64,000 nt of DNA from a bacterium (GTDB lineage: Bacteria; RBG-13-61-14; DATKZS01). Location: contig CAXXFL010000003.1 in NCBI GenBank assembly GCA_963674965.2, forward strand, positions 192,001 through 256,000. The letters are read 5' to 3'. The position numbers were made by a program, and so were the translations under genes. Below, in pieces: positions 1 to 64,000 of the stretch. The notes under the pieces were generated by a model. It saw only the letters and a list, made by a program, of their open reading frames with translations, did not search any database and was not told the origin of the DNA. Numbering within the stretch: position 1 is the first letter of the stretch; the number at the start of each line of letters is the position of its first letter.

Positions 1-529
1 TCCCGACGCCAGCGACGAAATGAGTCACCTCGCCGCCCGTCTGGTCCCATATCTCGGGACCGGTGGTCTCGTAGTGGACCAGGAAGTTGTAGGGGTTGTC
101 GAACCGGTTGGGCATGAAGTATTTGTCCGGGTCGGACTCCATAATCCGGGCGGCCTCGCGGACGGCGCCGTCCGCGCCCTCGGAAGACGGCGTCAAAACT
201 ATCGTCGCGCCCAGGGCCTGGAGAAGACTCCTTCGCTCGAGGCTCACGCTCTCGGGCATGGTCAGGGTGAGGCCAAACCCCATGGCCGCCGACGTCATGG
301 CCAGGCCGATGCCGGCGTTGCCCGAGGTCGCCTCGAGCACGGTCTTGCCCAGAGTAAGGTCCCCCTTCTCCACCGCCATGAGCAACATCTTTTTAGCGAT
401 CCTGTCCTTGACCGACCCGCAGGGGTTCGCGCCCTCGAGCTTGGCCAGCACCCTTACCTTGTCGCGAAAGGGATTAAGCTTCTCTATCTCCACCAGCGGG
501 GTCCCGCCTATGGCCTCAAGCACGCCCAT
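1..529 (-). CDS. Cysteine synthase family (CysK/CysM-like) PLP enzyme, truncated at the window edge
   Basis: Manual minus-strand translation from ATG 529: MGVLEAIGGTPLVEIEKLNP...AKLEGANPCGSVKDR...EATSGNAGIGLA...HYETTGPEIWDQT; GGAG RBS upstream. Not in the ORF track. Confidence 0.93.
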   Translation of the reverse strand, partial: MGVLEAIGGTPLVEIEKLNPFRDKVRVLAKLEGANPCGSVKDRIAKKMLLMAVEKGDLTLGKTVLEATSGNAGIGLAMTSAAMGFGLTLTMPESVSLERRSLLQALGATIVLTPSSEGADGAVREAARIMESDPDKYFMPNRFDNPYNFLVHYETTGPEIWDQTGGEVTHFVAGVG

Positions 530-727
530 ATATTCTCCCAAACCGCCCGGAACGCTCCGGGCTATCATCGATCGTTTCCGCCCGCCTGAAATAAGGTGGC
601 CCGGATAGCTTTGCTATCTGGGCGCCGACAGGCGGCGGAAAGTAAAGGCCGATGGATATCCGGCCATGGGTTCTTTACTTCCCAAGGTCTCGCGCCGCTC
701 GGACGGCCGAGTTATCCGGACACGCTG

Positions 728-760
728 AAAAAAAGCGGGGACGGAATAATCCGTCCCCGC
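728..760 (-). terminator. Rho-independent terminator closing the PqqD-lipoprotein-peptide unit
   Basis: Perfect 11-bp stem GCGGGGACGGA/TCCGTCCCCGC with a 4-nt loop, followed by 7 T on the minus strand. Confidence 0.85.
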
Positions 761-782
761 CGGTTGGTTAGTGGTTTAAAAA

Positions 783-902
783 TTATCCGAAGGCCGGGGC
801 CGCGGTCCCGCCGGTGCCTGGAATCGAGGTGGCGCTGGCGAAAGTAATGTTAACGAGCGGCTCGTTCTTCTTAACCGAAGGCTTGGTGTATTTCTTCTTC
901 AT
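783..902 (-). CDS. 39-aa putative RiPP precursor with a lasso/RRE-type leader (MKKKYTKPSVKKNEPLVNITFASATSIPGTGGTAAPAFG)
   Basis: Strong AAGGAG RBS before ATG 902; YxxP and L-x3-T leader pattern; lies between the lipoprotein stop (929) and a terminator; PqqD gene two genes upstream. An alternative in-frame ATG lies at 926. Confidence 0.8.
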   Translation of the reverse strand: MKKKYTKPSVKKNEPLVNITFASATSIPGTGGTAAPAFG

Positions 903-928
903 GGATTTCTCCTTTCTGGCTTCCATCG

Positions 929-2779
929 TTACTGAACGCATACGTGCGACGGCCACTGCTGGTAACCGCCCTGGTTCGCGGCGGTGCCCACGTTCCTGGG
1001 GGTGGCCATACCGCTATGCTGGATGTTGTAGTTGGAAAGCTCGCCCTGGGCGCCTCTGAGGATGTAATCCATCTCGGGCACCGCCGGGTCGTTGCATCCC
1101 TGGTTGGCGTCGTTCAGGTAAGCGGCGCCGCCGAAGGGATAGCAGGGGTCGTTCCAGCCGTCACCCGCGAAGCCCTTGGCGTAGAAGGTGGCCGCGTCGG
1201 TGAAGCTCTTGGTCCAGGACTGCTTGATCGAGGTGTAGCCGGAGAAGGTGTCCAGGAAGAAACTGGCTCCCAGTCCGCTTTTCCCGGCCTGGACCTTGAA
1301 GAAGTAAAGGCACATGATCAGATCGAAATCGGCGTCCGCGCCCTGCTGGTTGATGTTGACGTTGTAATAGGTGTAAGTGGCGCTGGTGGTCATCCAGCGC
1401 TCCTCAGGCCAGTAAACGCTGACCACGCCGCTCTTGGGCACGATGAAGTTCGCGATGCCGTAGTCGCCGGCCCAGGCGGGCATGTAGCCGGCGCTCAACA
1501 TGCGCATCTCGCCGCCGTACAAGGTGTAGTAACGGCCGGCGGAACTTCCGGCGCTGATGAAGCCGTTAAAGGTCTCGAACTCGCCAGTGGCGGCGTACAT
1601 GGCCAGCCAGCCGGCACTGGTGTCGCCTGGCGTGTTGAGCGCGTTGGGCAGCTCGAACTGGGTGTAGGACGGATAGTGCTTGTTGCACATGGTGGCGTTT
1701 TCGCAGGGCATGACGGCCCTGGTGGAAGCGCCGCGCACTATGGTTCCGCCCTGGGAGTTGCCCTGAGAGGTGACCACGTTCAGCACGAAGGGATTGTACC
1801 TTAAAACGTAGGCGATCTGGTTGTAGTAGAAATATCCGGACTGCTGCCTGTAGTAGTTGCCCACTTCCTGGGCCTCGAGCCTGTCGGGATACTCGACGCC
1901 GACGGCCATGGCGAAGTACTGGCCCGGGCTGACCACGTTGGCCACGGACGCGCCGTAGCCGGACATGACGTTCGAGCGGCGAGGGTTACCAATGGCGTAA
2001 ATCCCTCTATTGGGGGCGCTGGACAGGTTGTCCGCCAGGTCGGTGGCCATCAGGTAGAAGGTGGTCCTGTCATAGAAGTCGTAGCGGGAGTCGGTGGTCG
2101 GGTCGTCCCAGGGGAAGTAGTCCGCCGTGACGGTGGCGCGGAACTCGTAGTTGCCGGCCTGGTTTCCGAAGTCCCAGATCGTGCTCCTGGAGCCGCACTC
2201 GGGATGGATGGCCTGGAAGGGCTTTTTCATGGTTACGACCGTCGATCCGGCGCAACCCATCTCGTTGAAGGGCTCGTAGCCCAGCGAGTAGTAGATGCCG
2301 TCCTCAACGTAGCAGTAGCCGCCGCCGTTGATGGACTGCTGGCAACCGGTGTCGCCCGCGCCCGGAAGGTGGCAGGTGGTACCGTCAAGGGCGATGAAGT
2401 CGGCGTTGTCGAACCTGGCGCTGACGCAGGTCTGGCAGGCCGAGGTGAACACGAAGGCGTTGGCCATGTACTCGTCGGAGTCCAGGTTGACGAGCCTGAC
2501 CCAGCCGGTCGACTCGGCGCCCACTCCGCTGGTCGGGGTGTCGCCCATCTCGAGCGCGACCGTATGGCCGCCGATAACCGCCGTGGCGGCGCCGGAGCCG
2601 TTTCCGATGATGATCTGTCCGTCCTGATAGGATATCGGGATGGACTCGAAGTTAGCCTGGTCGCCCGGGGTTACCGAATCCTCGGAACTCGAGGGCCCCA
2701 TGCATCCGGCAAACAAGAGCCCGGCGCATACCAGCGCGAGACCCATTAATTTGCCCGTCTTGAAAAACCTTTTCATCAT
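929..2779 (-). CDS. Large Cys/Tyr/Gly-rich lipoprotein of unknown function
   Basis: 616-aa ORF with lipobox LFAGC, AAGGAG RBS and host-like codon usage. Confidence 0.85.
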   Translation of the reverse strand: MMKRFFKTGKLMGLALVCAGLLFAGCMGPSSSEDSVTPGDQANFESIPISYQDGQIIIGNGSGAATAVIGGHTVALEMGDTPTSGVGAESTGWVRLVNLDSDEYMANAFVFTSACQTCVSARFDNADFIALDGTTCHLPGAGDTGCQQSINGGGYCYVEDGIYYSLGYEPFNEMGCAGSTVVTMKKPFQAIHPECGSRSTIWDFGNQAGNYEFRATVTADYFPWDDPTTDSRYDFYDRTTFYLMATDLADNLSSAPNRGIYAIGNPRRSNVMSGYGASVANVVSPGQYFAMAVGVEYPDRLEAQEVGNYYRQQSGYFYYNQIAYVLRYNPFVLNVVTSQGNSQGGTIVRGASTRAVMPCENATMCNKHYPSYTQFELPNALNTPGDTSAGWLAMYAATGEFETFNGFISAGSSAGRYYTLYGGEMRMLSAGYMPAWAGDYGIANFIVPKSGVVSVYWPEERWMTTSATYTYYNVNINQQGADADFDLIMCLYFFKVQAGKSGLGASFFLDTFSGYTSIKQSWTKSFTDAATFYAKGFAGDGWNDPCYPFGGAAYLNDANQGCNDPAVPEMDYILRGAQGELSNYNIQHSGMATPRNVGTAANQGGYQQWPSHVCVQ

Positions 2780-2916
2780 TAAGTTCTCCTTTCAATAATG
2801 ACTTTAAGTTTCAAATCCTAAATCTCTTACGAAAAATCCCTTTCAAAACACGATTAAGCTTGTATCACCCCCTCTTCGATTTTCCTTAAATTCCAATACA
2901 TTGATTAAACCGATTA

Positions 2917-3186
2917 CTATTTTATAAGACCTTGTTCCCTTAAATCCGAAATAAACTCCTTAATGTCCCCCGCCGCCCGATTGGGCTCGACCTCGAAGGC
3001 CTCGCATAAAGATTTTACCATATCTTCCTCTTCGGCGCCGCCTTCTTTTTCGATCAGCTTCCACAGGAAACAGCCCGTCTCGTTCAGACTGAAATAAAAT
3101 TTGGTCTCGAGATGCAAAAGGACCGCGCTTCCGTCATCCAAATCCGTAAATACCACGTCTTCCCTTGCGCTATACTTCTTTCCCAA
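2917..3186 (-). CDS. PqqD family protein / RiPP recognition element (RRE)
   Basis: 89 aa with VLLHLETKFYFSLNETGCFLWKLI...LCEAFEV...DIKEFISDLREQGLI, the typical PqqD pattern. Confidence 0.9.
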   Translation of the reverse strand: MGKKYSAREDVVFTDLDDGSAVLLHLETKFYFSLNETGCFLWKLIEKEGGAEEEDMVKSLCEAFEVEPNRAAGDIKEFISDLREQGLIK

Positions 3187-3205
3187 TTTTATTTTCTCTC
3201 ACCCT

Positions 3206-3222
3206 TGCAATAATCGTTCCGG
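3206..3222 (-). promoter_or_regulatory. Candidate sigma54 (-24/-12) promoter of the PqqD gene
   Basis: Minus strand CCGGAACGATTATTGCA = GG-N10-GC, close to the consensus TGGCACG-N4-TTGC. Confidence 0.6.
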
Positions 3223-3252
3223 CTAGAGTATTCAAAACCGAAAACGTTTTAA

Positions 3253-3265
3253 AATCAATACTTTA
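3253..3265 (+). promoter_or_regulatory. IHF-binding site
   Basis: AATCAATACTTTA matches WATCAR-N4-TTR exactly and lies between the sigma54 site and an upstream inverted repeat. Confidence 0.55.
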
Positions 3266-3804
3266 GAAGCGCTACAACCCTATCGAAAAATGTCATATGT
3301 CCCGAAAATCATGTACTTTTTTCGAGATAAAGACATAAAAGTCTAACAATTTTGCGCACTTCATCCTTTTCTACGCGACTCTATTGATTTAGCATATACC
3401 CAAATAATTGTCAATAGAAAAATTAAAAATTTTCATCTAAACCTATCCGATGAATAATAGACGCGTAATTCCATAAAACGTCACCCCTGGTCATCTCCTC
3501 GCAAGGCCAGAGTTATGTCAAGGCAACCCATCCTTTTCTCATGATCCGGAAAGAAGCGTGCCGTCTCAAGCCGCATGGACCATGACGGGCATTCGAGCGA
3601 AATCTTACGACGTCGCCAAGAAACCCTCGAAATTTTTTCAACGACTTCGTCCGGCCGGGCGAAAAAGCCCTCTCGACCGTCGGTCCTACTTGCCCTTGGC
3701 GGCCGCGAGCTTACGGGCCGGTCCCGTCTCCGGATATTCCAAATCCGGCGCCATGCCTTGAAGTTCGATCCATATAATGGTAACATTTTTGCAAATTCCA
3801 GGAA

Positions 3805-5022
3805 TTGAAAGGAAAGGCGTTGAAAAAGGCATCTTTATTTATAGAGTTGATTTTGATTTTCTCCCTCTTCGCGGGCCTTGCGGGGGCCAAGTGCGGGGAC
3901 AAGGACAAGTCGCCGGCCAAGGACCCCCTTAAGGAAAAGGCCCTCGAGCACTACGCCGAGGGCAGGCGGCTTTTCTTAAGTTGCGATCCCAACGTTTACG
4001 CCAAGGCCAAGGACGAGTTCGACATGTCTCTTTCCTTCTGGGAGGACAACCCCGAGGCCCTGGCGGCCCGGGCGGAGACGATCTCGATGTGGTACGGCTT
4101 CATGCTCCCCGAGGAGGCCTTCCAGGCGGCTTACATGGACGCCCAGCGGGCGGTCAGGCTGGACCCCGATCTGGACATGGGCTACAGGGCCATGGCCGAC
4201 CTTTTCCGGCACCACCGCGACCCGGAAACGGGAGAGTTCGACGTGGAGTACGCCCTTTCCGTGATCGAGAGGGCCATGGGCAAGAACCCGGACTCGGCGG
4301 AGAACCTGTACGTGAAGGGCTCGATTTACCTTTCCCGGGACCCGGCGGCGGCCATCGAGATACTTCAGAAGGCGGTCTCGTTAAACCCTAACCTGGGCAA
4401 GTCATACTTTAACCTGGCCAGCGCGCGCCAGATGCTGGCCGACCGGATGAAACTCGAGCTGGCCAACGACCCGGAGAAGCTCGAGGAGGCCAGACAGGCC
4501 ATCGACGCCCATTACGCCGAGGCGGAAAGGTTGCTTGGCTCTTACGTGCGGATAGTTCCGGGAGACCTGGCGGGATACTGCTCGAGCGGCATCGTCAAGC
4601 AAAGGTTGGGAAAAACGGACGAGGCTGAAACCATGTTCCAGGAAACGGTCAAGATCAACCGGTCGCCGGACAAGTCCCAGGACGTCTGGAGGATACTGGC
4701 CTATTTGCAGCTCGCCTCGATCGCGGAGACGCGGGATTCCGACCTCGAGGCGGCCAGGCTCTACCTGGACGGGGCCTACAAGCTGGCGCCCATGAACCGG
4801 GAAACCCTTCTGCGGCTTATCGACTTAAGCGGCAAACAAAAAAACGAGGATGACGTAAAACGCTTCGCCGAGGAGCTTCAAAAGGCCCAAACCACCATGC
4901 GCGAAAGGCTGGCTCCCCAGGCGGGCGACACGGCCGGGACCGCCGCCGGCGACGCGGCGGCCCCGATGCCCGGCGGCGACGAAGCGGCCGAGGGGGGGGA
5001 CACGACCCGGCCCTCCCCCTGA
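3805..5022 (+). CDS. Exported TPR-repeat protein, possibly a lipoprotein
   Basis: N-terminal hydrophobic segment followed by Cys; several TPR-like units (QRAVRLDPD, QKAVSLNPN, AYKLAP). The start could be TTG 3820. Confidence 0.8.
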   Translation: MKGKALKKASLFIELILIFSLFAGLAGAKCGDKDKSPAKDPLKEKALEHYAEGRRLFLSCDPNVYAKAKDEFDMSLSFWEDNPEALAARAETISMWYGFMLPEEAFQAAYMDAQRAVRLDPDLDMGYRAMADLFRHHRDPETGEFDVEYALSVIERAMGKNPDSAENLYVKGSIYLSRDPAAAIEILQKAVSLNPNLGKSYFNLASARQMLADRMKLELANDPEKLEEARQAIDAHYAEAERLLGSYVRIVPGDLAGYCSSGIVKQRLGKTDEAETMFQETVKINRSPDKSQDVWRILAYLQLASIAETRDSDLEAARLYLDGAYKLAPMNRETLLRLIDLSGKQKNEDDVKRFAEELQKAQTTMRERLAPQAGDTAGTAAGDAAAPMPGGDEAAEGGDTTRPSP

Positions 5023-5084
5023 CGGAAAGGCCGCCTCCTTGGGTCATGGGCCCGCTTCAGGGGCCTGAAAGGAGGACCGAAAAG

Positions 5085-5681
5085 ATGTTGAACTCGGGCG
5101 TCCTGGTACTGAACAAGTCGTTCATGCCGGTACACGTGACCACCGTTCGCCGCGCTCTCACGCTTCTTTACCAGGGCGTCGCCAAGGCCGTCAACGAGCA
5201 ATACGAGGTCTTCAACTTCGACGACTGGAGCCAGCTCAAGCCGCTGGAGGGCCAGCCGTCGATCGGGCTGGTGGGAGGCTCGATCCGGGTCCCTCGCGTC
5301 ATCCTTCTTACCACCTACAACCGCCTGCCCAAGCGGCACGTCAGGTTCTCTCGTCTCAATATATTCCTCAGGGACAAGAACACCTGCCAGTACTGCGGCC
5401 AGACCCTTCCCCGAAAGGAACTCAACATCGACCACGTGATCCCGCGCTCGAGGGGCGGGACCTCGGTATGGGACAACGTGGTCTGCTCCTGCTTCGAGTG
5501 CAACAGGAGAAAGGGGGGAAGAACGCCCGAGGAGGCGAGGATGCGCCTGATCCGCAAGCCGGCCCGGCCCAGGTGGACCCCCAGCTTCGGTTTCAGGTTC
5601 GATCCCCATAATTACAGGGAATGGGTGCCCTTCCTCGACTTCATAGACGCGTCCTATTGGCACGCGGAGCTTATGGAATGA
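5085..5681 (+). CDS. HNH endonuclease
   Basis: RDKNTCQYCG...NIDHVIPRSRGG...WDNVVCSCFECNRRKG; GGAGG RBS before ATG 5085. Confidence 0.92.
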   Translation: MLNSGVLVLNKSFMPVHVTTVRRALTLLYQGVAKAVNEQYEVFNFDDWSQLKPLEGQPSIGLVGGSIRVPRVILLTTYNRLPKRHVRFSRLNIFLRDKNTCQYCGQTLPRKELNIDHVIPRSRGGTSVWDNVVCSCFECNRRKGGRTPEEARMRLIRKPARPRWTPSFGFRFDPHNYREWVPFLDFIDASYWHAELME

Positions 5682-6145
5682 AGAAAAAAATCGTCCTGGC
5701 CGTTATCGCCCTGGCCGCCGTCTCCTTTGGATGGTGCGCTACCAAGAGACTGTTCCAGGACGACGAGAAAAAAATCCTCGAAACCATCGAGCTCATGCGC
5801 CAGGCGGCCGAGGCCAAAAACACCGACGCCTTCATGGAGCACTTCTCGGGCGACTATTCAGACAATAGCGGAAACTCCAAGCTGATCGTCTACGGCATGG
5901 TCAAGAACATACTGGGCGGGCTGGAGAAATTAAACGTCACGGTCAAGGACGTGGACGTGCTCGTGACGGGAGACACCGCCTATGCCACCGTGACCGTGAC
6001 CGCGGACGCGGTAAAAAGAGGAAAACGGATCGAGCCCTTCGGGACCGAGCAAAACCCCGAGCGGCCTCGCGTGACCTTCCGTAAAAGCTCCATGGGCAAT
6101 TGGAAAATCGTCAAAGTGGACGACGTCAGAAGCAATTCATTTTAA
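5678..6145 (+). CDS. Exported NTF2/SnoaL-like protein
   Basis: ATGA overlap with the HNH stop; signal peptide; AEAKNTDAFMEHFSGDY...WKIVKVD pattern. Confidence 0.7.
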   Translation: MKKKIVLAVIALAAVSFGWCATKRLFQDDEKKILETIELMRQAAEAKNTDAFMEHFSGDYSDNSGNSKLIVYGMVKNILGGLEKLNVTVKDVDVLVTGDTAYATVTVTADAVKRGKRIEPFGTEQNPERPRVTFRKSSMGNWKIVKVDDVRSNSF

Positions 6146-6380
6146 AATCATCAATTTATACGGCTCATTCCGCTCCGGAATGATTCCCGACTATTTAACG
6201 CCCACTTTATATGAGGGTAATACTGGATAGGGCCAATAAGCTCAACTATCCGTTATTAAAATATTATTCCCATTCCATAAGCGGGGACCCGGCTTTGTCT
6301 CGACTCGTTCCGCCGCCTTGGAAAAGACCGCCATCCAATAAAGTTCACCCTTTCAGGCCATGAATTTTTTCATGTTTGAG

Positions 6381-6566
6381 GAGCCTCTTGCAAAATTCCC
6401 GCTTTGGAGTGCGGCGGCTCGACGCCGCTTTTCTTCCGAGCGGCTTGACGCGAGGCAAGCAGGTGTATTAATAGGCCTTGTCAAGCCAAGGCCATCGAAA
6501 GCGGTCTCAAGCGACCGAACTCCAAAGCGGCTATGCCGCAAAGAAAAGTACTTTTGCAAGAAGCTC
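6381..6566 (+). mobile_element. MITE copy 1 (186 bp) enclosing a REP-like doublet
   Basis: TIRs GAGCCTCTTGCAAAA / TTTTGCAAGAAGCTC; 4-bp flanking duplication TGAG; three more copies in the window. Confidence 0.85.
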
Positions 6567-6711
6567 TGAGAAAACAGAAAAAACGAAACCTCCCTTCCAT
6601 AGTTTTTGGTCTGGAAAAAACACGCGGTTATGTTAAATCGTCAATATCCGGTATATGAAGCCGATAACGTCAATATTCCTAAACAACCGTTATAAAATAA
6701 TAATAATAAAC

Positions 6712-6740
6712 AAAGCCCCGGAAATCCATCCGGGGCCCTT
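6712..6740 (-). terminator. Probable terminator after the FmdB gene
   Basis: Hairpin GCCCCGGA-N6-TCCGGGGC followed by a T-rich run on the minus strand. Confidence 0.6.
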
Positions 6741-6758
6741 CGAGATCAAAAAAGACGG

Positions 6759-7082
6759 TCAGGAGGCGGTGGAGCCAGCCGTGGCTTTATTTTCCGGGGA
6801 CTTGGACGTGGGTTTGGTCTCGGTCTTAGGTTCGCTTTTAACCTCGGTTTTCGACTCGGTGGAAGGGGCTTCTTTTTCCTTGCCCGCCCCGTTGGCTTTC
6901 GTCTTCCCTCCATAGTCGGTTACGTACCATCCGCTGCCTTTCAGATGAAAGGAACTCTCGCTGATAATTTTCCTGACCTTTTTCTTTTTACAGATCGGGC
7001 ATCGCGTAAGCGGCTTGTCGTTTATCCCCTGCCATTCCTCGAATATACCGCATTCGGGACATTCGTACTCATAGATAGGCAT
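6759..7082 (-). CDS. FmdB family zinc-ribbon protein
   Basis: MPIYEYECPECG...CPIC...FHLKGSGWYVTDY followed by a K/S/T/E-rich tail. Confidence 0.92.
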   Translation of the reverse strand: MPIYEYECPECGIFEEWQGINDKPLTRCPICKKKKVRKIISESSFHLKGSGWYVTDYGGKTKANGAGKEKEAPSTESKTEVKSEPKTETKPTSKSPENKATAGSTAS

Positions 7083-7121
7083 TTTAACAACCCCCAGAAG
7101 ACCTGGATTTAATTAAATATT

Positions 7122-7148
7122 TTGGCACTCGCTCATTCCGAGTGCTAC
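7122..7148. promoter_or_regulatory. CIRCE element (HrcA operator)
   Basis: TTGGCACTC-N9-GAGTGCTAC against the consensus TTAGCACTC-N9-GAGTGCTAA; lies between the promoter and the FmdB start. Confidence 0.85.
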
Positions 7149-7186
7149 ATAGCCGGTATTTAACGGCTTTTTTGCTCCCGTTCCTA

Positions 7187-7214
7187 ATTATAACCATACG
7201 GGCCGGTTTGTCAA
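7187..7214 (-). promoter_or_regulatory. Sigma70 promoter of the FmdB gene
   Basis: Minus strand TTGACA-N16-TATAAT. Confidence 0.75.
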
Positions 7215-7249
7215 GCCGCTCGAGGCGCCCGCGGAAAAATTTTACCGCC

Positions 7250-8284
7250 TCATTTGTAGAAGACCGGCTGGGTAAGGGCCACCTTGCCGTCCTCGTCGGT
7301 TACCTTCACCCTGACGTAAAGTTCGTCTCCCTTGACCCGGTATATGCCGTACAGGCCCTCGGCCGTCTCCAGGACCTCTCCCTTGGCCCCTATGAACTCG
7401 ATTCTGCACGGCTTTTCCGCCTCGACCCATACCTGGATCGACTCGGCCGTGACCTTGTATTGCTGCAGAAGCACTCCCGTGGAGCTGTAAAATTTCCCCT
7501 CCCTGATGGCCTGGAGAATTTTCTCCTGACTGCGATCGAGGGCGTCAACCATGATAAATCCACCGCCCGGCGGGTCCCCGATGAGGGGGTTTTTATGCAC
7601 GAACTTGTGGGCGTCGTCCGTGGCCATGCCGTAAAATACGTAGCCTTGGGTCAGAAGCTGGTCCCACAGGGGCTCGGCCAGGGCGTTGTAGGAACCCGGC
7701 TGGGCGTTGATGACCTCGAAATGGTGAATGTTCTCGAGGGCCTTGAAGTCATCGGCGGTGACGAAGGCCAGGGGCGTGATCGGGTGGTTGAGGACCGGCA
7801 CTCCTCCCTGGGCCAGGACGTCGTCTATGGCCCTCTGGTAGGCCGTGATTTTATCCTCCCCAAAGGCCGGGCGGATATAGCTTTTTATGCCCAGGCCGTT
7901 CACGTGCCATTTCATGGTGGTGATTTCCTCGCCCTTTATATATAGAAGCCCCTCCGGGGCCTCGAGTCCCTCGTGCCAGTAGTTGTGGTCGGTGAAGACG
8001 ATGAAATCGTAGTCGTGGTCCGCGTACCAGTTCAGCGTGTTCTCCGGCGGGCCGTCGCCGTGGCGCGGCATCCTCTCCCCGTCGGTGTCGGAGTGGCAGT
8101 GGGTGTTGCCCTTGTACCAGTTGGACGCGAAGTAAGGCTCGAAGGCCATCCCCTCCCGGTTGGCCGCGGCCGGCTCGGGCATCTCGAGATATTGCTTCTT
8201 TATCTCCGGCGGGACCGAGGTCTGGGAAAAAGAAGCCCCGGGTAAAAGCAGCAAAAAAGCGAAAAGGATAAGATACTTTTTCAT
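7250..8284 (-). CDS. Secreted PHP-domain metallohydrolase (CehA/McbA-like)
   Basis: Signal peptide; KGNTHCHS, FTDHN, GEEIT, NHP and TDDAH motifs. Confidence 0.85.
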   Translation of the reverse strand: MKKYLILFAFLLLLPGASFSQTSVPPEIKKQYLEMPEPAAANREGMAFEPYFASNWYKGNTHCHSDTDGERMPRHGDGPPENTLNWYADHDYDFIVFTDHNYWHEGLEAPEGLLYIKGEEITTMKWHVNGLGIKSYIRPAFGEDKITAYQRAIDDVLAQGGVPVLNHPITPLAFVTADDFKALENIHHFEVINAQPGSYNALAEPLWDQLLTQGYVFYGMATDDAHKFVHKNPLIGDPPGGGFIMVDALDRSQEKILQAIREGKFYSSTGVLLQQYKVTAESIQVWVEAEKPCRIEFIGAKGEVLETAEGLYGIYRVKGDELYVRVKVTDEDGKVALTQPVFYK

Positions 8285-8488
8285 GGCCGACTCCTTCGAA
8301 TTTTTCCCGGCGGCCCGAGGATGGGGACCCGACGCCGCCGGCCAGAATCTATTATAGTCTATTACGGCGAGAGGAAGTCCTCAAGCCAGGCCTCCGGGCG
8401 CGGCCGCGAGTCTTGCCCATGGAACGAGAGTGTTTTTCTTCCTTTCTTTTTTCTGGAATAGCATGGCGCGCCAAGCTACAATAGCCAT

Positions 8489-10498
8489 ATGCGTCTTCCA
8501 CTCCGGGCCAGGCTTTTGTTCGTCATCGTCATCGGGGTGTTCGTGCCGATGGCGGTGTGTCTGGTTTTCATGATACGGGCGCACCGGCAAAACCTCGAGT
8601 CGGCCTTCCTGCGCCAGGGCAGGACCTTGGCCAACCAGATAATCGTCACCCGGCGCTGGCTTTCCATGCACGGCGGCGTCTACGTTTTCAAGTCGCCGTC
8701 GGTGAGGCCCAGCCCATACATGGAAAACTCCGAGACCACGACCCGCTCGGGCGATCCCATCAGTCTCAGGTCCCCCTCCCTGGTTTCCCGGGAGCTTTCC
8801 GAGCTTAGCGAGAGGGAGGGTCTTTCCACCTTCCGCATCGTGAGCGACAAGCCCATCAACCCCGCCAACTCTCCCGACGACTGGGAGACGGCGTCTCTCG
8901 CCGCCTTCCGGGAAGGGTCCCCCGAAACCCACGACGCGCCGGCCGAGTCGGACCAGACCTGGTTCAGGTACATGGCCCCCCTCCGGACCGAGGCTTCCTG
9001 CCACAAGTGCCACCAGGAAAGCGGGTATCCCGTGGGCTCGGTCCGGGGCGGCGTGAGCGTGCGCTTCCCGGTGGGCGAAGTCCTGGCCGAGTCCCGGGAC
9101 AAGGAGAAAACCCTGGCCGCGATTATGGCCTTTATCGGTCTGGCCATGATGACGCTGGTGGCCGCCGGGACCAGGAGCGTGGTCTTGAAGCCGCTCTCCG
9201 CGATTTCCCGGGCGGTGGGCGGCGTCTCGGCGGGGGACTTCGAGAGCAACCTGAGAAGAGGGGCCAACGACGAGCTGGGGGACCTGGCCGAGGCGGTAAT
9301 CCGGATGCGGTCCATGGTCCGAGACTACGGCGCGAGGCTGGAAAAGGAGGTCCAGGCCCGAACCGCCGAGCTCGAGTCCCTCAAATCCAGGGCCCAGAAC
9401 GAAAGAGACTTCCTGATCAACCTTTTCGAGAAGATGGCCGACGGCATATGCGTCCTTTCCTCCGACGGCGAGAAAATAGAGTATATAAACCCCAGCCTGC
9501 GACGGACGCTCGGCCGCTCGGGCGACCTCGAGCGCGGAGATTTCCTGAGAGAGGCGGGCCTTACCGAGGCGGGCCTGGCCGGAGGATCGGGGGTCGAGTT
9601 TTTCAGGAGCGAGATCGCCGGGGCGGACGGCTCCCGGTTCTTCGACGTTCTGGCCACCTCCCTGGACGACTCGGACGGCGACTCGGGCAGGCTGCTGGTG
9701 TTCAGGGACATTACGGACAGGAAACGCCTCGAGGAAAAGCTTATCGAGGCTAACCGCGATCTCGAGATCAAGGTCCGGACCCAAACCGACGCCCTCCTCG
9801 AGCAAGAAAAGCTCGCCGCCCTGGGCGAGGTTTCCGCGGGCCTGGCTCACGAGATCAGGAACCCCCTCTCGGCCATCTTGAGCGGCATTGCCCTTATCGA
9901 GTCCAGGCGCCGCACGCCGGAGGAGGAGGACAGGATCATCAAGCTGATCAAAAAGGAGGCGAGGCGCCTCAATTCCTCCCTTACCGACTTTCTCCTCTTC
10001 GCCCGCCCGAGCCGTCCCAAGAAGGTCAGGCTCGACCTGGCCGGCTCGGTCAAGGAAATCGTCCAGCTTATCGAGGACGACGCCGAGATCAAGGGCGGGA
10101 TCGAGATAGTAACGGAGCTCGAGGACCTGCCGCCCGTTCTTTTCGACGCCGACTCTCTTCGCCAGGTTATCTGGAACCTTTCGATCAACGCCATGGAGTC
10201 CATGAACGGGGAAGGACGCCTGATCATACGCTCCCGTGACCCCGGCGGCGGCCGCTGGGTCCTGGAGTTGGAGGACCGGGGCCCGGGGATTCCTCCCGAG
10301 GTGTCCAGGAAAATGTTCGATCCTTTTTTCTCGACCAAGCGCTCGGGCGCCGGCCTTGGTCTGAGCATCGTGAGAAGGATCGTCCATTCCCACGGCGGGG
10401 AAATCACGCACCAAAACCTCGAAAATGGAGGGTCCAGGTTCACCATAACCGCGCCCGTCGAGGCCCCGGACGAGCCGGTGGAGGAAGAGGCTTTATAA
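8489..10498 (+). CDS. Sensor histidine kinase with a periplasmic c-type heme (DUF3365-like) domain, HAMP and PAS
   Basis: Two TM segments; PINPANSPDDWE and CHKCH; H-box LAHEIRNPL; N, G1, F and G2 boxes. Confidence 0.92.
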   Translation: MRLPLRARLLFVIVIGVFVPMAVCLVFMIRAHRQNLESAFLRQGRTLANQIIVTRRWLSMHGGVYVFKSPSVRPSPYMENSETTTRSGDPISLRSPSLVSRELSELSEREGLSTFRIVSDKPINPANSPDDWETASLAAFREGSPETHDAPAESDQTWFRYMAPLRTEASCHKCHQESGYPVGSVRGGVSVRFPVGEVLAESRDKEKTLAAIMAFIGLAMMTLVAAGTRSVVLKPLSAISRAVGGVSAGDFESNLRRGANDELGDLAEAVIRMRSMVRDYGARLEKEVQARTAELESLKSRAQNERDFLINLFEKMADGICVLSSDGEKIEYINPSLRRTLGRSGDLERGDFLREAGLTEAGLAGGSGVEFFRSEIAGADGSRFFDVLATSLDDSDGDSGRLLVFRDITDRKRLEEKLIEANRDLEIKVRTQTDALLEQEKLAALGEVSAGLAHEIRNPLSAILSGIALIESRRRTPEEEDRIIKLIKKEARRLNSSLTDFLLFARPSRPKKVRLDLAGSVKEIVQLIEDDAEIKGGIEIVTELEDLPPVLFDADSLRQVIWNLSINAMESMNGEGRLIIRSRDPGGGRWVLELEDRGPGIPPEVSRKMFDPFFSTKRSGAGLGLSIVRRIVHSHGGEITHQNLENGGSRFTITAPVEAPDEPVEEEAL

Positions 10499-10582
10499 AA
10501 ATGACTCCCGAACGTCGTTCGAGTTGTGGCCAAGACCGGCGCGATAGGCTATTATCTTTAACGCCCTTGAGGAGCGAGATCG

Positions 10583-11938
10583 ATGACGCGTGAAAACATA
10601 CTGCTTGTAGAAGACCAGGAAACCACCCGCGAGTTCGTGAGCATGATTCTCTCCGACGCGGACTATAACGTGGACGTCGCCGTCGACGGGACCGAGGCCA
10701 TCGAGCGCCTTGACGAGAAGGCCTACGACCTCGTGCTTACCGACCTGAAGCTGGGGGACATCTCCGGCATAGACGTGCTGAAAAGGGCCGCGGCCCTTCG
10801 CACCCCCCCCGCGGTCATCATCATTACCGCCCACGGGACCATCGAGAACGCGGTCGAGGCCATCAAGATCGGGGCCTACGATTACCTGACCAAGCCCGTC
10901 AGCTCGGACCAGCTCCTCCACAGCATCGGCCGGGGCATGGAGCACCACCGCCTCAAAACCAGGGTGAAAAAACTCGAGAGCCAGATCGAGCGCGTGTACA
11001 GGTTCGAGAACCTGGTGGCCAAAAGCCCCAAGACCAGGCAGCTTATCGAGACCATCAGCCAGGTGGCGGCCTCGGACGCGACCGTTTTGATCGAGGGCGA
11101 GTCGGGCACGGGCAAGGAACTGGTCGCCCGCGCCATCCACGCCAACTCGATGCGCAACGACCATTCCTTCGTGGCCATCAACTGCGGCGCCATGCCCGAG
11201 ACGTTGCTCGAGAGCGAGCTTTTCGGTTACACCCGGGGCGCCTTCACCGGGGCCAACGACAACCGGAAGGGACTCTTCGAGGAGGCCCACCTTGGCTCGC
11301 TCTTCCTGGACGAGATCAGCGAGACATCGCCCGCCTTCCAGGTCAAGCTCCTTCGCGCCCTCCAGGAGGGAGAAATAAGGCGCGTGGGCGACAACAAGCC
11401 CATCAAGGTCGACGCCAGGATCATCGCGGCCTCCAACCGGGACTTAAGGGCCCTGGTCGAGTCGGACCAGTTCAGAAAGGACCTGTATTACCGGATTAAC
11501 GTTATCCCCATCCGGATACCGCCGCTGCGCGAGAGGAAAGAGGACATTCCGCCACTGGCCGAGTTCTTCATCAACAAGTACGCCAATAAAAAAGGCGGCG
11601 ACCTGCCCGGCATCGACCACGAGACCATCGAGCTGCTCGAGAAACATTCATGGCCGGGAAACGTGCGCGAGCTGGAAAACGTGATCGAGCGGGCCCTGGT
11701 CCTTACCCGGACCGAAACCATATTGCCCAGGGACCTGCCTCCCGAGATTCAGGCGGCCAGCGCCGAGCCCGGCGCCGAGGAGGAGGCCCTGAGCATGAAA
11801 CAGGTCGAGAAGCTTCACATCCTCAAGGTCCTCGATATTACGGGCTGGAATCAGACCGAGGCCTCGAAAATACTCAACATCGGATACAACACCCTGTGGA
11901 GGAAAATGAAGGAGTACTCCATCAAGAAACCGAACTGA
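10583..11938 (+). CDS. Sigma54-dependent response regulator (NtrC/ZraR family)
   Basis: Receiver domain, GESGTGKE, GAFTGA, WPGNVRELEN and a Fis-type HTH. Confidence 0.95.
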   Translation: MTRENILLVEDQETTREFVSMILSDADYNVDVAVDGTEAIERLDEKAYDLVLTDLKLGDISGIDVLKRAAALRTPPAVIIITAHGTIENAVEAIKIGAYDYLTKPVSSDQLLHSIGRGMEHHRLKTRVKKLESQIERVYRFENLVAKSPKTRQLIETISQVAASDATVLIEGESGTGKELVARAIHANSMRNDHSFVAINCGAMPETLLESELFGYTRGAFTGANDNRKGLFEEAHLGSLFLDEISETSPAFQVKLLRALQEGEIRRVGDNKPIKVDARIIAASNRDLRALVESDQFRKDLYYRINVIPIRIPPLRERKEDIPPLAEFFINKYANKKGGDLPGIDHETIELLEKHSWPGNVRELENVIERALVLTRTETILPRDLPPEIQAASAEPGAEEEALSMKQVEKLHILKVLDITGWNQTEASKILNIGYNTLWRKMKEYSIKKPN

Positions 11939-11994
11939 CCGCGTCCCGGCTGCCACGCCAAAGATCGGCCGCCCTCGGAGGCCGACGCCTCGAG

Positions 11995-12906
11995 CTAAAC
12001 CTTCAAGGCCCCCACCAGGTCCCTGACGTCGCTTATGCCCTTTCTTTCCATGTACCTCTCGATACCGCTTATGGCGTTAATCGGGGCCCTGGGGTCGATA
12101 AAGCTGGCCGTGCCTATCTGGACCGCGCTCGCGCCCGCGAGCATGAACTCGACGGCGTCCTCGGCCCCGCATATGCCCCCGATCCCCACGACCGGGATTT
12201 TCACCGCCCCGGCGACCTCGTACACCATGCGCAGGGCCACGGGCTTGATGGCCGGTCCCGAGAGCCCTCCCGTCACGACGCCCAATACCGGCCTCATGCT
12301 CTCGATATCGATGGCCATTCCCTTGATGGTGTTGATAAGGCTCACGGCGTCGGCCCCCGCCTCCTCGACGGCCAGCGCCATTTGTGCCACGTCTCCCACG
12401 TTGGGCGAAAGCTTGACCCAAAGGGGCAAATCCGTCTCCTGCCTGGCCCTGGCCACCAGCTCGGCGGCGGTCTCGGGCGCGCTTCCAAAGGCGATGCCGC
12501 CGGCCTTCACGTTGGGGCAGGATATGTTCAGCTCGAGTCCGTGGACCCCCTCGGCCCGGCTCAGTTTTTCCGCCAGAAGGCAATACTCCTCCGCGGTGTC
12601 ACCGAGGACGTTGACCACCACGGTGGCCCCGCTTTCCCTCAGCCAGGGCAGCTTCCTAGCGACGAAGGCCTCGAGGCCCACGTTCTCGAGGCCGATGGCG
12701 TTGAGCATGCCGCAGGGCGTCTCGGCCATGCGGGGAGGGACGTTGCCCCGCCTGGGCTCGAGGGATATCCCCTTTACCACCACGGCGCCAAGGGCGGAAA
12801 CCGGATAACTCGACGCGAAAACCTCGCCGTAGCCGCAGGTACCCGAGGCCGTGGCCACCGGGTTCTTCATCTTAACGCCGCCCACGTCGATCTTATACGC
12901 GGTCAT
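11995..12906 (-). CDS. pyrD: Dihydroorotate dehydrogenase B, catalytic subunit
   Basis: NPVATASGT, MLNAIGLEN, ELNISCPN, KLSPNV and GGLSGPAIKP motifs. Confidence 0.95.
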   Translation of the reverse strand: MTAYKIDVGGVKMKNPVATASGTCGYGEVFASSYPVSALGAVVVKGISLEPRRGNVPPRMAETPCGMLNAIGLENVGLEAFVARKLPWLRESGATVVVNVLGDTAEEYCLLAEKLSRAEGVHGLELNISCPNVKAGGIAFGSAPETAAELVARARQETDLPLWVKLSPNVGDVAQMALAVEEAGADAVSLINTIKGMAIDIESMRPVLGVVTGGLSGPAIKPVALRMVYEVAGAVKIPVVGIGGICGAEDAVEFMLAGASAVQIGTASFIDPRAPINAISGIERYMERKGISDVRDLVGALKV

Positions 12907-13708
12907 CCAAAGCCTCCCAGTCGATTTCAAGAGCGTCGAAAACCGGGCCGTCCTTGCAGACCCTCAAGTTGCCGCCGGAAGAGCCGGGGATCGAGCAGGT
13001 CATGCAGGCGCCCATGCCGCAGCCCATGCGGGCCTCGAGGCTGACCTGACAGGGAACGCCGCGGGCCTCGGCGATCCGGGCCGTCTTCCTCATCATGGCG
13101 CGGGGACCGCACGCCAGTATGACCGCCTTCCCCATGCCCGGCTTCTCAAGCAGCCTCTCGAGCAGGTCCGTGGTCAGTCCCTTCTCTCCCCGGCAGCCGT
13201 CGTCGGTGCACACGGCCGCGTTGGAAACGGTCTGGGCCACCTCGGGCTCCATCACCAGGCCCCTCTCGTCCCTCGACCCGTAGATGAAGTCCACCAGGGG
13301 CGGGGACTTGAGACGGGAGATATGCCTGGCCGCCGCGTAAAGGGGGACCACGCCAAGACCGCCCGCCACCATGACGTACCTGTCCGGGTAAGGCTCGAGG
13401 CCCCAGCCCGAGCCCAGAGGACCGATCATGTCTATCTCTTGAGGGGGCCTGAGGCGGGAAAGCGCCCTCGTGCCCCTGCCCCGGACCTCGAAGAGAAACT
13501 CGACCCATGGATTGCCCTCCCCGTCCTCGCCGGACTGGAGGAGCGAAAGGGGACGGCGAAGAAGAGGATCAAAGCCCGGTCCCGCGCCCACCATAAAGAA
13601 CCTTCCCGGCTCGATGAGCGTCGAGGGACCGTCCACCTCGAGCTTCAGCCTGTATATGCCGCGCGCCGCCCTGCGGTTCTCAACGACTCGAGCGACCACT
13701 GGATTCAT
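12893..13708 (-). CDS. pyrK: Dihydroorotate dehydrogenase electron transfer subunit
   Basis: LRRPLS, AGGLGVVP, ACGP and MGCGMGACMTC...VCKDGPVF; ATGA overlap with rimI. Confidence 0.93.
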   Translation of the reverse strand: MNPVVARVVENRRAARGIYRLKLEVDGPSTLIEPGRFFMVGAGPGFDPLLRRPLSLLQSGEDGEGNPWVEFLFEVRGRGTRALSRLRPPQEIDMIGPLGSGWGLEPYPDRYVMVAGGLGVVPLYAAARHISRLKSPPLVDFIYGSRDERGLVMEPEVAQTVSNAAVCTDDGCRGEKGLTTDLLERLLEKPGMGKAVILACGPRAMMRKTARIAEARGVPCQVSLEARMGCGMGACMTCSIPGSSGGNLRVCKDGPVFDALEIDWEALDDRV

Positions 13709-14199
13709 CCGTCTTCCTCCAATCTTTTGGCCATGACTATGGCGTCCTCCCCCGTGTCCGCGTAATACTTTTTTCTTACCGCCACCACCGCGAACCCCAG
13801 GCGCCGATAAAACTTTACCCCCGACTCGTTGCCATGCCTGACCTCGAGCCAGACAATGGCGCCGCCCCTCGCGGCCGACTCCACGCCAAGCCGGGACATT
13901 AACAAGGCGCCCACGCCCCGTCTTCGGTATTTCGGTTCCACCGCTATCTTCAAAAGGTGGACCTCGTCCAATACCAGGTACGAGCACGCGTAGCCCGCTA
14001 TTTTACCGTCCTTTTCCGCCACGAGAAAAACCACGTTGTCCTCGCCGAAATAGGGAAGGTACATCGATATGGGCCAGGGAGTGGGAAAAGAGACCTTCTC
14101 GATCCCCAGGATATCGATGAGGTCCTTCTCGCTCGCCCTTCTCGCGACGAATCCCGGGCCCATGACGCGCGCTCTTTTCGTTTTTCCCTCTCCTTGCAT
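13705..14199 (-). CDS. rimI: Ribosomal-protein-alanine N-acetyltransferase
   Basis: IEKVSFPTPW, IAVEPKYRRRGVG, LEVR and RKKYYADTGEDAIVM. Confidence 0.9.
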   Translation of the reverse strand: MQGEGKTKRARVMGPGFVARRASEKDLIDILGIEKVSFPTPWPISMYLPYFGEDNVVFLVAEKDGKIAGYACSYLVLDEVHLLKIAVEPKYRRRGVGALLMSRLGVESAARGGAIVWLEVRHGNESGVKFYRRLGFAVVAVRKKYYADTGEDAIVMAKRLEEDG

Positions 14200-14235
14200 T
14201 TCGCCTTTTCCCGCGGCCGCCTTCTCCCCGCGCGG

Positions 14236-15249
14236 TCAGGCGATCCTGATAACGACCTTGCCCCGATGCCGGCCGGAGGCCATGTACTCCATCGCCTCCC
14301 TGGCCCGGCCGAAGGGAAAGACCTTATCCACCACCGGCCTCATCCCCGAGAGCGCGACGGCCCGGTTCATGTCCTCGAGGACCTTGCGCGGTCCCACGAA
14401 AATTCCCTGCACCGTAATGGCGTTCATCAGGATGAGCCTCACGTTAAGCTCGGAGGACGTCCCGGCCAGCACTCCTATTACGCTGACCCTTCCTCCCATC
14501 CGGCAGGCCTTGAGGGAACGCTCGAGCGTTCCCGCTCCTCCGACCTCGATCACGTGGTCCACGCCCTCGCCGCCGGTCATCTCCCTGACGATGCCGGGCC
14601 AATCGGGGTTTTGCTTGTAGTTGACGGTCTCGTCGGCCCCGAGTTCTCGCGCCCGGTCCAGCTTTTCGTCGCTCGAGGAGGTGGCGATGACCCTGGCGCC
14701 CGCCAGCTTGGCGAACTGGAGGGCGAAGGTCGAGACGCCCCCCGTGCCCAGGGTGAGGACCGCGTCTCCCGGCTTGACGCTTCCCCTGGCGACGAGCGCG
14801 TTCCAGGCGGTCACTCCCGCGCAGGGAAGGCAGGCCGCCTCCTCACAGGAAAGGTGATCGGGTATCCCGGCCACTCCCTCCTGGCCGAGCGTCACGTATT
14901 CCGCCAAGACCCCGTCGAGTGGGCCGCCCAGGGTGGACCGGGCCTCTTCCCGGCTTGGCTCCCCCTTGATCCATCTCTGGAAAAATGAGGTACAGACTCG
15001 GTCGCCCTCTTTCACCCGCGTCACTCCCTCCCCGGTTTTGACTACCTCGCCCGCCCCGTCGGACAGGGGAGTGAGTGGAAGGGGCTGCCTCGGATTGTAT
15101 AGGCCCTTCACGGTCATGAGGTCGCGAAAGTTGAGGGACGCCGCGAGCATTCTGACGACGACCTCGCCCGGCCCCGGCTTCGGCTCGGGGGCCTCGACGA
15201 CGGCCAGGTTGTCCAGCCCGAAGGAGTCGTTAATGACGTATTTCTTCAT
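14236..15249 (-). CDS. NAD(P)-dependent MDR alcohol dehydrogenase family protein
   Basis: SLNFRD, PLSDGAGEV, LPCAGVTAWNAL and GTGGVS. Confidence 0.92.
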   Translation of the reverse strand: MKKYVINDSFGLDNLAVVEAPEPKPGPGEVVVRMLAASLNFRDLMTVKGLYNPRQPLPLTPLSDGAGEVVKTGEGVTRVKEGDRVCTSFFQRWIKGEPSREEARSTLGGPLDGVLAEYVTLGQEGVAGIPDHLSCEEAACLPCAGVTAWNALVARGSVKPGDAVLTLGTGGVSTFALQFAKLAGARVIATSSSDEKLDRARELGADETVNYKQNPDWPGIVREMTGGEGVDHVIEVGGAGTLERSLKACRMGGRVSVIGVLAGTSSELNVRLILMNAITVQGIFVGPRKVLEDMNRAVALSGMRPVVDKVFPFGRAREAMEYMASGRHRGKVVIRIA

Positions 15250-15338
15250 CCAGGGCCTCCTCGCGATCGATTTCTTTCATGGAGCCGATATTACCCTTCA
15301 TCCGGTTTTTCGGCAAGACCGGGATTTTTCAGATAAGA

Positions 15339-15524
15339 AAGCTTCTTGCAAAAGTCCCTTTCTTGGCGGCATAGCCGCTTTGGAGTGCGGTCGCTTGAGA
15401 CCGCTTTCGATGGCCTTGGCTTGACAAGGCCTATTAATACAACGGCTTGCCTCGCGTCAAGCCGCTCGGAAGAAAAGCGGCGTCGAGCCGCCGCACTCCA
15501 AAGCGGGAATTTTGCAAGAGGCTC
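15339..15524 (-). mobile_element. MITE copy 2 (186 bp)
   Basis: Reverse-complement near-copy of 6381-6566; 4-bp duplication AAGA. Confidence 0.85.
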
Positions 15525-15552
15525 AAGAGTCAAAATAATATCGAAAAACAGT

Positions 15553-15580
15553 TTGACATTGAATCGAGTTAATTTATAAT
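15553..15580 (+). promoter_or_regulatory. Sigma70 promoter of the RRM gene
   Basis: TTGACA-N16-TATAAT. Confidence 0.75.
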
Positions 15581-15646
15581 ATTGCCGTTGGTTCGCCTTT
15601 TATTAAGGCGGGTTGGATTTTTTTCAAGGGATCAAAGAGGTTACAG

Positions 15647-15937
15647 ATGAACATTTACGTGGGAAATTTGAGCTACACGTCCACTGAGGACAGCATCCGT
15701 CAGCACTTCGAGCCGTTTGGAGAGGTGGCTTCGGTCAAGATCATCGAGGACCGGGAAACCGGCCGCTCGCGCGGTTTCGGTTTCGTCGAGATGCCCAACG
15801 ACTCCGAAGGCCAGGCCGCCATCGAGGCCTTGGACGGCAAGGACCTTGACGGCCGTCCCATCAGGGTCAATGAGGCTCGTCCGAAAACCGACCGCCGAGG
15901 AGCGGGATCGAGGGGACCTCGCAATCGCGCGTGGTAG
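15647..15937 (+). CDS. RRM-domain RNA-binding protein
   Basis: RNP2 IYVGNL and RNP1 RGFGFVEM. Confidence 0.95.
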   Translation: MNIYVGNLSYTSTEDSIRQHFEPFGEVASVKIIEDRETGRSRGFGFVEMPNDSEGQAAIEALDGKDLDGRPIRVNEARPKTDRRGAGSRGPRNRAW

Positions 15938-16164
15938 CTCCCCAACCTCTTTGTGAGGCCCCAAGGCCCCGAGTTCAGTTTGAGTTCGCCAAGGCCAGCG
16001 TCATCCAGACCAAGCCGTAAAAGTGGAAAAGCCCAAAAGGCCTCCGCTTACCTGCCTTTGGCCGGCAGCCCCCATGAATGTTCGTTTCGATGGTGTGAGG
16101 AAAGACTCGTCTCTAAAGTTTTAGGCCCCGCGCCTTTCGACTTGTTCCAAATATTTGTGCTAGC

Positions 16165-18501
16165 ATGAAGGATATGCCTGAAAAATCGACGATCGCGGCG
16201 CCGGGGAAATGGGGATTGGCCGCGCTGATTTCGGTCCTCGCCGCGGGGATCGTGCTCGGCTACCTCATGGGCAAAGGCTCGGGAAAATCGAAGGCGTTGG
16301 CCAACTTGACGGGCCTTAAGGTCATACTCGTCGGCGTGGACGGGGCCGAGTGGAACATCCTGACCCCGATGATGGAAGCCGGACGCCTGCCCACCTTTTC
16401 GCGCCTGGCCAGGGAGGGCTCGAGCGGCAAGCTTCGCAGCTTAAAGCCCATCCTCAGTCCCATCATCTGGACCAGCATCGCCACGGGCAAGACCCCCGAG
16501 AAGCACGGCATTACCTGGTTCATGGTCAAGGACCCGGAGCATAGCCGGCGCATGCCCGTCCAGTCGACCATGCGAAGGTCCAAGGCCGTCTGGAACGTCC
16601 TTTCCGACAACGGGCTCACGGTGGGCGCCATCGGCTGGTGGGCCAGCTTTCCCGCCGAGAGGGTCAACGGCTTCGTTATCAGCGACTACGTGGCCTATCA
16701 CGCCTTCGGGCTCTCGGGCCAGGACGTTAAAACCAGCCTGGGCAAGACCCATCCCGCGGCGCTCTTCGACCTGGTTTCCTCGCGGCTCATCGATCCCCTG
16801 TCCATAAAGAGGGAAGAAGTCGAGCGCTTCATGCCCCTTACCGACCAGGAATGGGAGTTCAGCGTCAGCCAGCCCTTCGATTTCGGCAACCCCCTGCATC
16901 ACTTCATGTACGCCCTGGCCACGGCCAAGGCCTACCGGTCGGTGAGCCTCGAGCTTTACGGCGACTACGACCCGGCCTGGATGGGCGTGTACTTCGAGCA
17001 GGTGGACAGCCTCAGCCACCTGTTCATGAAATACACCGAGCCCAAAATGGACGGCATGAGCGACGAGTTCTTCGAAAAGTACAAGGACGTGATCGAGAAC
17101 TATTACGTCTACCAGGACGAGATACTGGCCGACTTCGTCAAGGCGGCCGACGAGAACACCATCATCATCGTCTGCAGCGACCACGGCTTCAAGACCGGCG
17201 ACCTCAGGCTGGCCGAGAACGAGGCCACCTCCGTGGCCAAGGCCCACTTGTGGCACGAGATGGACGGCGTGGTCTTCCTGTGGGGAAAGCCCTTCAAGGC
17301 CGGATACGAAATCGAGGGCGCCTCGGTGCTGGACATAACCCCCACCACCCTTTACGCCATGGGCATGCCCGTGGCCCGGGACATGGACGGAAAGCCCCTC
17401 CTCTCAGCGGTAAAGGCGGAGTTCCGCTCGGCCCATCCCGTCGCGTGGATCGAGACCTACGAGTCGGAAACCGAACCGGACGCGGACTACTCGGCGCCCC
17501 AGGACCCGGGCGTTGACGAGGAAGTGGCGGCCAAGCTCGAGGCCCTGGGCTATATCGGGTCCAACGTCAAGGACGACGAGATCAAGGCCAACCTGGTAAA
17601 GCAACTCCTGGATAAAGGAAACTACGCCAAGGCGGGGGAAGAGGTCGAGGCGGTCCTTGCCCGCGACCCGAAAACGCCCTGGGCCAGGGTCCTCAAGGCA
17701 AGGCTTCTCGAGCGCGAAAATAAAAGCCGGGAGGCCGAGGCCATTTTCAGGGAGATGGCCCGCGAGACCGAGGGCCAAATCGAGCCGGCCGACCGCGTCC
17801 ATTACGCGGAGTCCCTCCAGGCCCTGGCCGTTTACAACCATACCCGCGGCGACGCCGAGGAAGCGGCGAAAAACCTTGAAAAGTCGATCGAGCTGTTCCC
17901 TCAGGACCCGGACACGGCCTACAACCTGGGCGTGGTGAGGGAGGGCCAGGAAAATTACGCGGCCGCCATCGAGGCCTACCAGAAGGCGGTGGATTTATCG
18001 CCCTCTCATTTTCTGGCGCTTAACAACCTGGGCAACTGCTACCGCAACGTGGGAGAAATCCAGAAGAGTCTGGCCGTTTACAAGAAATGCATCGAGGCTA
18101 ACCCCAAACATCTCGAGTGCCATTTCAACCTCGGCGTCTATTATATCAATCTCGGCTCGCCCTCGGAGGCGGTGAAGGAGTTGGAGGAGGCCAAAAAGAT
18201 AGACGCGGACCACCTTCAAACCGCCATCGCGCTGACCGAGGCCTACATGCTAAATGGCGAAACGGAAAAGGCCCTGGCCTCGGCCGCCGATCTGTCAGGC
18301 GGCGACCCGGGCAACGTGGGCTACCTTCTCTTGAAAGCCAAGGCCCTCTCGCTGGCGGGGAAAAAAGATGAAGCCGCCGAGGCGATCTCCGAGGCCGGGC
18401 GGCTGGACCCGGAGGGAGTAAAACAAGCCGTGGAAAAGGACCCCGCCCTCTCGAGCCCGGCGACCGCCGGCGGGACTCGCCCGTCCGGCCCCAATAAATA
18501 G
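16165..18501 (+). CDS. Alkaline phosphatase/phosphodiesterase superfamily protein with C-terminal TPRs
   Basis: VGVDGAEW, SPIIWTSIATGK and SDHGF; TPR repeats; N-terminal membrane anchor. Confidence 0.88.
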   Translation: MKDMPEKSTIAAPGKWGLAALISVLAAGIVLGYLMGKGSGKSKALANLTGLKVILVGVDGAEWNILTPMMEAGRLPTFSRLAREGSSGKLRSLKPILSPIIWTSIATGKTPEKHGITWFMVKDPEHSRRMPVQSTMRRSKAVWNVLSDNGLTVGAIGWWASFPAERVNGFVISDYVAYHAFGLSGQDVKTSLGKTHPAALFDLVSSRLIDPLSIKREEVERFMPLTDQEWEFSVSQPFDFGNPLHHFMYALATAKAYRSVSLELYGDYDPAWMGVYFEQVDSLSHLFMKYTEPKMDGMSDEFFEKYKDVIENYYVYQDEILADFVKAADENTIIIVCSDHGFKTGDLRLAENEATSVAKAHLWHEMDGVVFLWGKPFKAGYEIEGASVLDITPTTLYAMGMPVARDMDGKPLLSAVKAEFRSAHPVAWIETYESETEPDADYSAPQDPGVDEEVAAKLEALGYIGSNVKDDEIKANLVKQLLDKGNYAKAGEEVEAVLARDPKTPWARVLKARLLERENKSREAEAIFREMARETEGQIEPADRVHYAESLQALAVYNHTRGDAEEAAKNLEKSIELFPQDPDTAYNLGVVREGQENYAAAIEAYQKAVDLSPSHFLALNNLGNCYRNVGEIQKSLAVYKKCIEANPKHLECHFNLGVYYINLGSPSEAVKELEEAKKIDADHLQTAIALTEAYMLNGETEKALASAADLSGGDPGNVGYLLLKAKALSLAGKKDEAAEAISEAGRLDPEGVKQAVEKDPALSSPATAGGTRPSGPNK

Positions 18502-18508
18502 CCGGTCT

Positions 18509-19426
18509 TTATAAAGAGGCGCCGTCGGGCACGATGGAAAAGGGCACGCCCGACTCTCTTACGGCCGCGATGAATTCCTCCGCCCATTTGAACCAGGTCG
18601 TTCCCGGATACTCCTTGAGCAAACGTCGGGCGATGACCACGGCCTTTCCCCTGCACAGCTCGGCCCGGGCCTCCGAGCGCCACGGCTCGGGCCGCTCGAA
18701 ATCGTCCGCCAGCTCGAGGTATCTCTCGGCCATCCTCTTCATTACCTCGGGAGCGTTCGCGGATTCGGGATACCTCTCGAGCCAGGACTCGTATCCCTCG
18801 ATCTCCAGCGCCTTGCACTCGGGATACCCGGCGCCGTCAAGGCAAAAGCCGTCCTCCACGAGCATGAGCGCCCCAAGGTCCGCCGGAGAGCCGCCCTTGC
18901 CCTCGGAAACCAGACGCTCCAAAAAATAGTGGCCCTCCTTGCGAAGACGGGCCTCGCCGACTCCTTCTTTGCGGGCCCGGCTTCGGCGGAGAAGGGCAAG
19001 GCGGTAAAGCGTCTCGCTCGCCGCGTCCTCCACGTCCCCGACCGGCCGAAGGGCCGGGTTTTGCCCGCAAGGCTTGACCGGAAGCCACTTGGTGTACCTC
19101 ATGTCGCGAAGAACGGAAAGGCATTGCCAATCCAGCCTCGAGGCCTCGATCAGATAATCGGCGGCCTCTTTATCCCTTCCCTGGTTGAAGGCCGACCGGC
19201 CGGCCAGGAAGAGATTCTCCGCCTCGGTATAAGTCTCTCCTTTTCCCGGGGCGGAATCTCCCGGAGAGTGGAAAGGCTTCCTGACCGGGCCGGCCTCGCT
19301 TACTCCTAAAAGAAGGAAACAGAAAATGAGCGAGACGACGATCGCGATAAAGGCCGCGTGGACTTTATCCTCCATGATAATAGGAAGCCGCGTTTTACGA
19401 AACCAGTTCGATTTTTCCACCATCAA
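18509..19426 (-). CDS. Hypothetical exported helical protein
   Basis: Hydrophobic N-terminal segment; TPR-like LERYPES and LKEYPGT motifs; start uncertain. Confidence 0.6.
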   Translation of the reverse strand: MMVEKSNWFRKTRLPIIMEDKVHAAFIAIVVSLIFCFLLLGVSEAGPVRKPFHSPGDSAPGKGETYTEAENLFLAGRSAFNQGRDKEAADYLIEASRLDWQCLSVLRDMRYTKWLPVKPCGQNPALRPVGDVEDAASETLYRLALLRRSRARKEGVGEARLRKEGHYFLERLVSEGKGGSPADLGALMLVEDGFCLDGAGYPECKALEIEGYESWLERYPESANAPEVMKRMAERYLELADDFERPEPWRSEARAELCRGKAVVIARRLLKEYPGTTWFKWAEEFIAAVRESGVPFSIVPDGASL

Positions 19427-19583
19427 AGATAAATAGCACGGATAAAGGCTTAATTGAAACGGTTAGGATATTCTAGTAACATCCTTTCCAGGTTCATTGG
19501 CGCGCGGGCTCGACGGCCTTACGACCGGGCCCCTCGGACGGCTTGGGCGCGGCGCGTATATAACCGGGCCAAGAGGTTTTTTT

Positions 19584-21149
19584 ATGGCGAAAAGCGAAGG
19601 CAAATCCAGGACGTTAACTTTTTTGATCATCATCATTCTTTGCGTCTGGGCGGCGGTGGTGGGCGGCTACCTGGCCAATCAGAGGCGGGAAACCTCCGCT
19701 TCCCCCGCGGTCAAGCCCAAGTCCCCCCAAAAGCCGGGCATCGGCCAACGGGACGTCAAGTGGGACAAGGAGAGGTGGACGGGCATATATCAGGGCAACC
19801 AGAAGATAGGCTACGCCGTCTCGAGGGTCGCGGCCTTCGGTACCGGCTACAGGCTTTGGAACGTAAGCAGGATAAGGCTCGAGCTCCTTAACCAGACGCA
19901 GGATATCTCTTTGGACGTCCAGGCCAAGGTGGACGATCGATACTCGATCGACGAGGTAGAGTTCGAGGCCAAGTCCGGCTACATGGAGTTTCGCGCCCGC
20001 GGCGTAAGAGTCGGCAAGGACCTGGACCTGACCATTAACACGGGGGGAAAAGAGATCAACCATCGTCTCCACTTCGACGAGCCGCCCAAAATGGGTGAGG
20101 ACTGGATCATGCGCGAGAGCCTGGCGGACGCCGCGCCGGGGGACTCGATCCAGTTCAGCTTCTTCGAGCCCATGAGCCAGAAGAGCCTTCCCATGCGGGT
20201 GAAGGCGGTCGCGGAGGAGGAAGTCGAGATCGAGTCGAAAAAATACGACTGCCTCAAGCTGGAGATCACCATGGCGGGCCAGTCGCAGTGGGCCTGGATT
20301 TCCCGGGACGGCGAACTGGTTAAGGAATACCATCCCGGCACGGGCTTCACCACCTTGATGGAGGACAGGGACAAGGCGCTCGACGTGGACTGGGAGGCGG
20401 CCGGGCACGTGGACATTATCAGCCGGCTCATGGTCCCCTCCAGCTCGGTGATAAACAAGCCCCGCTCGGTCGGCCTGTTAAAGGTCGAGCTCCAGGAGGC
20501 CCCCCTCGAGGGACTCGAGCTATCGTTCCCGCCGAGACAGACCGTCGCGGGAAGAAAAGTCACCGTGACCATGGAGAGGGCCATACCCGCCATTGGATAC
20601 GCCCTGCCCATTGCCGAGTCCCTGCCCGACAAGGCGGAAAAGATGAAGAAGTGGCTCGAGCCCACGCCCTTTATTCAAAGCGGCGACGAGAAAATCATCG
20701 AGGCCGCCAGGGCCGCCGCGGGCCAAAGCCAGGACGCGGTGACGGCCGTGGACCAGATCATCCTCTGGATGGACCGGGAGATAGAGCCTTCCCTGGTGAC
20801 CAGCATCCCCTCGGCCCTCGAGGTCCTGGAACGGAAAAAGGGCGCCTGTAAGGAGCACTCAATATTATTCGTGGCCATGGCCCGCTCCCTCGGGATTCCC
20901 GCCAGGATGGCCGCCGGGATCGTTTACTCGGACGAGCAGATAATCGACGGGTTCTACTATCACGCCTGGGCCGAGGTATACCTGGCCGACGCCGACGGGC
21001 ACGGACAATGGGTGGCGGTGGACCCGACCTTCCACCAGAACCCGGCCGACGCCACGCACCTTCGGCTCATACTGGGGGACATGGAGGACATGATTTCCCT
21101 TATGAACGTGGTGGGCGTGCTCAAGGTGAAAGTGGAGGACTACAAATGA
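19584..21149 (+). CDS. Membrane-anchored transglutaminase-like protein
   Basis: Catalytic triad motifs GACKEHS, HAWAEV and VDPT. Confidence 0.88.
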   Translation: MAKSEGKSRTLTFLIIIILCVWAAVVGGYLANQRRETSASPAVKPKSPQKPGIGQRDVKWDKERWTGIYQGNQKIGYAVSRVAAFGTGYRLWNVSRIRLELLNQTQDISLDVQAKVDDRYSIDEVEFEAKSGYMEFRARGVRVGKDLDLTINTGGKEINHRLHFDEPPKMGEDWIMRESLADAAPGDSIQFSFFEPMSQKSLPMRVKAVAEEEVEIESKKYDCLKLEITMAGQSQWAWISRDGELVKEYHPGTGFTTLMEDRDKALDVDWEAAGHVDIISRLMVPSSSVINKPRSVGLLKVELQEAPLEGLELSFPPRQTVAGRKVTVTMERAIPAIGYALPIAESLPDKAEKMKKWLEPTPFIQSGDEKIIEAARAAAGQSQDAVTAVDQIILWMDREIEPSLVTSIPSALEVLERKKGACKEHSILFVAMARSLGIPARMAAGIVYSDEQIIDGFYYHAWAEVYLADADGHGQWVAVDPTFHQNPADATHLRLILGDMEDMISLMNVVGVLKVKVEDYK

Positions 21150-21907
21150 TCCGGGCCGAGCGTCTTACCAAGGAATACTCCGGGTTCCGGGCCGTTGACC
21201 AGGTGAACCTTCACGTGGCCGGCGGCGAGATATTCGGTTTCCTCGGACCCAACGGAGCGGGAAAAACCACCACCATCAAGATGCTCATCGGCCTTCTGAA
21301 ACCCACGGAGGGCAAGGTCTTCATTGGCGGCCACGACCTCGAGACCGACCCGGTGGCCGCCAAGGGCATGGTCGGGTTCATTCCCGACCGTCCTTACCTG
21401 TACGAGAAGCTCACGGGCGAGGAGTTCCTCCGCTTTATGGCCGGGCTCTACGGCGTCGAGGGCGCCGAGGTGGGAAAAAGGATCGACGAGCTTCTGAGGT
21501 TTTTCGACCTCTCCGACTGGAAGAACGAGCTTATCGAGAGTTATTCCCACGGCATGAAGCAAAGGATCGTCATGGCCGGCGCCCTCATCCACAAGCCCAG
21601 GGTGATAATCGTGGACGAGCCCATGGTGGGGCTCGATCCCAAGGGGGCCCGGCTCCTTAAAGAGGCCTTCCGCCTCCTGGCCGACGAGGGGTGCGCCATC
21701 TTCATGAGCACCCATACCCTCGAGATAGCCGAGCAGATGTGCGACCGGCTGGCCATCATCAACGAGGGCAAGATCATCGCCGAGGGGACCATGGAGGAAC
21801 TCAGGAAAGCGGCCTCACGCTCGGAAGTGGACCACCTCGAGGACGTCTTCCTCTCCCTGGTGGGAAGCGAGGACATGAAGGACCTCATCGAAAGCCTTAA
21901 GCTTTAA
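21146..21907 (+). CDS. ABC transporter ATP-binding protein
   Basis: GPNGAGKTT, YSHGMKQR and IVDEP; ATGA overlap with the upstream gene. Confidence 0.95.
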   Translation: MIRAERLTKEYSGFRAVDQVNLHVAGGEIFGFLGPNGAGKTTTIKMLIGLLKPTEGKVFIGGHDLETDPVAAKGMVGFIPDRPYLYEKLTGEEFLRFMAGLYGVEGAEVGKRIDELLRFFDLSDWKNELIESYSHGMKQRIVMAGALIHKPRVIIVDEPMVGLDPKGARLLKEAFRLLADEGCAIFMSTHTLEIAEQMCDRLAIINEGKIIAEGTMEELRKAASRSEVDHLEDVFLSLVGSEDMKDLIESLKL

Positions 21908-21926
21908 ACCCGCCGAAAAAATTGAC

Positions 21927-22358
21927 ATGAAAAACGACCCCCGCCAGGAAGAGCCTCGCGAAAAAGAAACGGATATCTTAATGCCCAACGAGGACGGCTG
22001 CCTCATGTGCGGCTCCTGTTGCGGCCCGTATTTCTCGCTCTACGTGGGGGAAACCGACGAGGAGGCCTGGGCCGCGAGCGGCAGGCAAGACCTCCTCGAT
22101 ATCCTGGAGTGGGAAAGGGACCGCGTCGCCTGGGACGAGCGCGGTCCTTATGACTCGGAAACGGGTGAGCGTCTCGAGAAGTGTCGCTTCCTCGAGAAGC
22201 TTCCCGACGGACGGGCCCTTTGCGGCATCCATGAGGCCAAGCCCAAAATATGCCGCGATTATCCGCCCGGCTCCTCCGAGTTGTGCGCGTTGTTCGGGAA
22301 GCCGCCTCGCGGAGGAGGAGACTCGAGCGGCTCGGGAGGGGCCTCCGGCGGGGGCTGA
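21927..22358 (+). CDS. YkgJ family cysteine-cluster protein
   Basis: CLMCGSCC...CRFL...CGIHEAKPKICRDYP. Confidence 0.85.
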   Translation: MKNDPRQEEPREKETDILMPNEDGCLMCGSCCGPYFSLYVGETDEEAWAASGRQDLLDILEWERDRVAWDERGPYDSETGERLEKCRFLEKLPDGRALCGIHEAKPKICRDYPPGSSELCALFGKPPRGGGDSSGSGGASGGG

Positions 22359-22882
22359 CCCGGACCGGGAAGGCCGCCGCCTCGCCAATCGCCGCCCGGA
22401 CCGTCCGGCCCATGGCCGCCGGGAAAGCCGCGGGGAGGGCCCATCGGACCCAGGACGTTCCTGAACTTGCGCAGGCGCTCGCAGCGCTCTCTCCAAAGTA
22501 TTTGTTGCTCCTCGCCGAGGATGGAGGCGACCTCATCCTCGAGCCCCTTAAGCTCCCCGTCCATCTCCTTTCGCTTCTCTTCCCTGATTTCGTTTATCTT
22601 GTCGAACTTGGCCTCGAGGATTTCCTCCACCTTCTCCGTCTGGTCCTTGGAAAGATCGAGGTCATCCGCGATGTGGCGGGCAAGGTCCCTCGGGTCCTTG
22701 AACGGTTTGTGCATGGCGTCGTGTATCATCTTTTGCCCCACGAATAAGGTTATGCCGGCCCCTATGGCGATCCCGCAGATAAGGATCGCGAGACCCATGA
22801 AGGCGGACCGCCACTTCCGGGCCAGGGCGCGGTAGTCGGCGTCGCCGGTTTTTTTGTCGCTTATGTTTTTTTCCGAGCTCAT
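22259..22882 (-). CDS. Membrane-anchored periplasmic Spy/CpxP-like protein
   Basis: One TM helix; LDLSKDQ (LTxxQ-like) motif; coupled to the anti-sigma gene by an ATGA overlap. Confidence 0.7.
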   Translation of the reverse strand: MSSEKNISDKKTGDADYRALARKWRSAFMGLAILICGIAIGAGITLFVGQKMIHDAMHKPFKDPRDLARHIADDLDLSKDQTEKVEEILEAKFDKINEIREEKRKEMDGELKGLEDEVASILGEEQQILWRERCERLRKFRNVLGPMGPPRGFPGGHGPDGPGGDWRGGGLPGPGQPPPEAPPEPLESPPPRGGFPNNAHNSEEPGG

Positions 22883-23145
22883 AACGATCCCCAAAACGAG
22901 AAGTCCACGAAGGCGGTTAAAAGAGGGTCGGAAAAAGCCCGGAAAACCGACGCTATAACGTAAAGCGCCGGCGCCGAGGCCGCCGCCCCCATGGCCGCGA
23001 CCCAGGCGAGCTGAACGTCGGCCCGGATAGGTCCCCGCTCGATTTTCCCGATCCTTCTCATCACCCCGTCGGCCACGTCCACCCGGGGTGGCGGGAGGCC
23101 GTCGGCCCGGCGGGAAAGCTTCTCGATGTATTTTATCTCTTTCAT
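22879..23145 (-). CDS. Putative anti-sigma factor
   Basis: Small single-TM ORF directly after the ECF sigma; contains DVADGVMRRI. Confidence 0.65.
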   Translation of the reverse strand: MKEIKYIEKLSRRADGLPPPRVDVADGVMRRIGKIERGPIRADVQLAWVAAMGAAASAPALYVIASVFRAFSDPLLTAFVDFSFWGSL

Positions 23146-23150
23146 GGCCG

Positions 23151-23822
23151 CTATTCTCCCAGCCTCTCGTTTAAAAGTTTTCTGAGTTTGTTCTTGGCCC
23201 TCCAGCACTGGACCTTGACCATGGCGGGGGACCAGCCCGACATGTCGGCCGCCTCCTCGACGCTCAGCCCCTCCACGTAACGAAGGGTCACGATTAAGCG
23301 GTCGCGAGGGGGAAGCTGATCCAGCACGGCCTCGAGTATCTCGAGGGCCTCGTCGGGACTCATCTCCTCGACCGGGGCCGACAGGCGGTCGTGCATGTCC
23401 TCGATGGACACCGAGCGCCTCGAGCGCTCCCTTGCCAGCCGCTTCCAGTAGGCGTAGCCCACCCTGGTGGCGATACGGGAAAGCCAGTGCTCGAGAGGGG
23501 CCTTGCCCTTGTAAGTGGAAAGGCTGGTATAAGCCTCGACAAAGGCGTCCTGCACCAGTTCCTCGCGCGCGCCGGCGTCGGACGTGAACCGTCTCATGAT
23601 GGCGGCAATCCTGGACTGGTACCTCTCCACGACGATCCGGTAAGACTCGCCGTCTCCATCCAGGCACCGGCGAGCCAGGTCCAGGTCGGCCTCCAGGGCC
23701 GCGGAATCCAGCGCGGAATCCTCGACCGCCAACTCGTAGGCCATGGGAACGGCCGGGGACCCGGCGAGAAATCCCGCCGGGCCCAAGGCCTGGAAGAAAG
23801 GGTGAAGGGTGGGTAAGCTCAA
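23151..23822 (-). CDS. ECF RNA polymerase sigma factor
   Basis: ELVQDAFVEAY, WLSRIA and LPPRDRLIVTLRYVEGLS; the start may be ATG 23744. Confidence 0.9.
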   Translation of the reverse strand: MSLPTLHPFFQALGPAGFLAGSPAVPMAYELAVEDSALDSAALEADLDLARRCLDGDGESYRIVVERYQSRIAAIMRRFTSDAGAREELVQDAFVEAYTSLSTYKGKAPLEHWLSRIATRVGYAYWKRLARERSRRSVSIEDMHDRLSAPVEEMSPDEALEILEAVLDQLPPRDRLIVTLRYVEGLSVEEAADMSGWSPAMVKVQCWRAKNKLRKLLNERLGE

Positions 23823-23840
23823 CTTAAAACCTCTCCGTTT

Positions 23841-24590
23841 TTATTTGTCCGACCAGGGCCTCTTATGCTCGGGCCGAGACTTGTCCATGGCCTTTAAGGA
23901 CTCGATCTGTTCGTCCGTCAGGTTCAGATCGTGGACCAGGTCGCGCAGTTCCATCATTTTGTCCGGTCCGCCGCCCATTTCAGGACCGGGACCCCCGCGG
24001 CGATGGCCCTCATGGTTTTCCTTGAACCGCTTCATGATCTCGCTTTGCTCCGGGGTGAGGACCTTGCGGCACTCGGCTTGAATTTGCGTCTTAATCACCG
24101 CCGCCTCGCCGATGGACGCGCCCAAACCGGCGGCCGCCTCCCGGATGGAGGCCTCGTCCGGGACCTCGGCCTCGCTCTCCTCTCTAATGATATCATGCCA
24201 GGACTTCATTTCATCCATTACCGGCTCGAGCCTGGCCCTGGCGTTTTCTTGAATGGCGTCCAGTTGAGCCACCTGTTCGTCCGTGAGGTTAAGGTCCCGC
24301 TCGAGTTCGGCCAGTTCGGCGAGCATACCGATCATGCCCTTGTCGCCATGGCGGGGGTGCGGCCCTTCGCCGTCTGGACCCTCGCGGCGTTCATCCCTGA
24401 AGGCGCGAAGGGTCGCCATCTGCTCGTCCGTAAGTATCTTCTCCAATTCCGCGTGTTTAGCCTTCATATGACCCATCATGGGAAAGGCGCCGTCCTGGCC
24501 GTCTTCGCCCTGGCCCATGGCCGCGTATCCAAAGCCCATGAAAGCCAAGGTGATAAATATTACCATTCCAATTATCACTCTTTTATTCAT
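23841..24590 (-). CDS. Spy/CpxP family periplasmic chaperone
   Basis: Signal peptide and repeated LTDEQ/LTPEQ motifs. Confidence 0.88.
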   Translation of the reverse strand: MNKRVIIGMVIFITLAFMGFGYAAMGQGEDGQDGAFPMMGHMKAKHAELEKILTDEQMATLRAFRDERREGPDGEGPHPRHGDKGMIGMLAELAELERDLNLTDEQVAQLDAIQENARARLEPVMDEMKSWHDIIREESEAEVPDEASIREAAAGLGASIGEAAVIKTQIQAECRKVLTPEQSEIMKRFKENHEGHRRGGPGPEMGGGPDKMMELRDLVHDLNLTDEQIESLKAMDKSRPEHKRPWSDK

Positions 24591-24642
24591 ACGAATTACC
24601 TCCTGGTTTATTGTTCGGGTGAATCATTCTCCCTATGCCCCA

Positions 24643-24671
24643 TTAGTAAGGATCGGAACATGAAAGTTACA
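24643..24671 (-). promoter_or_regulatory. Possible ECF-type autoregulatory promoter
   Basis: Minus strand TGTAAC-N17-TACTAA upstream of the spy-ECF operon. Confidence 0.4.
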
Positions 24672-24760
24672 CCAAAGGGCCGGATTTTTTTTAAAAGTAT
24701 CGCCCGGACGGGTAAAATTGAAATATCTATTTAATATCAGGTCTTTAGGCAAATATAAAA

Positions 24761-27700
24761 TTACGTGACCGGCCTTTGCCCGCAAAAAGAACCCGGCTTT
24801 TGCCGACCCGGCCGGCGCGTCGCGACCTCGCGAGAGGACAAGTCGGAAGACGCAGGCAGAGGCTTTATCGAGTCGACCCTTAGCGCCACCGCGCCGTGGT
24901 CCTCCATGACCTCGCCGATAAGAAGGAAAGCCCGGTCACGCCTCAACAGGTGGCAGTAACGCTCGTAAGCGGCCGGAAAAAAAACGCTCTCGTAAATATC
25001 GGACTCGTCCTCGAAGCTCACGAACTCCATGGCGTCCCCCTCCCGGGTGATGGCCAGCTTGGAGGTCAGCGCCCATCCGATCATCATGGTCCTTTTGCCC
25101 ACCTTGCCGCGCATGAGCCTGGCCGGCGTGAGGGGAAGGCCGGCCGCGCTTTCCTTATAAAAGACCAGGGGATGGCGCGAGGCGAGAAGTCCCAGGGCCT
25201 CCCGCTCCTGGGCCAGCAAGGTCCGCTCGGGAAGCACGCCGGCGTTTCGCGGGGGCCTAAGCTCCGGCCTGAAAAGCCCCATCTGGGCGCCTCGGCGCGA
25301 GCGGGACCAGGCGTTCAGTACCCACATGGTCTCGGCGCGCTTTTCCCGTCCCGCGAGGGCGTCGAAACACCCGGCCTTGACCATGAGCCGCGCTCCCTCC
25401 GGGTCCGGGTCCAGGCGGTGGAGGAAATCCTGGAAGCTCTCGTAATCTCCCGCTCTTTCCCGCTCCTCCACCACGCGCTCCATCAGCTTTCGCGAAAGCC
25501 CCTTGATCTGCATCAGACCGATCCTGATGGCCCTTCCCTCCGGGACGTAGGCCTCCTTGCTTTTGTTGACGTCGGGAAGCAGCACCTTGAGACCCATGCG
25601 GCGGGCCTCGGATAAGTAGGCGAAGGCCGAGTAGTAGCCCCCCTGGTTCGAGATCACCGCCGCCATGAACTCGGCGGGGTGGTAAGTCTTAAGCCAGGCG
25701 CTTTTAAAGGACACCAGGGCGTAGCTGGCCGAATGGGGCTTGCAGAAGCTGTAGCCGGAAAAGCTCATGATCATGTCCCATATCCGCCCGACCATGTCCG
25801 GGGTAAGGCCCCGAGCGGCCGCGCCCGAGGAGAATTTCTCCCTTAGCTCCATCAGCCGCTTTCGCTTGTGCTTCTTGGAGATGACCTTGCGAAGCTCCGA
25901 GCCCTCCTCAACCGTGAACCCACCAAGCTCGACCGCCACCTTCATCACGTCCTCCTGGTAGACCATGATCCCGTAGGTCTCGGAAAGAAGCTCCGAAAGA
26001 CGGGGATGGATCGGGTCCCAGGCCGCCCCGTGAAGACGCTCGACGTAGGCGTTGATAAAGCGGTGCGCCGCCGGACGGATGATCGAGCTGTGTATCACCA
26101 CGTGCTCGAAGTCCCCCCTTTTCGCCTTCTCCTGGAGTTGGCGCGTGGCGGGCGACTCGATGTAGAAAACCCCCATGGTTCGGCCCGAGGCGATCCGGGC
26201 CATGGTCGCCCGGTCGTTAAGAGGATCGAGAGCGGAGTAGACCGTCTCATCCGGCCCCCCGCTCTTTCCCTCCTTGCGGTTGACCTGGGCCAGCCCGTCC
26301 CGGATGACCGCCAGGGACCGGTTGCCTAGAAGGTCCATTTTGATAAGGCCCGCGTCCTCGGTCTGGTCCTTTTCCCATTGGATCAGCCTCACGCCCTTGC
26401 TCGCCCGCTGGAGGGGAACGCGGTCCTTTAAATTCTCCGCTATCACCACGCCGCCGCAGTGGGTGGAAAGGCCGAAGGGAACGCCCGTCAGCCTGAGCGC
26501 CGTCTCCACGATCCCGTCCCAGGGAGGGTCGAAGTGAAGCCCTCGAAAACGGGCGTCGCGCCTCAGTTCCTCCACCGGGGCCAGGGCGTTGAAGTAGCCG
26601 CGCATCCGCTTGGTGACGACCGAGGTCTCGGGCTCGGGAACGCCCAGGGCCCGGGCCACCTCCCGGACCGCGGCCTTGCTCTTGAAGGTCAGGTGGTTGC
26701 AGACCATGGCCGAGCGCTCGGGACCGTACTTGTCGAAAACGTAATCAAGGACCCCGTCCCGCTCGTCCCATGGAAAATCCACGTCAATGTCGGGCGGGTC
26801 CTTCCTGCCCATCGAGAGGAAGCGCTCGAACATGAGGTCGTGCCTGACGGGATCGACGTGGGTGATGAAAAGACAATAGGCCACCGCGCTCGCCGCCGCG
26901 CTGCCCCGGCCGCAGGTGATCGGGAAACGGCGCGTCACGTCCTCGATAATAAGGAAGTACGACGAGAAGCCGCGGTCGCGGATGAGGCGAAGCTCCTTTC
27001 CAAGACGCTCGCGGACCCGCGGGGTAAGGCGCCCGTAGCGCCTGGCCGCGCCCGCCTTAACCTTGCGGCAAAGGGCCGAAAAGGCGTCCTCCCCGCTCAC
27101 GCGCTCGAAGTCGAATAAGACCACATCCCCCCAGGGTGGAGCGTCCATGACCGAGCGCTCGGAAATCTCGTCAAGGTTCCAAAGGGCCTCGGGCAGGGCG
27201 GCGTACCAGCTTCTAAACTCGGTGGGCGAGGGCATCCAGGCCGGGTCGGGCGCGAGCTGGCTTGGCTCGACCCTCGAGACCGAGGTCTTGAGTTCCATGG
27301 CCCGGAGCAGGACGTGGAGGTCCCTGTCCTCCCGGGTCCGGTAGTAGACGGGGTTGGCCGCCAGTGGTTTCAGCCCGAGCCGGCGGGCGATCCGGCCGGC
27401 GCGGTGGACCGAGCGGGGGTGGACCAGGAGGTAAGGGTCCATGCCGCCCTCCTTGAGATGGAGCGCCATGTCCGGCCGGTCGGTAAGCGCGCAAAGGCCC
27501 TCGCGGTTGGCGAGTATGGCCTCCCGAGCCGCGAAGCCGGCGTCCAGGTGGCGCGAGGTAAGGAGCCGGCAAAGGCTCGCCCAGCCCGCGTGGCCCCGGG
27601 CCAGGACCACGGCCCGGTCGCCTCCGGTTTCATCGGCCCCCTCGTCGCGGACCTCGGCCCCCAGGATGGGCCCGATCCCGGCGTCCTTGCAGAACTGGTG

Positions 27701-27844
27701 GAACCACACGGCCCCGTAAACCCCGTTAAGGTCGGTAAGGGCCAGCGCGGTCCACCCGAGTTGGGCCGCGGCAAAGACCATCTCCTCGAGCCTCATGGCC
27801 CCGCGATGGAAAGAGTAGCCCGTATGGGTCCAGATCAAAGCCAT
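24761..27844 (-). CDS. dnaE2: Error-prone DNA polymerase III alpha subunit (DnaE2/ImuC)
   Basis: PHP domain, GRGSAA, PPDIDVDF and FSGYSFCKPHS; downstream of imuB and lexA. Confidence 0.92.
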   Translation of the reverse strand: MALIWTHTGYSFHRGAMRLEEMVFAAAQLGWTALALTDLNGVYGAVWFHQFCKDAGIGPILGAEVRDEGADETGGDRAVVLARGHAGWASLCRLLTSRHLDAGFAAREAILANREGLCALTDRPDMALHLKEGGMDPYLLVHPRSVHRAGRIARRLGLKPLAANPVYYRTREDRDLHVLLRAMELKTSVSRVEPSQLAPDPAWMPSPTEFRSWYAALPEALWNLDEISERSVMDAPPWGDVVLFDFERVSGEDAFSALCRKVKAGAARRYGRLTPRVRERLGKELRLIRDRGFSSYFLIIEDVTRRFPITCGRGSAAASAVAYCLFITHVDPVRHDLMFERFLSMGRKDPPDIDVDFPWDERDGVLDYVFDKYGPERSAMVCNHLTFKSKAAVREVARALGVPEPETSVVTKRMRGYFNALAPVEELRRDARFRGLHFDPPWDGIVETALRLTGVPFGLSTHCGGVVIAENLKDRVPLQRASKGVRLIQWEKDQTEDAGLIKMDLLGNRSLAVIRDGLAQVNRKEGKSGGPDETVYSALDPLNDRATMARIASGRTMGVFYIESPATRQLQEKAKRGDFEHVVIHSSIIRPAAHRFINAYVERLHGAAWDPIHPRLSELLSETYGIMVYQEDVMKVAVELGGFTVEEGSELRKVISKKHKRKRLMELREKFSSGAAARGLTPDMVGRIWDMIMSFSGYSFCKPHSASYALVSFKSAWLKTYHPAEFMAAVISNQGGYYSAFAYLSEARRMGLKVLLPDVNKSKEAYVPEGRAIRIGLMQIKGLSRKLMERVVEERERAGDYESFQDFLHRLDPDPEGARLMVKAGCFDALAGREKRAETMWVLNAWSRSRRGAQMGLFRPELRPPRNAGVLPERTLLAQEREALGLLASRHPLVFYKESAAGLPLTPARLMRGKVGKRTMMIGWALTSKLAITREGDAMEFVSFEDESDIYESVFFPAAYERYCHLLRRDRAFLLIGEVMEDHGAVALRVDSIKPLPASSDLSSREVATRRPGRQKPGSFCGQRPVT

Positions 27845-27850
27845 GACGCT

Positions 27851-29020
27851 TCACTGCGCCGGGGCGGCGGGGAGTCGTCCGGTCCCGTTTCGAAGGGCGG
27901 CGGCGCCGAACTTTTGCCTGATCTCGTCGATGGCGCGGTAGAGCCTTTCCTTGCTCTCGCGCTCGCCGAAGAGGTCGGGCTGGGCGTCGGGCGCGAGCCG
28001 TGAGGCCCGAAGGCCCAGGTAGGTGACCTGCACCCTCCGCGTCATGGCGGCCTCGAGCATCTCCACGGCGTGGGCATGGACCTCGCGGTCAAAGGCCGTG
28101 GGACGCTTGAGGGTCTTTCGCCTCACCACCCTCTTCCCGTCCCGATACACGAGAAGGAGGCGGATCACGGCGGCCGCCGTCTTGCGCTCCCGCGTCTTTC
28201 TGCCCAGCCTCTCGGAGAGTTGCCACAGTATCTCGCCGAGCTCGTCCCGGTCGTTGGTGGGCGCGACCAGGGTCTCGCCCAGGTCCAGCTCCGGCAGTGA
28301 CTCGGTGGGGGTCACGGGCGCCAGGTCGATCCCCCGCGAGGTCTGGTAGAGCCTGTACCCGCCCGAGCCGAAGGCGTCGACCAGCTCGGCCAGGCTGAAG
28401 CGCTGGAGGTCCCACATCCTGGACACGCCGACCTCCTCGAGGCGCGCGCGCAGCCAGGGCTCGCCCGCCAGCATGCGGCCAACCGGGAAAGGCCCCAGGA
28501 AACCGGCCTCCTCGAAGTGCATCACCTGGGCCAGGCCCTGGCCCTGAACCACGCTCGAGGCCGCCCGTCCGATCAGCTTCGAGCCGCCCACGCCCCCGCG
28601 GGAGACGAGACCGAAGCGGGAGTCGAGCTCGCGCATGGCCCCCGCCGCCGCGTCGAGGGGAGGTCCCAGTAGACGCGTCGAGCCCGTAAGGTCGAGGTAA
28701 TAGCCGCCGCCGGTCCGCTCGACCGCGGGGCTCCAGTTCGAGAGCGCCGAGTGGACCGCGCGGTCGGCCCGGTGGAAAAGATCGGGACGGGGCGTGAAGA
28801 ACTCGAGACGGCGGCACCGCCTCGAGGCCTCGGCCCGCGACATGCCCCGGCGGACCCCCTCCGAAACCGCGCGGGGATTGACCGATAAAAGCCTCGCGTC
28901 CAAAGACGACGAGCCCAGAAGAGCGGCCGGACGATCGGCAAACCCGGACTTTTTCCCCATCAATACCTGGAGAGGAAGAGCGGGCAAATGAACGTGAAGT
29001 ATTTCCCTTTCCATAACCAC
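27851..29020 (-). CDS. imuB: ImuB, catalytically inactive Y-family polymerase
   Basis: Y-family sequence lacking the DxD and SIDE catalytic acids; QPDLF clamp motif; AIDEIRQKFG C-terminus. Confidence 0.85.
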   Translation of the reverse strand: MVMEREILHVHLPALPLQVLMGKKSGFADRPAALLGSSSLDARLLSVNPRAVSEGVRRGMSRAEASRRCRRLEFFTPRPDLFHRADRAVHSALSNWSPAVERTGGGYYLDLTGSTRLLGPPLDAAAGAMRELDSRFGLVSRGGVGGSKLIGRAASSVVQGQGLAQVMHFEEAGFLGPFPVGRMLAGEPWLRARLEEVGVSRMWDLQRFSLAELVDAFGSGGYRLYQTSRGIDLAPVTPTESLPELDLGETLVAPTNDRDELGEILWQLSERLGRKTRERKTAAAVIRLLLVYRDGKRVVRRKTLKRPTAFDREVHAHAVEMLEAAMTRRVQVTYLGLRASRLAPDAQPDLFGERESKERLYRAIDEIRQKFGAAALRNGTGRLPAAPAQ

Positions 29021-29381
29021 GCCCCCGAGGGACGGCGAAAAAATCGGCGGCCGCCGCCCCCTTTGGACCCTTGTTAATTAATCGATCCCCCGAAAAAGGC
29101 GGAAGGGGAACTAAAGACCTTGCCGGAACCGAACGCGGCCTCGCCCCGGGCGCTAAAAGAGGTTGAAGCCGGCGCTCGAGGGCGCTCTCTGGAAAGGGGA
29201 GACGCGTTGGGTAACCTTTTAAACCGGGACCGCTGGACGCCGTCCAGGCGCTCGTCTTGGGTCATGGCCTCGAGGCCTTGGGCCGTCCGGCCGGTCCCGA
29301 ACGGCGTCCGCTTGAATCGGTCCGCCGCCCGGCGGCCCCGGCATGGTAAACTTGAGCCGGAAAACAAATCTCATCTTTTGC

Positions 29382-29567
29382 GAGCTTCTTGCAAAAGTCC
29401 TTTTCTTGGCGGCCTAGCCGCTTTGGAGCGCGGCCGCTTGAGACCGCTTTCGATGGCCTTGGCTTGACAAGGCCGGACAATACAACTGATTGCCTCGCGT
29501 CAAGCCGCTCGGAAGAAAAGCGGCGTCGAGCCGCCGCACTCCAAAACGGGACTTTTGCAAGAGGCTC
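29382..29567 (-). mobile_element. MITE copy 3 (186 bp), between lexA and imuB
   Basis: Near-copy of the other elements; 4-bp duplication TTGC. Confidence 0.85.
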
Positions 29568-29673
29568 TTGCGTTTTCATCCCGCCGCCCGGCTTTGAGCT
29601 CCCGCGCCGGCCCGCTCGGCCCATCCCGCCGCGACGCGCTGATCCAGGGGCCCGAATCGGTCGGGCCGGGCGC

Positions 29674-30261
29674 TCAATACTTTCTGAAAAGGGCCACCAC
29701 CACCCCCACGACGCGGACCGATTCCTCGGGCGCCACGATGACCTCGAAGTCAGGGTTGGCCGGGATAAGCTCGATGTTCGGGCCCCGGCGGCGGAAACGC
29801 TTGACCGTGGCCTCGCCGTCCACCATGGCCACCACCACCTGGGAGTCGCGGGCCGCGGGCGTTTTGCGCACGACCACCACGTCGCCGTCCATGATGCCCT
29901 CGTCCCGCATGGACTCGCCCCTCACGCGCAGGGCGAAGTGCTCCTCGGGCGCGCCGAAGAAACCGGGCGGAAGGTCGATCTCGTCGGGGACCTCGTAGGA
30001 CTCGACGGGGTAGCCGGCGCGGACCTCGCCCAAAAGGGGAAGACGAAGGGGCCGGGCCACCAGCTCGATGGCCCGCTTCCGGTTACCCCACGGGGATTCT
30101 ATGTACCCACTCTCGGCCAGGCGCTTGAGGTGGTAATGGACCGTGTTGAGGGAGGCCAGACCCAGCCCGTCCTTTATCTCATGGTAGGAGGGCGAAGTCC
30201 CCCTTTCGCTCACGTATTGCTCGATCCATTCATAGACCCTTTTTTGTTTGGGCGTCAGCAT
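29674..30261 (-). CDS. lexA: LexA repressor
   Basis: LTPKQ...PSYHEI wHTH, AG cleavage site, GESM serine and TVKR lysine. Confidence 0.95.
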   Translation of the reverse strand: MLTPKQKRVYEWIEQYVSERGTSPSYHEIKDGLGLASLNTVHYHLKRLAESGYIESPWGNRKRAIELVARPLRLPLLGEVRAGYPVESYEVPDEIDLPPGFFGAPEEHFALRVRGESMRDEGIMDGDVVVVRKTPAARDSQVVVAMVDGEATVKRFRRRGPNIELIPANPDFEVIVAPEESVRVVGVVVALFRKY

Positions 30262-30267
30262 GAAACC

Positions 30268-30296
30268 ATGGTACTAGAAAGTTTATGGAAAGTCAA
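30268..30296 (-). promoter_or_regulatory. lexA promoter, probably leaderless, with a candidate operator in the spacer
   Basis: Minus strand TTGACT-N17-TACCAT-N6-ATG; no Shine-Dalgarno sequence. Confidence 0.65.
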
Positions 30297-30382
30297 GAGA
30301 AAAAATCAATATCCGTCAAAACCATCAACATATCCAATACTTGTAAAACGACTTTTCGGACGGATAAAATCCGGGACGCCGA

Positions 30383-30847
30383 TCAGTCCTTGTGATAGGG
30401 ACCGCCGGCCAGGATATCGAAGGCCCGGTAGATTTGTTCGGCCAGGATGGCCCGAACCATCTCGTGGGGAAAGGTAAGGGCCGAAAGGGACAAGGCCGCG
30501 TCGGCGCGTTTATAGACCTTTTTCGCCATTCCGTCGGCCCCTCCGATGATAAAGCAAAGGTCTTGTCCCGCGTCCCGGCGCTCGCCCATCCAACGGGCGA
30601 ACTCTCTCGAGTCCATCATTCTTCCCGTCTCGGTCAGGGCGATGGAATAGGCGCGGGGGGGAAGGGCCGCGATTATACGGTCTCCCTCCTTGTCCCTGGC
30701 CGGGTCCGGGTCCTTGCCGCGCTTCACGGCCGGGACCTCGATCCAGTTCAGCTTCACGCCGGCGGGAAGTCGTCTCGAGTAATTTTCGACCAGTTCCTTG
30801 ACGGGCTTTTCCCGGAGCTTGCCCGCGGCGACGACGTCAATCCTCAT
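30383..30847 (-). CDS. rlmH: 23S rRNA pseudouridine-1915 N3-methyltransferase
   Basis: FIIGGADG and LSALTFPHEMVRAILAEQIYRA...GPYHK. Confidence 0.95.
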   Translation of the reverse strand: MRIDVVAAGKLREKPVKELVENYSRRLPAGVKLNWIEVPAVKRGKDPDPARDKEGDRIIAALPPRAYSIALTETGRMMDSREFARWMGERRDAGQDLCFIIGGADGMAKKVYKRADAALSLSALTFPHEMVRAILAEQIYRAFDILAGGPYHKD

Positions 30848-30871
30848 CCCGGCCCCCGCTTAGCGGCCCCG

Positions 30872-31339
30872 TCAGTACTCAACCTTGTCCTCCTTTTCCG
30901 CCCAGGCCCGAAAGGCCCGGAGCGCCTCCTCCCTCAGCAGGCGGCGGGACGGCAGGGCCCTCTCCTCCTCGGGCAGCGAAACCTGCTCGTAGAAAAAGGC
31001 GTCGTCGAACCCGGCGGCGGCCGCGTCCTGCCGGGTGGCCGCGTAGTAGAGCGCGTCCAGCCTGGCCCAGTAAAGGGCGATGAGACACATGGGGCAGGGC
31101 TCGCAGCTCGAGTAGATTTCGCAGCCCTCCAGGGAATAAGTCCCCAGGCTCCGGCAGGCGTCGCGAATGGCCGAGACCTCGGCGTGAGCGGTGGGATCGT
31201 TGGTCGAGGTGACCCGGTTCCATCCTCGGCCCACGATTTTGCCGTCCTTTACGATCACGGCCCCGAAGGGACCGCCCTCCCCCGCCTCCATTTTCTCGAC
31301 GGCCAGGCTTATCGCTTCCCGCATGAAAGACTCGTCCAA
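30872..31339 (-). CDS. guaD: Guanine/nucleoside deaminase (GuaD-like, CDA fold)
   Basis: GGPFGAVIV, NDPTAHAEV, CEPCPMC and AGFDD. Confidence 0.85.
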   Translation of the reverse strand: MDESFMREAISLAVEKMEAGEGGPFGAVIVKDGKIVGRGWNRVTSTNDPTAHAEVSAIRDACRSLGTYSLEGCEIYSSCEPCPMCLIALYWARLDALYYAATRQDAAAAGFDDAFFYEQVSLPEEERALPSRRLLREEALRAFRAWAEKEDKVEY

Positions 31340-31350
31340 TGTTTCCCCCT

Positions 31351-32937
31351 TTACCGGCTTTTTCCAAGCTCGAGCCTGTAAACCATGGCGTTCATGACCG
31401 CCTCACGGCTTTTGCGCCTTGGCGAGAGCCAGTTATAATCGGTCACCCTGTATACCCAGGGGAAGTTTTTCTCCGGCGCCGCCATTATAACGACGCTCTC
31501 TTTCCTTCCCCCGACTTCCGCGGTCCCGGGAAAGGCCATGGTCTCGAAGCCGGACAGTTCCTCCATTCGCCTGTCCACCGGGTAGAGGCTGGACCATATG
31601 ATATATCTGACCCCCTTTTCCAGGTAGAGCCGCGGAACATAAGAAGCCCAGTCATCCTCCGGGAGCCTGGCCGAGGGGAATGTCTCTTTTTTCGCGTGAT
31701 ACTCGACCATGAACACGTCGTAGGCCAGGATGGCAAAATCTCCCTTTTTCTCGCCGACATACTTGATGGCCTTGTAATAACCGAGGTTCCTCTCGGCCTC
31801 CTCCCTTATCATGCCCGGCGCGAAGCCCAAAAAGTGGGACAGGCCGGCGAGAAGGCCAAGCAGCGGGACCAGAAGAAGGACCCGCGGGAAGGGACGGGCC
31901 CGGACTCCCGCGTGGTCCTTCAGGTTATTGAGCCTTCCCGCGAAGGCCTTGCTGACCGCCAACCAAGCCCCCACCCCGGCCGCCACCATGACGGCGGGCG
32001 TGAGGGGCAGGAAATAGCGCTCGACGTTGAACATCCACCAGGCGTGCAGCGCCGAGTAAAGGACGAAGAAAACCAGGAGGGGCCAGGCCTCCTTTTTCCG
32101 GACCATGAAGGGCAACCCGATCAGGGCCAGCAGGGTGGCCGCGTGGCCGCCGACGGGCAAGGACATGAAGAGGAAGGAGACGCCGGTCCGGCCCATTTGC
32201 GGCGCCCGCTCGGCGGACTCGCCCACGTAGGTCTGGAAGAGGAGCTTTCCGGTCTCGATATAAGTGACGGCCCACCAGGCCGAGGCCATAACGATAGTAA
32301 TGACCATGGACAAGAGGGTCCTTGTGGCGCGGGCTTTGTCCCGGCGGCTTGCGACCAGGACGAGCGCGGCGGCGGCGAGCAGGAACCATCCCTCGTGCCG
32401 GCTGAGGGCCGCCCATCCCCCGACGGCCCCGGCGAGGAGGGGCCGCCGGGTGATGAGCACCAGATATAAGAGCGCCATGAAGGTAAAGAAGGCCTCGCCG
32501 AAGGGCACGCCCGCGTAGGTCACCAGGGCCGCGTTGAAAGCCGCCGCCAGACCGGCGGCCCAGCCCGCCCTCCAGTCTCCGGTTATGTCCCGGGCCAGGG
32601 CGAGGCAAAGGCCGGGGACCGAGGAAGAGGCGATGAGGGAAACCAACTGCGCCGACTTGAACCAGTCCGCCGCGCCGAGAAGAAGGGAATGGACCAGGAC
32701 AATGGCAAGGGGAAAACCGGGAAGATACTTCGCGTGAAAGGACCCGAGCAACTCGAAGCGTCCATGGGTCAGGCTCTTGGCCAGGGCCATGTAATAGTAG
32801 GCGTCCTCCCAGTGGTGGTCCACCGCGAGGAGGGGCCACAGTCGAGGCAGAATCGACAAAAGAAAAAGAGCCGCCCACGCCGCGAAAAGGGGCCCGTCCA
32901 TAATGGACCGCGGCGGTATTTTCTCCCCGACCTTCAT
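31351..32937 (-). CDS. GT-C (ArnT/PMT-like) polytopic membrane glycosyltransferase
   Basis: Many TM helices; WEDAYYY, PGFP and RYFLP motifs. Confidence 0.7.
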   Translation of the reverse strand: MKVGEKIPPRSIMDGPLFAAWAALFLLSILPRLWPLLAVDHHWEDAYYYMALAKSLTHGRFELLGSFHAKYLPGFPLAIVLVHSLLLGAADWFKSAQLVSLIASSSVPGLCLALARDITGDWRAGWAAGLAAAFNAALVTYAGVPFGEAFFTFMALLYLVLITRRPLLAGAVGGWAALSRHEGWFLLAAAALVLVASRRDKARATRTLLSMVITIVMASAWWAVTYIETGKLLFQTYVGESAERAPQMGRTGVSFLFMSLPVGGHAATLLALIGLPFMVRKKEAWPLLVFFVLYSALHAWWMFNVERYFLPLTPAVMVAAGVGAWLAVSKAFAGRLNNLKDHAGVRARPFPRVLLLVPLLGLLAGLSHFLGFAPGMIREEAERNLGYYKAIKYVGEKKGDFAILAYDVFMVEYHAKKETFPSARLPEDDWASYVPRLYLEKGVRYIIWSSLYPVDRRMEELSGFETMAFPGTAEVGGRKESVVIMAAPEKNFPWVYRVTDYNWLSPRRKSREAVMNAMVYRLELGKSR

Positions 32938-33066
32938 GTAACCAGCTTATATCATGGATCGACGCGGAGGAAATCGGGGGCCGCGCTTGGTTAATTTCCT
33001 TTGGCTTTATTCTCCTTTCGAGCTTTGCTATGATTTCATGATTATTTTAGCGGAGGGTAAAAACGT

Positions 33067-34335
33067 ATGCCTAACAAATTTTTCGGAGTAAGCCTGGCGG
33101 CGATCGCGAGCATGATCTTGGTCTTTGGCGTCTTTACGCCGTCTTCGGCCTTTGGCGACGAGGAGCCGGCGATGGAGGTCGAGGAGGAATGGCCTCCCCG
33201 CGAGAACGGGTTTCAGATACCGATCATATTGGGGACGGAGGGCATAGGCGGCGGTCTTGGCTACGTGTTCCACGACTTCGGCAAGGACCACAGGCGTTTT
33301 TCCATTTATCCGGTTTTCGCCTACGACACGGATTATAGGATACTGGCGGCGGAGTACACGGAACCGAGCCTCATCCTGGACCGCGACGCGCTCAACTTCA
33401 CGGCCTTTTACCAGAAGAGGACGGGAACGCACTACTTCGGGATAGGTCCCGACCGCCGGATAGAGGACGGAGCTTATTACCAGCGGGAGCAATATCTTTA
33501 CGCTCTTTCCTACTCGGCCTTTTTAATGGGAGACTTCGGTCTTTCCGGCGAGATCGGCTACGACAGGGTTGTTCCCCGCCTGAGCAATCTCGATGACAGG
33601 GACGATTTCTACTCGGGCATATCCGAGCTTGACCGCCCCCTCGAGGACGTTTATCCGGGCCTGGTGAATTCTCCCGAATGGCGCGACGAGATGAACCATT
33701 ACTGGTCCGTCAGCGCCTTCTTCGACAACAGGGAAGGTCCCACCAACTTTCCAGTTGGCGGCGGCTACCTTATCGGCTCGGTGAAGAGAGTGGACGAGGC
33801 GAACGGCGCGGACTGGAACTACTGGCATTACAAGGCGGACGCGGCGCTTTTCGTTCCCCTTGGCGACGACTACAACATACTCTCGGGCCACGCCAGGTGG
33901 GACCGGCTCGACGGGGAGCGGGTCCCCTTTTACAAGCTGCCGTCCCTGGGCCAGTCGCGCTTCTCGACGGGCTACATCCTCGACGGCTACGCCATGCGGG
34001 GAGTATGGGAGAACCTCTGGGCGGACAGGAACCGGGCCCTTTTCTCGGGCGAGATAAGGCACAGGACGCGGGCCGGGTGGTACCCTGAAGACTTGAGGGA
34101 AATCGAATTCCCCTTTGACTTCAATCCCGAGAGGTTCATCAAGCACTCGGCCAGCTTCGCCTGGGTGGACGCCGGGCAGGTCTGGCCCGACGACGAGGAG
34201 TTCGAGGACGTAAGACTCTCCTACGGTGTGGGGATTTTCTTTTTCTTCGACACGGGAGTGGCGCAGCAGATAACGCTCGGGTACTCGGACGACCTGCAAA
34301 ACTACATGCTGTTCTCGCAAAATTGGAACTTCTAA
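33067..34335 (+). CDS. Omp85/BamA-TamA family outer-membrane beta-barrel without obvious POTRA domains
   Basis: Signal peptide; LG...MRG loop-6 motif, VDAGQVW and SYGVG; C-terminal Phe. Confidence 0.75.
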   Translation: MPNKFFGVSLAAIASMILVFGVFTPSSAFGDEEPAMEVEEEWPPRENGFQIPIILGTEGIGGGLGYVFHDFGKDHRRFSIYPVFAYDTDYRILAAEYTEPSLILDRDALNFTAFYQKRTGTHYFGIGPDRRIEDGAYYQREQYLYALSYSAFLMGDFGLSGEIGYDRVVPRLSNLDDRDDFYSGISELDRPLEDVYPGLVNSPEWRDEMNHYWSVSAFFDNREGPTNFPVGGGYLIGSVKRVDEANGADWNYWHYKADAALFVPLGDDYNILSGHARWDRLDGERVPFYKLPSLGQSRFSTGYILDGYAMRGVWENLWADRNRALFSGEIRHRTRAGWYPEDLREIEFPFDFNPERFIKHSASFAWVDAGQVWPDDEEFEDVRLSYGVGIFFFFDTGVAQQITLGYSDDLQNYMLFSQNWNF

Positions 34336-34412
34336 GGCCAAAGTCGCGATCAGCGGACGCGACGGCCGCAAAGTGACTTCGCGCAGTAATTAAACCGGAC
34401 CGGGAGGCTACA

Positions 34413-36239
34413 TTGAAAACGGGATCGATTCTTATCGCCATGATAATTTCCATGATTTCCGCCGGCGCGGCGTGGGCGGACGTTCCAAGGCCCGAGCATC
34501 CGCGTCCGGACTTCGAGCGCGACAACTGGCAGAACCTGAACGGCGAATGGGATTTCTCCTTCGACCCGGGCGACCGGGGCCTCTCGGAGTCCTGGCACGA
34601 GCGGGATTCCCTGCCCGACAAAATTACCGTTCCCTTTCCGGTCGAGTCCGAGCTTTCGGGGGTGGCCGAAAAGAGGCCGCCCGAGGTCATGTGGTATCTT
34701 CGCCGTTTCGACCTCGATCCTTCCCTCGAGTGGCCGGGCAAGACGCCGGGCCGGTTGTACGTCAACTTCGGGGCCGTCGACTACGAGGCGACGGTCTGGC
34801 TGAACGGCGAGAAACTGGGCGGCCACATAGGAGGCTACACTCCCTTTTCGTTCGATATCAGCGGCTCAGTAAAGCCGGCGGGCAACGTCCTCGCCCTCCG
34901 GGTCAAGGACTCTCTCGACCGCATGCAGGTAAGGGGAAAGCAGTCTCCAACCGGCAAGCCCTACCTGATCATGTACACCACGGTATCGGGCGTCTGGCAG
35001 ACCGTTTACCTCGAGAGACGGGGAGACCCGCATATCAAGAATTACCGCTTCGTTCCCAACGAGGACCTGTCGGGAGGGGTCTTCGAGCTCGATACCTCGG
35101 GCTACACCGACGAGGTCCGGCCCGTTCTCGAGATAATCGCGCCCGACGGGTGCCGCGAGCGCATATGCGACGTCACCTGGACCGGCATGAAGGCCCGGTG
35201 GAAAACCGAGCTCACCGAGCCCTGGAGCCCGGACAACCCGACGCTTTATCGGGTGAACCTCAGCCTGGTCAGCAAGTCGGGCCGGACGGTGGACGAGGTC
35301 CGGGGCTACGTGGGCATGAGGTCGATCAAGGTCGAGGGAAACCAGGTCCTGTTAAACGGCGAGCCCTTTTACCAGAAGCTCCTTCTCGATCAGGGCTATT
35401 TCCCCGGCGGCATATATACGCCCAAGGACGACGAGGCCATGCGGGCCGACGTGGAGACCTACAAGCTGATGGGCTTTAACGGCCTTCGCAAGCACCAGAA
35501 AATCGAGGACCCCCGCTTTCTTTACTGGTGCGACAAACTCGGGCTGGTGGTGTGGGAGGAAATGCCGTCCCTCGGGTTCGGCGTGCCCCGCGGCGTGCCC
35601 GAGAAAATGATGGGGCGCTTCGACCAGGAGTGGATGGAAGCGATCGGCCGCGACTACAATCACCCGTGCATTATCGCCTGGACCGTGTTCAACGAGAACT
35701 GGGGCATCGCCCATTCCCTGTTTGGCGGCAGGTCCGAGAAGTGGGCAAGGGACGCGGTGAAGCGGACAAGGAGGGCCGATCCCACCCGCCTGATAGTGGA
35801 CAACTCCGGCTCCTGGCATTTCGACTCGGACATATGGGACTTCCACCACTACCTTTCCACCGCCGAGAAATCGAGGGACCTTTACGAGAAATACGACTTC
35901 AAAAAGGGCGACCACGTGGGTCTTGGCTGGTACTTCCTCAAGCTCCTGTCCGGCGACGCTCTTATCCCCGTCTTCATGCCCGGCGAGGACTATGGAGGCC
36001 AGCCGATAATCGTCTCCGAGTACGGCGGGTTCGGTTTTTACCCCACCAAGGGCCAGGACCTCCTTACCCAGTACCGCGACTACACTCTCATGATGAAAAA
36101 CTTCCCCCAAATCAAAGGATACTGCTATACTCAACCTTACGACGTGGAGCAGGAAAAGAACGGCCTCATGACCTTCGACCGGCGGCCCAAGGTCCCCATC
36201 GAGGAGATCAAGGCGATTAACGACCAGATGGGCCACTGA
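34413..36239 (+). CDS. Glycoside hydrolase family 2
   Basis: PRPEHPRP, NLNGEW, FGAVDY, GFNGLRKHQK, NHPCII.W..FNE and SEYGG. Confidence 0.92.
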   Translation: MKTGSILIAMIISMISAGAAWADVPRPEHPRPDFERDNWQNLNGEWDFSFDPGDRGLSESWHERDSLPDKITVPFPVESELSGVAEKRPPEVMWYLRRFDLDPSLEWPGKTPGRLYVNFGAVDYEATVWLNGEKLGGHIGGYTPFSFDISGSVKPAGNVLALRVKDSLDRMQVRGKQSPTGKPYLIMYTTVSGVWQTVYLERRGDPHIKNYRFVPNEDLSGGVFELDTSGYTDEVRPVLEIIAPDGCRERICDVTWTGMKARWKTELTEPWSPDNPTLYRVNLSLVSKSGRTVDEVRGYVGMRSIKVEGNQVLLNGEPFYQKLLLDQGYFPGGIYTPKDDEAMRADVETYKLMGFNGLRKHQKIEDPRFLYWCDKLGLVVWEEMPSLGFGVPRGVPEKMMGRFDQEWMEAIGRDYNHPCIIAWTVFNENWGIAHSLFGGRSEKWARDAVKRTRRADPTRLIVDNSGSWHFDSDIWDFHHYLSTAEKSRDLYEKYDFKKGDHVGLGWYFLKLLSGDALIPVFMPGEDYGGQPIIVSEYGGFGFYPTKGQDLLTQYRDYTLMMKNFPQIKGYCYTQPYDVEQEKNGLMTFDRRPKVPIEEIKAINDQMGH

Positions 36240-36330
36240 AAACGCCGAGACCGTAAAAGCCGTTTGCCATGGTAAAATACATCCGGCAACCCGCGGTTCG
36301 TTGGCGGACGATCACGGTAAGGAGAGAAAT

Positions 36331-37578
36331 ATGATCGACTGGAAATCCATTCCCAAGTCTCGAAGCGTGGCGGACTTCGCCGAGTATATCTCGCCGGGCA
36401 AGGTCAAAAGCTATGAAATGATGGGGATAAGCATCGTGCCGGGGAAACGCGAGGGCGTGCGCCTTTGGGACGTGGACGGCAAGGCCTATATCAACTGCCG
36501 CTCGTCGGGGGGAGTTTTCAACCTGGGCCACTGCCCGCCCGAGATCAAGGCCGTGCTCATGGACGCCATCGAGGGGGGACTGGACCTGGGCGACCATATG
36601 CTCATGAGCGCCCAGCGCGCCGAGCTGGCCAAAAGACTGGCCGAACTCACGCCGGGAGATATCCATTACACCGTCCTGGGCGTGGGCGGCGGCGAGGCCA
36701 TCGACCTGGCCATAAAGCTGGCGCGCGGATACACGGGCAGGCCGGGGATTATTTCCGCGCTGGGCGGATACCATGGGCACACGGGTTTCGCCCTGGCCGC
36801 GGGGGACGAGTCGTTCAAGAAGTTCTTCGGGCCCCTCGCCCCCGGTTTCAAGCAGGTCCCCTTCGGCGACGCCAAGGCCGTGGACGAGGCGGTGGACGAC
36901 GACGCGGCGGCGGTCATCTTCGAGACCATTCCCGCCACTTTCGGCTTCCCCATCCCGCCCGATGATTTTTATCCCGAGGTCCGGCGGATTTGCGACGAGC
37001 GCGGCGCGCTTCTCATCCTGGACGAGGTCCAGGCCGGCCTGGGCAGGACGGGAAGGCTTTGGGCCATCGACGAATGGGAGGTCGTGCCCGATATATTGGT
37101 CCTGGCCAAGGGCCTGGCGGGTTCCTATTATCCCATGTCCGCCACCTGTTTCCGAAAGCCCCTGGGAAAGTTCTTCGAGGACAACCCCTTCATCCACGTC
37201 TCCACCATGGGCGGCTCCGAGATTGGCTGCGCCGTGACCCTGGCCCTGCTCGACGCGGTAAGCGAGCTGGATTTCCTCGAGCGCGTGAAAATGATGGGCC
37301 GCCGCTTCGCCGACGGCTTCGCCAGGCTTCGCGAGACCTACGGCGGCATACTGACCGAGGTAAGGCAAAGGGGCCTTATGATCGGCCTCAAGCACTCGGA
37401 GGACAAGTACGGCTTCCTCATGAGCGCGGCCATGGCCAAGAACGGCGTCATCGCCCTCTTCGCCAACAACGACAAGTCCGTGCTCCAGGTCATGCCTCCC
37501 CTCATCATCCAGGCCGAGGAGGTGGACGAGGTCTTGGACGCCCTCGAGGCTTCCTACCGCGAGGTATCGAGGATGTGA
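36331..37578 (+). CDS. Class III aminotransferase
   Basis: GGEAIDLAIK, GYHG, LILDEVQAGLGRTG and PDILVLAKGL. Confidence 0.93.
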   Translation: MIDWKSIPKSRSVADFAEYISPGKVKSYEMMGISIVPGKREGVRLWDVDGKAYINCRSSGGVFNLGHCPPEIKAVLMDAIEGGLDLGDHMLMSAQRAELAKRLAELTPGDIHYTVLGVGGGEAIDLAIKLARGYTGRPGIISALGGYHGHTGFALAAGDESFKKFFGPLAPGFKQVPFGDAKAVDEAVDDDAAAVIFETIPATFGFPIPPDDFYPEVRRICDERGALLILDEVQAGLGRTGRLWAIDEWEVVPDILVLAKGLAGSYYPMSATCFRKPLGKFFEDNPFIHVSTMGGSEIGCAVTLALLDAVSELDFLERVKMMGRRFADGFARLRETYGGILTEVRQRGLMIGLKHSEDKYGFLMSAAMAKNGVIALFANNDKSVLQVMPPLIIQAEEVDEVLDALEASYREVSRM

Positions 37579-38591
37579 TGAAAAAAGGGGCTCGCCGGAA
37601 AACGGGACCGACCGAGCCGCTCAGGGTACACATCCTGGGCATCGGCGAGATCACCACCACCATCGAGATCAAGGGAGGCAACTGGGGAAAAATTCATCCC
37701 ACTGAAAAAAGATGGATGAAGCTCGCCTATAAAAGGATGCCCGCCTTTGACGACAAGAAAGCCGCCGACGACTACGTATCGGCCCATGAAAAATACCAGG
37801 AAATCCTGGAGGAGTTGGGAATCCAGACGCCCTGGCACGACAACCTCCTCCGCCGGCGGGACGACGGCAAATGGGTGGTGTACAACCGGCAGGAGCGGCT
37901 CGAGACGAAAAAGGTCGCCTGCCTGGTCGTTCACGACCTGGACCTCGAGGGCAACCTGAGCCTGTTCAGACAACTTCTAAAAAAGCTCGAGCCCATGTTC
38001 CTTCACAACCCGTCGCGCCCGGATTTGCAGGTCGGCTTCGACGCCCAGCTTCCCAACTGGGTCCTTACCGGGTACGACCCCGAGGCCCGCGAGATAGGCG
38101 ACAACGAGCCCATGGTCTACATCGACACCAGCACTCCACTGCTCCGGGTTGACGGAAGGGAGCTTCTGGACACCGAGCTGTTCCTCCGCGCCATCCCCGC
38201 CGCGTTCCGCCCCATTATCCGGCTCGTGGCCCTCGGCCACGTGGTCAATCGCTACTACGAGCCGAGGGAGGTCATCCTCGACCTGGTGGCGTCCTATATC
38301 ACTCACCGCCGCCCCGACCTGGTGGCCCCCATGGTCGAGGAGGCCAACCGGTTCATGGCCGAGTCGTCCTTCGCCAAGGACGCCGAGCCCTTCACGGAAA
38401 AAAAGATATCCGCCTACAACGGGCAGGACGTGGCCATATGGCACGCCTTCCGGACCCTCAAACGCGTGGACCGGTACCTGGGCGAGCGCTTCCTGGGCAA
38501 GACCTACGAGCAAAGGCTTCCCCATGGATCGCCAAAAAAATGGAAGAACCTGGTCGGGGCCGGCGGCATGGGCCTGGTAGATAAGGACTGA
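37578..38591 (+). CDS. DUF6206-like protein, possibly kinase-like fold
   Basis: LGIGEI, AYKRMP, FDAQLPNW and YIDTSTP; coupled to the aminotransferase stop. Confidence 0.7.
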   Translation: MKKGARRKTGPTEPLRVHILGIGEITTTIEIKGGNWGKIHPTEKRWMKLAYKRMPAFDDKKAADDYVSAHEKYQEILEELGIQTPWHDNLLRRRDDGKWVVYNRQERLETKKVACLVVHDLDLEGNLSLFRQLLKKLEPMFLHNPSRPDLQVGFDAQLPNWVLTGYDPEAREIGDNEPMVYIDTSTPLLRVDGRELLDTELFLRAIPAAFRPIIRLVALGHVVNRYYEPREVILDLVASYITHRRPDLVAPMVEEANRFMAESSFAKDAEPFTEKKISAYNGQDVAIWHAFRTLKRVDRYLGERFLGKTYEQRLPHGSPKKWKNLVGAGGMGLVDKD

Positions 38592-38593
38592 GC

Positions 38594-40585
38594 TTACAGG
38601 TTCTCGTCGAGGAAGCCGGCGATCTCCCTCCAGCACTCGAGCTCGTTGGCGGTCTTCTTGAATCCGTGGCCCTCGTCGTCGAAGACGAGATATTTCACCA
38701 CGCCTCCGTTGGCCCTGACCGCCTCGACAATATCGTCGCTTTCCTTCTTGATCACGCGGACGTCGTTTCCTCCTTGCACCACCATGAGGGGCCTTGAGAT
38801 TTTATCGGCGTGAAAAAGGGGCGAGATGGCCTCGAGCTTTTCCCGCTCGGCGGCGGGGTCCCCTATCTCCTCGAAAAGATGGCTTTTAAAAGACGACCAG
38901 TAGGGGGGCATGTTCTCGAGGGTGCGGACCCAGTTCGAGACGCCGAACACGTCCACCCCGGCGGCGAACTCCTCGGGCGTGAAGGCCAGGGCCGCCAGGA
39001 CCATGTAGCCGCCGTAGCTCCGGCCCATGATCCCGATCCGGTCGGGATCGATCCAATCGAGGCCGGCCAGGTAGCGCCTCGCGTCCACGCAGTCGTAAAG
39101 GGGCTCTCTTCCGTGACGGCCGTCGTCGGCGTGGTAAAAGGTCTTGCCGTAGCCGGAGGAACCCCGGTTATTGACCGCCAGGATGGCGTAGCCCTTGCCC
39201 AAAAGATACTGGAACCCCGGCTTATAGCCCGGGCCGCTCTGGCCGCCGGGGCCGCCGTGAACGTACACGATGGCCGGCGCCCGATTATCCGGACCGGCGC
39301 CGATCGGCCGGTAGAGGAACCCCGGTATGGTCAGGCCGTCCCTGGCCGCGAAGCTTATCCGCTCCGACTCGACCAGGCTTGACTTGTCGATCTCGGGGTT
39401 GTCGGCGCTCGCGAGCAGGCGCGACTCGCCCGCCGAGCGGTCGTAAGCGTATAGGCTCCTGGCCGAGACGTCGGAGCCGGCGTAAAAGGCCATCAGGTCC
39501 TCGTCCCGCGAGAAGACGACGCCGCTTATGGTCTCGCCCGGCGGCTCGGGAAGGATGATGGATTGGCCGTTTCCCACCTTGGTGACGCTGACCGCGGGCC
39601 GGCCGTCAAGGTTGACGACAACGATTATAAACGTGCCCAGCCTGCTGAAATCGGCGGAGATTACGTCCCACTTGAAATCGCCCACCGTCTCGCGGGTCTC
39701 GCCGGCCAGGTCGAAGCGGACAAGGTCCATGAACTCTCCCCGACCGTCGGAAAGGTAGTAAAGCATGTCTCCCCTGGGACTGAAGGTCTGAGGTGAATGG
39801 CGCCCTTTTAAATCCGCGCCCGCCGCGAGAATGGTCTCTTCGCTCTCGAGGTCGCGGACGTATAGCTCGTTGGACCCGTTGCCCACCACCCTGGTCAGCG
39901 CCAGTTTTTTTCCGTCCCTCGAAATAGGGCCGATGGAGAAGGGAGAGTCAAGGTCGTTCTCGAAAACGATTTCGGCGCTCATGTCCTTGGTCTCGGGTTC
40001 GATCTTCCATTTATATAGGTCGAAGGCGCGAGGGTCCCGGCGGTTGTTGGAGGCGTAAAAGAAGCGGTCGTCGTGACTGAACCCCTCGAAGCTTTCCTTG
40101 ACTTCCGGGTCGCCCGTGAGGTCAACGGTGGACCCGTCCGGGTGAAGGACGTAAAGATGGGTCTTCTCGTTTCCTTCCCGGTCCTTGCGGTAAAGGATCC
40201 TGTCGTCCGCGGGAAAATAGGACTGGCTGAAGATCGAGTCCGTCTTCGAGTCCGTCAGCCTTCTTCCGTTATCGCCCCGGACCCCGATTTCATAAACGTT
40301 GTAAACGCCCGATTCATTGCTGGTGTACAGTATCCGTTCCCCGTCGCGGGAAAAGGACGCTCCACCCAGGCTTTTAAACTTGTGCAGGGCCTCGAGGCCT
40401 ACCCGTTCCGGTCTTTCCTTTTTTTGCCTCGCCGACGATACTTTGGAAGCCTGGCCGTTTTCCGGGGAAGCGCCCTTTGCATGGTCCCGGCAGGACGACG
40501 CCAACAATAGGACGGCGAAAAAGAAAACGAAAAGGGCCGTACCCCCCGGGGCCCCGCCCCGCCTTCGCTCGAGCGCGTCCAGGAT
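38594..40585 (-). CDS. S9 family (prolyl oligopeptidase/acylaminoacyl peptidase) lipoprotein
   Basis: HGGPG, GRSYGG, D and DEGHGF triad; beta-propeller region; lipobox LASSC. Start uncertain (non-canonical start proposed). Confidence 0.88.
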   Translation of the reverse strand: MLDALERRRGGAPGGTALFVFFFAVLLLASSCRDHAKGASPENGQASKVSSARQKKERPERVGLEALHKFKSLGGASFSRDGERILYTSNESGVYNVYEIGVRGDNGRRLTDSKTDSIFSQSYFPADDRILYRKDREGNEKTHLYVLHPDGSTVDLTGDPEVKESFEGFSHDDRFFYASNNRRDPRAFDLYKWKIEPETKDMSAEIVFENDLDSPFSIGPISRDGKKLALTRVVGNGSNELYVRDLESEETILAAGADLKGRHSPQTFSPRGDMLYYLSDGRGEFMDLVRFDLAGETRETVGDFKWDVISADFSRLGTFIIVVVNLDGRPAVSVTKVGNGQSIILPEPPGETISGVVFSRDEDLMAFYAGSDVSARSLYAYDRSAGESRLLASADNPEIDKSSLVESERISFAARDGLTIPGFLYRPIGAGPDNRAPAIVYVHGGPGGQSGPGYKPGFQYLLGKGYAILAVNNRGSSGYGKTFYHADDGRHGREPLYDCVDARRYLAGLDWIDPDRIGIMGRSYGGYMVLAALAFTPEEFAAGVDVFGVSNWVRTLENMPPYWSSFKSHLFEEIGDPAAEREKLEAISPLFHADKISRPLMVVQGGNDVRVIKKESDDIVEAVRANGGVVKYLVFDDEGHGFKKTANELECWREIAGFLDENL

Positions 40586-40594
40586 GGCTTCCCC

Positions 40595-41452
40595 CTATTT
40601 GCCCACGACCTGGAGGCTTTGCCGGCAGACCACGTTATAAGACTTGGTGGGATAGTTGCCGTGGAGCCGCACCTCGTAGTCGCCCGGCGAGGTCGGTACG
40701 GCCAGGGTGACCTCCGTCGCCCCGGAGTCGACGTATTTCCAATCCCCCCATTCCCCGTCACCGGCGCCCGCCCGGATGAGGGTTATCCAATATTGTTCTC
40801 CAACCACTGGTACCAGAGGGGCCCCGAAAAAAACCCTCGGGGCCTGGCCAACCTGGATGGCCGTCCTCTCGAGACGGCAAGACTCCATGGCCCTCGTGGA
40901 CTCCTCGCCCGCGCTCACGCCCGGACCGGAGGCCACCACCTTGAGCGAGACCCGGAAAACCACGTTGTAAGGCTTGGCCGGATAGTTGCCGTGCAGCCGA
41001 ATCTCGTAGTCGCCGGCCTCGGTCGGAGCGGCCAGCTTGACCTCGGTCGCTCCCGACTCGACGTAGGCCCACTTGCCCCAACTGGGGTCGGGTTCCCGGC
41101 TGGGAATAAGGGTGATCCAGTACCTTTCCCCCTCGAGCGGAACGAGAGGCGCGTTAAACCGGATCACGGGCGACTCGCCCACCTCGACGGTCGGGGCCGC
41201 GAGCGTAAAGGTGGGATTCACCGAAACCGCGCCCGCCCCGGCCGGGGCCGCCGGCTGGACGGGAGGAGCGGCCGGCTTGTCCTTGCCCGAGGGCTTGTCC
41301 AGTTCCTCGTCGACCTTCTCGACGAGCTTCCGGCCGAGTTGTTTCGTCTTCTCGTCCACGCGGCGGTCAAGGTCCTTGACGTCCTTACAGCCGGGAAGCG
41401 AAAGGGACGCCGCCAGGGCGACGAGCGTAAAGTAAACGAAGAAGCGGTACAT
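40595..41452 (-). CDS. Lipoprotein with two tandem ~90-aa beta-rich domains
   Basis: Lipobox LPGC; duplicated YWITLI...WG.W.YV.SGATEV.L..PT..GDYE.RLHGNYP. Confidence 0.85.
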   Translation of the reverse strand: MYRFFVYFTLVALAASLSLPGCKDVKDLDRRVDEKTKQLGRKLVEKVDEELDKPSGKDKPAAPPVQPAAPAGAGAVSVNPTFTLAAPTVEVGESPVIRFNAPLVPLEGERYWITLIPSREPDPSWGKWAYVESGATEVKLAAPTEAGDYEIRLHGNYPAKPYNVVFRVSLKVVASGPGVSAGEESTRAMESCRLERTAIQVGQAPRVFFGAPLVPVVGEQYWITLIRAGAGDGEWGDWKYVDSGATEVTLAVPTSPGDYEVRLHGNYPTKSYNVVCRQSLQVVGK

Positions 41453-41475
41453 GGCTGTCCTCCTTGTCCGGACGG

Positions 41476-42726
41476 TTAGTGTTTGAAGCTTCTTTCCCCC
41501 GTGAATACCATGGTGGCGCCGTACTCGTTCACGGCCTGGATGGACTCGAAGTCCCTCTCGCTGCCGCCGGGCTGGACCACCGCCTTGACGCCCTCCTTAA
41601 GGCCGACCTCGATCCCGTCGCGGAAGGGGAAGAAGGCGTCCGAGATCATGACCGAGTTCTCGATGCCGCCCTTCATCGCCGCCGCCTGGCGCTCGTATTC
41701 CCTCTTCTTCTTTTGGTTCTTCAAGTTGGCAAGGGGCACGCCCTCCGCCTCCCAGCAAAGCCGGTCGGCCAGCTTGCGGTAGGCCTTGTCCCGAGCGATC
41801 TCGGCAACGCCCACCCGGTCCTGCTCGCCCGTTCCTATGCCCACGGTCACGCCGTCCTTGACGTAGATGACCGAGTTCGAGGTCACGCCGGCCTCGACCA
41901 TCCAACCGAAAACCATGTCGCCGAGCTCGCGTTTGGTCGGCTTCCTCTTAACCTTGTAGGTCTCGCCCTTGTACTCGCACCGGGCCGGGATGAAGTCCTC
42001 CGGCCGCCGCGCCCTGGGCGTAAAGGACCACTGTACTATCTGGCCCCCGTCGATCAGGGTCTTGAACTCGGGCACGGGAGCGTTCACGAAGTCGGCCAGT
42101 GCGTCCATGTTCTGGATTTTCATGACCCGAAGGTTCTTCTTGGTGGACAGGACGTCCATGACCCCTTCCTCGTAATCGGGAGCGGCCACGACCTCGGCGT
42201 ACCTTTTCACTATCTCCCTGGCCGTCGCCTTGTCCAGGGCCCGGTTGACGGCGATGGCCCCGCCGAAGGCCGCTATGCGGTCGGCCAGGTCCGCCTTGAC
42301 GTAGGCGCTCCGGAGGGACCGACATCGGGCCACGCCGCAGGGATTGTTGTGCTTCACGATCGCGACGGTCGGCTTGTCCGTAAGATAGCGAAGGACGTTG
42401 AGGGCCGCGTCCACGTCGGTGACGTTTATCTTGCCCGGATGTTTTCCCGACTGGAGGAGCTCGAGGCTCGAGGCCAAGTGCCTGCCGGGCTGAAGGGTCT
42501 TGACCTTCCCGAGGACCAAGTTGCCGTTGACGAGGCGGTAAAGGGCCGCCTGCTGGGTGGGGTTCTCGCCGTACCTTAGCCCCTTCACCTCGCCCCCGAC
42601 GTTCCATCCCGTCTTCTCGTACACCAGGGTCTGTCTGGAATCGCCGCCGATAAAGGATATCTCCATCCTGGGAGGAAAGTCGTCGCCCAGGATCGTCTTG
42701 TACATCTTCTTAAGGTCTTCGCTCAT
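41476..42726 (-). CDS. purH: PurH C-terminal half (AICAR transformylase-like domain)
   Basis: LRYGENPTQQAALY, VKHNNPCG, SDAFFPFRDG, QPGGS.RD and TGERSFKH. Confidence 0.88.
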   Translation of the reverse strand: MSEDLKKMYKTILGDDFPPRMEISFIGGDSRQTLVYEKTGWNVGGEVKGLRYGENPTQQAALYRLVNGNLVLGKVKTLQPGRHLASSLELLQSGKHPGKINVTDVDAALNVLRYLTDKPTVAIVKHNNPCGVARCRSLRSAYVKADLADRIAAFGGAIAVNRALDKATAREIVKRYAEVVAAPDYEEGVMDVLSTKKNLRVMKIQNMDALADFVNAPVPEFKTLIDGGQIVQWSFTPRARRPEDFIPARCEYKGETYKVKRKPTKRELGDMVFGWMVEAGVTSNSVIYVKDGVTVGIGTGEQDRVGVAEIARDKAYRKLADRLCWEAEGVPLANLKNQKKKREYERQAAAMKGGIENSVMISDAFFPFRDGIEVGLKEGVKAVVQPGGSERDFESIQAVNEYGATMVFTGERSFKH

Positions 42727-42741
42727 TTATTGCCGCTCCTT

Positions 42742-43419
42742 TTACCCGATCTCGGGATAGGACTTCCTCGCGCTCGCGAACGACGCGCCCGCCAGATAGT
42801 CGGCGATGGCCCGGTCGTAGGACGCCGTGTGCTCGAAGGCCTTGCCGGCCAGGGAGTACCTCATCTTCAGGGTGGTGGCCCCGCCGTTTTTCTCCAGTTC
42901 CCTGATTATGCCCTTGTAGTCCGACGGGTCCACCACCGAGGCCACGCGAAGATAGTTCTTGGCCGAGGCCCTGATCATGCAAGGTCCCCCGATGTCCACG
43001 TTGGCCCTGGCCTCCTCGACCGTTACGCCTTTCTTCGCGACCGTCTCACGGAATGGATAAAGGTTCACGACCACCATGTCGATGGGAACGGCCCCCGTCC
43101 TTTTCAGGTCCTCCTTGTGGCTCTCGTTGTAGGTCTCGGTGAGAAGGCCGAGGTAAATCTTGAAGTCCAGCGTCTTCACCAGCCCCCCCTGCGTCTCGGG
43201 CTGGCCCGTGTAATCCGAGACCTTGACCAGTCTCGCCGCGGCCGCTTTACCCAGTATCTCCTCCAGCTTTTTATAGGTGCCCCCGGTCGAGATTATCCTC
43301 GCGCCCTTGCAGGCCTTTAAAAGGGCGGGCGCGAAATCCTCGAGTCCGCCTTTATCGGACGCGCTGATAAGGACGTTTCTAACCCTGACCAGGTTGTCAA
43401 TCTTCCCGACAATGTTCAT
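42742..43419 (-). CDS. purH: PurH N-terminal half (IMP cyclohydrolase, MGS-like domain)
   Basis: LISASDK, STGGT, VKTL, VVVNLYPF, DIGGP.MIRASAKN and AFEHTASYD; GGAGG RBS. Confidence 0.88.
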   Translation of the reverse strand: MNIVGKIDNLVRVRNVLISASDKGGLEDFAPALLKACKGARIISTGGTYKKLEEILGKAAAARLVKVSDYTGQPETQGGLVKTLDFKIYLGLLTETYNESHKEDLKRTGAVPIDMVVVNLYPFRETVAKKGVTVEEARANVDIGGPCMIRASAKNYLRVASVVDPSDYKGIIRELEKNGGATTLKMRYSLAGKAFEHTASYDRAIADYLAGASFASARKSYPEIG

Positions 43420-43589
43420 GCGCTCCTCCTTTTCCACTTTCATCCGCCCCGGGCGGGACAAGGAACATCATATTCTTAAAACGCGCCTCGATCAATGATC
43501 GCAAGGGGAAGGGAGAAGGCGGCCGGCACAAAGTATCGGGGACCCCTCCCTCTTGATATCCCGGAAAAAATCCGTATCATAATAACAGC

Positions 43590-43667
43590 GTCCCCATCGT
43601 CTAGCCTGGTCCAGGACACCGGGCTTTCAATCCGGCAACACGGGTTCAAATCCCGTTGGGGACGCCA
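43590..43667 (+). tRNA. tRNA-Glu(TTC)
   Basis: Acceptor stem GTCCCCA/TGGGGAC, anticodon arm CCGGG-CTTTCAA-TCCGG, T-arm GGTTCAAATCCC and encoded CCA; TTGATA-N16-TATCAT promoter upstream. Confidence 0.95.
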
Positions 43668-43791
43668 TTTTATTTCAATCCTCTTCAGAAAGCGTCAGGT
43701 CAACCTCCGGACGGTGCGCGTCGGCGCCTGGAAGATTCAAAGGCGCTGCTATAGAGCGCGTCGCCAGAAAGAGGACGGACGCTCGCCTTGA

Positions 43792-44937
43792 CTCCACGCG
43801 CCTTGGTTTACAGCCGCTTATGGCTCTCCTCTTTCCGAGGCTCTCCCCATATTCAGGGACTTTAGAGATAAAGTCCTCAAACGCTTTGGAACGGGACGCG
43901 GGTTCGTGGAATGGTATTATCAAAACGGACCTAAAGGCGCTTCTTATATCGGCTCTCACGAGACCGCCAGGACGGCCACGAGATGGGGTCTTACGGCGGC
44001 TTTGGTACCCGTTAAGGTTATCGTTTATGGCGGCTTCTTCGGCTTTACTTTAATCTTGATATCGGTTGTCGCTTCCATATGGATTTCTCGCGGGTTGGGT
44101 CTTAAATGGAGGCGGGCCGTTTTAGTTGGAATAGGGTTTGCCTTCGTATTCATCTTTGGGTATTCTCTTGTCTTGGACGTGCCCGAGGCCAAGGCGGCTT
44201 ATTACAATGAGCTTGGGACCTATTATTACACGGTCGACCACATAGGGAGGCCCTTCAACATGCGAGACGGTTCTACTGAGCTTGAATGGTGGGAGCACCA
44301 CTACCCCTTCGGCGAGATCATCTCCGGGGTTGGCAGCGTCTCGGCCGGCAAGGGTTCCGAGGAGATCGCCTGGAAGCCCGGCTTCCGCTTCCCAGGTCAG
44401 TACGAGTCAGATGGAATGGGCATCACTTCCACTGGCGGTTCGTTCTTTGTGCAAAACCATTATAGAGAATATATTCCAAGATTGGGGAGGTATAATAGGG
44501 TTGATCCTCTTTATTTTATTAATATCAAGCTCCCAAATAAAGAACACAATGAAAGAACTTATTTATATGCAAAATTAAATCCCACTGCTAATTACGATTT
44601 TTTAGGACTAGCGCCAGAGTGGGCTTGGGGGGCTGCTTATACTATATTTAATAACTGTTATTGTTGTTTTAGATATCATCCTCCATCTGCTTGGACAACT
44701 TATATTTGGAGGGAAACCCCTCCTTTTTCGCTGTATAATACTGACAAATGTGCTAACGAACCTCTGTGTTGTAGTATTAACCCATTTAATTTCCCATGTT
44801 GCTCTTGTGCCTGTGAATTGAGATTTAATGAAATAAAAGATACTGGAGACTTTCATGGATCAAGATGGAGTCCTTCTTATGAAAGCTTATTTTGCAGGGC
44901 TTATGTCGGAGATGATTTAAATGATTTTGAGGAATAA
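43792..44937 (+). pseudogene. 5'-truncated Rhs protein: CFI-box-like domain, 2 TM, Rhs core and Cys-rich C-terminal tip
   Basis: Open frame from 43792: TAAYGSPL...FRDFRDKVL...GRGFVEWYYQNGP, then YYYTVDHIGRP, FRFPGQY, NHYREY.PRLGRY..VDP, YLYA..NP...DFLGL. Confidence 0.8.
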
Positions 44938-44941
44938 TAGA

Positions 44942-45337
44942 ATGAAGAAAAAGATTACTATATTATTCATATTAATTATTATTGTTGCAATACTGATATT
45001 TCTATTCCCATATATTTTCTTAAGATTTGATTTTGATGGCGATGGTAATACTGACTTGGTATGGTATACCAATGGAATATCAACAATTAAACTTAAAGAT
45101 TTTGATAGCGATGGCAATTTCGACATCAAGGAATATAATTACCTCTTTAGCTATCAAATAAAGTATTTCCTTGTTCTAAATGATTCTTTTGATAATCTCA
45201 CTATTAATCAGCATTATTCCGATGGCCAAATCTGTAGTATCAAAATGGGAGAGCGATGCCCAAAAAGAAAAGTGAAAGTAAAAAAAACCATATGGAAAAT
45301 TGGTTCCAAAACAATATTTGCAGCAGGTCGGAATTGA
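44942..45337 (+). CDS. Putative immunity protein, membrane-anchored, with DxDxDG motifs
   Basis: AT-rich ORF immediately after the Rhs tip; N-terminal TM; DFDGDGNTD and DFDSDGNFD. Confidence 0.6.
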   Translation: MKKKITILFILIIIVAILIFLFPYIFLRFDFDGDGNTDLVWYTNGISTIKLKDFDSDGNFDIKEYNYLFSYQIKYFLVLNDSFDNLTINQHYSDGQICSIKMGERCPKRKVKVKKTIWKIGSKTIFAAGRN

Positions 45338-45352
45338 TTAAGATACATTAAA

Positions 45353-46294
45353 TCATCTGTCATGCAATTCTTGATAAATTGTATTTATTGCCTCATTAAT
45401 TAATGCTGCAAACATTAATTCTGCCCCACAAACTTTCAAATTAGCCCTTTTATTAACGGCAACCACATACACTTTATCAACTCCAGCATTGAGACACTTC
45501 TCGATGTTCTGCTGGATTTGTTTTCTGGAGTTCTTGCCCGTTTCTATTTCAAAGGCGATCTTTTTTCCATTAAGATAGGCAACCAGGTCAATGGTTTTAT
45601 CCTTGGTTTTCATTTAAACAGGAACCTCTTCTTTTACCTTGGCTCCCTGCTTAATCAAGTCCTTCTTGATCTTATCCTTCCAGTACTCGTGCTCGGCTCC
45701 TGCGTTTGTCTTACGTTCAGGAACTTTCCATCCCTTTACTCGAAGATAACTTCTCCCTTTTTCAGTTAAAGAGAGAATCTTCTTTCTCACGATTCCTTCT
45801 GAAATTTGCTCTTCTGAAATGTATTCCTTGGCCTGGAGTTGTTTCTTGATATCATTCCCGTCGCGATAATTCAGCCCAAGGTTCTTGTAATGCTGAGTTA
45901 CCGAGATAAAAGGGTTATCGAGAATCTCGACTAAAAGGAGGTCCTCTTTGTTTTTCTCCTCAAGATGGGGGGAAAGATTAGCTTTCTTTGAAATCCCCTG
46001 AAAACCGCTCCTTTTAGGGAAGCAAGGCCATTTTACGCTTTTCTTGCTGAAATACGCATCTTCCATGTGCCTCTTAACATCCTTATCAGAGACATGGGCT
46101 TTTATCTTGACAAGAGGAAACTTAACCAGAAAACTATCCGGGAAGTCTCCTTTCATGTTCACGATGGCCTGGCCTATGGGAATCTTTCCAAGATAGTCCC
46201 ATTCATAAGACTTAAGTCCCATGCTAGATCCAAGGACTTGTATGTCTTGTCGATACCTTTGATTCAGGGCTATCAATGTATAGGTGTTTTGCAA
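45353..46294 (-). pseudogene. Remnant of a HerA/VirB4-like ATPase C-terminus, wHTH and PD-(D/E)xK-like domain
   Basis: Two ORFs in the same frame separated by one TAA (45614-45616); NTYTLIAL, GQAIV, LTEKG, HEYW and IDLVA...IAFEIETG; no Walker motifs; low GC. Confidence 0.6.
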
Positions 46295-46603
46295 TGATCG
46301 AGTACAACTCCCGCTCGACGCGGGCCGAGTTGATTTCCCACATGGTCAGCGCGACTCTGAGGGGCTGGCCCCATACTCTCAAGATCAACGGGATCAAAAT
46401 CCTCGCCAAATTGGACGCGTACAAAGCATCCGATCACTCCTAATGGCTTGACGTCGCGTATTGTTTTCAATATTCCGCGCCGCCTCTTTTCGCGATCCCA
46501 TATTGCCACTATTCTCCGCCGTCATCCCGATCCAACTCTCCGGCTTCGATGGAGCCGGAAGGTTTTGGTAAAACCGGCCGGGCCATCGGTCACTCCCGCG
46601 TGA

Positions 46604-49156
46604 TCATCCCGTCACGAACACGGGAGAGGAGAAGGCCAGGGCGCCGCTTTCGAACTCGATCCGGGCGTAGTAGTAGCTTTTGCTCGATGGTGGCGAGGGG
46701 TCGGTCCAGGCGAGGTCGAGGGTTGTCTCGCCATCGCCGGGCTCTATGTGGACCTCGGCCGAGTCCTTGACCAGGACCGCGGCGCGGATGGGGTCGCTCG
46801 GGTCGTGGTTTCGGGCGTGGACCTCGATCATTGCCGGGCCGCTTATCGAGACGGCCTCACCCATGAAGCGGCCGTTCAGAGAAAGCCTCACGTCGGCCCG
46901 GAGCATCCTGTCGGGCGGCGGCTGGAAGGGCGGATGAGGAGAGACGTTGATATTGTGATAGGACCTTATCCCGCTGTCGATGGCCAGGGACCGCTTGGCG
47001 AACATGGCGTCGAAGATGGCCTTGCGGGACTTTTCCTCGACCCATAACCCGGAGACCACGTAGCCGACTCCGTTGGCCGAGTGGGTGTCCGAGGTACCGT
47101 AGGCCCCGAGTAACAGCCCGTCGTCCAGGCACTCGCGCCAGCACATGTTCCACAGCTTCTTTTCCTCGGGGGTGGCGCTAAGGCGCATGAGCGGGCCCAG
47201 CGTGGCCCAGATGCTTTTCTCGAGGTTCTCGTCGGCGTATTGGGAGAAGTGCAGCTCCGCCGGCACGTGGAGGCTGGTCACGTCGTAGAGCGGCTCGAGG
47301 CCGGGGTCCATTCCCACGAAGTTGTTTCCCATCTCGAACATGTTATGGGCCGTGACCAGCACGCGGCCCTCGGGGGAGAGGGCGAACTTCCGGAGGAACG
47401 GGTACAGCTCCTGGTTGGTGTTGCTCTTGTGTCTTGGCGGATAGGTCAGGGGAAAAGTGGGATTGTCGTCGCCCTCGAACACCACCACCCGGTGCCCCGT
47501 CTTCTGGGAGCTGAACTCGTAGGCCTGGAAGCAAACGAAGTCGTCCGAGTTGAAGAACTTGGGCAGGAAGGCGATATAGGCCTCGATGCCTGGGGTGTTG
47601 GACACGGTGAAGTCGTGGTCGGAGAGGGCGTAGTAATCCAGTCCCACCAGGTCGCGGGCCACGTGGTAATGCCAGTCGGCGGGGTCCACGCCGTCGCTGG
47701 TCCAGCTATGGGAGTGAGTGTCGCCATAGACAAGGGTCAGTCTCATCCCGTCCTTTTCCATGGTTTGCCTGGGCGGGCGCTCCCTTTTGGGCCAGCCCGG
47801 CGCGTCCGAGTCCGGCCCCTCGAAGCCGCTCACCTTGCGGGGGCTCGAGGGCTTCTTGCCCAAACCGATGGGCAGGCAGGGATGCACGTCCGAGGCGAAC
47901 CCGAGCCGCTTGACGTAGAGGCTGTCCCAGATGGCCAGGGCCCGGTTCTTGTCGTCCAGGGTAACGGAATAATCCCAGATGACGTTGAGGGCGTCCTGGA
48001 TTTTGGCGTCCCTTATCTTCCGCCGCTTGGTCCATTTGTCGCCCAGGTAGGTCTGCATGAAGAGGAAGCCGTAGAGCATGGAGTCGGTGTCGCGATAAAA
48101 CAGGTGGACCCGGTTCGAGGAGTCGACCCTTATCTCGGGGTGCATGTTGGTCACGTGGCCGGTGATCCGGCCGTTGTCCGCCGGAACGTCCCCCGGCGAG
48201 TGGGGCCAGAGCCACTTCTCGCCGTCGAAGAACCTGGCGTGTACGACCCTCATCCGGTCGTAGTTGGTAAGGTCCGTCTTGGCCCGGACCCAGGCCAGCC
48301 AGATATTTCCTTCCATGTCCTCGGCCATGGCGACCTCGTTGTCCCACTGGGGGCAGTCGGTCACGCGGTGCTCGAGGGGATGGGCCCCGCTCGAGTCGGC
48401 CATGCGCATGTAGATATCGTACTGGCCGTCCCGGTAGGAGTCCCACCCCACCGCGGCCGCGCCTTGGTGTTTGCCGTCTTTCGCCGTCACGATCACGCGG
48501 GGCCGAAAGTTCATGCCGCCCTTGCTGAGGACCTCGGGTGGCGACCATTCTCCGCCGTTCCAGCCGGCCAGCCGGACGGACCCGTCGGCCCAGTCCTCGT
48601 AGGCGATCCAGACCGCTCCCGTCGCGGGGTCCACGGCCACGTCCGGGTGAAGGGCGGGACGCTCGCCGCCGGCGACCTTCATCGGCCCGGTCCAGGGTTG
48701 GCCGTTGTTTTTTAACGCCGCGAAGACGCTCCATTCCCGCGTCTCGAGGTCCATGGCGCACCAGGCCACGCAAACCTTGCCGCCGGCCGCGCTTATGCGG
48801 GGATCGAGCTTGGCGTGAGGCTGGCCGTTGCTTACGTCATGTTCCTTGCTCAGCCCGCCCACGCCGGGGCGGCCGACCAGGACCCGGTCCCGGGCGTCGG
48901 TTTCCTTGGTGGGACCGAACTCGGTGTCGATCTCGCGCGTTACGACATTGACGTGAAGACGGCTGGTCCAGGTCTTGCCCGTCAAGGGATCGAAGGCTAT
49001 CCTGCCCATCTTCGAGACTTCGCCCGAGGCGACCTCCCCCGCCAGGGCGGGCAGGGCCCGGACGTTGGCCAGGACCATCAGGCCGCCCGAGCCAGCCAGG
49101 CTCGAGTTGATAAAAACCCTGCGCGTAAACCCTTTGCCGTCTTTTTTCCAGGCCAT
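46604..49156 (-). CDS. Tat-exported protein with a propeller-like N-terminal region and a PHP/DUF3604-like metallohydrolase domain
   Basis: FTRRVF Tat motif; YGDTHSHSWTSDG, LSDHD, GTSDTH and YYYAR...AFSSPVF. Confidence 0.8.
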   Translation of the reverse strand: MAWKKDGKGFTRRVFINSSLAGSGGLMVLANVRALPALAGEVASGEVSKMGRIAFDPLTGKTWTSRLHVNVVTREIDTEFGPTKETDARDRVLVGRPGVGGLSKEHDVSNGQPHAKLDPRISAAGGKVCVAWCAMDLETREWSVFAALKNNGQPWTGPMKVAGGERPALHPDVAVDPATGAVWIAYEDWADGSVRLAGWNGGEWSPPEVLSKGGMNFRPRVIVTAKDGKHQGAAAVGWDSYRDGQYDIYMRMADSSGAHPLEHRVTDCPQWDNEVAMAEDMEGNIWLAWVRAKTDLTNYDRMRVVHARFFDGEKWLWPHSPGDVPADNGRITGHVTNMHPEIRVDSSNRVHLFYRDTDSMLYGFLFMQTYLGDKWTKRRKIRDAKIQDALNVIWDYSVTLDDKNRALAIWDSLYVKRLGFASDVHPCLPIGLGKKPSSPRKVSGFEGPDSDAPGWPKRERPPRQTMEKDGMRLTLVYGDTHSHSWTSDGVDPADWHYHVARDLVGLDYYALSDHDFTVSNTPGIEAYIAFLPKFFNSDDFVCFQAYEFSSQKTGHRVVVFEGDDNPTFPLTYPPRHKSNTNQELYPFLRKFALSPEGRVLVTAHNMFEMGNNFVGMDPGLEPLYDVTSLHVPAELHFSQYADENLEKSIWATLGPLMRLSATPEEKKLWNMCWRECLDDGLLLGAYGTSDTHSANGVGYVVSGLWVEEKSRKAIFDAMFAKRSLAIDSGIRSYHNINVSPHPPFQPPPDRMLRADVRLSLNGRFMGEAVSISGPAMIEVHARNHDPSDPIRAAVLVKDSAEVHIEPGDGETTLDLAWTDPSPPSSKSYYYARIEFESGALAFSSPVFVTG

Positions 49157-49472
49157 GTTGATTGTCCTTTATCGCCGGCCGCGGGGGCAAGTTACAATGC
49201 ATCGCGACGCGGTCCTTCGATAATCCAATATTTATAATGATATTAGGGCCGCGCGTCTTTTGTCAATAAAGTCGGCCGCGGACGGCCGGACGCGATGCGA
49301 CTCTTTCGTGGCCTTCATGCCGGGGACTCGCGCAATGAAGCGGCGAGGGCATAAGACGCGTTTATATAGATTTAAAAATCGCTTGTGATCTTGGAGCCGC
49401 GATGCTAATAATCATTGTATGGAGGCGCGGCGGGACCCGCTCTCCAAGGTTAATATAAGGAGGTAAACGAGA

Positions 49473-50180
49473 ATGGGCAAACCGAAGGATTCCTGCGTCG
49501 AGCCGGCCAAGGGGCCGATCGCGCCGGAGGAGGAAAAGGCGACGGGGTCGTCTTCAGCGCCAAAGGAGGTGGCAATCATGACGGCTAGAGTTGGGCGCCC
49601 AGCGCCGGATTTCGAGGCCGGCGCCTTTTACAAGGGCGGCTTCAAGAACGTAAAGCTTTCCGATTACAAGGGCAAGTGGATAATACTGTGCTTTTATCCG
49701 GGTGACTTCACCTTTGTATGACCCACCGAGTTGTCGGCGGTCGCCGTCAAATACAAAGAGATCAAGAAGATGGGTTGTGAAGTTTTATCCGTGAGCACCG
49801 ACAGCCGCTTCGTGCACAAGATTTGGCAGGAGGAGGAACTGTCCAAGATGGTGGAGGGGGGAGTTCCTTTTCCCATGCTCTCGGACGCGGGCGGAAGGAT
49901 CGGCAAAGCGTACGGCGTCCACGAGGAGGCTGCGGGGGTGGACATTCGGGGCAGGTTTATCATCGACCCCGATTTCAACGTCAGGGCCATGGAGGTCTTG
50001 ACCCCCGAGGTCGGCCGTAACGTGAGCGAGTTGATCCGACAGGTGCAAGCCTTCCAGCACGTGGCCAAGACCGGCGAGGTGACCCCCTCGGGTTGGACGC
50101 CGGGCAAGAAAACTTTATCACCCGGACCCGACCTGGCCGGCAAGGTGTGGAAAGAATGGAAGCCTGAAGAGGCGTTTTAG
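49473..50180 (+). CDS. prxU: Selenocysteine-containing peroxiredoxin (PrxU/AhpC type)
   Basis: [15 protein letters not shown]: in-frame TGA at 49719-49721 occupies the peroxidatic Cys position and joins two ORF-track fragments; SECIS hairpin follows. Confidence 0.92.
49731..49750 (+). promoter_or_regulatory. Bacterial SECIS element
   Basis: Hairpin TTGTCGGC-GGTC-GCCGTCAA with a G-containing apical loop about 18 nt after the UGA. Confidence 0.75.
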
Positions 50181-50205
50181 CTCGTTTACCGACTTTTTAT
50201 TTTCC

Positions 50206-50231
50206 GGGCCGCTCGATCATTCGGGCGGCCC
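50206..50231 (+). terminator. Hairpin after prxU
   Basis: GGGCCGCTCGA-TCAT-TCGGGCGGCCC. Confidence 0.5.
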
Positions 50232-50349
50232 ATTCAATTGTCCGGGTCGGACCTCATTTGAAAAAAGTCCTTTTCCGCGCTTGCCAAGCGCTTAAAATAG
50301 TTCATAATAGTTAATCGTCGCGCCCCGATCGGGAGCGTCGCGTAAGATT

Positions 50350-50967
50350 ATGGCCCGCGCTAATTACAAACGTCCCGACCATTTCGCCAGGAGGGCGAAA
50401 AAAGAGGGGTACGCGGCCCGCAGCGTTTACAAGCTCGAGGAGATCGACTCGAGGGAGGGTCTTTTCCGTCCCGGTCTTCGGGTGCTTGATCTTGGCGCGG
50501 CGCCGGGTTCCTGGATGCAGTACGTATCCTCGGTCGTGGGCGGCAAGGGCGTGGTGGTGGGAGTCGACCTCAAGCCGCTGAAGCGTTCACTCGCATCCAA
50601 CGAGCGGTTCGTGGAGGGGGACCTTTACGATCTTGACCCCGAGGTCATCCGGGGCGAAGCGCAAAGGTTCGACGTGGTCCTCTCGGACATGATGCCCAAC
50701 ACCATAGGCCACAAGTCCTCGGACCACCTGCGCTCGATCGCGCTGGCGGAGAGGGCCCTTTGGGTGGCGGACCGGCTGCTTCGTCCGGGCGGGCACTTCC
50801 TGATCAAGGTCTTTCAGGGAGCGGAGTTCGACCAGTACCGGAACATGATGCGCGAGCGGTACGCCCGGGTCAAGGTCAAAAAGCCCGAGGGCTCGAGGAA
50901 GACGAGCAGGGAGATATACCTTCTCGGCCTTAATAAAAAGCCGGCCGAGGATAGCGGGGAGGATTAG
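50350..50967 (+). CDS. rlmE: 23S rRNA Um2552 methyltransferase
   Basis: AKKEGYAARSVYKL, DLGAAPGSW, VLSDM and KP..SR..SREIY. Confidence 0.93.
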   Translation: MARANYKRPDHFARRAKKEGYAARSVYKLEEIDSREGLFRPGLRVLDLGAAPGSWMQYVSSVVGGKGVVVGVDLKPLKRSLASNERFVEGDLYDLDPEVIRGEAQRFDVVLSDMMPNTIGHKSSDHLRSIALAERALWVADRLLRPGGHFLIKVFQGAEFDQYRNMMRERYARVKVKKPEGSRKTSREIYLLGLNKKPAEDSGED

Positions 50968-51065
50968 TCGCGAGGACCCGGCGGAGTCCTTGATTAATAT
51001 GTACGATAGGTTGACCAAGTCAAACGTGGATATTGGCCCGGCGCATGAAAAAAGGGGAGGAAAAC

Positions 51066-52334
51066 ATGGCCAAAAAAACATCCGGCAAAAAGACCTCGGC
51101 GAAAGTGAGCGCCGACAAACCTCAAAAGAAAGCGGCGGTGAAGAAGCCGGCCGCCTCGTCCTCGCCCAAAAAGGCCAGGATGACGCGTTACGGAATCATT
51201 CCGGAGTCGGCGGCCAAGATCAAGACCGTGGGCGTGTTGACCGGCGGCGGCGACTGTCCGGGCCTTAACGCGGTCATCCGGGCGGTGGTTCGCACGGCGA
51301 TCAACGTTTACGGCTGGCGCGTGATCGGGTATGAGGACGGCTTCGAGGGCATGATCATGCCGGGCAAGCACGTCGAGCTCGATTACGGCTCGACCCGCGG
51401 CATCCTGCACAAGGGCGGCACCATACTTGGCTCGACCAACCGCGGCAACCCCTTCAACTTTCCCATCGAGAGGAGGGGAAGGACGGTCCCCATGGACTGC
51501 TCCCACGAGGTGGTCGAGACCTATAACCGGCACAACCTGGACGCCCTGATCGTCATAGGCGGAGACGGCACCCTGACCATCGGCGAGCGTTTCCAGCGCG
51601 AGAAGAAGCTCAACATCGTGGGGGTCCCCAAAACCATCGACAACGACCTTTCCGCCACGGAGACGACCTTCGGTTTCGACACCGCCGTGGCCACGGCCAC
51701 CGAGGCCATCGACAAGCTGCACACCACGGCCGAGAGCCACCACCGGATCATGTTCGTCGAGGTCATGGGCCGGGACGCCGGCTGGATCGCTCTTCACGCC
51801 GGCATAGCCGGGGGCGCCGACGCCATTTTGATTCCCGAGATCGAGTACGACGTCACCCGCCTGATCGAGAAGATCAGGATGAGGGAGGAGTCGGGCCGCA
51901 AGTCTTCCATCGTGGTGGTGGCGGAGGGGGCCAAGCCCGCGGGGGGCGACGTCTCGACCGTAAGGAGCTCGAGCGACTTCGACCTGGTCCGGCTGGGCGG
52001 CGCGGCCCAGCGGGTGGCCGACCTTATCGAGAGGCTGATGGCCAGGGAGACCAGGGTGACGGTGTTGGGGCACATCCAGCGGGGCGGATCTCCCACCAAC
52101 TTCGACAGGATACTGGCCACCAGGTTCGGCACGGCCGCCGCTCACGCCGTGGCCAGAAACGATTTCAACTCGATGGTGGCCCTGCAGGGCGCGAAGATAG
52201 TGACCGTCCCACTCAAGAACGCCATATCCAGCCAGAAGTTCGTCGATCCCAACGGAGAGTTGGTGCAGGCCGCCAGGGCCTGCGGCATGACCTTCGGCAC
52301 GCCCGGAAGGTCCGGACTGGCGAGCGGCGTTTGA
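51066..52334 (+). CDS. pfkA: 6-phosphofructokinase with a Lys/Ala-rich N-terminal extension
   Basis: LTGGGDCPGLNAVIR, GGTILGS, IGGDGT, PKTIDND, EVMGR and LGHIQRGG. Confidence 0.95.
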   Translation: MAKKTSGKKTSAKVSADKPQKKAAVKKPAASSSPKKARMTRYGIIPESAAKIKTVGVLTGGGDCPGLNAVIRAVVRTAINVYGWRVIGYEDGFEGMIMPGKHVELDYGSTRGILHKGGTILGSTNRGNPFNFPIERRGRTVPMDCSHEVVETYNRHNLDALIVIGGDGTLTIGERFQREKKLNIVGVPKTIDNDLSATETTFGFDTAVATATEAIDKLHTTAESHHRIMFVEVMGRDAGWIALHAGIAGGADAILIPEIEYDVTRLIEKIRMREESGRKSSIVVVAEGAKPAGGDVSTVRSSSDFDLVRLGGAAQRVADLIERLMARETRVTVLGHIQRGGSPTNFDRILATRFGTAAAHAVARNDFNSMVALQGAKIVTVPLKNAISSQKFVDPNGELVQAARACGMTFGTPGRSGLASGV

Positions 52335-52345
52335 CGATCCAATAG

Positions 52346-52382
52346 AAAAACGCGGCCGCGTTTTATGGCGCGGCCGCGTTTT
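52346..52382. terminator. Bidirectional terminator
   Basis: AAAAACGCGGCCGCG...CGCGGCCGCGTTTT between convergent genes. Confidence 0.8.
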
Positions 52383-52397
52383 AATCTTACAATACTT

Positions 52398-53330
52398 TTA
52401 TTCCTCGCCGCCGGCCTTTTGTATAATATCCGCGATTTCCAGGTAGCTCAGTTCCCGGGCCAGCTTGAGCGGGGTCCTACCATCCTTGTTCCTGGCGTTC
52501 ACGTCGGCGCCGTTTTCTATCAGCAGCTCGACCGTGTCTTTTTTGCCCAGGCCCACGGCCCAGTGCAGGGGAGTGGCGCCGAAGGGCTCGTCCTTGGCGT
52601 TGACGTCCGCGCCGGCCTTTATAAGCATGAGGGCGCAGTCGGTCTTCTCCAGTCCCAGGGCCCAGTGCAGGGGGGTCCAGTCCTGCTTGTCCCGGGCGTT
52701 AAGGTCGGCTCCTTTCTCGATGAGGACCTTGACCACCTCGGTCTTGCCCCGGGAGGCCGCGGAGTGAAGAGGCGTGAGCCCGAACTTATCCTTGGCGTCG
52801 ATCTCGGCCCCCGACTCGATAAGCAGGGCCGCGATCTTTTCATTGCCCGCCCACGCCGCCGAGTGGAGCGGCGTATCGTCCAGCTTCTTCTCCCTGGCGT
52901 TGACGTCGGCCCCGCCCTTGATCAGGACCTTGGCCGTCTTGGCGTTCTTGGCCGCGTGGAGGGGGGTCCCGTAAATATAGGCCAGGTCGTTGACGTCGGC
53001 CCCGTTTTTAATCAGCAGCTCGCAGGCCCTGGCGTAGCCGTTATAGGCGGCCAGGTGGAGGGGCGTGGCGCCCTGCACGTTCTCGGCGTTAACGTTCGAC
53101 CCCTTCTCGATCAGGTAGCGCATGGCCTCGACGTGCCCCCTGGCGGCGGCCTTGTGGAGGGGGATGGCGCCCTGGATATCGACGGCGTCCACTTTTTTAG
53201 GTTTTTCCGCCAGTATCTTCTCGATCGTTTTCAGGTCTCCCTGCTTCGCGGCCTGGTGTATGTCCTCGGCCAAGGCCGGCCCGGCGGCCGCCAGCAGCAT
53301 GACCCAAACCATTATTATCGTTCTCTTCAT
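52398..53330 (-). CDS. Secreted ankyrin-repeat protein
   Basis: Signal peptide; repeated TPLH.AA..G...LI..GADVNA. Confidence 0.95.
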   Translation of the reverse strand: MKRTIIMVWVMLLAAAGPALAEDIHQAAKQGDLKTIEKILAEKPKKVDAVDIQGAIPLHKAAARGHVEAMRYLIEKGSNVNAENVQGATPLHLAAYNGYARACELLIKNGADVNDLAYIYGTPLHAAKNAKTAKVLIKGGADVNAREKKLDDTPLHSAAWAGNEKIAALLIESGAEIDAKDKFGLTPLHSAASRGKTEVVKVLIEKGADLNARDKQDWTPLHWALGLEKTDCALMLIKAGADVNAKDEPFGATPLHWAVGLGKKDTVELLIENGADVNARNKDGRTPLKLARELSYLEIADIIQKAGGEE

Positions 53331-53395
53331 TTGAATCCTCGCTTTATCGTTCGCGTAAATCCCCGCCATCTATGATAGCCCATGACCGCCTCGTT

Positions 53396-54217
53396 TCAGC
53401 GATTGGGATACTCCTTGCCGCTGATCTCCTTCCACAGGCCCCTGGCCACCCGCTGGTTCATCTTGTTGGAGCCGACCTCGCCCGGCATGGAGCAAGGGTC
53501 TACCTTGAGGGCCGCCTCGAGGGCGTCGAGGGCAAGGTCCTTCTTGTCGATATAGCCGTAGTACTGGGCGAGCCACACGTAGTTCTCCACGTAGTTCGGG
53601 TTCTTGTCGATCTGGCTTTGCAGGTCGTCAAGTATGGCGGCCGAGTCCTTGCCCAGCATCTTGATGAATATCTCCGGGGCCTTGGCCAGGATGCCGGTCC
53701 AGAAACGGGCGCTTACGCCGTACTTGTAATGGGGGGCCTTTTCGTCCAGCCACTTAAGGTGTCCCAGTATCTCCGGGAACACCGCCGCCTGCTTGAGGTA
53801 GCTGGCGTACTGGTACTGCTTGCCCTGCGCGGCGGCCGCCAGGTAATGGGCCCCGGCGGTTTCCTTGATCTCGAGGGCCCGGGTCGCGCTTTCAAAGGAC
53901 TTTTTGTTGTAGTCGGTCTGCAGCTTTTTCTCCTCGTCCGTGTCGCCGGGGGTGTAGTAGGCCCGGTCGAAGTACTCGCAGGCCAGCTCGGTGAGAATCT
54001 CGTGGTTGTTCGGGTCAAGGTCCCTGGCCTTCTCCAGGTTGGATATGGCGCAGTCGATGGTCTCCAGGGTCTGGTCATCGTCCAGGCAGGCCCAGGCCGC
54101 GTCCACCAGCTTCTGGGCCTCAGCGTTCCTGCTCACGGGCTTGTCCGGTATGCGGGACCATGACAAAGAGGGAGCCAGTATGGCCAGGAAAATTAATATC
54201 AGCGGTACGCGCTTCAT
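53396..54217 (-). CDS. Exported TPR-like protein
   Basis: Signal peptide and helical repeats (LEKARDLDPNN, ALEAALKVDP). Confidence 0.7.
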   Translation of the reverse strand: MKRVPLILIFLAILAPSLSWSRIPDKPVSRNAEAQKLVDAAWACLDDDQTLETIDCAISNLEKARDLDPNNHEILTELACEYFDRAYYTPGDTDEEKKLQTDYNKKSFESATRALEIKETAGAHYLAAAAQGKQYQYASYLKQAAVFPEILGHLKWLDEKAPHYKYGVSARFWTGILAKAPEIFIKMLGKDSAAILDDLQSQIDKNPNYVENYVWLAQYYGYIDKKDLALDALEAALKVDPCSMPGEVGSNKMNQRVARGLWKEISGKEYPNR

Positions 54218-54220
54218 TTT

Positions 54221-54685
54221 TCAGTTCCCCTTATTGTCCTTTTTGCTTATCATTCTCTGGTCGATCGCCTCGAGCCAGTCGTCGTGCAGCTTGTGGAGGT
54301 CCTTGATGGTCACGAACATGGGCATGATCGAAACCAGGGCCCCCGTGAACTCCTCCCTCGAGGTCACCAGGGTGGCGCCGTCCTTTTCATCGAACAGGAA
54401 AGAGTGGACCGACACCACCGTTTTGGGAATCCCGCCGGTCCAGGCCATCTCCTTGTAAGGATCGAGCGTTATCACCTCGACCGGAACGGGCACGGCCGGC
54501 CCCTTCACGGCGATCTTCATGGTAAACCTCGAGCCGATCCTGATTTCTCCGCCGTCGCCGGTAACCTTTTTAATGAAGGGCTTCCACTCGGGCCAGCTTT
54601 TTACGTCCAGTATCTCGTTCCAAATGTCCCGAGCCGGCGCCTTGACCAGCCGGGACCTTTCAAGCTTAAGATTTCCCATTTGCAT
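54221..54685 (-). CDS. SRPBCC family protein
   Basis: IWNEILDVKSWPEW...TLVTSREEFTG. Confidence 0.8.
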   Translation of the reverse strand: MQMGNLKLERSRLVKAPARDIWNEILDVKSWPEWKPFIKKVTGDGGEIRIGSRFTMKIAVKGPAVPVPVEVITLDPYKEMAWTGGIPKTVVSVHSFLFDEKDGATLVTSREEFTGALVSIMPMFVTIKDLHKLHDDWLEAIDQRMISKKDNKGN

Positions 54686-54687
54686 CC

Positions 54688-55689
54688 TCAGTCTATCAGT
54701 CCTTCTTCCCTGGCCCAGGCCTCGAGCTTCTTGAAGCCCTCCTCCGTGCTGACCGGCGGCTCGTAGCCAAGGTCCCTTTTCGCCTTGTCCAGCTTGTAGG
54801 TGTGCGTGTACATGAGCTCGGCCACGGCGTACCTCGAGAGAAGGGGTTCCTTTTTGATTTTCAGTACGTCCCAGATCGCCTCGAAGGCGGCCCCCACCCC
54901 GTAGGCCAGGGGACCGGGAATGCTGCCCTTCGCCGGCGGGAGCTTCATGATCTCGAGGTGGCGGTTGATGAAATCGGCGTAGGTGGTGGGCTCGCCGTTG
55001 GTGATGAAGTAGGCGTTACCCGGGGCCTTGTCCGACTTCGAGGCCAGCACCAGACCCTCCACCAGGTTCTCGACGTAGGTGGTGTCGGTCACGGTCCTGC
55101 CGCCTCCCACGTGGTAGATGGGGCCCTTTTCGGCGTGGGTCTTGATCCTGCCGAAAAAGGTCTGGTCGCGGGGCCCCCAGATGACGTGGGGACGTATGGA
55201 AACGGTCTTGAAACAATCGCAGTTGGCCGCGAGCACCATGCGCTCGGAGATGGACTTGGTTTCCCCGTAGGCGCTGAGGAACTTGTTGGGATAGGGGAAG
55301 GTCTCGTCAACCTTGTCGTGATGGGTCCAGCCGTCAAAGACCGAGGCCGTCGAGCTGCAATGGACGAACCTTTTGACTCCGGCTTTTTTCGCGGCCCGCA
55401 GCATGTTTTCGGTCCCGTCCACGTTGACCGCCCAGAACTTCTCCCTGGCCCCCCAGGGAGAGGCGAAGGCGGCTATATGGAAGACGACGTCCGCGCCCTC
55501 CGCCGCCTCGTCGAGGCCCGTGCCCGTGCATAGGTCGCACCCGTGGGCCTGGGCCCCGGTTTCCGAGCATGTAAGCTCGAGCCCGGGCGTAGGCAGGTCC
55601 ACCACGCTGACCTCGTATCCGTCGCGCCTTAATCTCTCGACCAGATGCCGGCCCACGAAGCCGGCCCCGCCCGTTACCGTTGCTTTCAT
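54688..55689 (-). CDS. Extended SDR: NAD-dependent epimerase / 3-beta-HSD-like (OleD-like)
   Basis: TGGAGFVG, FHIAA, YGETK and IRPHVIWGPRD. Confidence 0.9.
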   Translation of the reverse strand: MKATVTGGAGFVGRHLVERLRRDGYEVSVVDLPTPGLELTCSETGAQAHGCDLCTGTGLDEAAEGADVVFHIAAFASPWGAREKFWAVNVDGTENMLRAAKKAGVKRFVHCSSTASVFDGWTHHDKVDETFPYPNKFLSAYGETKSISERMVLAANCDCFKTVSIRPHVIWGPRDQTFFGRIKTHAEKGPIYHVGGGRTVTDTTYVENLVEGLVLASKSDKAPGNAYFITNGEPTTYADFINRHLEIMKLPPAKGSIPGPLAYGVGAAFEAIWDVLKIKKEPLLSRYAVAELMYTHTYKLDKAKRDLGYEPPVSTEEGFKKLEAWAREEGLID

Positions 55690-56281
55690 TTTTTCCCCCT
55701 CTTTATAATAGATGGCGCCTTTAGTCCCACGGCGCTCGATCTCCCCGCTGGAATGGCGGCTCAATTTTTGAACCGAAATTCAAATCTGGGCAATAGTAAT
55801 TTATTTAAGCGGCCAAGTCAAGCCTTTCGAGGTTTTACGCTGTCCGACTCCGCGTCCTTTTTTACGATCGGACAAAAACATCTCAGAGCGTGTCTTTTAA
55901 GATGGAGTCAATGTTTCGCGTTATGGACCTTTACCAAGCGGTAATTGATTCGCCTTGATTATCAGAGCCTTAGCCAAATATATCGGATAAGACTACAATG
56001 ACGAAGGCGCGAAGTCAATTAATCGACAATATGTACCATGCGGTATTTCATATCTGCGAATAATAAGCGACGTTTACGGCTACTATTCATAAAAAGAAAA
56101 TCAATCAATCGATCAATAGGAATGAAGGAAATTCAAATACCCCGAAAAAAAGCGTCCCTAAAATCAATATAATCCAGGCGGCCCATCGAGGTTGTAAGAC
56201 GTTAGTGAGTCAATCGACTGGCCCGGAAATCACGATGGGCTATTTACTTGGTAAAGCAAAAAAGATAAAATCTAAAAGTAA

Positions 56282-56449
56282 GAGCCTCTTGCAAAATTCC
56301 CGCTTTGGAGTGCGGCGGCTCGACGCCGCTTTTCTTCCGAGCGGCTTGACGCGAGGCAAGCCGGTGTATTAATAGGCCTTGTCAAGCCAAGGCCCTCGAA
56401 AGCGGTCTCAAGCGACCGCGCTCCAAAGCCGGACTTATGCAAGAGGCTC
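56282..56449 (+). mobile_element. MITE copy 4 (168 bp, variant right end)
   Basis: Same left end and body as copy 1; right end CTCCAAAGCCGGACTTATGCAAGAGGCTC; no 4-bp duplication visible. Confidence 0.8.
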
Positions 56450-56507
56450 AAATGAAAACCGAAATCCAAACGCATGAAAAAACCACGGCTATCGGGGGAG
56501 GGAAGGT

Positions 56508-56885
56508 TTGAGAGTAACTAAAGCCGCGACTTTGCTTTTAATCGCTCTCGTTTTATCCGCCTGCGGCGACAAAGGGGAAAAGGGCGGCGGCGAATACCAC
56601 GGCGTGACCCAGGCCGACCTTTACAAGTGGAAGACCAAGCTGGTGGGAAGGTGGGAAAACGAGGACGCTTTTTACGATTTCAAGGAGGACGGCAACCTTC
56701 TGACGGGCAAGATAGACGGCTGGTACCCCGAGGAGAATACCTTCAAGATTACGGGCGTCAATAAAATGAAAGTCAAAAGCAAATGGGGCGGACAATATAG
56801 ACTTGTCTGGTTTACGCTGATCGAGGACGAATTGACTCTCAAGTTCAACAAGAACGAATCCATTACTCTCTACCGAGTTAAATGA
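56508..56885 (+). CDS. Small lipoprotein, lipocalin-like beta pattern
   Basis: Lipobox LSAC; LVGRWE...FKEDG. Confidence 0.7.
   Translation: MRVTKAATLLLIALVLSACGDKGEKGGGEYHGVTQADLYKWKTKLVGRWENEDAFYDFKEDGNLLTGKIDGWYPEENTFKITGVNKMKVKSKWGGQYRLVWFTLIEDELTLKFNKNESITLYRVK

Positions 56886-64000: not shown

Follow-up and report, generated by a model that had tools for sequence, protein, structure and literature searches.

The linear polyphosphorylated peptide (LPP) system of Paenibacillus alginolyticus (lppA-K-B-S-D-N) carries a phosphorylated Ser3, and what LPP and phosphorylated lasso-type peptides do is stated to be unknown (PMC13381572). In the phosphorylated lasso-type bsf cluster of Bradymonas sediminis, the leader of BsfA has the register Y-17, P-14, L-12, I-2 (PMC10368454). 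Here we describe a three-gene unit from an uncultured, deltaproteobacterial-type class that we read, with a probability of roughly 0.7, as the substrate-encoding half of a RiPP pathway that has not been described before, depends on an RRE, dispenses with a cyclase and is kept vertically in that class. A literature search found no publication describing this system, and what is new is its split layout, its class-wide single-copy retention and its fixed coupling to a surface lipoprotein.

The unit lies within a 64,000-nt window, the whole stretch of DNA that was analysed, and its features are collected in Table 1. An earlier note on this DNA had described three co-oriented genes bounded by a promoter region and a terminator, with unrelated genes on both sides and no tailoring enzyme next to them. 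This layout was confirmed for the source genome: the RRE, lipoprotein and peptide ORFs all lie on the minus strand as one unit, and the PLP enzyme (PF00291) encoded in one flank is, by our reading, cysteine-synthase-like. The terminator has a predicted stability of -26.2 kcal/mol (z -5.9), which none of 200 shuffles equalled. One metatranscriptome contig from a related strain covers 847-2818, spanning the lipoprotein gene and reaching 56 nt into the peptide gene, whereas the RRE is covered by no contig; such contigs cannot show co-transcription, transcript ends or levels.

Table 1. Features of the three-gene unit and its flanks, in window positions
Feature	Position	Strand	Details
PLP enzyme, PF00291	568-2		flank, unrelated to unit
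Intrinsic terminator closing the unit	734..761	minus	12-bp stem and U-run
Precursor peptide ORF	783..902	minus	39 aa
Precursor core (18 aa) and stop	783..839	minus	Gly/Thr/Ala/Pro/Ser-rich; Ser23 predicted phosphosite
Precursor leader (residues 1-21)	840..902	minus	RRE motif Y5-x-K-P8-x-V10; predicted B2 cut site T20-F21
Hypervariable lipoprotein	929..2779	minus	616 aa, signal peptide and lipobox
Predicted beta-hairpin (residues 92-113)	2441..2506	minus	recurs in an unrelated membrane protein of the source genome
Stand-alone PqqD/RRE, lasso-B1-like	2917..3186	minus	89 aa, TTG start, PF05402
Sigma-54 (-24/-12) motif, GG-N8-TTGC	3205..3221	minus	predicted, motif match
IHF-type site	3253..3265	minus	predicted, 44 nt upstream of sigma-54 motif
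TPR protein	3805-5022		flank, unrelated to unit
HNH protein	5046-5681		flank, unrelated to unit

The arrangement is not peculiar to one genome. Of 12 class relatives, 8 have the gene order whole, as do 28 of the 32 close metagenome loci; the remaining four relatives are interrupted by contig ends, and the remaining four loci reach a contig edge. These genomes are kin rather than independent samples, and several metagenome loci are near-duplicates. Wherever contigs permit, the three genes occur together, contrary to the possibility raised earlier that they never do so in other genomes, and the lipoprotein gene sits between the RRE and the peptide gene in every such locus, across two orders.

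Judged from its sequence, the peptide gene is not a chance ORF, since its leader codons have a pN/pS of 0.18/0.81 (all pairs of 18 sequences, uncorrected and partly redundant), a Shine-Dalgarno-like motif precedes it in 18 of 18 loci, and 15 of 18 have a terminator downstream of it, including the contiguous clusters of G007 and L229. Leader residues Y, K, P, T and F are invariant in 11 of 11 sequences and conform to the lasso-type rule [Y/W]xxPx[LVIAFY] with a penultimate Thr (PMC13381572, PMC10368454); the register equals that of BsfA (PMC10368454). All 18 cores have Ser or Thr at position 2, a P+15 spacing that matches the phosphorylated Ser3 of LPP (PMC13381572), and 16 share the motif [IVM]-x-[GAC]-[TS]. 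Because 17 of the 18 have no Cys, the donors expected of sactipeptides and ranthipeptides are missing, and we rejected membership among the sactipeptides. The source genome holds a single precursor of this family. None was found in G009, G012 or G022 (the contigs of the first two stop inside the lipoprotein gene), a search of G058 gave weak matches only (E 0.01-0.3), and the ORFs of loci L134-L269 include no precursor-lipoprotein fusion. The RRE itself matches PF05402 at 69.6 bits (cut-off 23.4; E 2.8e-19) and is 45-66% identical to its class orthologs; its best NCBIfam match, NF033530, reaches 52 bits, under the cut-off of 70.

Upstream of the RRE, a scan of the minus strand for sigma-70 promoters returned no promoter-like site. 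The sigma-54 motif, by comparison with 0.7% expected from shuffles, stands at the same position in 37 of 43 RRE upstream regions, and rpoN is present in the source genome. The motif is found in the source genome and in 9 of 9 same-order relatives examined; its absence from both genomes of the second order counts against our preferred explanation. The IHF-type site has no mismatch to the IHF consensus in the source genome, and at most one mismatch in 19 of the 37 motif-bearing regions, mostly 41-44 nt from the motif, where shuffles predict about 7%. Against a crude nine-gene reference, codon adaptation places the lipoprotein at percentile 94 and the RRE at percentile 2.

Where, then, are the enzymes? 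The earlier note had suggested a satellite locus with enzymes acting in trans, and the relatives strongly support this idea. In G007 and G011 the unit is contiguous with genes for an HPr-kinase-like kinase, a radical SAM enzyme, a beta-propeller lipoprotein and a lasso-B2-type peptidase, as it is in three metagenome loci (L221, L222 and L229; the peptides of the first two are identical to that of G007). Single-copy orthologs of these cassette genes lie on other contigs of the source genome (C2:701028-703096 and C6:1066055-1064002). Among them, the kinase occupies C2:701028-702071, the radical SAM enzyme C2:702068-703096 and B2 C6:1064511-1064002; the NTP_transf_5 gene is at C1:622855-621629. 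On this gene content, it is very probable that the source unit broke at its internal terminator, so that the enzymes act in trans. The genome-wide search for orphan enzymes proposed in the note thus recovered B2, radical SAM, HPr-kinase-like and NTP_transf_5 genes, but no asparagine-synthetase-like cyclase that belongs to the system.

A single strong match to each enzyme is the rule among the relatives. B2 and the kinase occur in 12 of 12 relatives, compared to 2 of 48 outgroup genomes for B2 and only 2 of 48 for the kinase at E<1e-20; the propeller is found in 11, NTP_transf_5 in 10 and the radical SAM C-domain in 11, our query having found none in G008 (93% complete). The NTP_transf_5 gene is inside the cluster only in G011, G012 and L229 and stands alone elsewhere. 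For the kinase and B2, the cluster copies of G007 and G011 and their source-genome counterparts are mutual best matches. The enzymes also appear intact: B2 (PF13471) has invariant Cys94 and His129 in 13 of 13 sequences, and the C6 gene scores 54.4 bits against NF033537 (cut-off 33), which gives the system the RRE (B1) and B2 leader peptidase pair of lasso peptides. The radical SAM enzyme matches PF04055 and retains CxxxCxxC and five more Cys in 10 of 10; its SPASM/Twitch-like Cys come from the alignment, Pfam SPASM giving no match at E<=0.001. The kinase keeps its His, GxxGxGKT and DD. With enzymes intact class-wide, a leader under purifying selection, and promoter, Shine-Dalgarno motif and terminator conserved, it is hardly credible that the unit is a relic in decay or came together by chance, as its lack of an adjacent enzyme and the TTG start and poor codon adaptation of the RRE might otherwise suggest.

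A second complete cyclase-free cluster in the source genome (C7:733205-741331), with its own RRE, B2-like, kinase, NTP_transf_5 and three radical SAM genes, could also be imagined to mature the peptide. This is very unlikely: the cluster has its own precursor, and its RRE is 21% identical to that of the unit. Moreover, the unit's RRE is the sole PqqD match in 10 of 12 relatives, and each of the 12 has just one B2 match; these are orthologs of the C2/C6 genes. We rejected the C7 enzymes as partners, a pairing that the gene profile of the relatives largely refutes.

The contiguous clusters contain no macrolactam cyclase. Both full-length PF00733 genes of the source genome lie in unrelated contexts, an ASN-like match near some RRE loci is GlmS (one of five checked), and the AsnB gene near one of 39 distant loci is 8.5 kb away, beside a glycosyltransferase. 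A lasso ring requires an Asp or Glu acceptor at core position 7-9, which all 18 cores lack. We conclude that no cyclase belongs to the system and that none of these cores could form a lasso ring; lasso membership was rejected accordingly. We also recognised no exporter in the contiguous clusters, whose neighbours were inspected by eye and with our own profiles and in part scanned with Pfam. No recognised route thus takes a cytoplasmic product to the lipoprotein, which counts against the model.

The machinery extends beyond the class. Around 39 members of the radical SAM family in other phyla, our own profiles (>25 bits) detected an RRE-like gene in 31 loci, the kinase in 29, B2 in 17 and NTP_transf_5 in 11. 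Precursors near these enzymes share the leader register (T at P+12), and Gemmatimonadota cores resemble that of the source genome.

Neither Pfam nor NCBIfam yields a match to the lipoprotein at E<=1. It comprises a signal peptide, a lipobox (LFAG-C26), an N-terminal beta-sandwich (about residues 44-223) and a cohesin-like C-domain with large inserts (residues 236-616), in an AF2 model with pLDDT 86 and pTM 0.87 from a 78-row alignment; an earlier model from 12 rows was poor (pLDDT 52). The family forms 128 clusters at 50% identity, and 57 of 64 full-length members have the lipobox pattern, with 6-28 Cys. The C-domain aligns with cohesin 4uyp (VIA Z 9.7, rmsd 2.7, about 140 residues, 12% identity), with Ig-like adhesin domains tied at Z 9.0-9.2, and Foldseek matched the lipoprotein to the cohesin dyad 3l8q (E 8e-5). 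The N-domain, taken from the whole-protein model, scores middling (Z 6.3-7.2), and the ESM Atlas held no usable match to it or to the whole protein. Strand patterns had suggested by eye that the propeller lipoprotein and lipoproteins of other phyla share this domain; this gained no support, since hhalign probabilities were all below 8% and a profile search returned the class family only. A pattern search of the lipoprotein gave 18 stretches and confirmed none, and 0 of 3885 long ORFs fit one strict dockerin motif. The hairpin copy in the membrane protein, encoded on contig C5, is identical at 20 of 22 residues (tblastn E 4.7e-6) and at just 47 of 66 nucleotides; the next best member of the lipoprotein family reaches 14 of 22. 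A complex prediction of lipoprotein residues 27-616 (24-row alignment) with the 39-aa precursor, run without controls, scored 0.00 and weighs neither way.

From the invariant linkage, the presumed shared transcription unit and the fold, we infer that the lipoprotein may bind or display the peptide as scaffold, receptor or conjugation target, as the note had suggested. A credible minority reading keeps the pathway and makes the lipoprotein a passenger, an abundant sigma-54-controlled surface protein whose gene joined the operon in the class ancestor and has only regulation in common with it; the propeller lipoprotein would then sense the peptide as a free signal. Neither the 24 RRE loci at greater distance nor the 39 loci of other phyla contain the 616-aa family, so the pathway in general does not need it: the family is class-confined in the searches made, and RiPP machinery lacking it spans many phyla. 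It also diverges fast (20-48% identity in alignment A7) compared to the conserved leader and RRE, which need not hold for a fixed peptide-binding partner, and several distant loci have non-lipoprotein genes beside the RRE (secretin-like, MscS, sulfotransferase), which counts against the link. A mere passenger is harder to reconcile with a gene that stays between RRE and precursor in each evaluable locus of two orders while the enzymes scatter freely, or with G022, in which an unrelated 917-aa lipoprotein takes the RRE-adjacent slot. RREs of other phyla, too, have secreted propeller or large surface proteins as neighbours.

A stronger form of coupling is improbable, in which a transglutaminase-fold B2 acts as transpeptidase and the peptide either becomes covalently joined to the lipoprotein or is itself the carrier of a modified unit passed on to the lipoprotein. 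B2 does belong to PF13471, some cores contain a sortase-like [IV]PxTG string, and pilin and adhesin domains match the C-domain fold equally well. In B2-type cleavage, however, the core is the leaving group, and the acyl-enzyme would hold the leader. IPxTG is not in all cores and arises easily in G/T/P-rich sequence, and peptide and enzymes are cytoplasmic whereas the lipoprotein has an export signal.

We return to the cyclase-free pathway. Its ancestral order would be RRE, lipoprotein, precursor, (terminator), HprK-like kinase, radical SAM, beta-propeller lipoprotein, B2 and (NTP_transf_5, GNAT or sulfotransferase). A sigma-54 transcript would yield little RRE and much lipoprotein and peptide; the RRE would grip Y5, P8 and V10; the kinase would (poly)phosphorylate Ser23; and the radical SAM enzyme would alter the Cys-free, aromatic-poor core around I27-P-G-T-G-G, where our best guess is that it epimerises a C-alpha or forms a Thr/Ser ether cross-link. 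B2 cleavage after F21 would release a linear 18-residue peptide, whose phosphate the nucleotidyltransferase may cap. The product is thus likely a linear, Ser/Thr-phosphorylated, radical-SAM-modified peptide. A further point counts against the model: BsfK acts strictly on core position 3 and does not phosphorylate position 2 (PMC10368454), whereas a cut after F21 puts the conserved Ser/Thr at position 2.

That the mature peptide works at the envelope with both lipoproteins is close to an even bet, with the propeller as possible binder or chaperone and the cohesin-like protein as possible display platform. It seems unlikely, though conceivable, that the peptide is a housekeeping RiPP of the cell surface, a bulk stoichiometric ligand or subunit of the hypervariable cohesin-fold lipoprotein and a docking tag in place of a dockerin, which the propeller hands across the envelope. 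If so, an entire uncultured lineage would use RiPP chemistry to construct or label its cell surface, related versions occurring in Gemmatimonadota, Myxococcota and Acidobacteriota, and the self-specific 22-residue copy in a membrane protein would make self recognition possible.

With an orphan enzyme cassette matched to an orphan precursor, an uncharacterised family of radical SAM enzymes that is spread over many phyla gains a substrate on which it can be tested directly. Because this core lacks Cys and has hardly any aromatic residues, the chemistry is probably unfamiliar. Split systems of this kind are misread by neighbourhood-based genome mining, to which either half seems incomplete. LPP and lasso clusters are reported to be patchy and mobile. 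The present system differs from them in its single-copy presence throughout a class, its conserved sigma-54 promoter motif and its constant pairing with a variable surface lipoprotein, features that suggest a structural or signalling function at the envelope. The peptide gene always lies behind a variable surface-type lipoprotein, hinting at a cell-envelope rather than an antibiotic role.

Among known systems, SynChlorMet (TIGR04248-04251), GeoRSP and HPr-rel-A also combine a stand-alone PqqD with radical SAM chemistry, whereas our system has one radical SAM enzyme and adds B2 and lipoproteins. We rejected all three on scores far under their cut-offs (ScmD 35.5 versus 100, HprK_rel_A 32.2 versus 200), including that of ScmF, the best NCBIfam match of the radical SAM enzyme (101.6 versus 400). 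QhpC, matured by the radical SAM enzyme QhpD and cleaved from its leader, becomes the gamma subunit of quinohaemoprotein amine dehydrogenase and thereby the partner of a large exported protein. QhpC is Cys-cross-linked with enzyme partners; here the core has no Cys and the partner looks structural. Cellulosomal and non-cellulosomal cohesin modules resemble the modelled C-domain, which differs in its approximately 240 inserted residues, its low identity and its equal score with Ig-like adhesin domains.

The phosphorylated lasso clusters of the bsf/paeninodin type share the split B1/B2, kinase, nucleotidyltransferase and leader register (Y-17, P-14, hydrophobic -12, Thr/Ile -2; PMC10368454). In contrast to them, our system has no macrolactam cyclase, no Asp/Glu acceptor and no ABC exporter that we could see, and has an extra radical SAM enzyme and lipoproteins. 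The closest likeness is to LPP, with its discrete RRE, YxxPxV leader, T at P+12, S at P+15, HprK-like kinase, NTP transferase, lack of a cyclase, linear product and suspected envelope link (PMC13381572), and the combination of RRE, kinase and NTP transferase without a cyclase is present here. LPP clusters, patchy and mobile in Bacillota, instead have a SipW-like signal peptidase and an MsbA-like exporter, and neither radical SAM nor lipoproteins (PMC13381572). We rejected LPP membership because in the cassettes the place of the SipW-like leader peptidase is taken by the PF13471 B2. The system described here differs from LPP in relying on a B2 cysteine peptidase, in including a radical SAM enzyme and two lipoproteins, and in being kept, often split, as a single copy throughout a class.

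The three-gene locus proved to be as the earlier note had described it: co-oriented ORFs, a PqqD-type RRE matching PF05402, a terminator, and PLP-enzyme, TPR and HNH genes, assigned with Pfam, as neighbours. The RRE fell under the cut-off in all nine NCBIfam models that matched, and neither the lipoprotein nor the peptide had a Pfam or NCBIfam match. The HNH endonuclease-like protein (5046-5681, PF14279) shows domain-level similarity only to IscB/Cas9 models, far under cut-off. A short palindromic stretch at 595-628, for which a DNA run yields numerous additional contigs of high depth, is probably a small dispersed repeat.

Features of the three-gene unit and of enzyme genes elsewhere in the genome (G000; C numbers denote its contigs; bare coordinates are positions in the window, C3:192001-256000)
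Feature	Position	Strand	Basis
RRE (PqqD)	3186-2917	minus	PF05402, 69.6 bits
Lipoprotein, 616 aa	2779-929	minus	ORF
Precursor peptide	902-783	minus	ORF
Terminator	761-734	end of minus-strand unit	folding z -5.9
Kinase + radical SAM	C2:701028-703096		best matches of G007/G011 cluster enzymes; kinase 44%, radical SAM 47% identity
Propeller + B2, then sulfotransferase	C6:1066055-1064002		best matches of G007/G011 cluster genes
NTP_transf_5	C1:622855-621629		best match, weaker than the others

A profile built from 12 lipoprotein homologs matches all ten same-order genomes, one of two further same-class genomes, and one of 48 outgroup genomes, there in the signal-peptide region only. In the relative that it missed (G011, from a second order), a divergent 548-aa lipoprotein occupies the same slot. 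One homolog comes from a record named Deltaproteobacteria bacterium RBG_13_61_14, and this places the lineage. The unit lies whole on a single contig in eight of the 12 relatives; it is divided between two contigs in G004 and G008, and the contig terminates within the lipoprotein in G009 and G012. Metagenomes gave 56 RRE loci, including several near-duplicates, of which 32 are closest (48-71% identity) and 24 more distant. The lipoprotein adjoins the RRE in 28 of the closest 32, the other four running out within 179 bases, and the peptide is present in 13 of 14 loci with a complete lipoprotein (the 14th contig stops 95 bases further). No lipoprotein of this type occurs in the 24 more distant loci, 15 of which have the kinase in its place. 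Among the relatives and the closest loci, the three genes co-occur wherever the contigs reach far enough.

Downstream of the peptide in G007 come genes for HprK-like kinase, radical SAM enzyme, PD40 propeller lipoprotein, B2-type peptidase and GNAT protein. The corresponding series in G011 consists of kinase, radical SAM, propeller-type lipoprotein (assigned through similarity), B2 and NTP_transf_5, with GNAT close by. The earlier note had suggested that orphan tailoring enzymes might act in trans, and a search of G000 located such genes on C2, C6 and C1 (Table). Because the contigs, 0.77-1.6 Mb long, extend past these loci on both sides, the separation of the enzymes from the unit is not an assembly artefact. 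B2 is single-copy in all 12 relatives and occurs in two of 48 outgroup genomes, while the kinase is present in 12/12 (ten outgroups match at E<=1e-3, strongly in only two). The radical SAM C-domain was found in 11/12 relatives, the propeller, with the query used, in 11/12, and NTP_transf_5 in 10/12 as one copy above cut-off. A second locus keeps kinase, radical SAM, propeller and B2 together in G001-G005 and G009. G000 encodes one precursor of this family, and its second RRE is part of a separate cluster having its own precursor; in ten of the 12 relatives PqqD matches only once. The asparagine-synthetase-like gene, also listed in the earlier note among those to search for, drops out, since no cyclase belonging to this system was found in G000, the relatives' clusters or the other-phylum loci examined.

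B2 is followed by sulfotransferase and galactokinase-like genes in family f1 (L059:1900-4005, which is the C6 locus, L109 and L110) and by GNAT in several other families, possibly as lineage-specific tailoring. In G009 (L113:2-1651, 3717-8744), tandem repeats lengthen the propeller lipoprotein to 1675 aa, and a Cys/Asp-rich repeat protein is encoded upstream of the kinase.

Of 43 regions upstream of the RRE, 37 have a GG-N8-TTGC motif at a fixed position (0.7% expected). A second site lies mostly 41-44 bases further upstream (at most one mismatch in 19 of the 37, 7% expected). We take these to be a sigma-54 motif and an IHF-type site, assuming the consensus sequence of each. Genomes of the second order lack the first before the RRE; G000 has rpoN. 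The predicted transcript start lies only ~8 bases upstream of the RRE's TTG, whereas GAAAGGAG ribosome sites precede the lipoprotein and peptide genes. By a crude nine-gene reference, the CAI percentile is 94 for the lipoprotein versus 2 for the RRE. Of 18 loci, 15 have a terminator after the peptide, among them the contiguous clusters of G007 and L229 but not that of G011. The break in the cluster therefore probably fell at a boundary that already separated an abundant unit from the catalytic genes.

Clustering at 50% identity divides the lipoprotein family into 128 groups; a lipobox pattern is present in 57 of its 64 full-length members, and they contain 6-28 Cys. In an AF2 model (pLDDT 86), an N-terminal beta-sandwich is joined to a C-domain similar to cohesins (Z 9.7; Foldseek E 8e-5), with which Ig-like adhesin domains tie in Z. 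One wastewater metatranscriptome contig from a related strain shows 45 base differences and two in-frame codon insertions relative to G000. The 40 differences listed affect 28 codons, and because 16 of these are non-synonymous and 10 carry two or three changes, this single comparison suggests relaxed or diversifying selection, as in exposed proteins.

A 22-residue hairpin of the lipoprotein (2506-2441) recurs in an unrelated G000 membrane protein (C5:431926-434190, L004:5927-8191; residues 603-624), with 20/22 residues and 47/66 bases identical; the best other family member reaches 14/22. That protein (754 aa, signal peptide, C-terminal membrane segment) has silent sites diverged from the lipoprotein, and its G002 and G004 orthologs are missing the hairpin. 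The copy may be a self-mimic or an old captured fragment under selection. Paralogs of the N-domain (C2:335647-338425 and C2:408466-411066) are two tandem 446-aa lipoproteins, whose C-part resembles formylglycine-generating enzyme by eye, and an 866-aa fn3 protein; relatives of 850-880 aa occur in G002-G004.

All 11 sequences compared keep the same five leader residues, Y, K, P, T and F. The leader register is that of BsfA from the phosphorylated lasso cluster bsf (Y-17, P-14, L-12, I-2; PMC10368454), which predicts cleavage after F21. Among 18 precursors (11 genomes, seven metagenome loci), core position 2 is always S/T, none has D/E at core 7-9, and one core contains Cys; pN/pS over the leader plus two codons is 0.23. 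The conserved S/T lies 15 residues past the Pro, as does phosphorylated Ser3 in the consensus of linear polyphosphorylated peptides (LPP; PMC13381572). Against a phosphosite at position 2, BsfK phosphorylates position 3 only (PMC10368454). Second-order precursors (L050:15356-15673, in G011, and L229:10111-10521) have cores of 74-75 residues, with repeated G-T-L-T-x-x-G units and the same IPGTGG motif at the end; Polyangiaceae precursors carry comparable units.

When the radical SAM alignment served as a search pattern, 269 loci matched; among the best 80, 39 outside this class have near-full-length matches. Our profiles found RRE-like proteins in 31 of these 39, kinase in 29, B2 in 17, NTP_transf_5 in 11, propeller in eight and Asn-synthase-like in one. 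The enzyme genes of Myxococcota, Gemmatimonadota, Acidobacteriota, Nitrospirota and Planctomycetota loci have short ORFs beside them that share this leader spacing, and Gemmatimonadota cores have a similar IPG-x-G-x-PG-x-x-(S/T)-V run. Pfam domains in 32 flanking proteins of other-phylum loci and five from class loci and the outgroup genome G022 include propellers, Ig-like, YadA-head and TonB, alongside unrelated genes. Four representative enzymes fell under every NCBIfam cut-off shown.

G022 (L121:5882-11486, L120:6679-9785) has an unrelated 917-aa lipoprotein, RRE, propeller lipoprotein, B2 and NTP_transf_5 in a row, with kinase and radical SAM elsewhere adjoining a beta-barrel-like protein; no precursor was found in this genome. 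Between radical SAM and kinase, a Longimicrobium locus (L165:11546-16149) holds a second short precursor, a 632-aa lipoprotein and three tandem YadA-head/S74-chaperone proteins. G000 itself has a second, complete cyclase-free RiPP cluster (C7:733205-741331, L003:9206-17332), with a 28-aa Tyr/Thr-rich precursor, RRE, NTP_transf_5, HprK-like kinase, Kdo-like kinase, B12 radical SAM, B2-like protein and two further radical SAM genes.

The sequences show the gene content, its conservation, intact catalytic motifs and one precursor per enzyme set. By analogy with their families, the RRE would bind the leader, the HprK-like kinase would phosphorylate Ser23 and B2 would cleave the leader. Because Cys and aromatic donors are missing from the core, we guess that the radical SAM step is epimerisation or an ether cross-link; the mature peptide may have a role together with the lipoproteins.

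A full-text literature search, with subscription journals outside its coverage, returned no prior description of this gene combination. The main text of PMC12710340 and PMC10288494 gave no hits in look-ups of the terms kinase, transglutaminase and lipoprotein. RRE-Finder (PMC7470986) reports about half of lasso-type discrete RREs without cyclase and peptidase, and treats ~300 that adjoin radical SAM enzymes as false positives. The nearest described systems in that search were LPP and bsf. Judged from sequence, this RRE-dependent RiPP pathway probably works like these two, with a radical SAM step replacing the cyclase, and belongs to neither class: it has the leader register of the phosphorylated lasso system but is missing the cyclase, and it has the +15 spacing of S/T from Pro of LPP but adds the radical SAM step.

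Follow-up and report, generated by a model that had tools for sequence, protein, structure and literature searches.

A candidate RRE-dependent peptide system with a lasso-type leader and no lasso cyclase, conserved across a bacterial phylum

The window analyzed here, a 64,000-nt stretch of bacterial DNA, was found to carry a 39-aa open reading frame that is almost certainly a genuine RiPP precursor. Judged from sequence comparisons, the system to which it belongs appears to operate in the manner of the front half of a phosphorylated-lasso pathway, to represent a new RRE-dependent RiPP variant, and to be inherited vertically in single copy across an uncultured phylum. Whereas most RiPP clusters are accessory and patchily distributed, this cyclase-free system behaves as a core function, its vertical, single-copy character being kept after break-up into four loci and its precursor being tied to what is probably a major surface protein. 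The new elements contributed by the window are the single-copy distribution throughout the phylum, the scattered but presumably cognate enzymes, the +2 site and a cohesin-fold partner. Hereafter, G000 denotes the genome of the window, C1, C2, C6 and C7 denote other contigs of G000, and L numbers denote loci. The phylum of the window comprised 13 genomes in five families, whose kinship makes them fewer than 13 tests.

The precursor gene and its conservation

In the window, the peptide gene is the last gene of an operon with the order RRE, lipoA and peptide, the features of which are as follows.

2917–3186, minus strand: stand-alone RRE of the PqqD family, lasso B1-like, 89 aa (PF05402, 69.6 bits; closest solved structure TbiB1, E 5e-13)
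929–2779, minus strand: LipoA, a 616-aa lipoprotein with lipobox Cys26, an N-terminal beta domain and a cohesin-fold domain at about residues 233–616
909–915, minus strand: Shine-Dalgarno sequence of the peptide gene, 6 nt from the ATG (a strong RBS precedes the orthologues too)
783–902, minus strand: precursor peptide gene, 39 aa, supported by the conserved leader register and orthologues
840–902, minus strand: leader, lasso-type, 21 aa
786–839, minus strand: core, 18 aa, Ser/Thr/Gly/Ala/Pro
834–836, minus strand: core Ser2 codon, where phosphorylation is predicted (28 of 28 phylum peptides have Ser/Thr here; putative by the Ser3 precedent of BsfK, PMC10368454)
727–761, minus strand: intrinsic terminator and operon end, a 12-pair hairpin (9 G-C) with a T run

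Translation of window positions 783–902 on the minus strand gave MKKKYTKPSVKKNEPLVNITFASATSIPGTGGTAAPAFG, the product that the earlier note had claimed for a minus-strand frame with a strong RBS; the claim was borne out by the Shine-Dalgarno sequence, the terminator and the orthologues described below. Alternative in-frame starts exist upstream of the ATG (GTG 956 and ATG 926), and the start at 902 was favored because of the RBS position and the starts of the orthologues. A comparable hairpin and T run lies 3' of most peptide orthologues, and the cysteine synthase gene beyond the terminator is not kept beside the peptide in relatives. The stretch between cysK and the terminator at window 595–642 was matched by several high-depth DNA-run contigs with unrelated flanks, and thus represents a repeated intergenic element.

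The leader carries Tyr, Pro, Val, Leu and Thr at positions −17, −14, −12, −6 and −2, respectively, in exact agreement with the lasso leader register (YxxPxL spanning −17 to −12, with Thr at −2) given in PMC10368454, and the lasso-type character ascribed to it beforehand thus held. Among 7,386 small ATG ORFs of G000 with an RBS-like 4-mer, the lasso spacing YxxPx[LVI]x5[LVIM]x3T was unique to the peptide ORF, and the strict family leader pattern occurred once in the 6.5-Mb genome. Meanwhile, Pfam and NCBIfam models gave no match to the 39-aa peptide, a structure search with it returned nothing useful, and a degenerate DNA pattern for the leader performed no better than its control.

The search for leader paralogues and relatives proposed in the earlier note was carried out; no paralogous precursor was found in G000, and orthologues were found in 11 of the 13 phylum genomes, in all 11 directly 3' of the large lipoprotein gene. 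The RRE orthologue was present in 13 of 13 genomes (47–67% identity), with the large lipoprotein gene next in each. In the other two genomes, G009 and G012, the peptide was absent from two profile searches, and the contig of each stops inside lipoA; a 15-codon match in G012 (E 0.085) was rejected as a precursor owing to its lack of a leader. A metagenome scan added 24 loci, three of which (L138, L147 and L149) end before the stop codon and were excluded, and the conservation set comprised 28 distinct complete orthologous peptides.

The family leader consensus of these 28 peptides was YxKPx[VIL]K[KR]NxP[LM]xN[IV]T[FY], its invariance being due in part to the search patterns; in an alignment of ten peptides, Tyr, Pro and Thr of the leader never varied (10 of 10). 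Across the 28 peptides, the 17 codons of the leader displayed 0.22, 0.12 and 0.54 differences per site at codon positions 1, 2 and 3, respectively, and the invariant Tyr, Lys, Pro, Asn and Thr were each encoded by several synonymous codons. Over 378 non-independent pairs, the leader showed 2,619 synonymous versus 1,577 non-synonymous codon differences, the latter count being low by construction since the peptides were gathered by leader patterns (the core was not selected on). By these codon statistics, the leader appears to be under purifying selection.

The 27 short cores were 13–26 aa long and 85% Gly/Ala/Thr/Pro/Ser, with Ala at position 1 in 25, a PG[TS] motif in 18, and a variable C-terminal residue. 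None of the 27 contained Lys, Arg, His, Cys or Trp, and an aromatic residue was found in only three. The precursor of G011 (L070:10355-10672, minus strand; 105 aa) has a 75-aa core with extra Gly/Thr stretches and acidic residues, in which Thr at +2 is kept and PG[TS] is at the end.

Remote enzymes and related systems outside the phylum

An intact operon in the order RRE, lipoA, peptide, kinase, radical SAM enzyme (rSAM), lipoB and B2 was found in G007 (L065) and G011 (L070), the latter with NTP_transf_5 in addition. The same intact operon occurs in the metagenome loci L141 and L142, the full operon was also found at L155 (record 'Deltaproteobacteria bacterium RBG_13_61_14'), and the kinase directly follows the peptide in L132, L139 and L150 as well. 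In G000, the best matches to the G007/G011 operon enzymes were spread over three other contigs.

G000:C2:701028-702071: HPr-kinase-like kinase, 44% to G007
G000:C2:702068-703096: radical SAM enzyme, directly after the kinase, 49% to G007
G000:C6:1064002-1064511: B2 Cys-His protease (NF033537, 54.4 bits versus a cut-off of 33); a lipoB match also lies on C6
G000:C1:621629-622855: NTP_transf_5 protein, a weak match (28%) to the G011 copy

Of the 13 phylum genomes, the kinase was found in 13, rSAM in 12, B2 in 13 (12 over cut-off) and NTP_transf_5 in 11, the last not being found in the remaining two, with about one orthologue of each per genome. The kinase lies immediately 5' of rSAM in 12 of 12 genomes, and NTP_transf_5 adjoins B2 in only two of the 13 (G011 and G012). 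The His, Lys-Thr/Ser and Asp-Asp of the kinase were intact in 7 of 7 aligned sequences with the same spacing as in BsfK, the Cys and His of B2 were intact in 12 of 12, and rSAM possesses CxxxCxxC and five further invariant Cys residues. In the B2 tree, from which the G009 row was disregarded owing to a wrong reading frame, the C6 B2 clustered with the operon-linked B2s of its own family (support 100/99); the RRE and B2 trees broadly tracked the families, with most branches weakly supported. The remote kinase, rSAM, B2 and NTP_transf_5 are very probably the cognate enzymes of the peptide. 'Orphan' kinase-rSAM-B2 operons can hence have distant precursors, overlooked by cluster-based mining, and the 18-aa core with its predicted Ser2 site offers a defined, testable substrate for the rSAM subfamily, HPr-kinase-like kinases and NTP_transf_5 proteins.

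Outside the phylum, the rSAM subfamily was detected in 10 of 388 genomes sampled, the kinase sharing the rSAM locus in eight of the ten and adjoining the RRE in the remaining two. From nine of these ten genomes, precursors with the leader register of the phylum were obtained (11 sequences), and none was found in G141. Asp, Glu and Cys occurred in none of the 11 outside cores, which often end in Phe; nine carry Ser/Thr at +2, and the rule is broken in the precursors of G359 and G088. Five outside genomes have the precursor immediately 5' of a large lipoprotein gene and at a distance from the enzymes, and the gene order in G312 is precursor, rSAM and lipoprotein. Comparison of the outside lipoproteins with LipoA gave local E-values of 2.5e-11 to 3e-3, which in such tiny databases denote weak homology; those of G022 and G058 had no genome-level match to LipoA, and no significance was reached when N-domain profiles of LipoA, lipoB and the outside lipoproteins were compared (hhalign probability < 4%). 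Among 2,753 long frames and proteins, no precursor-lipoprotein fusion was found. The only fusion was that of G088 (L216:6817-7266, plus strand), in which a single ORF encodes an RRE together with a leader of its own and a Ser/Thr/Ala/Gly core, and which sits between a TolB-like protein and the kinase.

The rSAM subfamily is unnamed (534 matches at E 1e-30 or better), and the enzyme may not act on the peptide, because sugar/nucleotide enzymes (BlsE, viperin-like) are found near the top of its solved relatives. YydG is also among its solved relatives, although weakly (E 8e-9), and this relation, together with an uncharged small-residue core of variable length, could be accommodated by a reading in which rSAM is a poly-epimerase or backbone modifier that yields a D-amino-acid peptide in a proteusin/YydG-like fashion, with the kinase and nucleotidyltransferase being ancillary. 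We consider this very unlikely, since the kinase-rSAM coupling (adjacent in every phylum genome with rSAM, and in the same locus in most rSAM-bearing outside genomes) points to a shared step and the leader is lasso-type rather than NHLP or Nif11. The idea of backbone modification raised in the earlier note is itself supported, as backbone or side-chain radical chemistry, by the conserved radical SAM enzyme.

No lasso cyclase was found in any operon examined. Both full-length PF00733 proteins of G000 scored 231–235 bits versus the lasso-cyclase cut-off of 525 and passed the AsnB model; the PF00733 protein nearest B2 in G009 was also AsnB-type, and the three tested proteins spanned 231–239 bits. 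The only other PqqD protein of G000 belongs to a self-contained C7 cluster that includes a precursor of its own. The presence of this second RRE along with a kinase, a nucleotidyltransferase and a B2 on C7 could be taken to mean that the 39-aa peptide derives by degeneration from a lasso precursor or serves that separate RiPP cluster as an additional substrate. This explanation is extremely improbable and largely refuted by the apparent purifying selection on the leader, the lack of a ring acceptor, the AsnB-type scores of the asparagine-synthetase-like proteins, the position of the C7 RRE and B2 as far outliers in the trees, and the precursor that C7 already possesses.

The C7 cluster (G000:C7:733205-741331; L007) is itself cyclase-free and comprises a 28-aa precursor, an RRE, NTP_transf_5, kinases, a B12 radical SAM enzyme, B2 and two more radical SAM enzymes. 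Two further loci without rSAM were noted in records titled HR37 and Candidatus Dadabacteria, with gene names assigned by eye and from trees: L165:4289-9400 (plus strand) contains a related RRE, a kinase-like ORF, B2, a nucleotidyltransferase-like ORF and an ABC transporter, and L168:393-4347 (plus strand) a related RRE, a kinase-like ORF, B2 and an ABC transporter. In addition, a 550-aa ORF at window 19497–21149 (plus strand) gave a weak transglutaminase-like (PF13471) match, but the NCBIfam model does not class it as a lasso B2.

Comparison with known peptide systems

The system shares with lasso biosynthesis the YxxPxL register with Thr at −2, an RRE (B1) and a B2 cysteine protease, and lacks a lasso cyclase. 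As the earlier note had observed, the 18-aa core contains no Asp, Glu or Cys. Its view that the peptide is unlikely to be a canonical lasso, sacti-, ranthi- or lanthipeptide was upheld by the wider family: Asp/Glu at core positions 7–9 occurs in none of the 27 short cores, nor in the 75-aa core, and the peptide is therefore no lasso peptide; core Cys occurs in 0 of 28 phylum and 0 of 11 outside peptides. Nor does the core contain the conserved Trp, Tyr, Phe or His of rSAM aromatic cross-linked RiPPs (cyclophane, streptide).

SynChlorMet (TIGR04248-04251) and HPr-rel-A (TIGR04352-04353) systems combine a PqqD-family chaperone with an HPr-kinase-like protein, SynChlorMet also with radical SAM enzymes. 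ScmF was the best NCBIfam match of rSAM; however, all scores fell far below the cut-offs (ScmD, 35.5 versus 100; ScmF and ScmE, 101.6 and 82 versus 400; TIGR04352 kinase, 32.2 versus 200; TIGR04353 PqqD, 22.2 versus 35), and the phylum system differs in having one rSAM rather than two, along with a B2 protease, lipoproteins and a precursor that is defined. Daptides likewise are RRE-dependent linear peptides with no macrocycle. According to bioRxiv 2023.03.08.531785, they need an invariant C-terminal Thr, a site-2 protease, a dehydrogenase, an aminotransferase and a methyltransferase, none of which was seen in the phylum loci.

Phosphorylated lasso clusters (bsf of Bradymonas, paeninodin and pseudomycoidin), as described in PMC10368454 and PMC9266682, resemble the phylum system in the leader register, the split RRE (B1)/B2, an NTP_transf_5-type protein, and an HPr-kinase-like kinase with the same catalytic motif, the site of BsfK being beside the cut (PMC10368454). 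In contrast, the phylum system has no cyclase, Asp/Glu acceptor or ABC exporter, contains a radical SAM enzyme and two lipoproteins, and is single-copy phylum-wide and often dispersed.

The fosfazinomycin system (FzmZ/T/F/K/U; PMC13622209) resembles the phylum system in its short YxxP peptide, discrete RRE, kinases, nucleotidyltransferase and absence of a lasso; these proteins ligate a phosphonate to the peptide, FzmU being the enzyme that ligates the activated cargo. It differs in targeting a C-terminal Arg via an asparagine-synthetase-like enzyme and in having neither B2 nor lipoproteins. On this precedent, the peptide could be a disposable intracellular scaffold, on the first core residues of which the kinase, nucleotidyltransferase and rSAM would build an activated phospho-sugar or cofactor cargo, to be released by B2 and general peptidases and used by the lipoproteins. 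Such a reading, which we regard as unlikely, would account for the absence of a linked exporter and for a core that is fixed only at +1 and +2 and otherwise variable, with lengths between 13 and 75 aa. The recurrence of PG[TS] and the tight composition devoid of Lys, Arg, His, Cys and Trp, however, exceed what a throw-away tail would need, and the Fzm enzymes, according to the same source, act at the C-terminus and need the asparagine-synthetase-like enzyme, which is absent from the phylum loci.

Our literature search found no description of a cyclase-free peptide system of this kind in a coverage that largely excluded subscription journals and supplements (e.g., RRE-mining tables), which may list such loci.

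Proposed pathway and surface partners

The best reading of the whole, which we hold to be about evenly poised between right and wrong and whose chemistry and target we infer, is an RRE-guided phosphorylation of Ser2 followed by tailoring and leader removal, giving a linear peptide for the cell surface. In the first step, the presumably co-transcribed RRE would bind the YxKP...L leader, as suggested by the motif match and co-conservation, and would recruit the HPr-kinase-like kinase for phosphorylation of core Ser2 and perhaps also of the Thr of PG[TS]. The rSAM enzyme would then act on, or next to, the phosphorylated residue, and the NTP_transf_5 protein would extend the phosphate with an NMP or a sugar. 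Finally, the B2 Cys-His protease would cut after residue −1 to give a free linear 18-mer. This product, encoded at the 3' end of the presumed lipoA transcript, may be displayed on, bound by or linked to LipoA or to the TolB-like lipoprotein accompanying B2, and would most likely carry or tag a glycan through a phospho-linkage.

Lasso biochemistry is the basis on which RRE binding of the leader and B2 cleavage are proposed. Phosphorylation at Ser2 is, by analogy, rather likely, because BsfK, in which the catalytic motif and its spacing are the same, modifies Ser3 or Thr3 next to the cleavage site with a boost from the RRE (PMC10368454), and the possibility of Ser/Thr phosphorylation voiced in the earlier note accordingly gains support from the conserved HPr-kinase-like kinase and from core position 2, which is always Ser or Thr. 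That kinase and rSAM are so constantly paired suggests that the radical step takes place on or near the phosphorylated residue. Extension of the phosphate is the most likely function of NTP_transf_5, since PsmN adds hexoses to phospho-Ser (PMC9266682) and FzmU ligates cargo; the role of NTP_transf_5 in lasso clusters is still described as unresolved in PMC10368454 and PMC9266682. The conserved NTP_transf_5 protein also lends weight to the proposed glycosylation, in the form of glycosyl or nucleotidyl decoration.

LipoA gave no match to Pfam or NCBIfam models, and its family comprises 122 representatives at 50% identity. A 93-row AlphaFold model (pLDDT 86.8) matched cohesin with Z 11.8, rmsd 2.6 and 140 aligned residues at about 11% identity (Foldseek E 4.9e-5), with adhesin/pilin Ig folds close behind (Z about 10); an earlier 16-row model (pLDDT 57.9) had no match at E 0.001, and an atlas search gave just a 0.76 lead. 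LipoA thus resembles cohesin-bearing surface scaffoldins in its cohesin-like beta-sandwich, but differs in its large insertions, lipoprotein anchor, low identity and lack of a Pfam cohesin match. Dockerin-like domains occur, mostly in very large proteins, in 9 of the 13 phylum genomes (G000:C2:160796-160957 among them), and these proteins are possible partners of LipoA. We know of no cohesin protein that is tied to a RiPP. In addition, the predicted complex of LipoA residues 45–616 with the unmodified precursor had a score of 0.00, a result that speaks neither for nor against binding.

The codon bias of lipoA ranked at the 96.6th percentile (CAI) and the 98.6th percentile (highly-expressed-type) among 3,354 ORFs, relative to a crude reference set that includes two shadow ORFs, and LipoA is probably an abundant surface protein. 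The identity among its orthologues is only 22–44%, a divergence that fits exposure at the surface. A close strain is represented in a wastewater metatranscriptome by one contig that spans 847–2818 and joins lipoA to the first 56 nt of the peptide gene, which is a weak sign of co-transcription, as a contig over two genes does not prove one transcript. Contigs covered neither the RRE gene nor the 3' half of the peptide gene nor the flanks, which is uninformative, and RNA run X2 contained only short pieces of relatives.

A TolB-like propeller lipoprotein accompanies B2 in most phylum genomes and outside the phylum, and lipoB of G007 is TolB-like. Genes related to glycan metabolism were family-specific rather than universal: in family f1, all five genomes have a sulfotransferase and a galactokinase 3' of B2, and a GDP-mannose dehydratase and a second GDP-sugar enzyme follow the peptide in the three family-f3 genomes having it. 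NTP_transf_5 frequently adjoins NusG-like or DegT genes. A multi-pass membrane protein of 507–531 aa, which has no Pfam match and looks GT-C glycosyltransferase-like by eye, is convergent on B2 in 4 of 4 family-f3 genomes (L105:9213-10736, L106:4081-5646, L107:9674-11236 and L108:2077-3672).

The core-gene behavior, the tie to a surface lipoprotein and the glycan neighbors point to an envelope role of the product, which we put forward tentatively, as slightly less than an even proposition; against it stand the family-specific character of the glycan genes and the absence, from the phylum loci examined, of any linked exporter by which a cytoplasmic product could reach the surface lipoproteins. 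Most known RiPPs are secreted signals or antagonistic peptides, and the present peptide could act in the same way, with the TolB-like lipoprotein conferring immunity or serving as receptor, and the location after lipoA supplying only a strong promoter. The company that the TolB-like propeller keeps with B2 and the variation of the core between species would fit such a role. Nevertheless, we judge it distinctly unlikely: the system is single-copy phylum-wide, its trees follow taxonomy and it survives the split into four loci, unlike patchy antibiotic clusters; no conserved transporter or regulator was seen at the phylum loci; and the core is uncharged, and free of aromatics in 24 of 27 cases. 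A single copy beside a probable major surface protein across the phylum suggests instead a routine job at the cell surface rather than an antibiotic. In the more specific and rather doubtful form of the envelope proposal, the lasso-type machinery would turn the Ser/Thr peptide into a phospho-linked, rSAM-activated handle on a cohesin-fold, S-layer-like LipoA, carrying or priming a glycan; if true, surface proteins would be modified by a new route, common to several uncultured phyla, in which the linker is a ribosomal peptide.

Relatives of LipoA were also observed. An 866-aa fibronectin-III-bearing paralogue with a shared C-terminal CVQ ending is encoded at G000:C2:408466-411066 (L173:4466-7066), and such paralogues recur in family f1, with no adjoining precursor. 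At G000:C2:336511-338416, two near-identical lipoprotein starts lie about 1.4 kb apart and are weakly similar to the LipoA N-domain.
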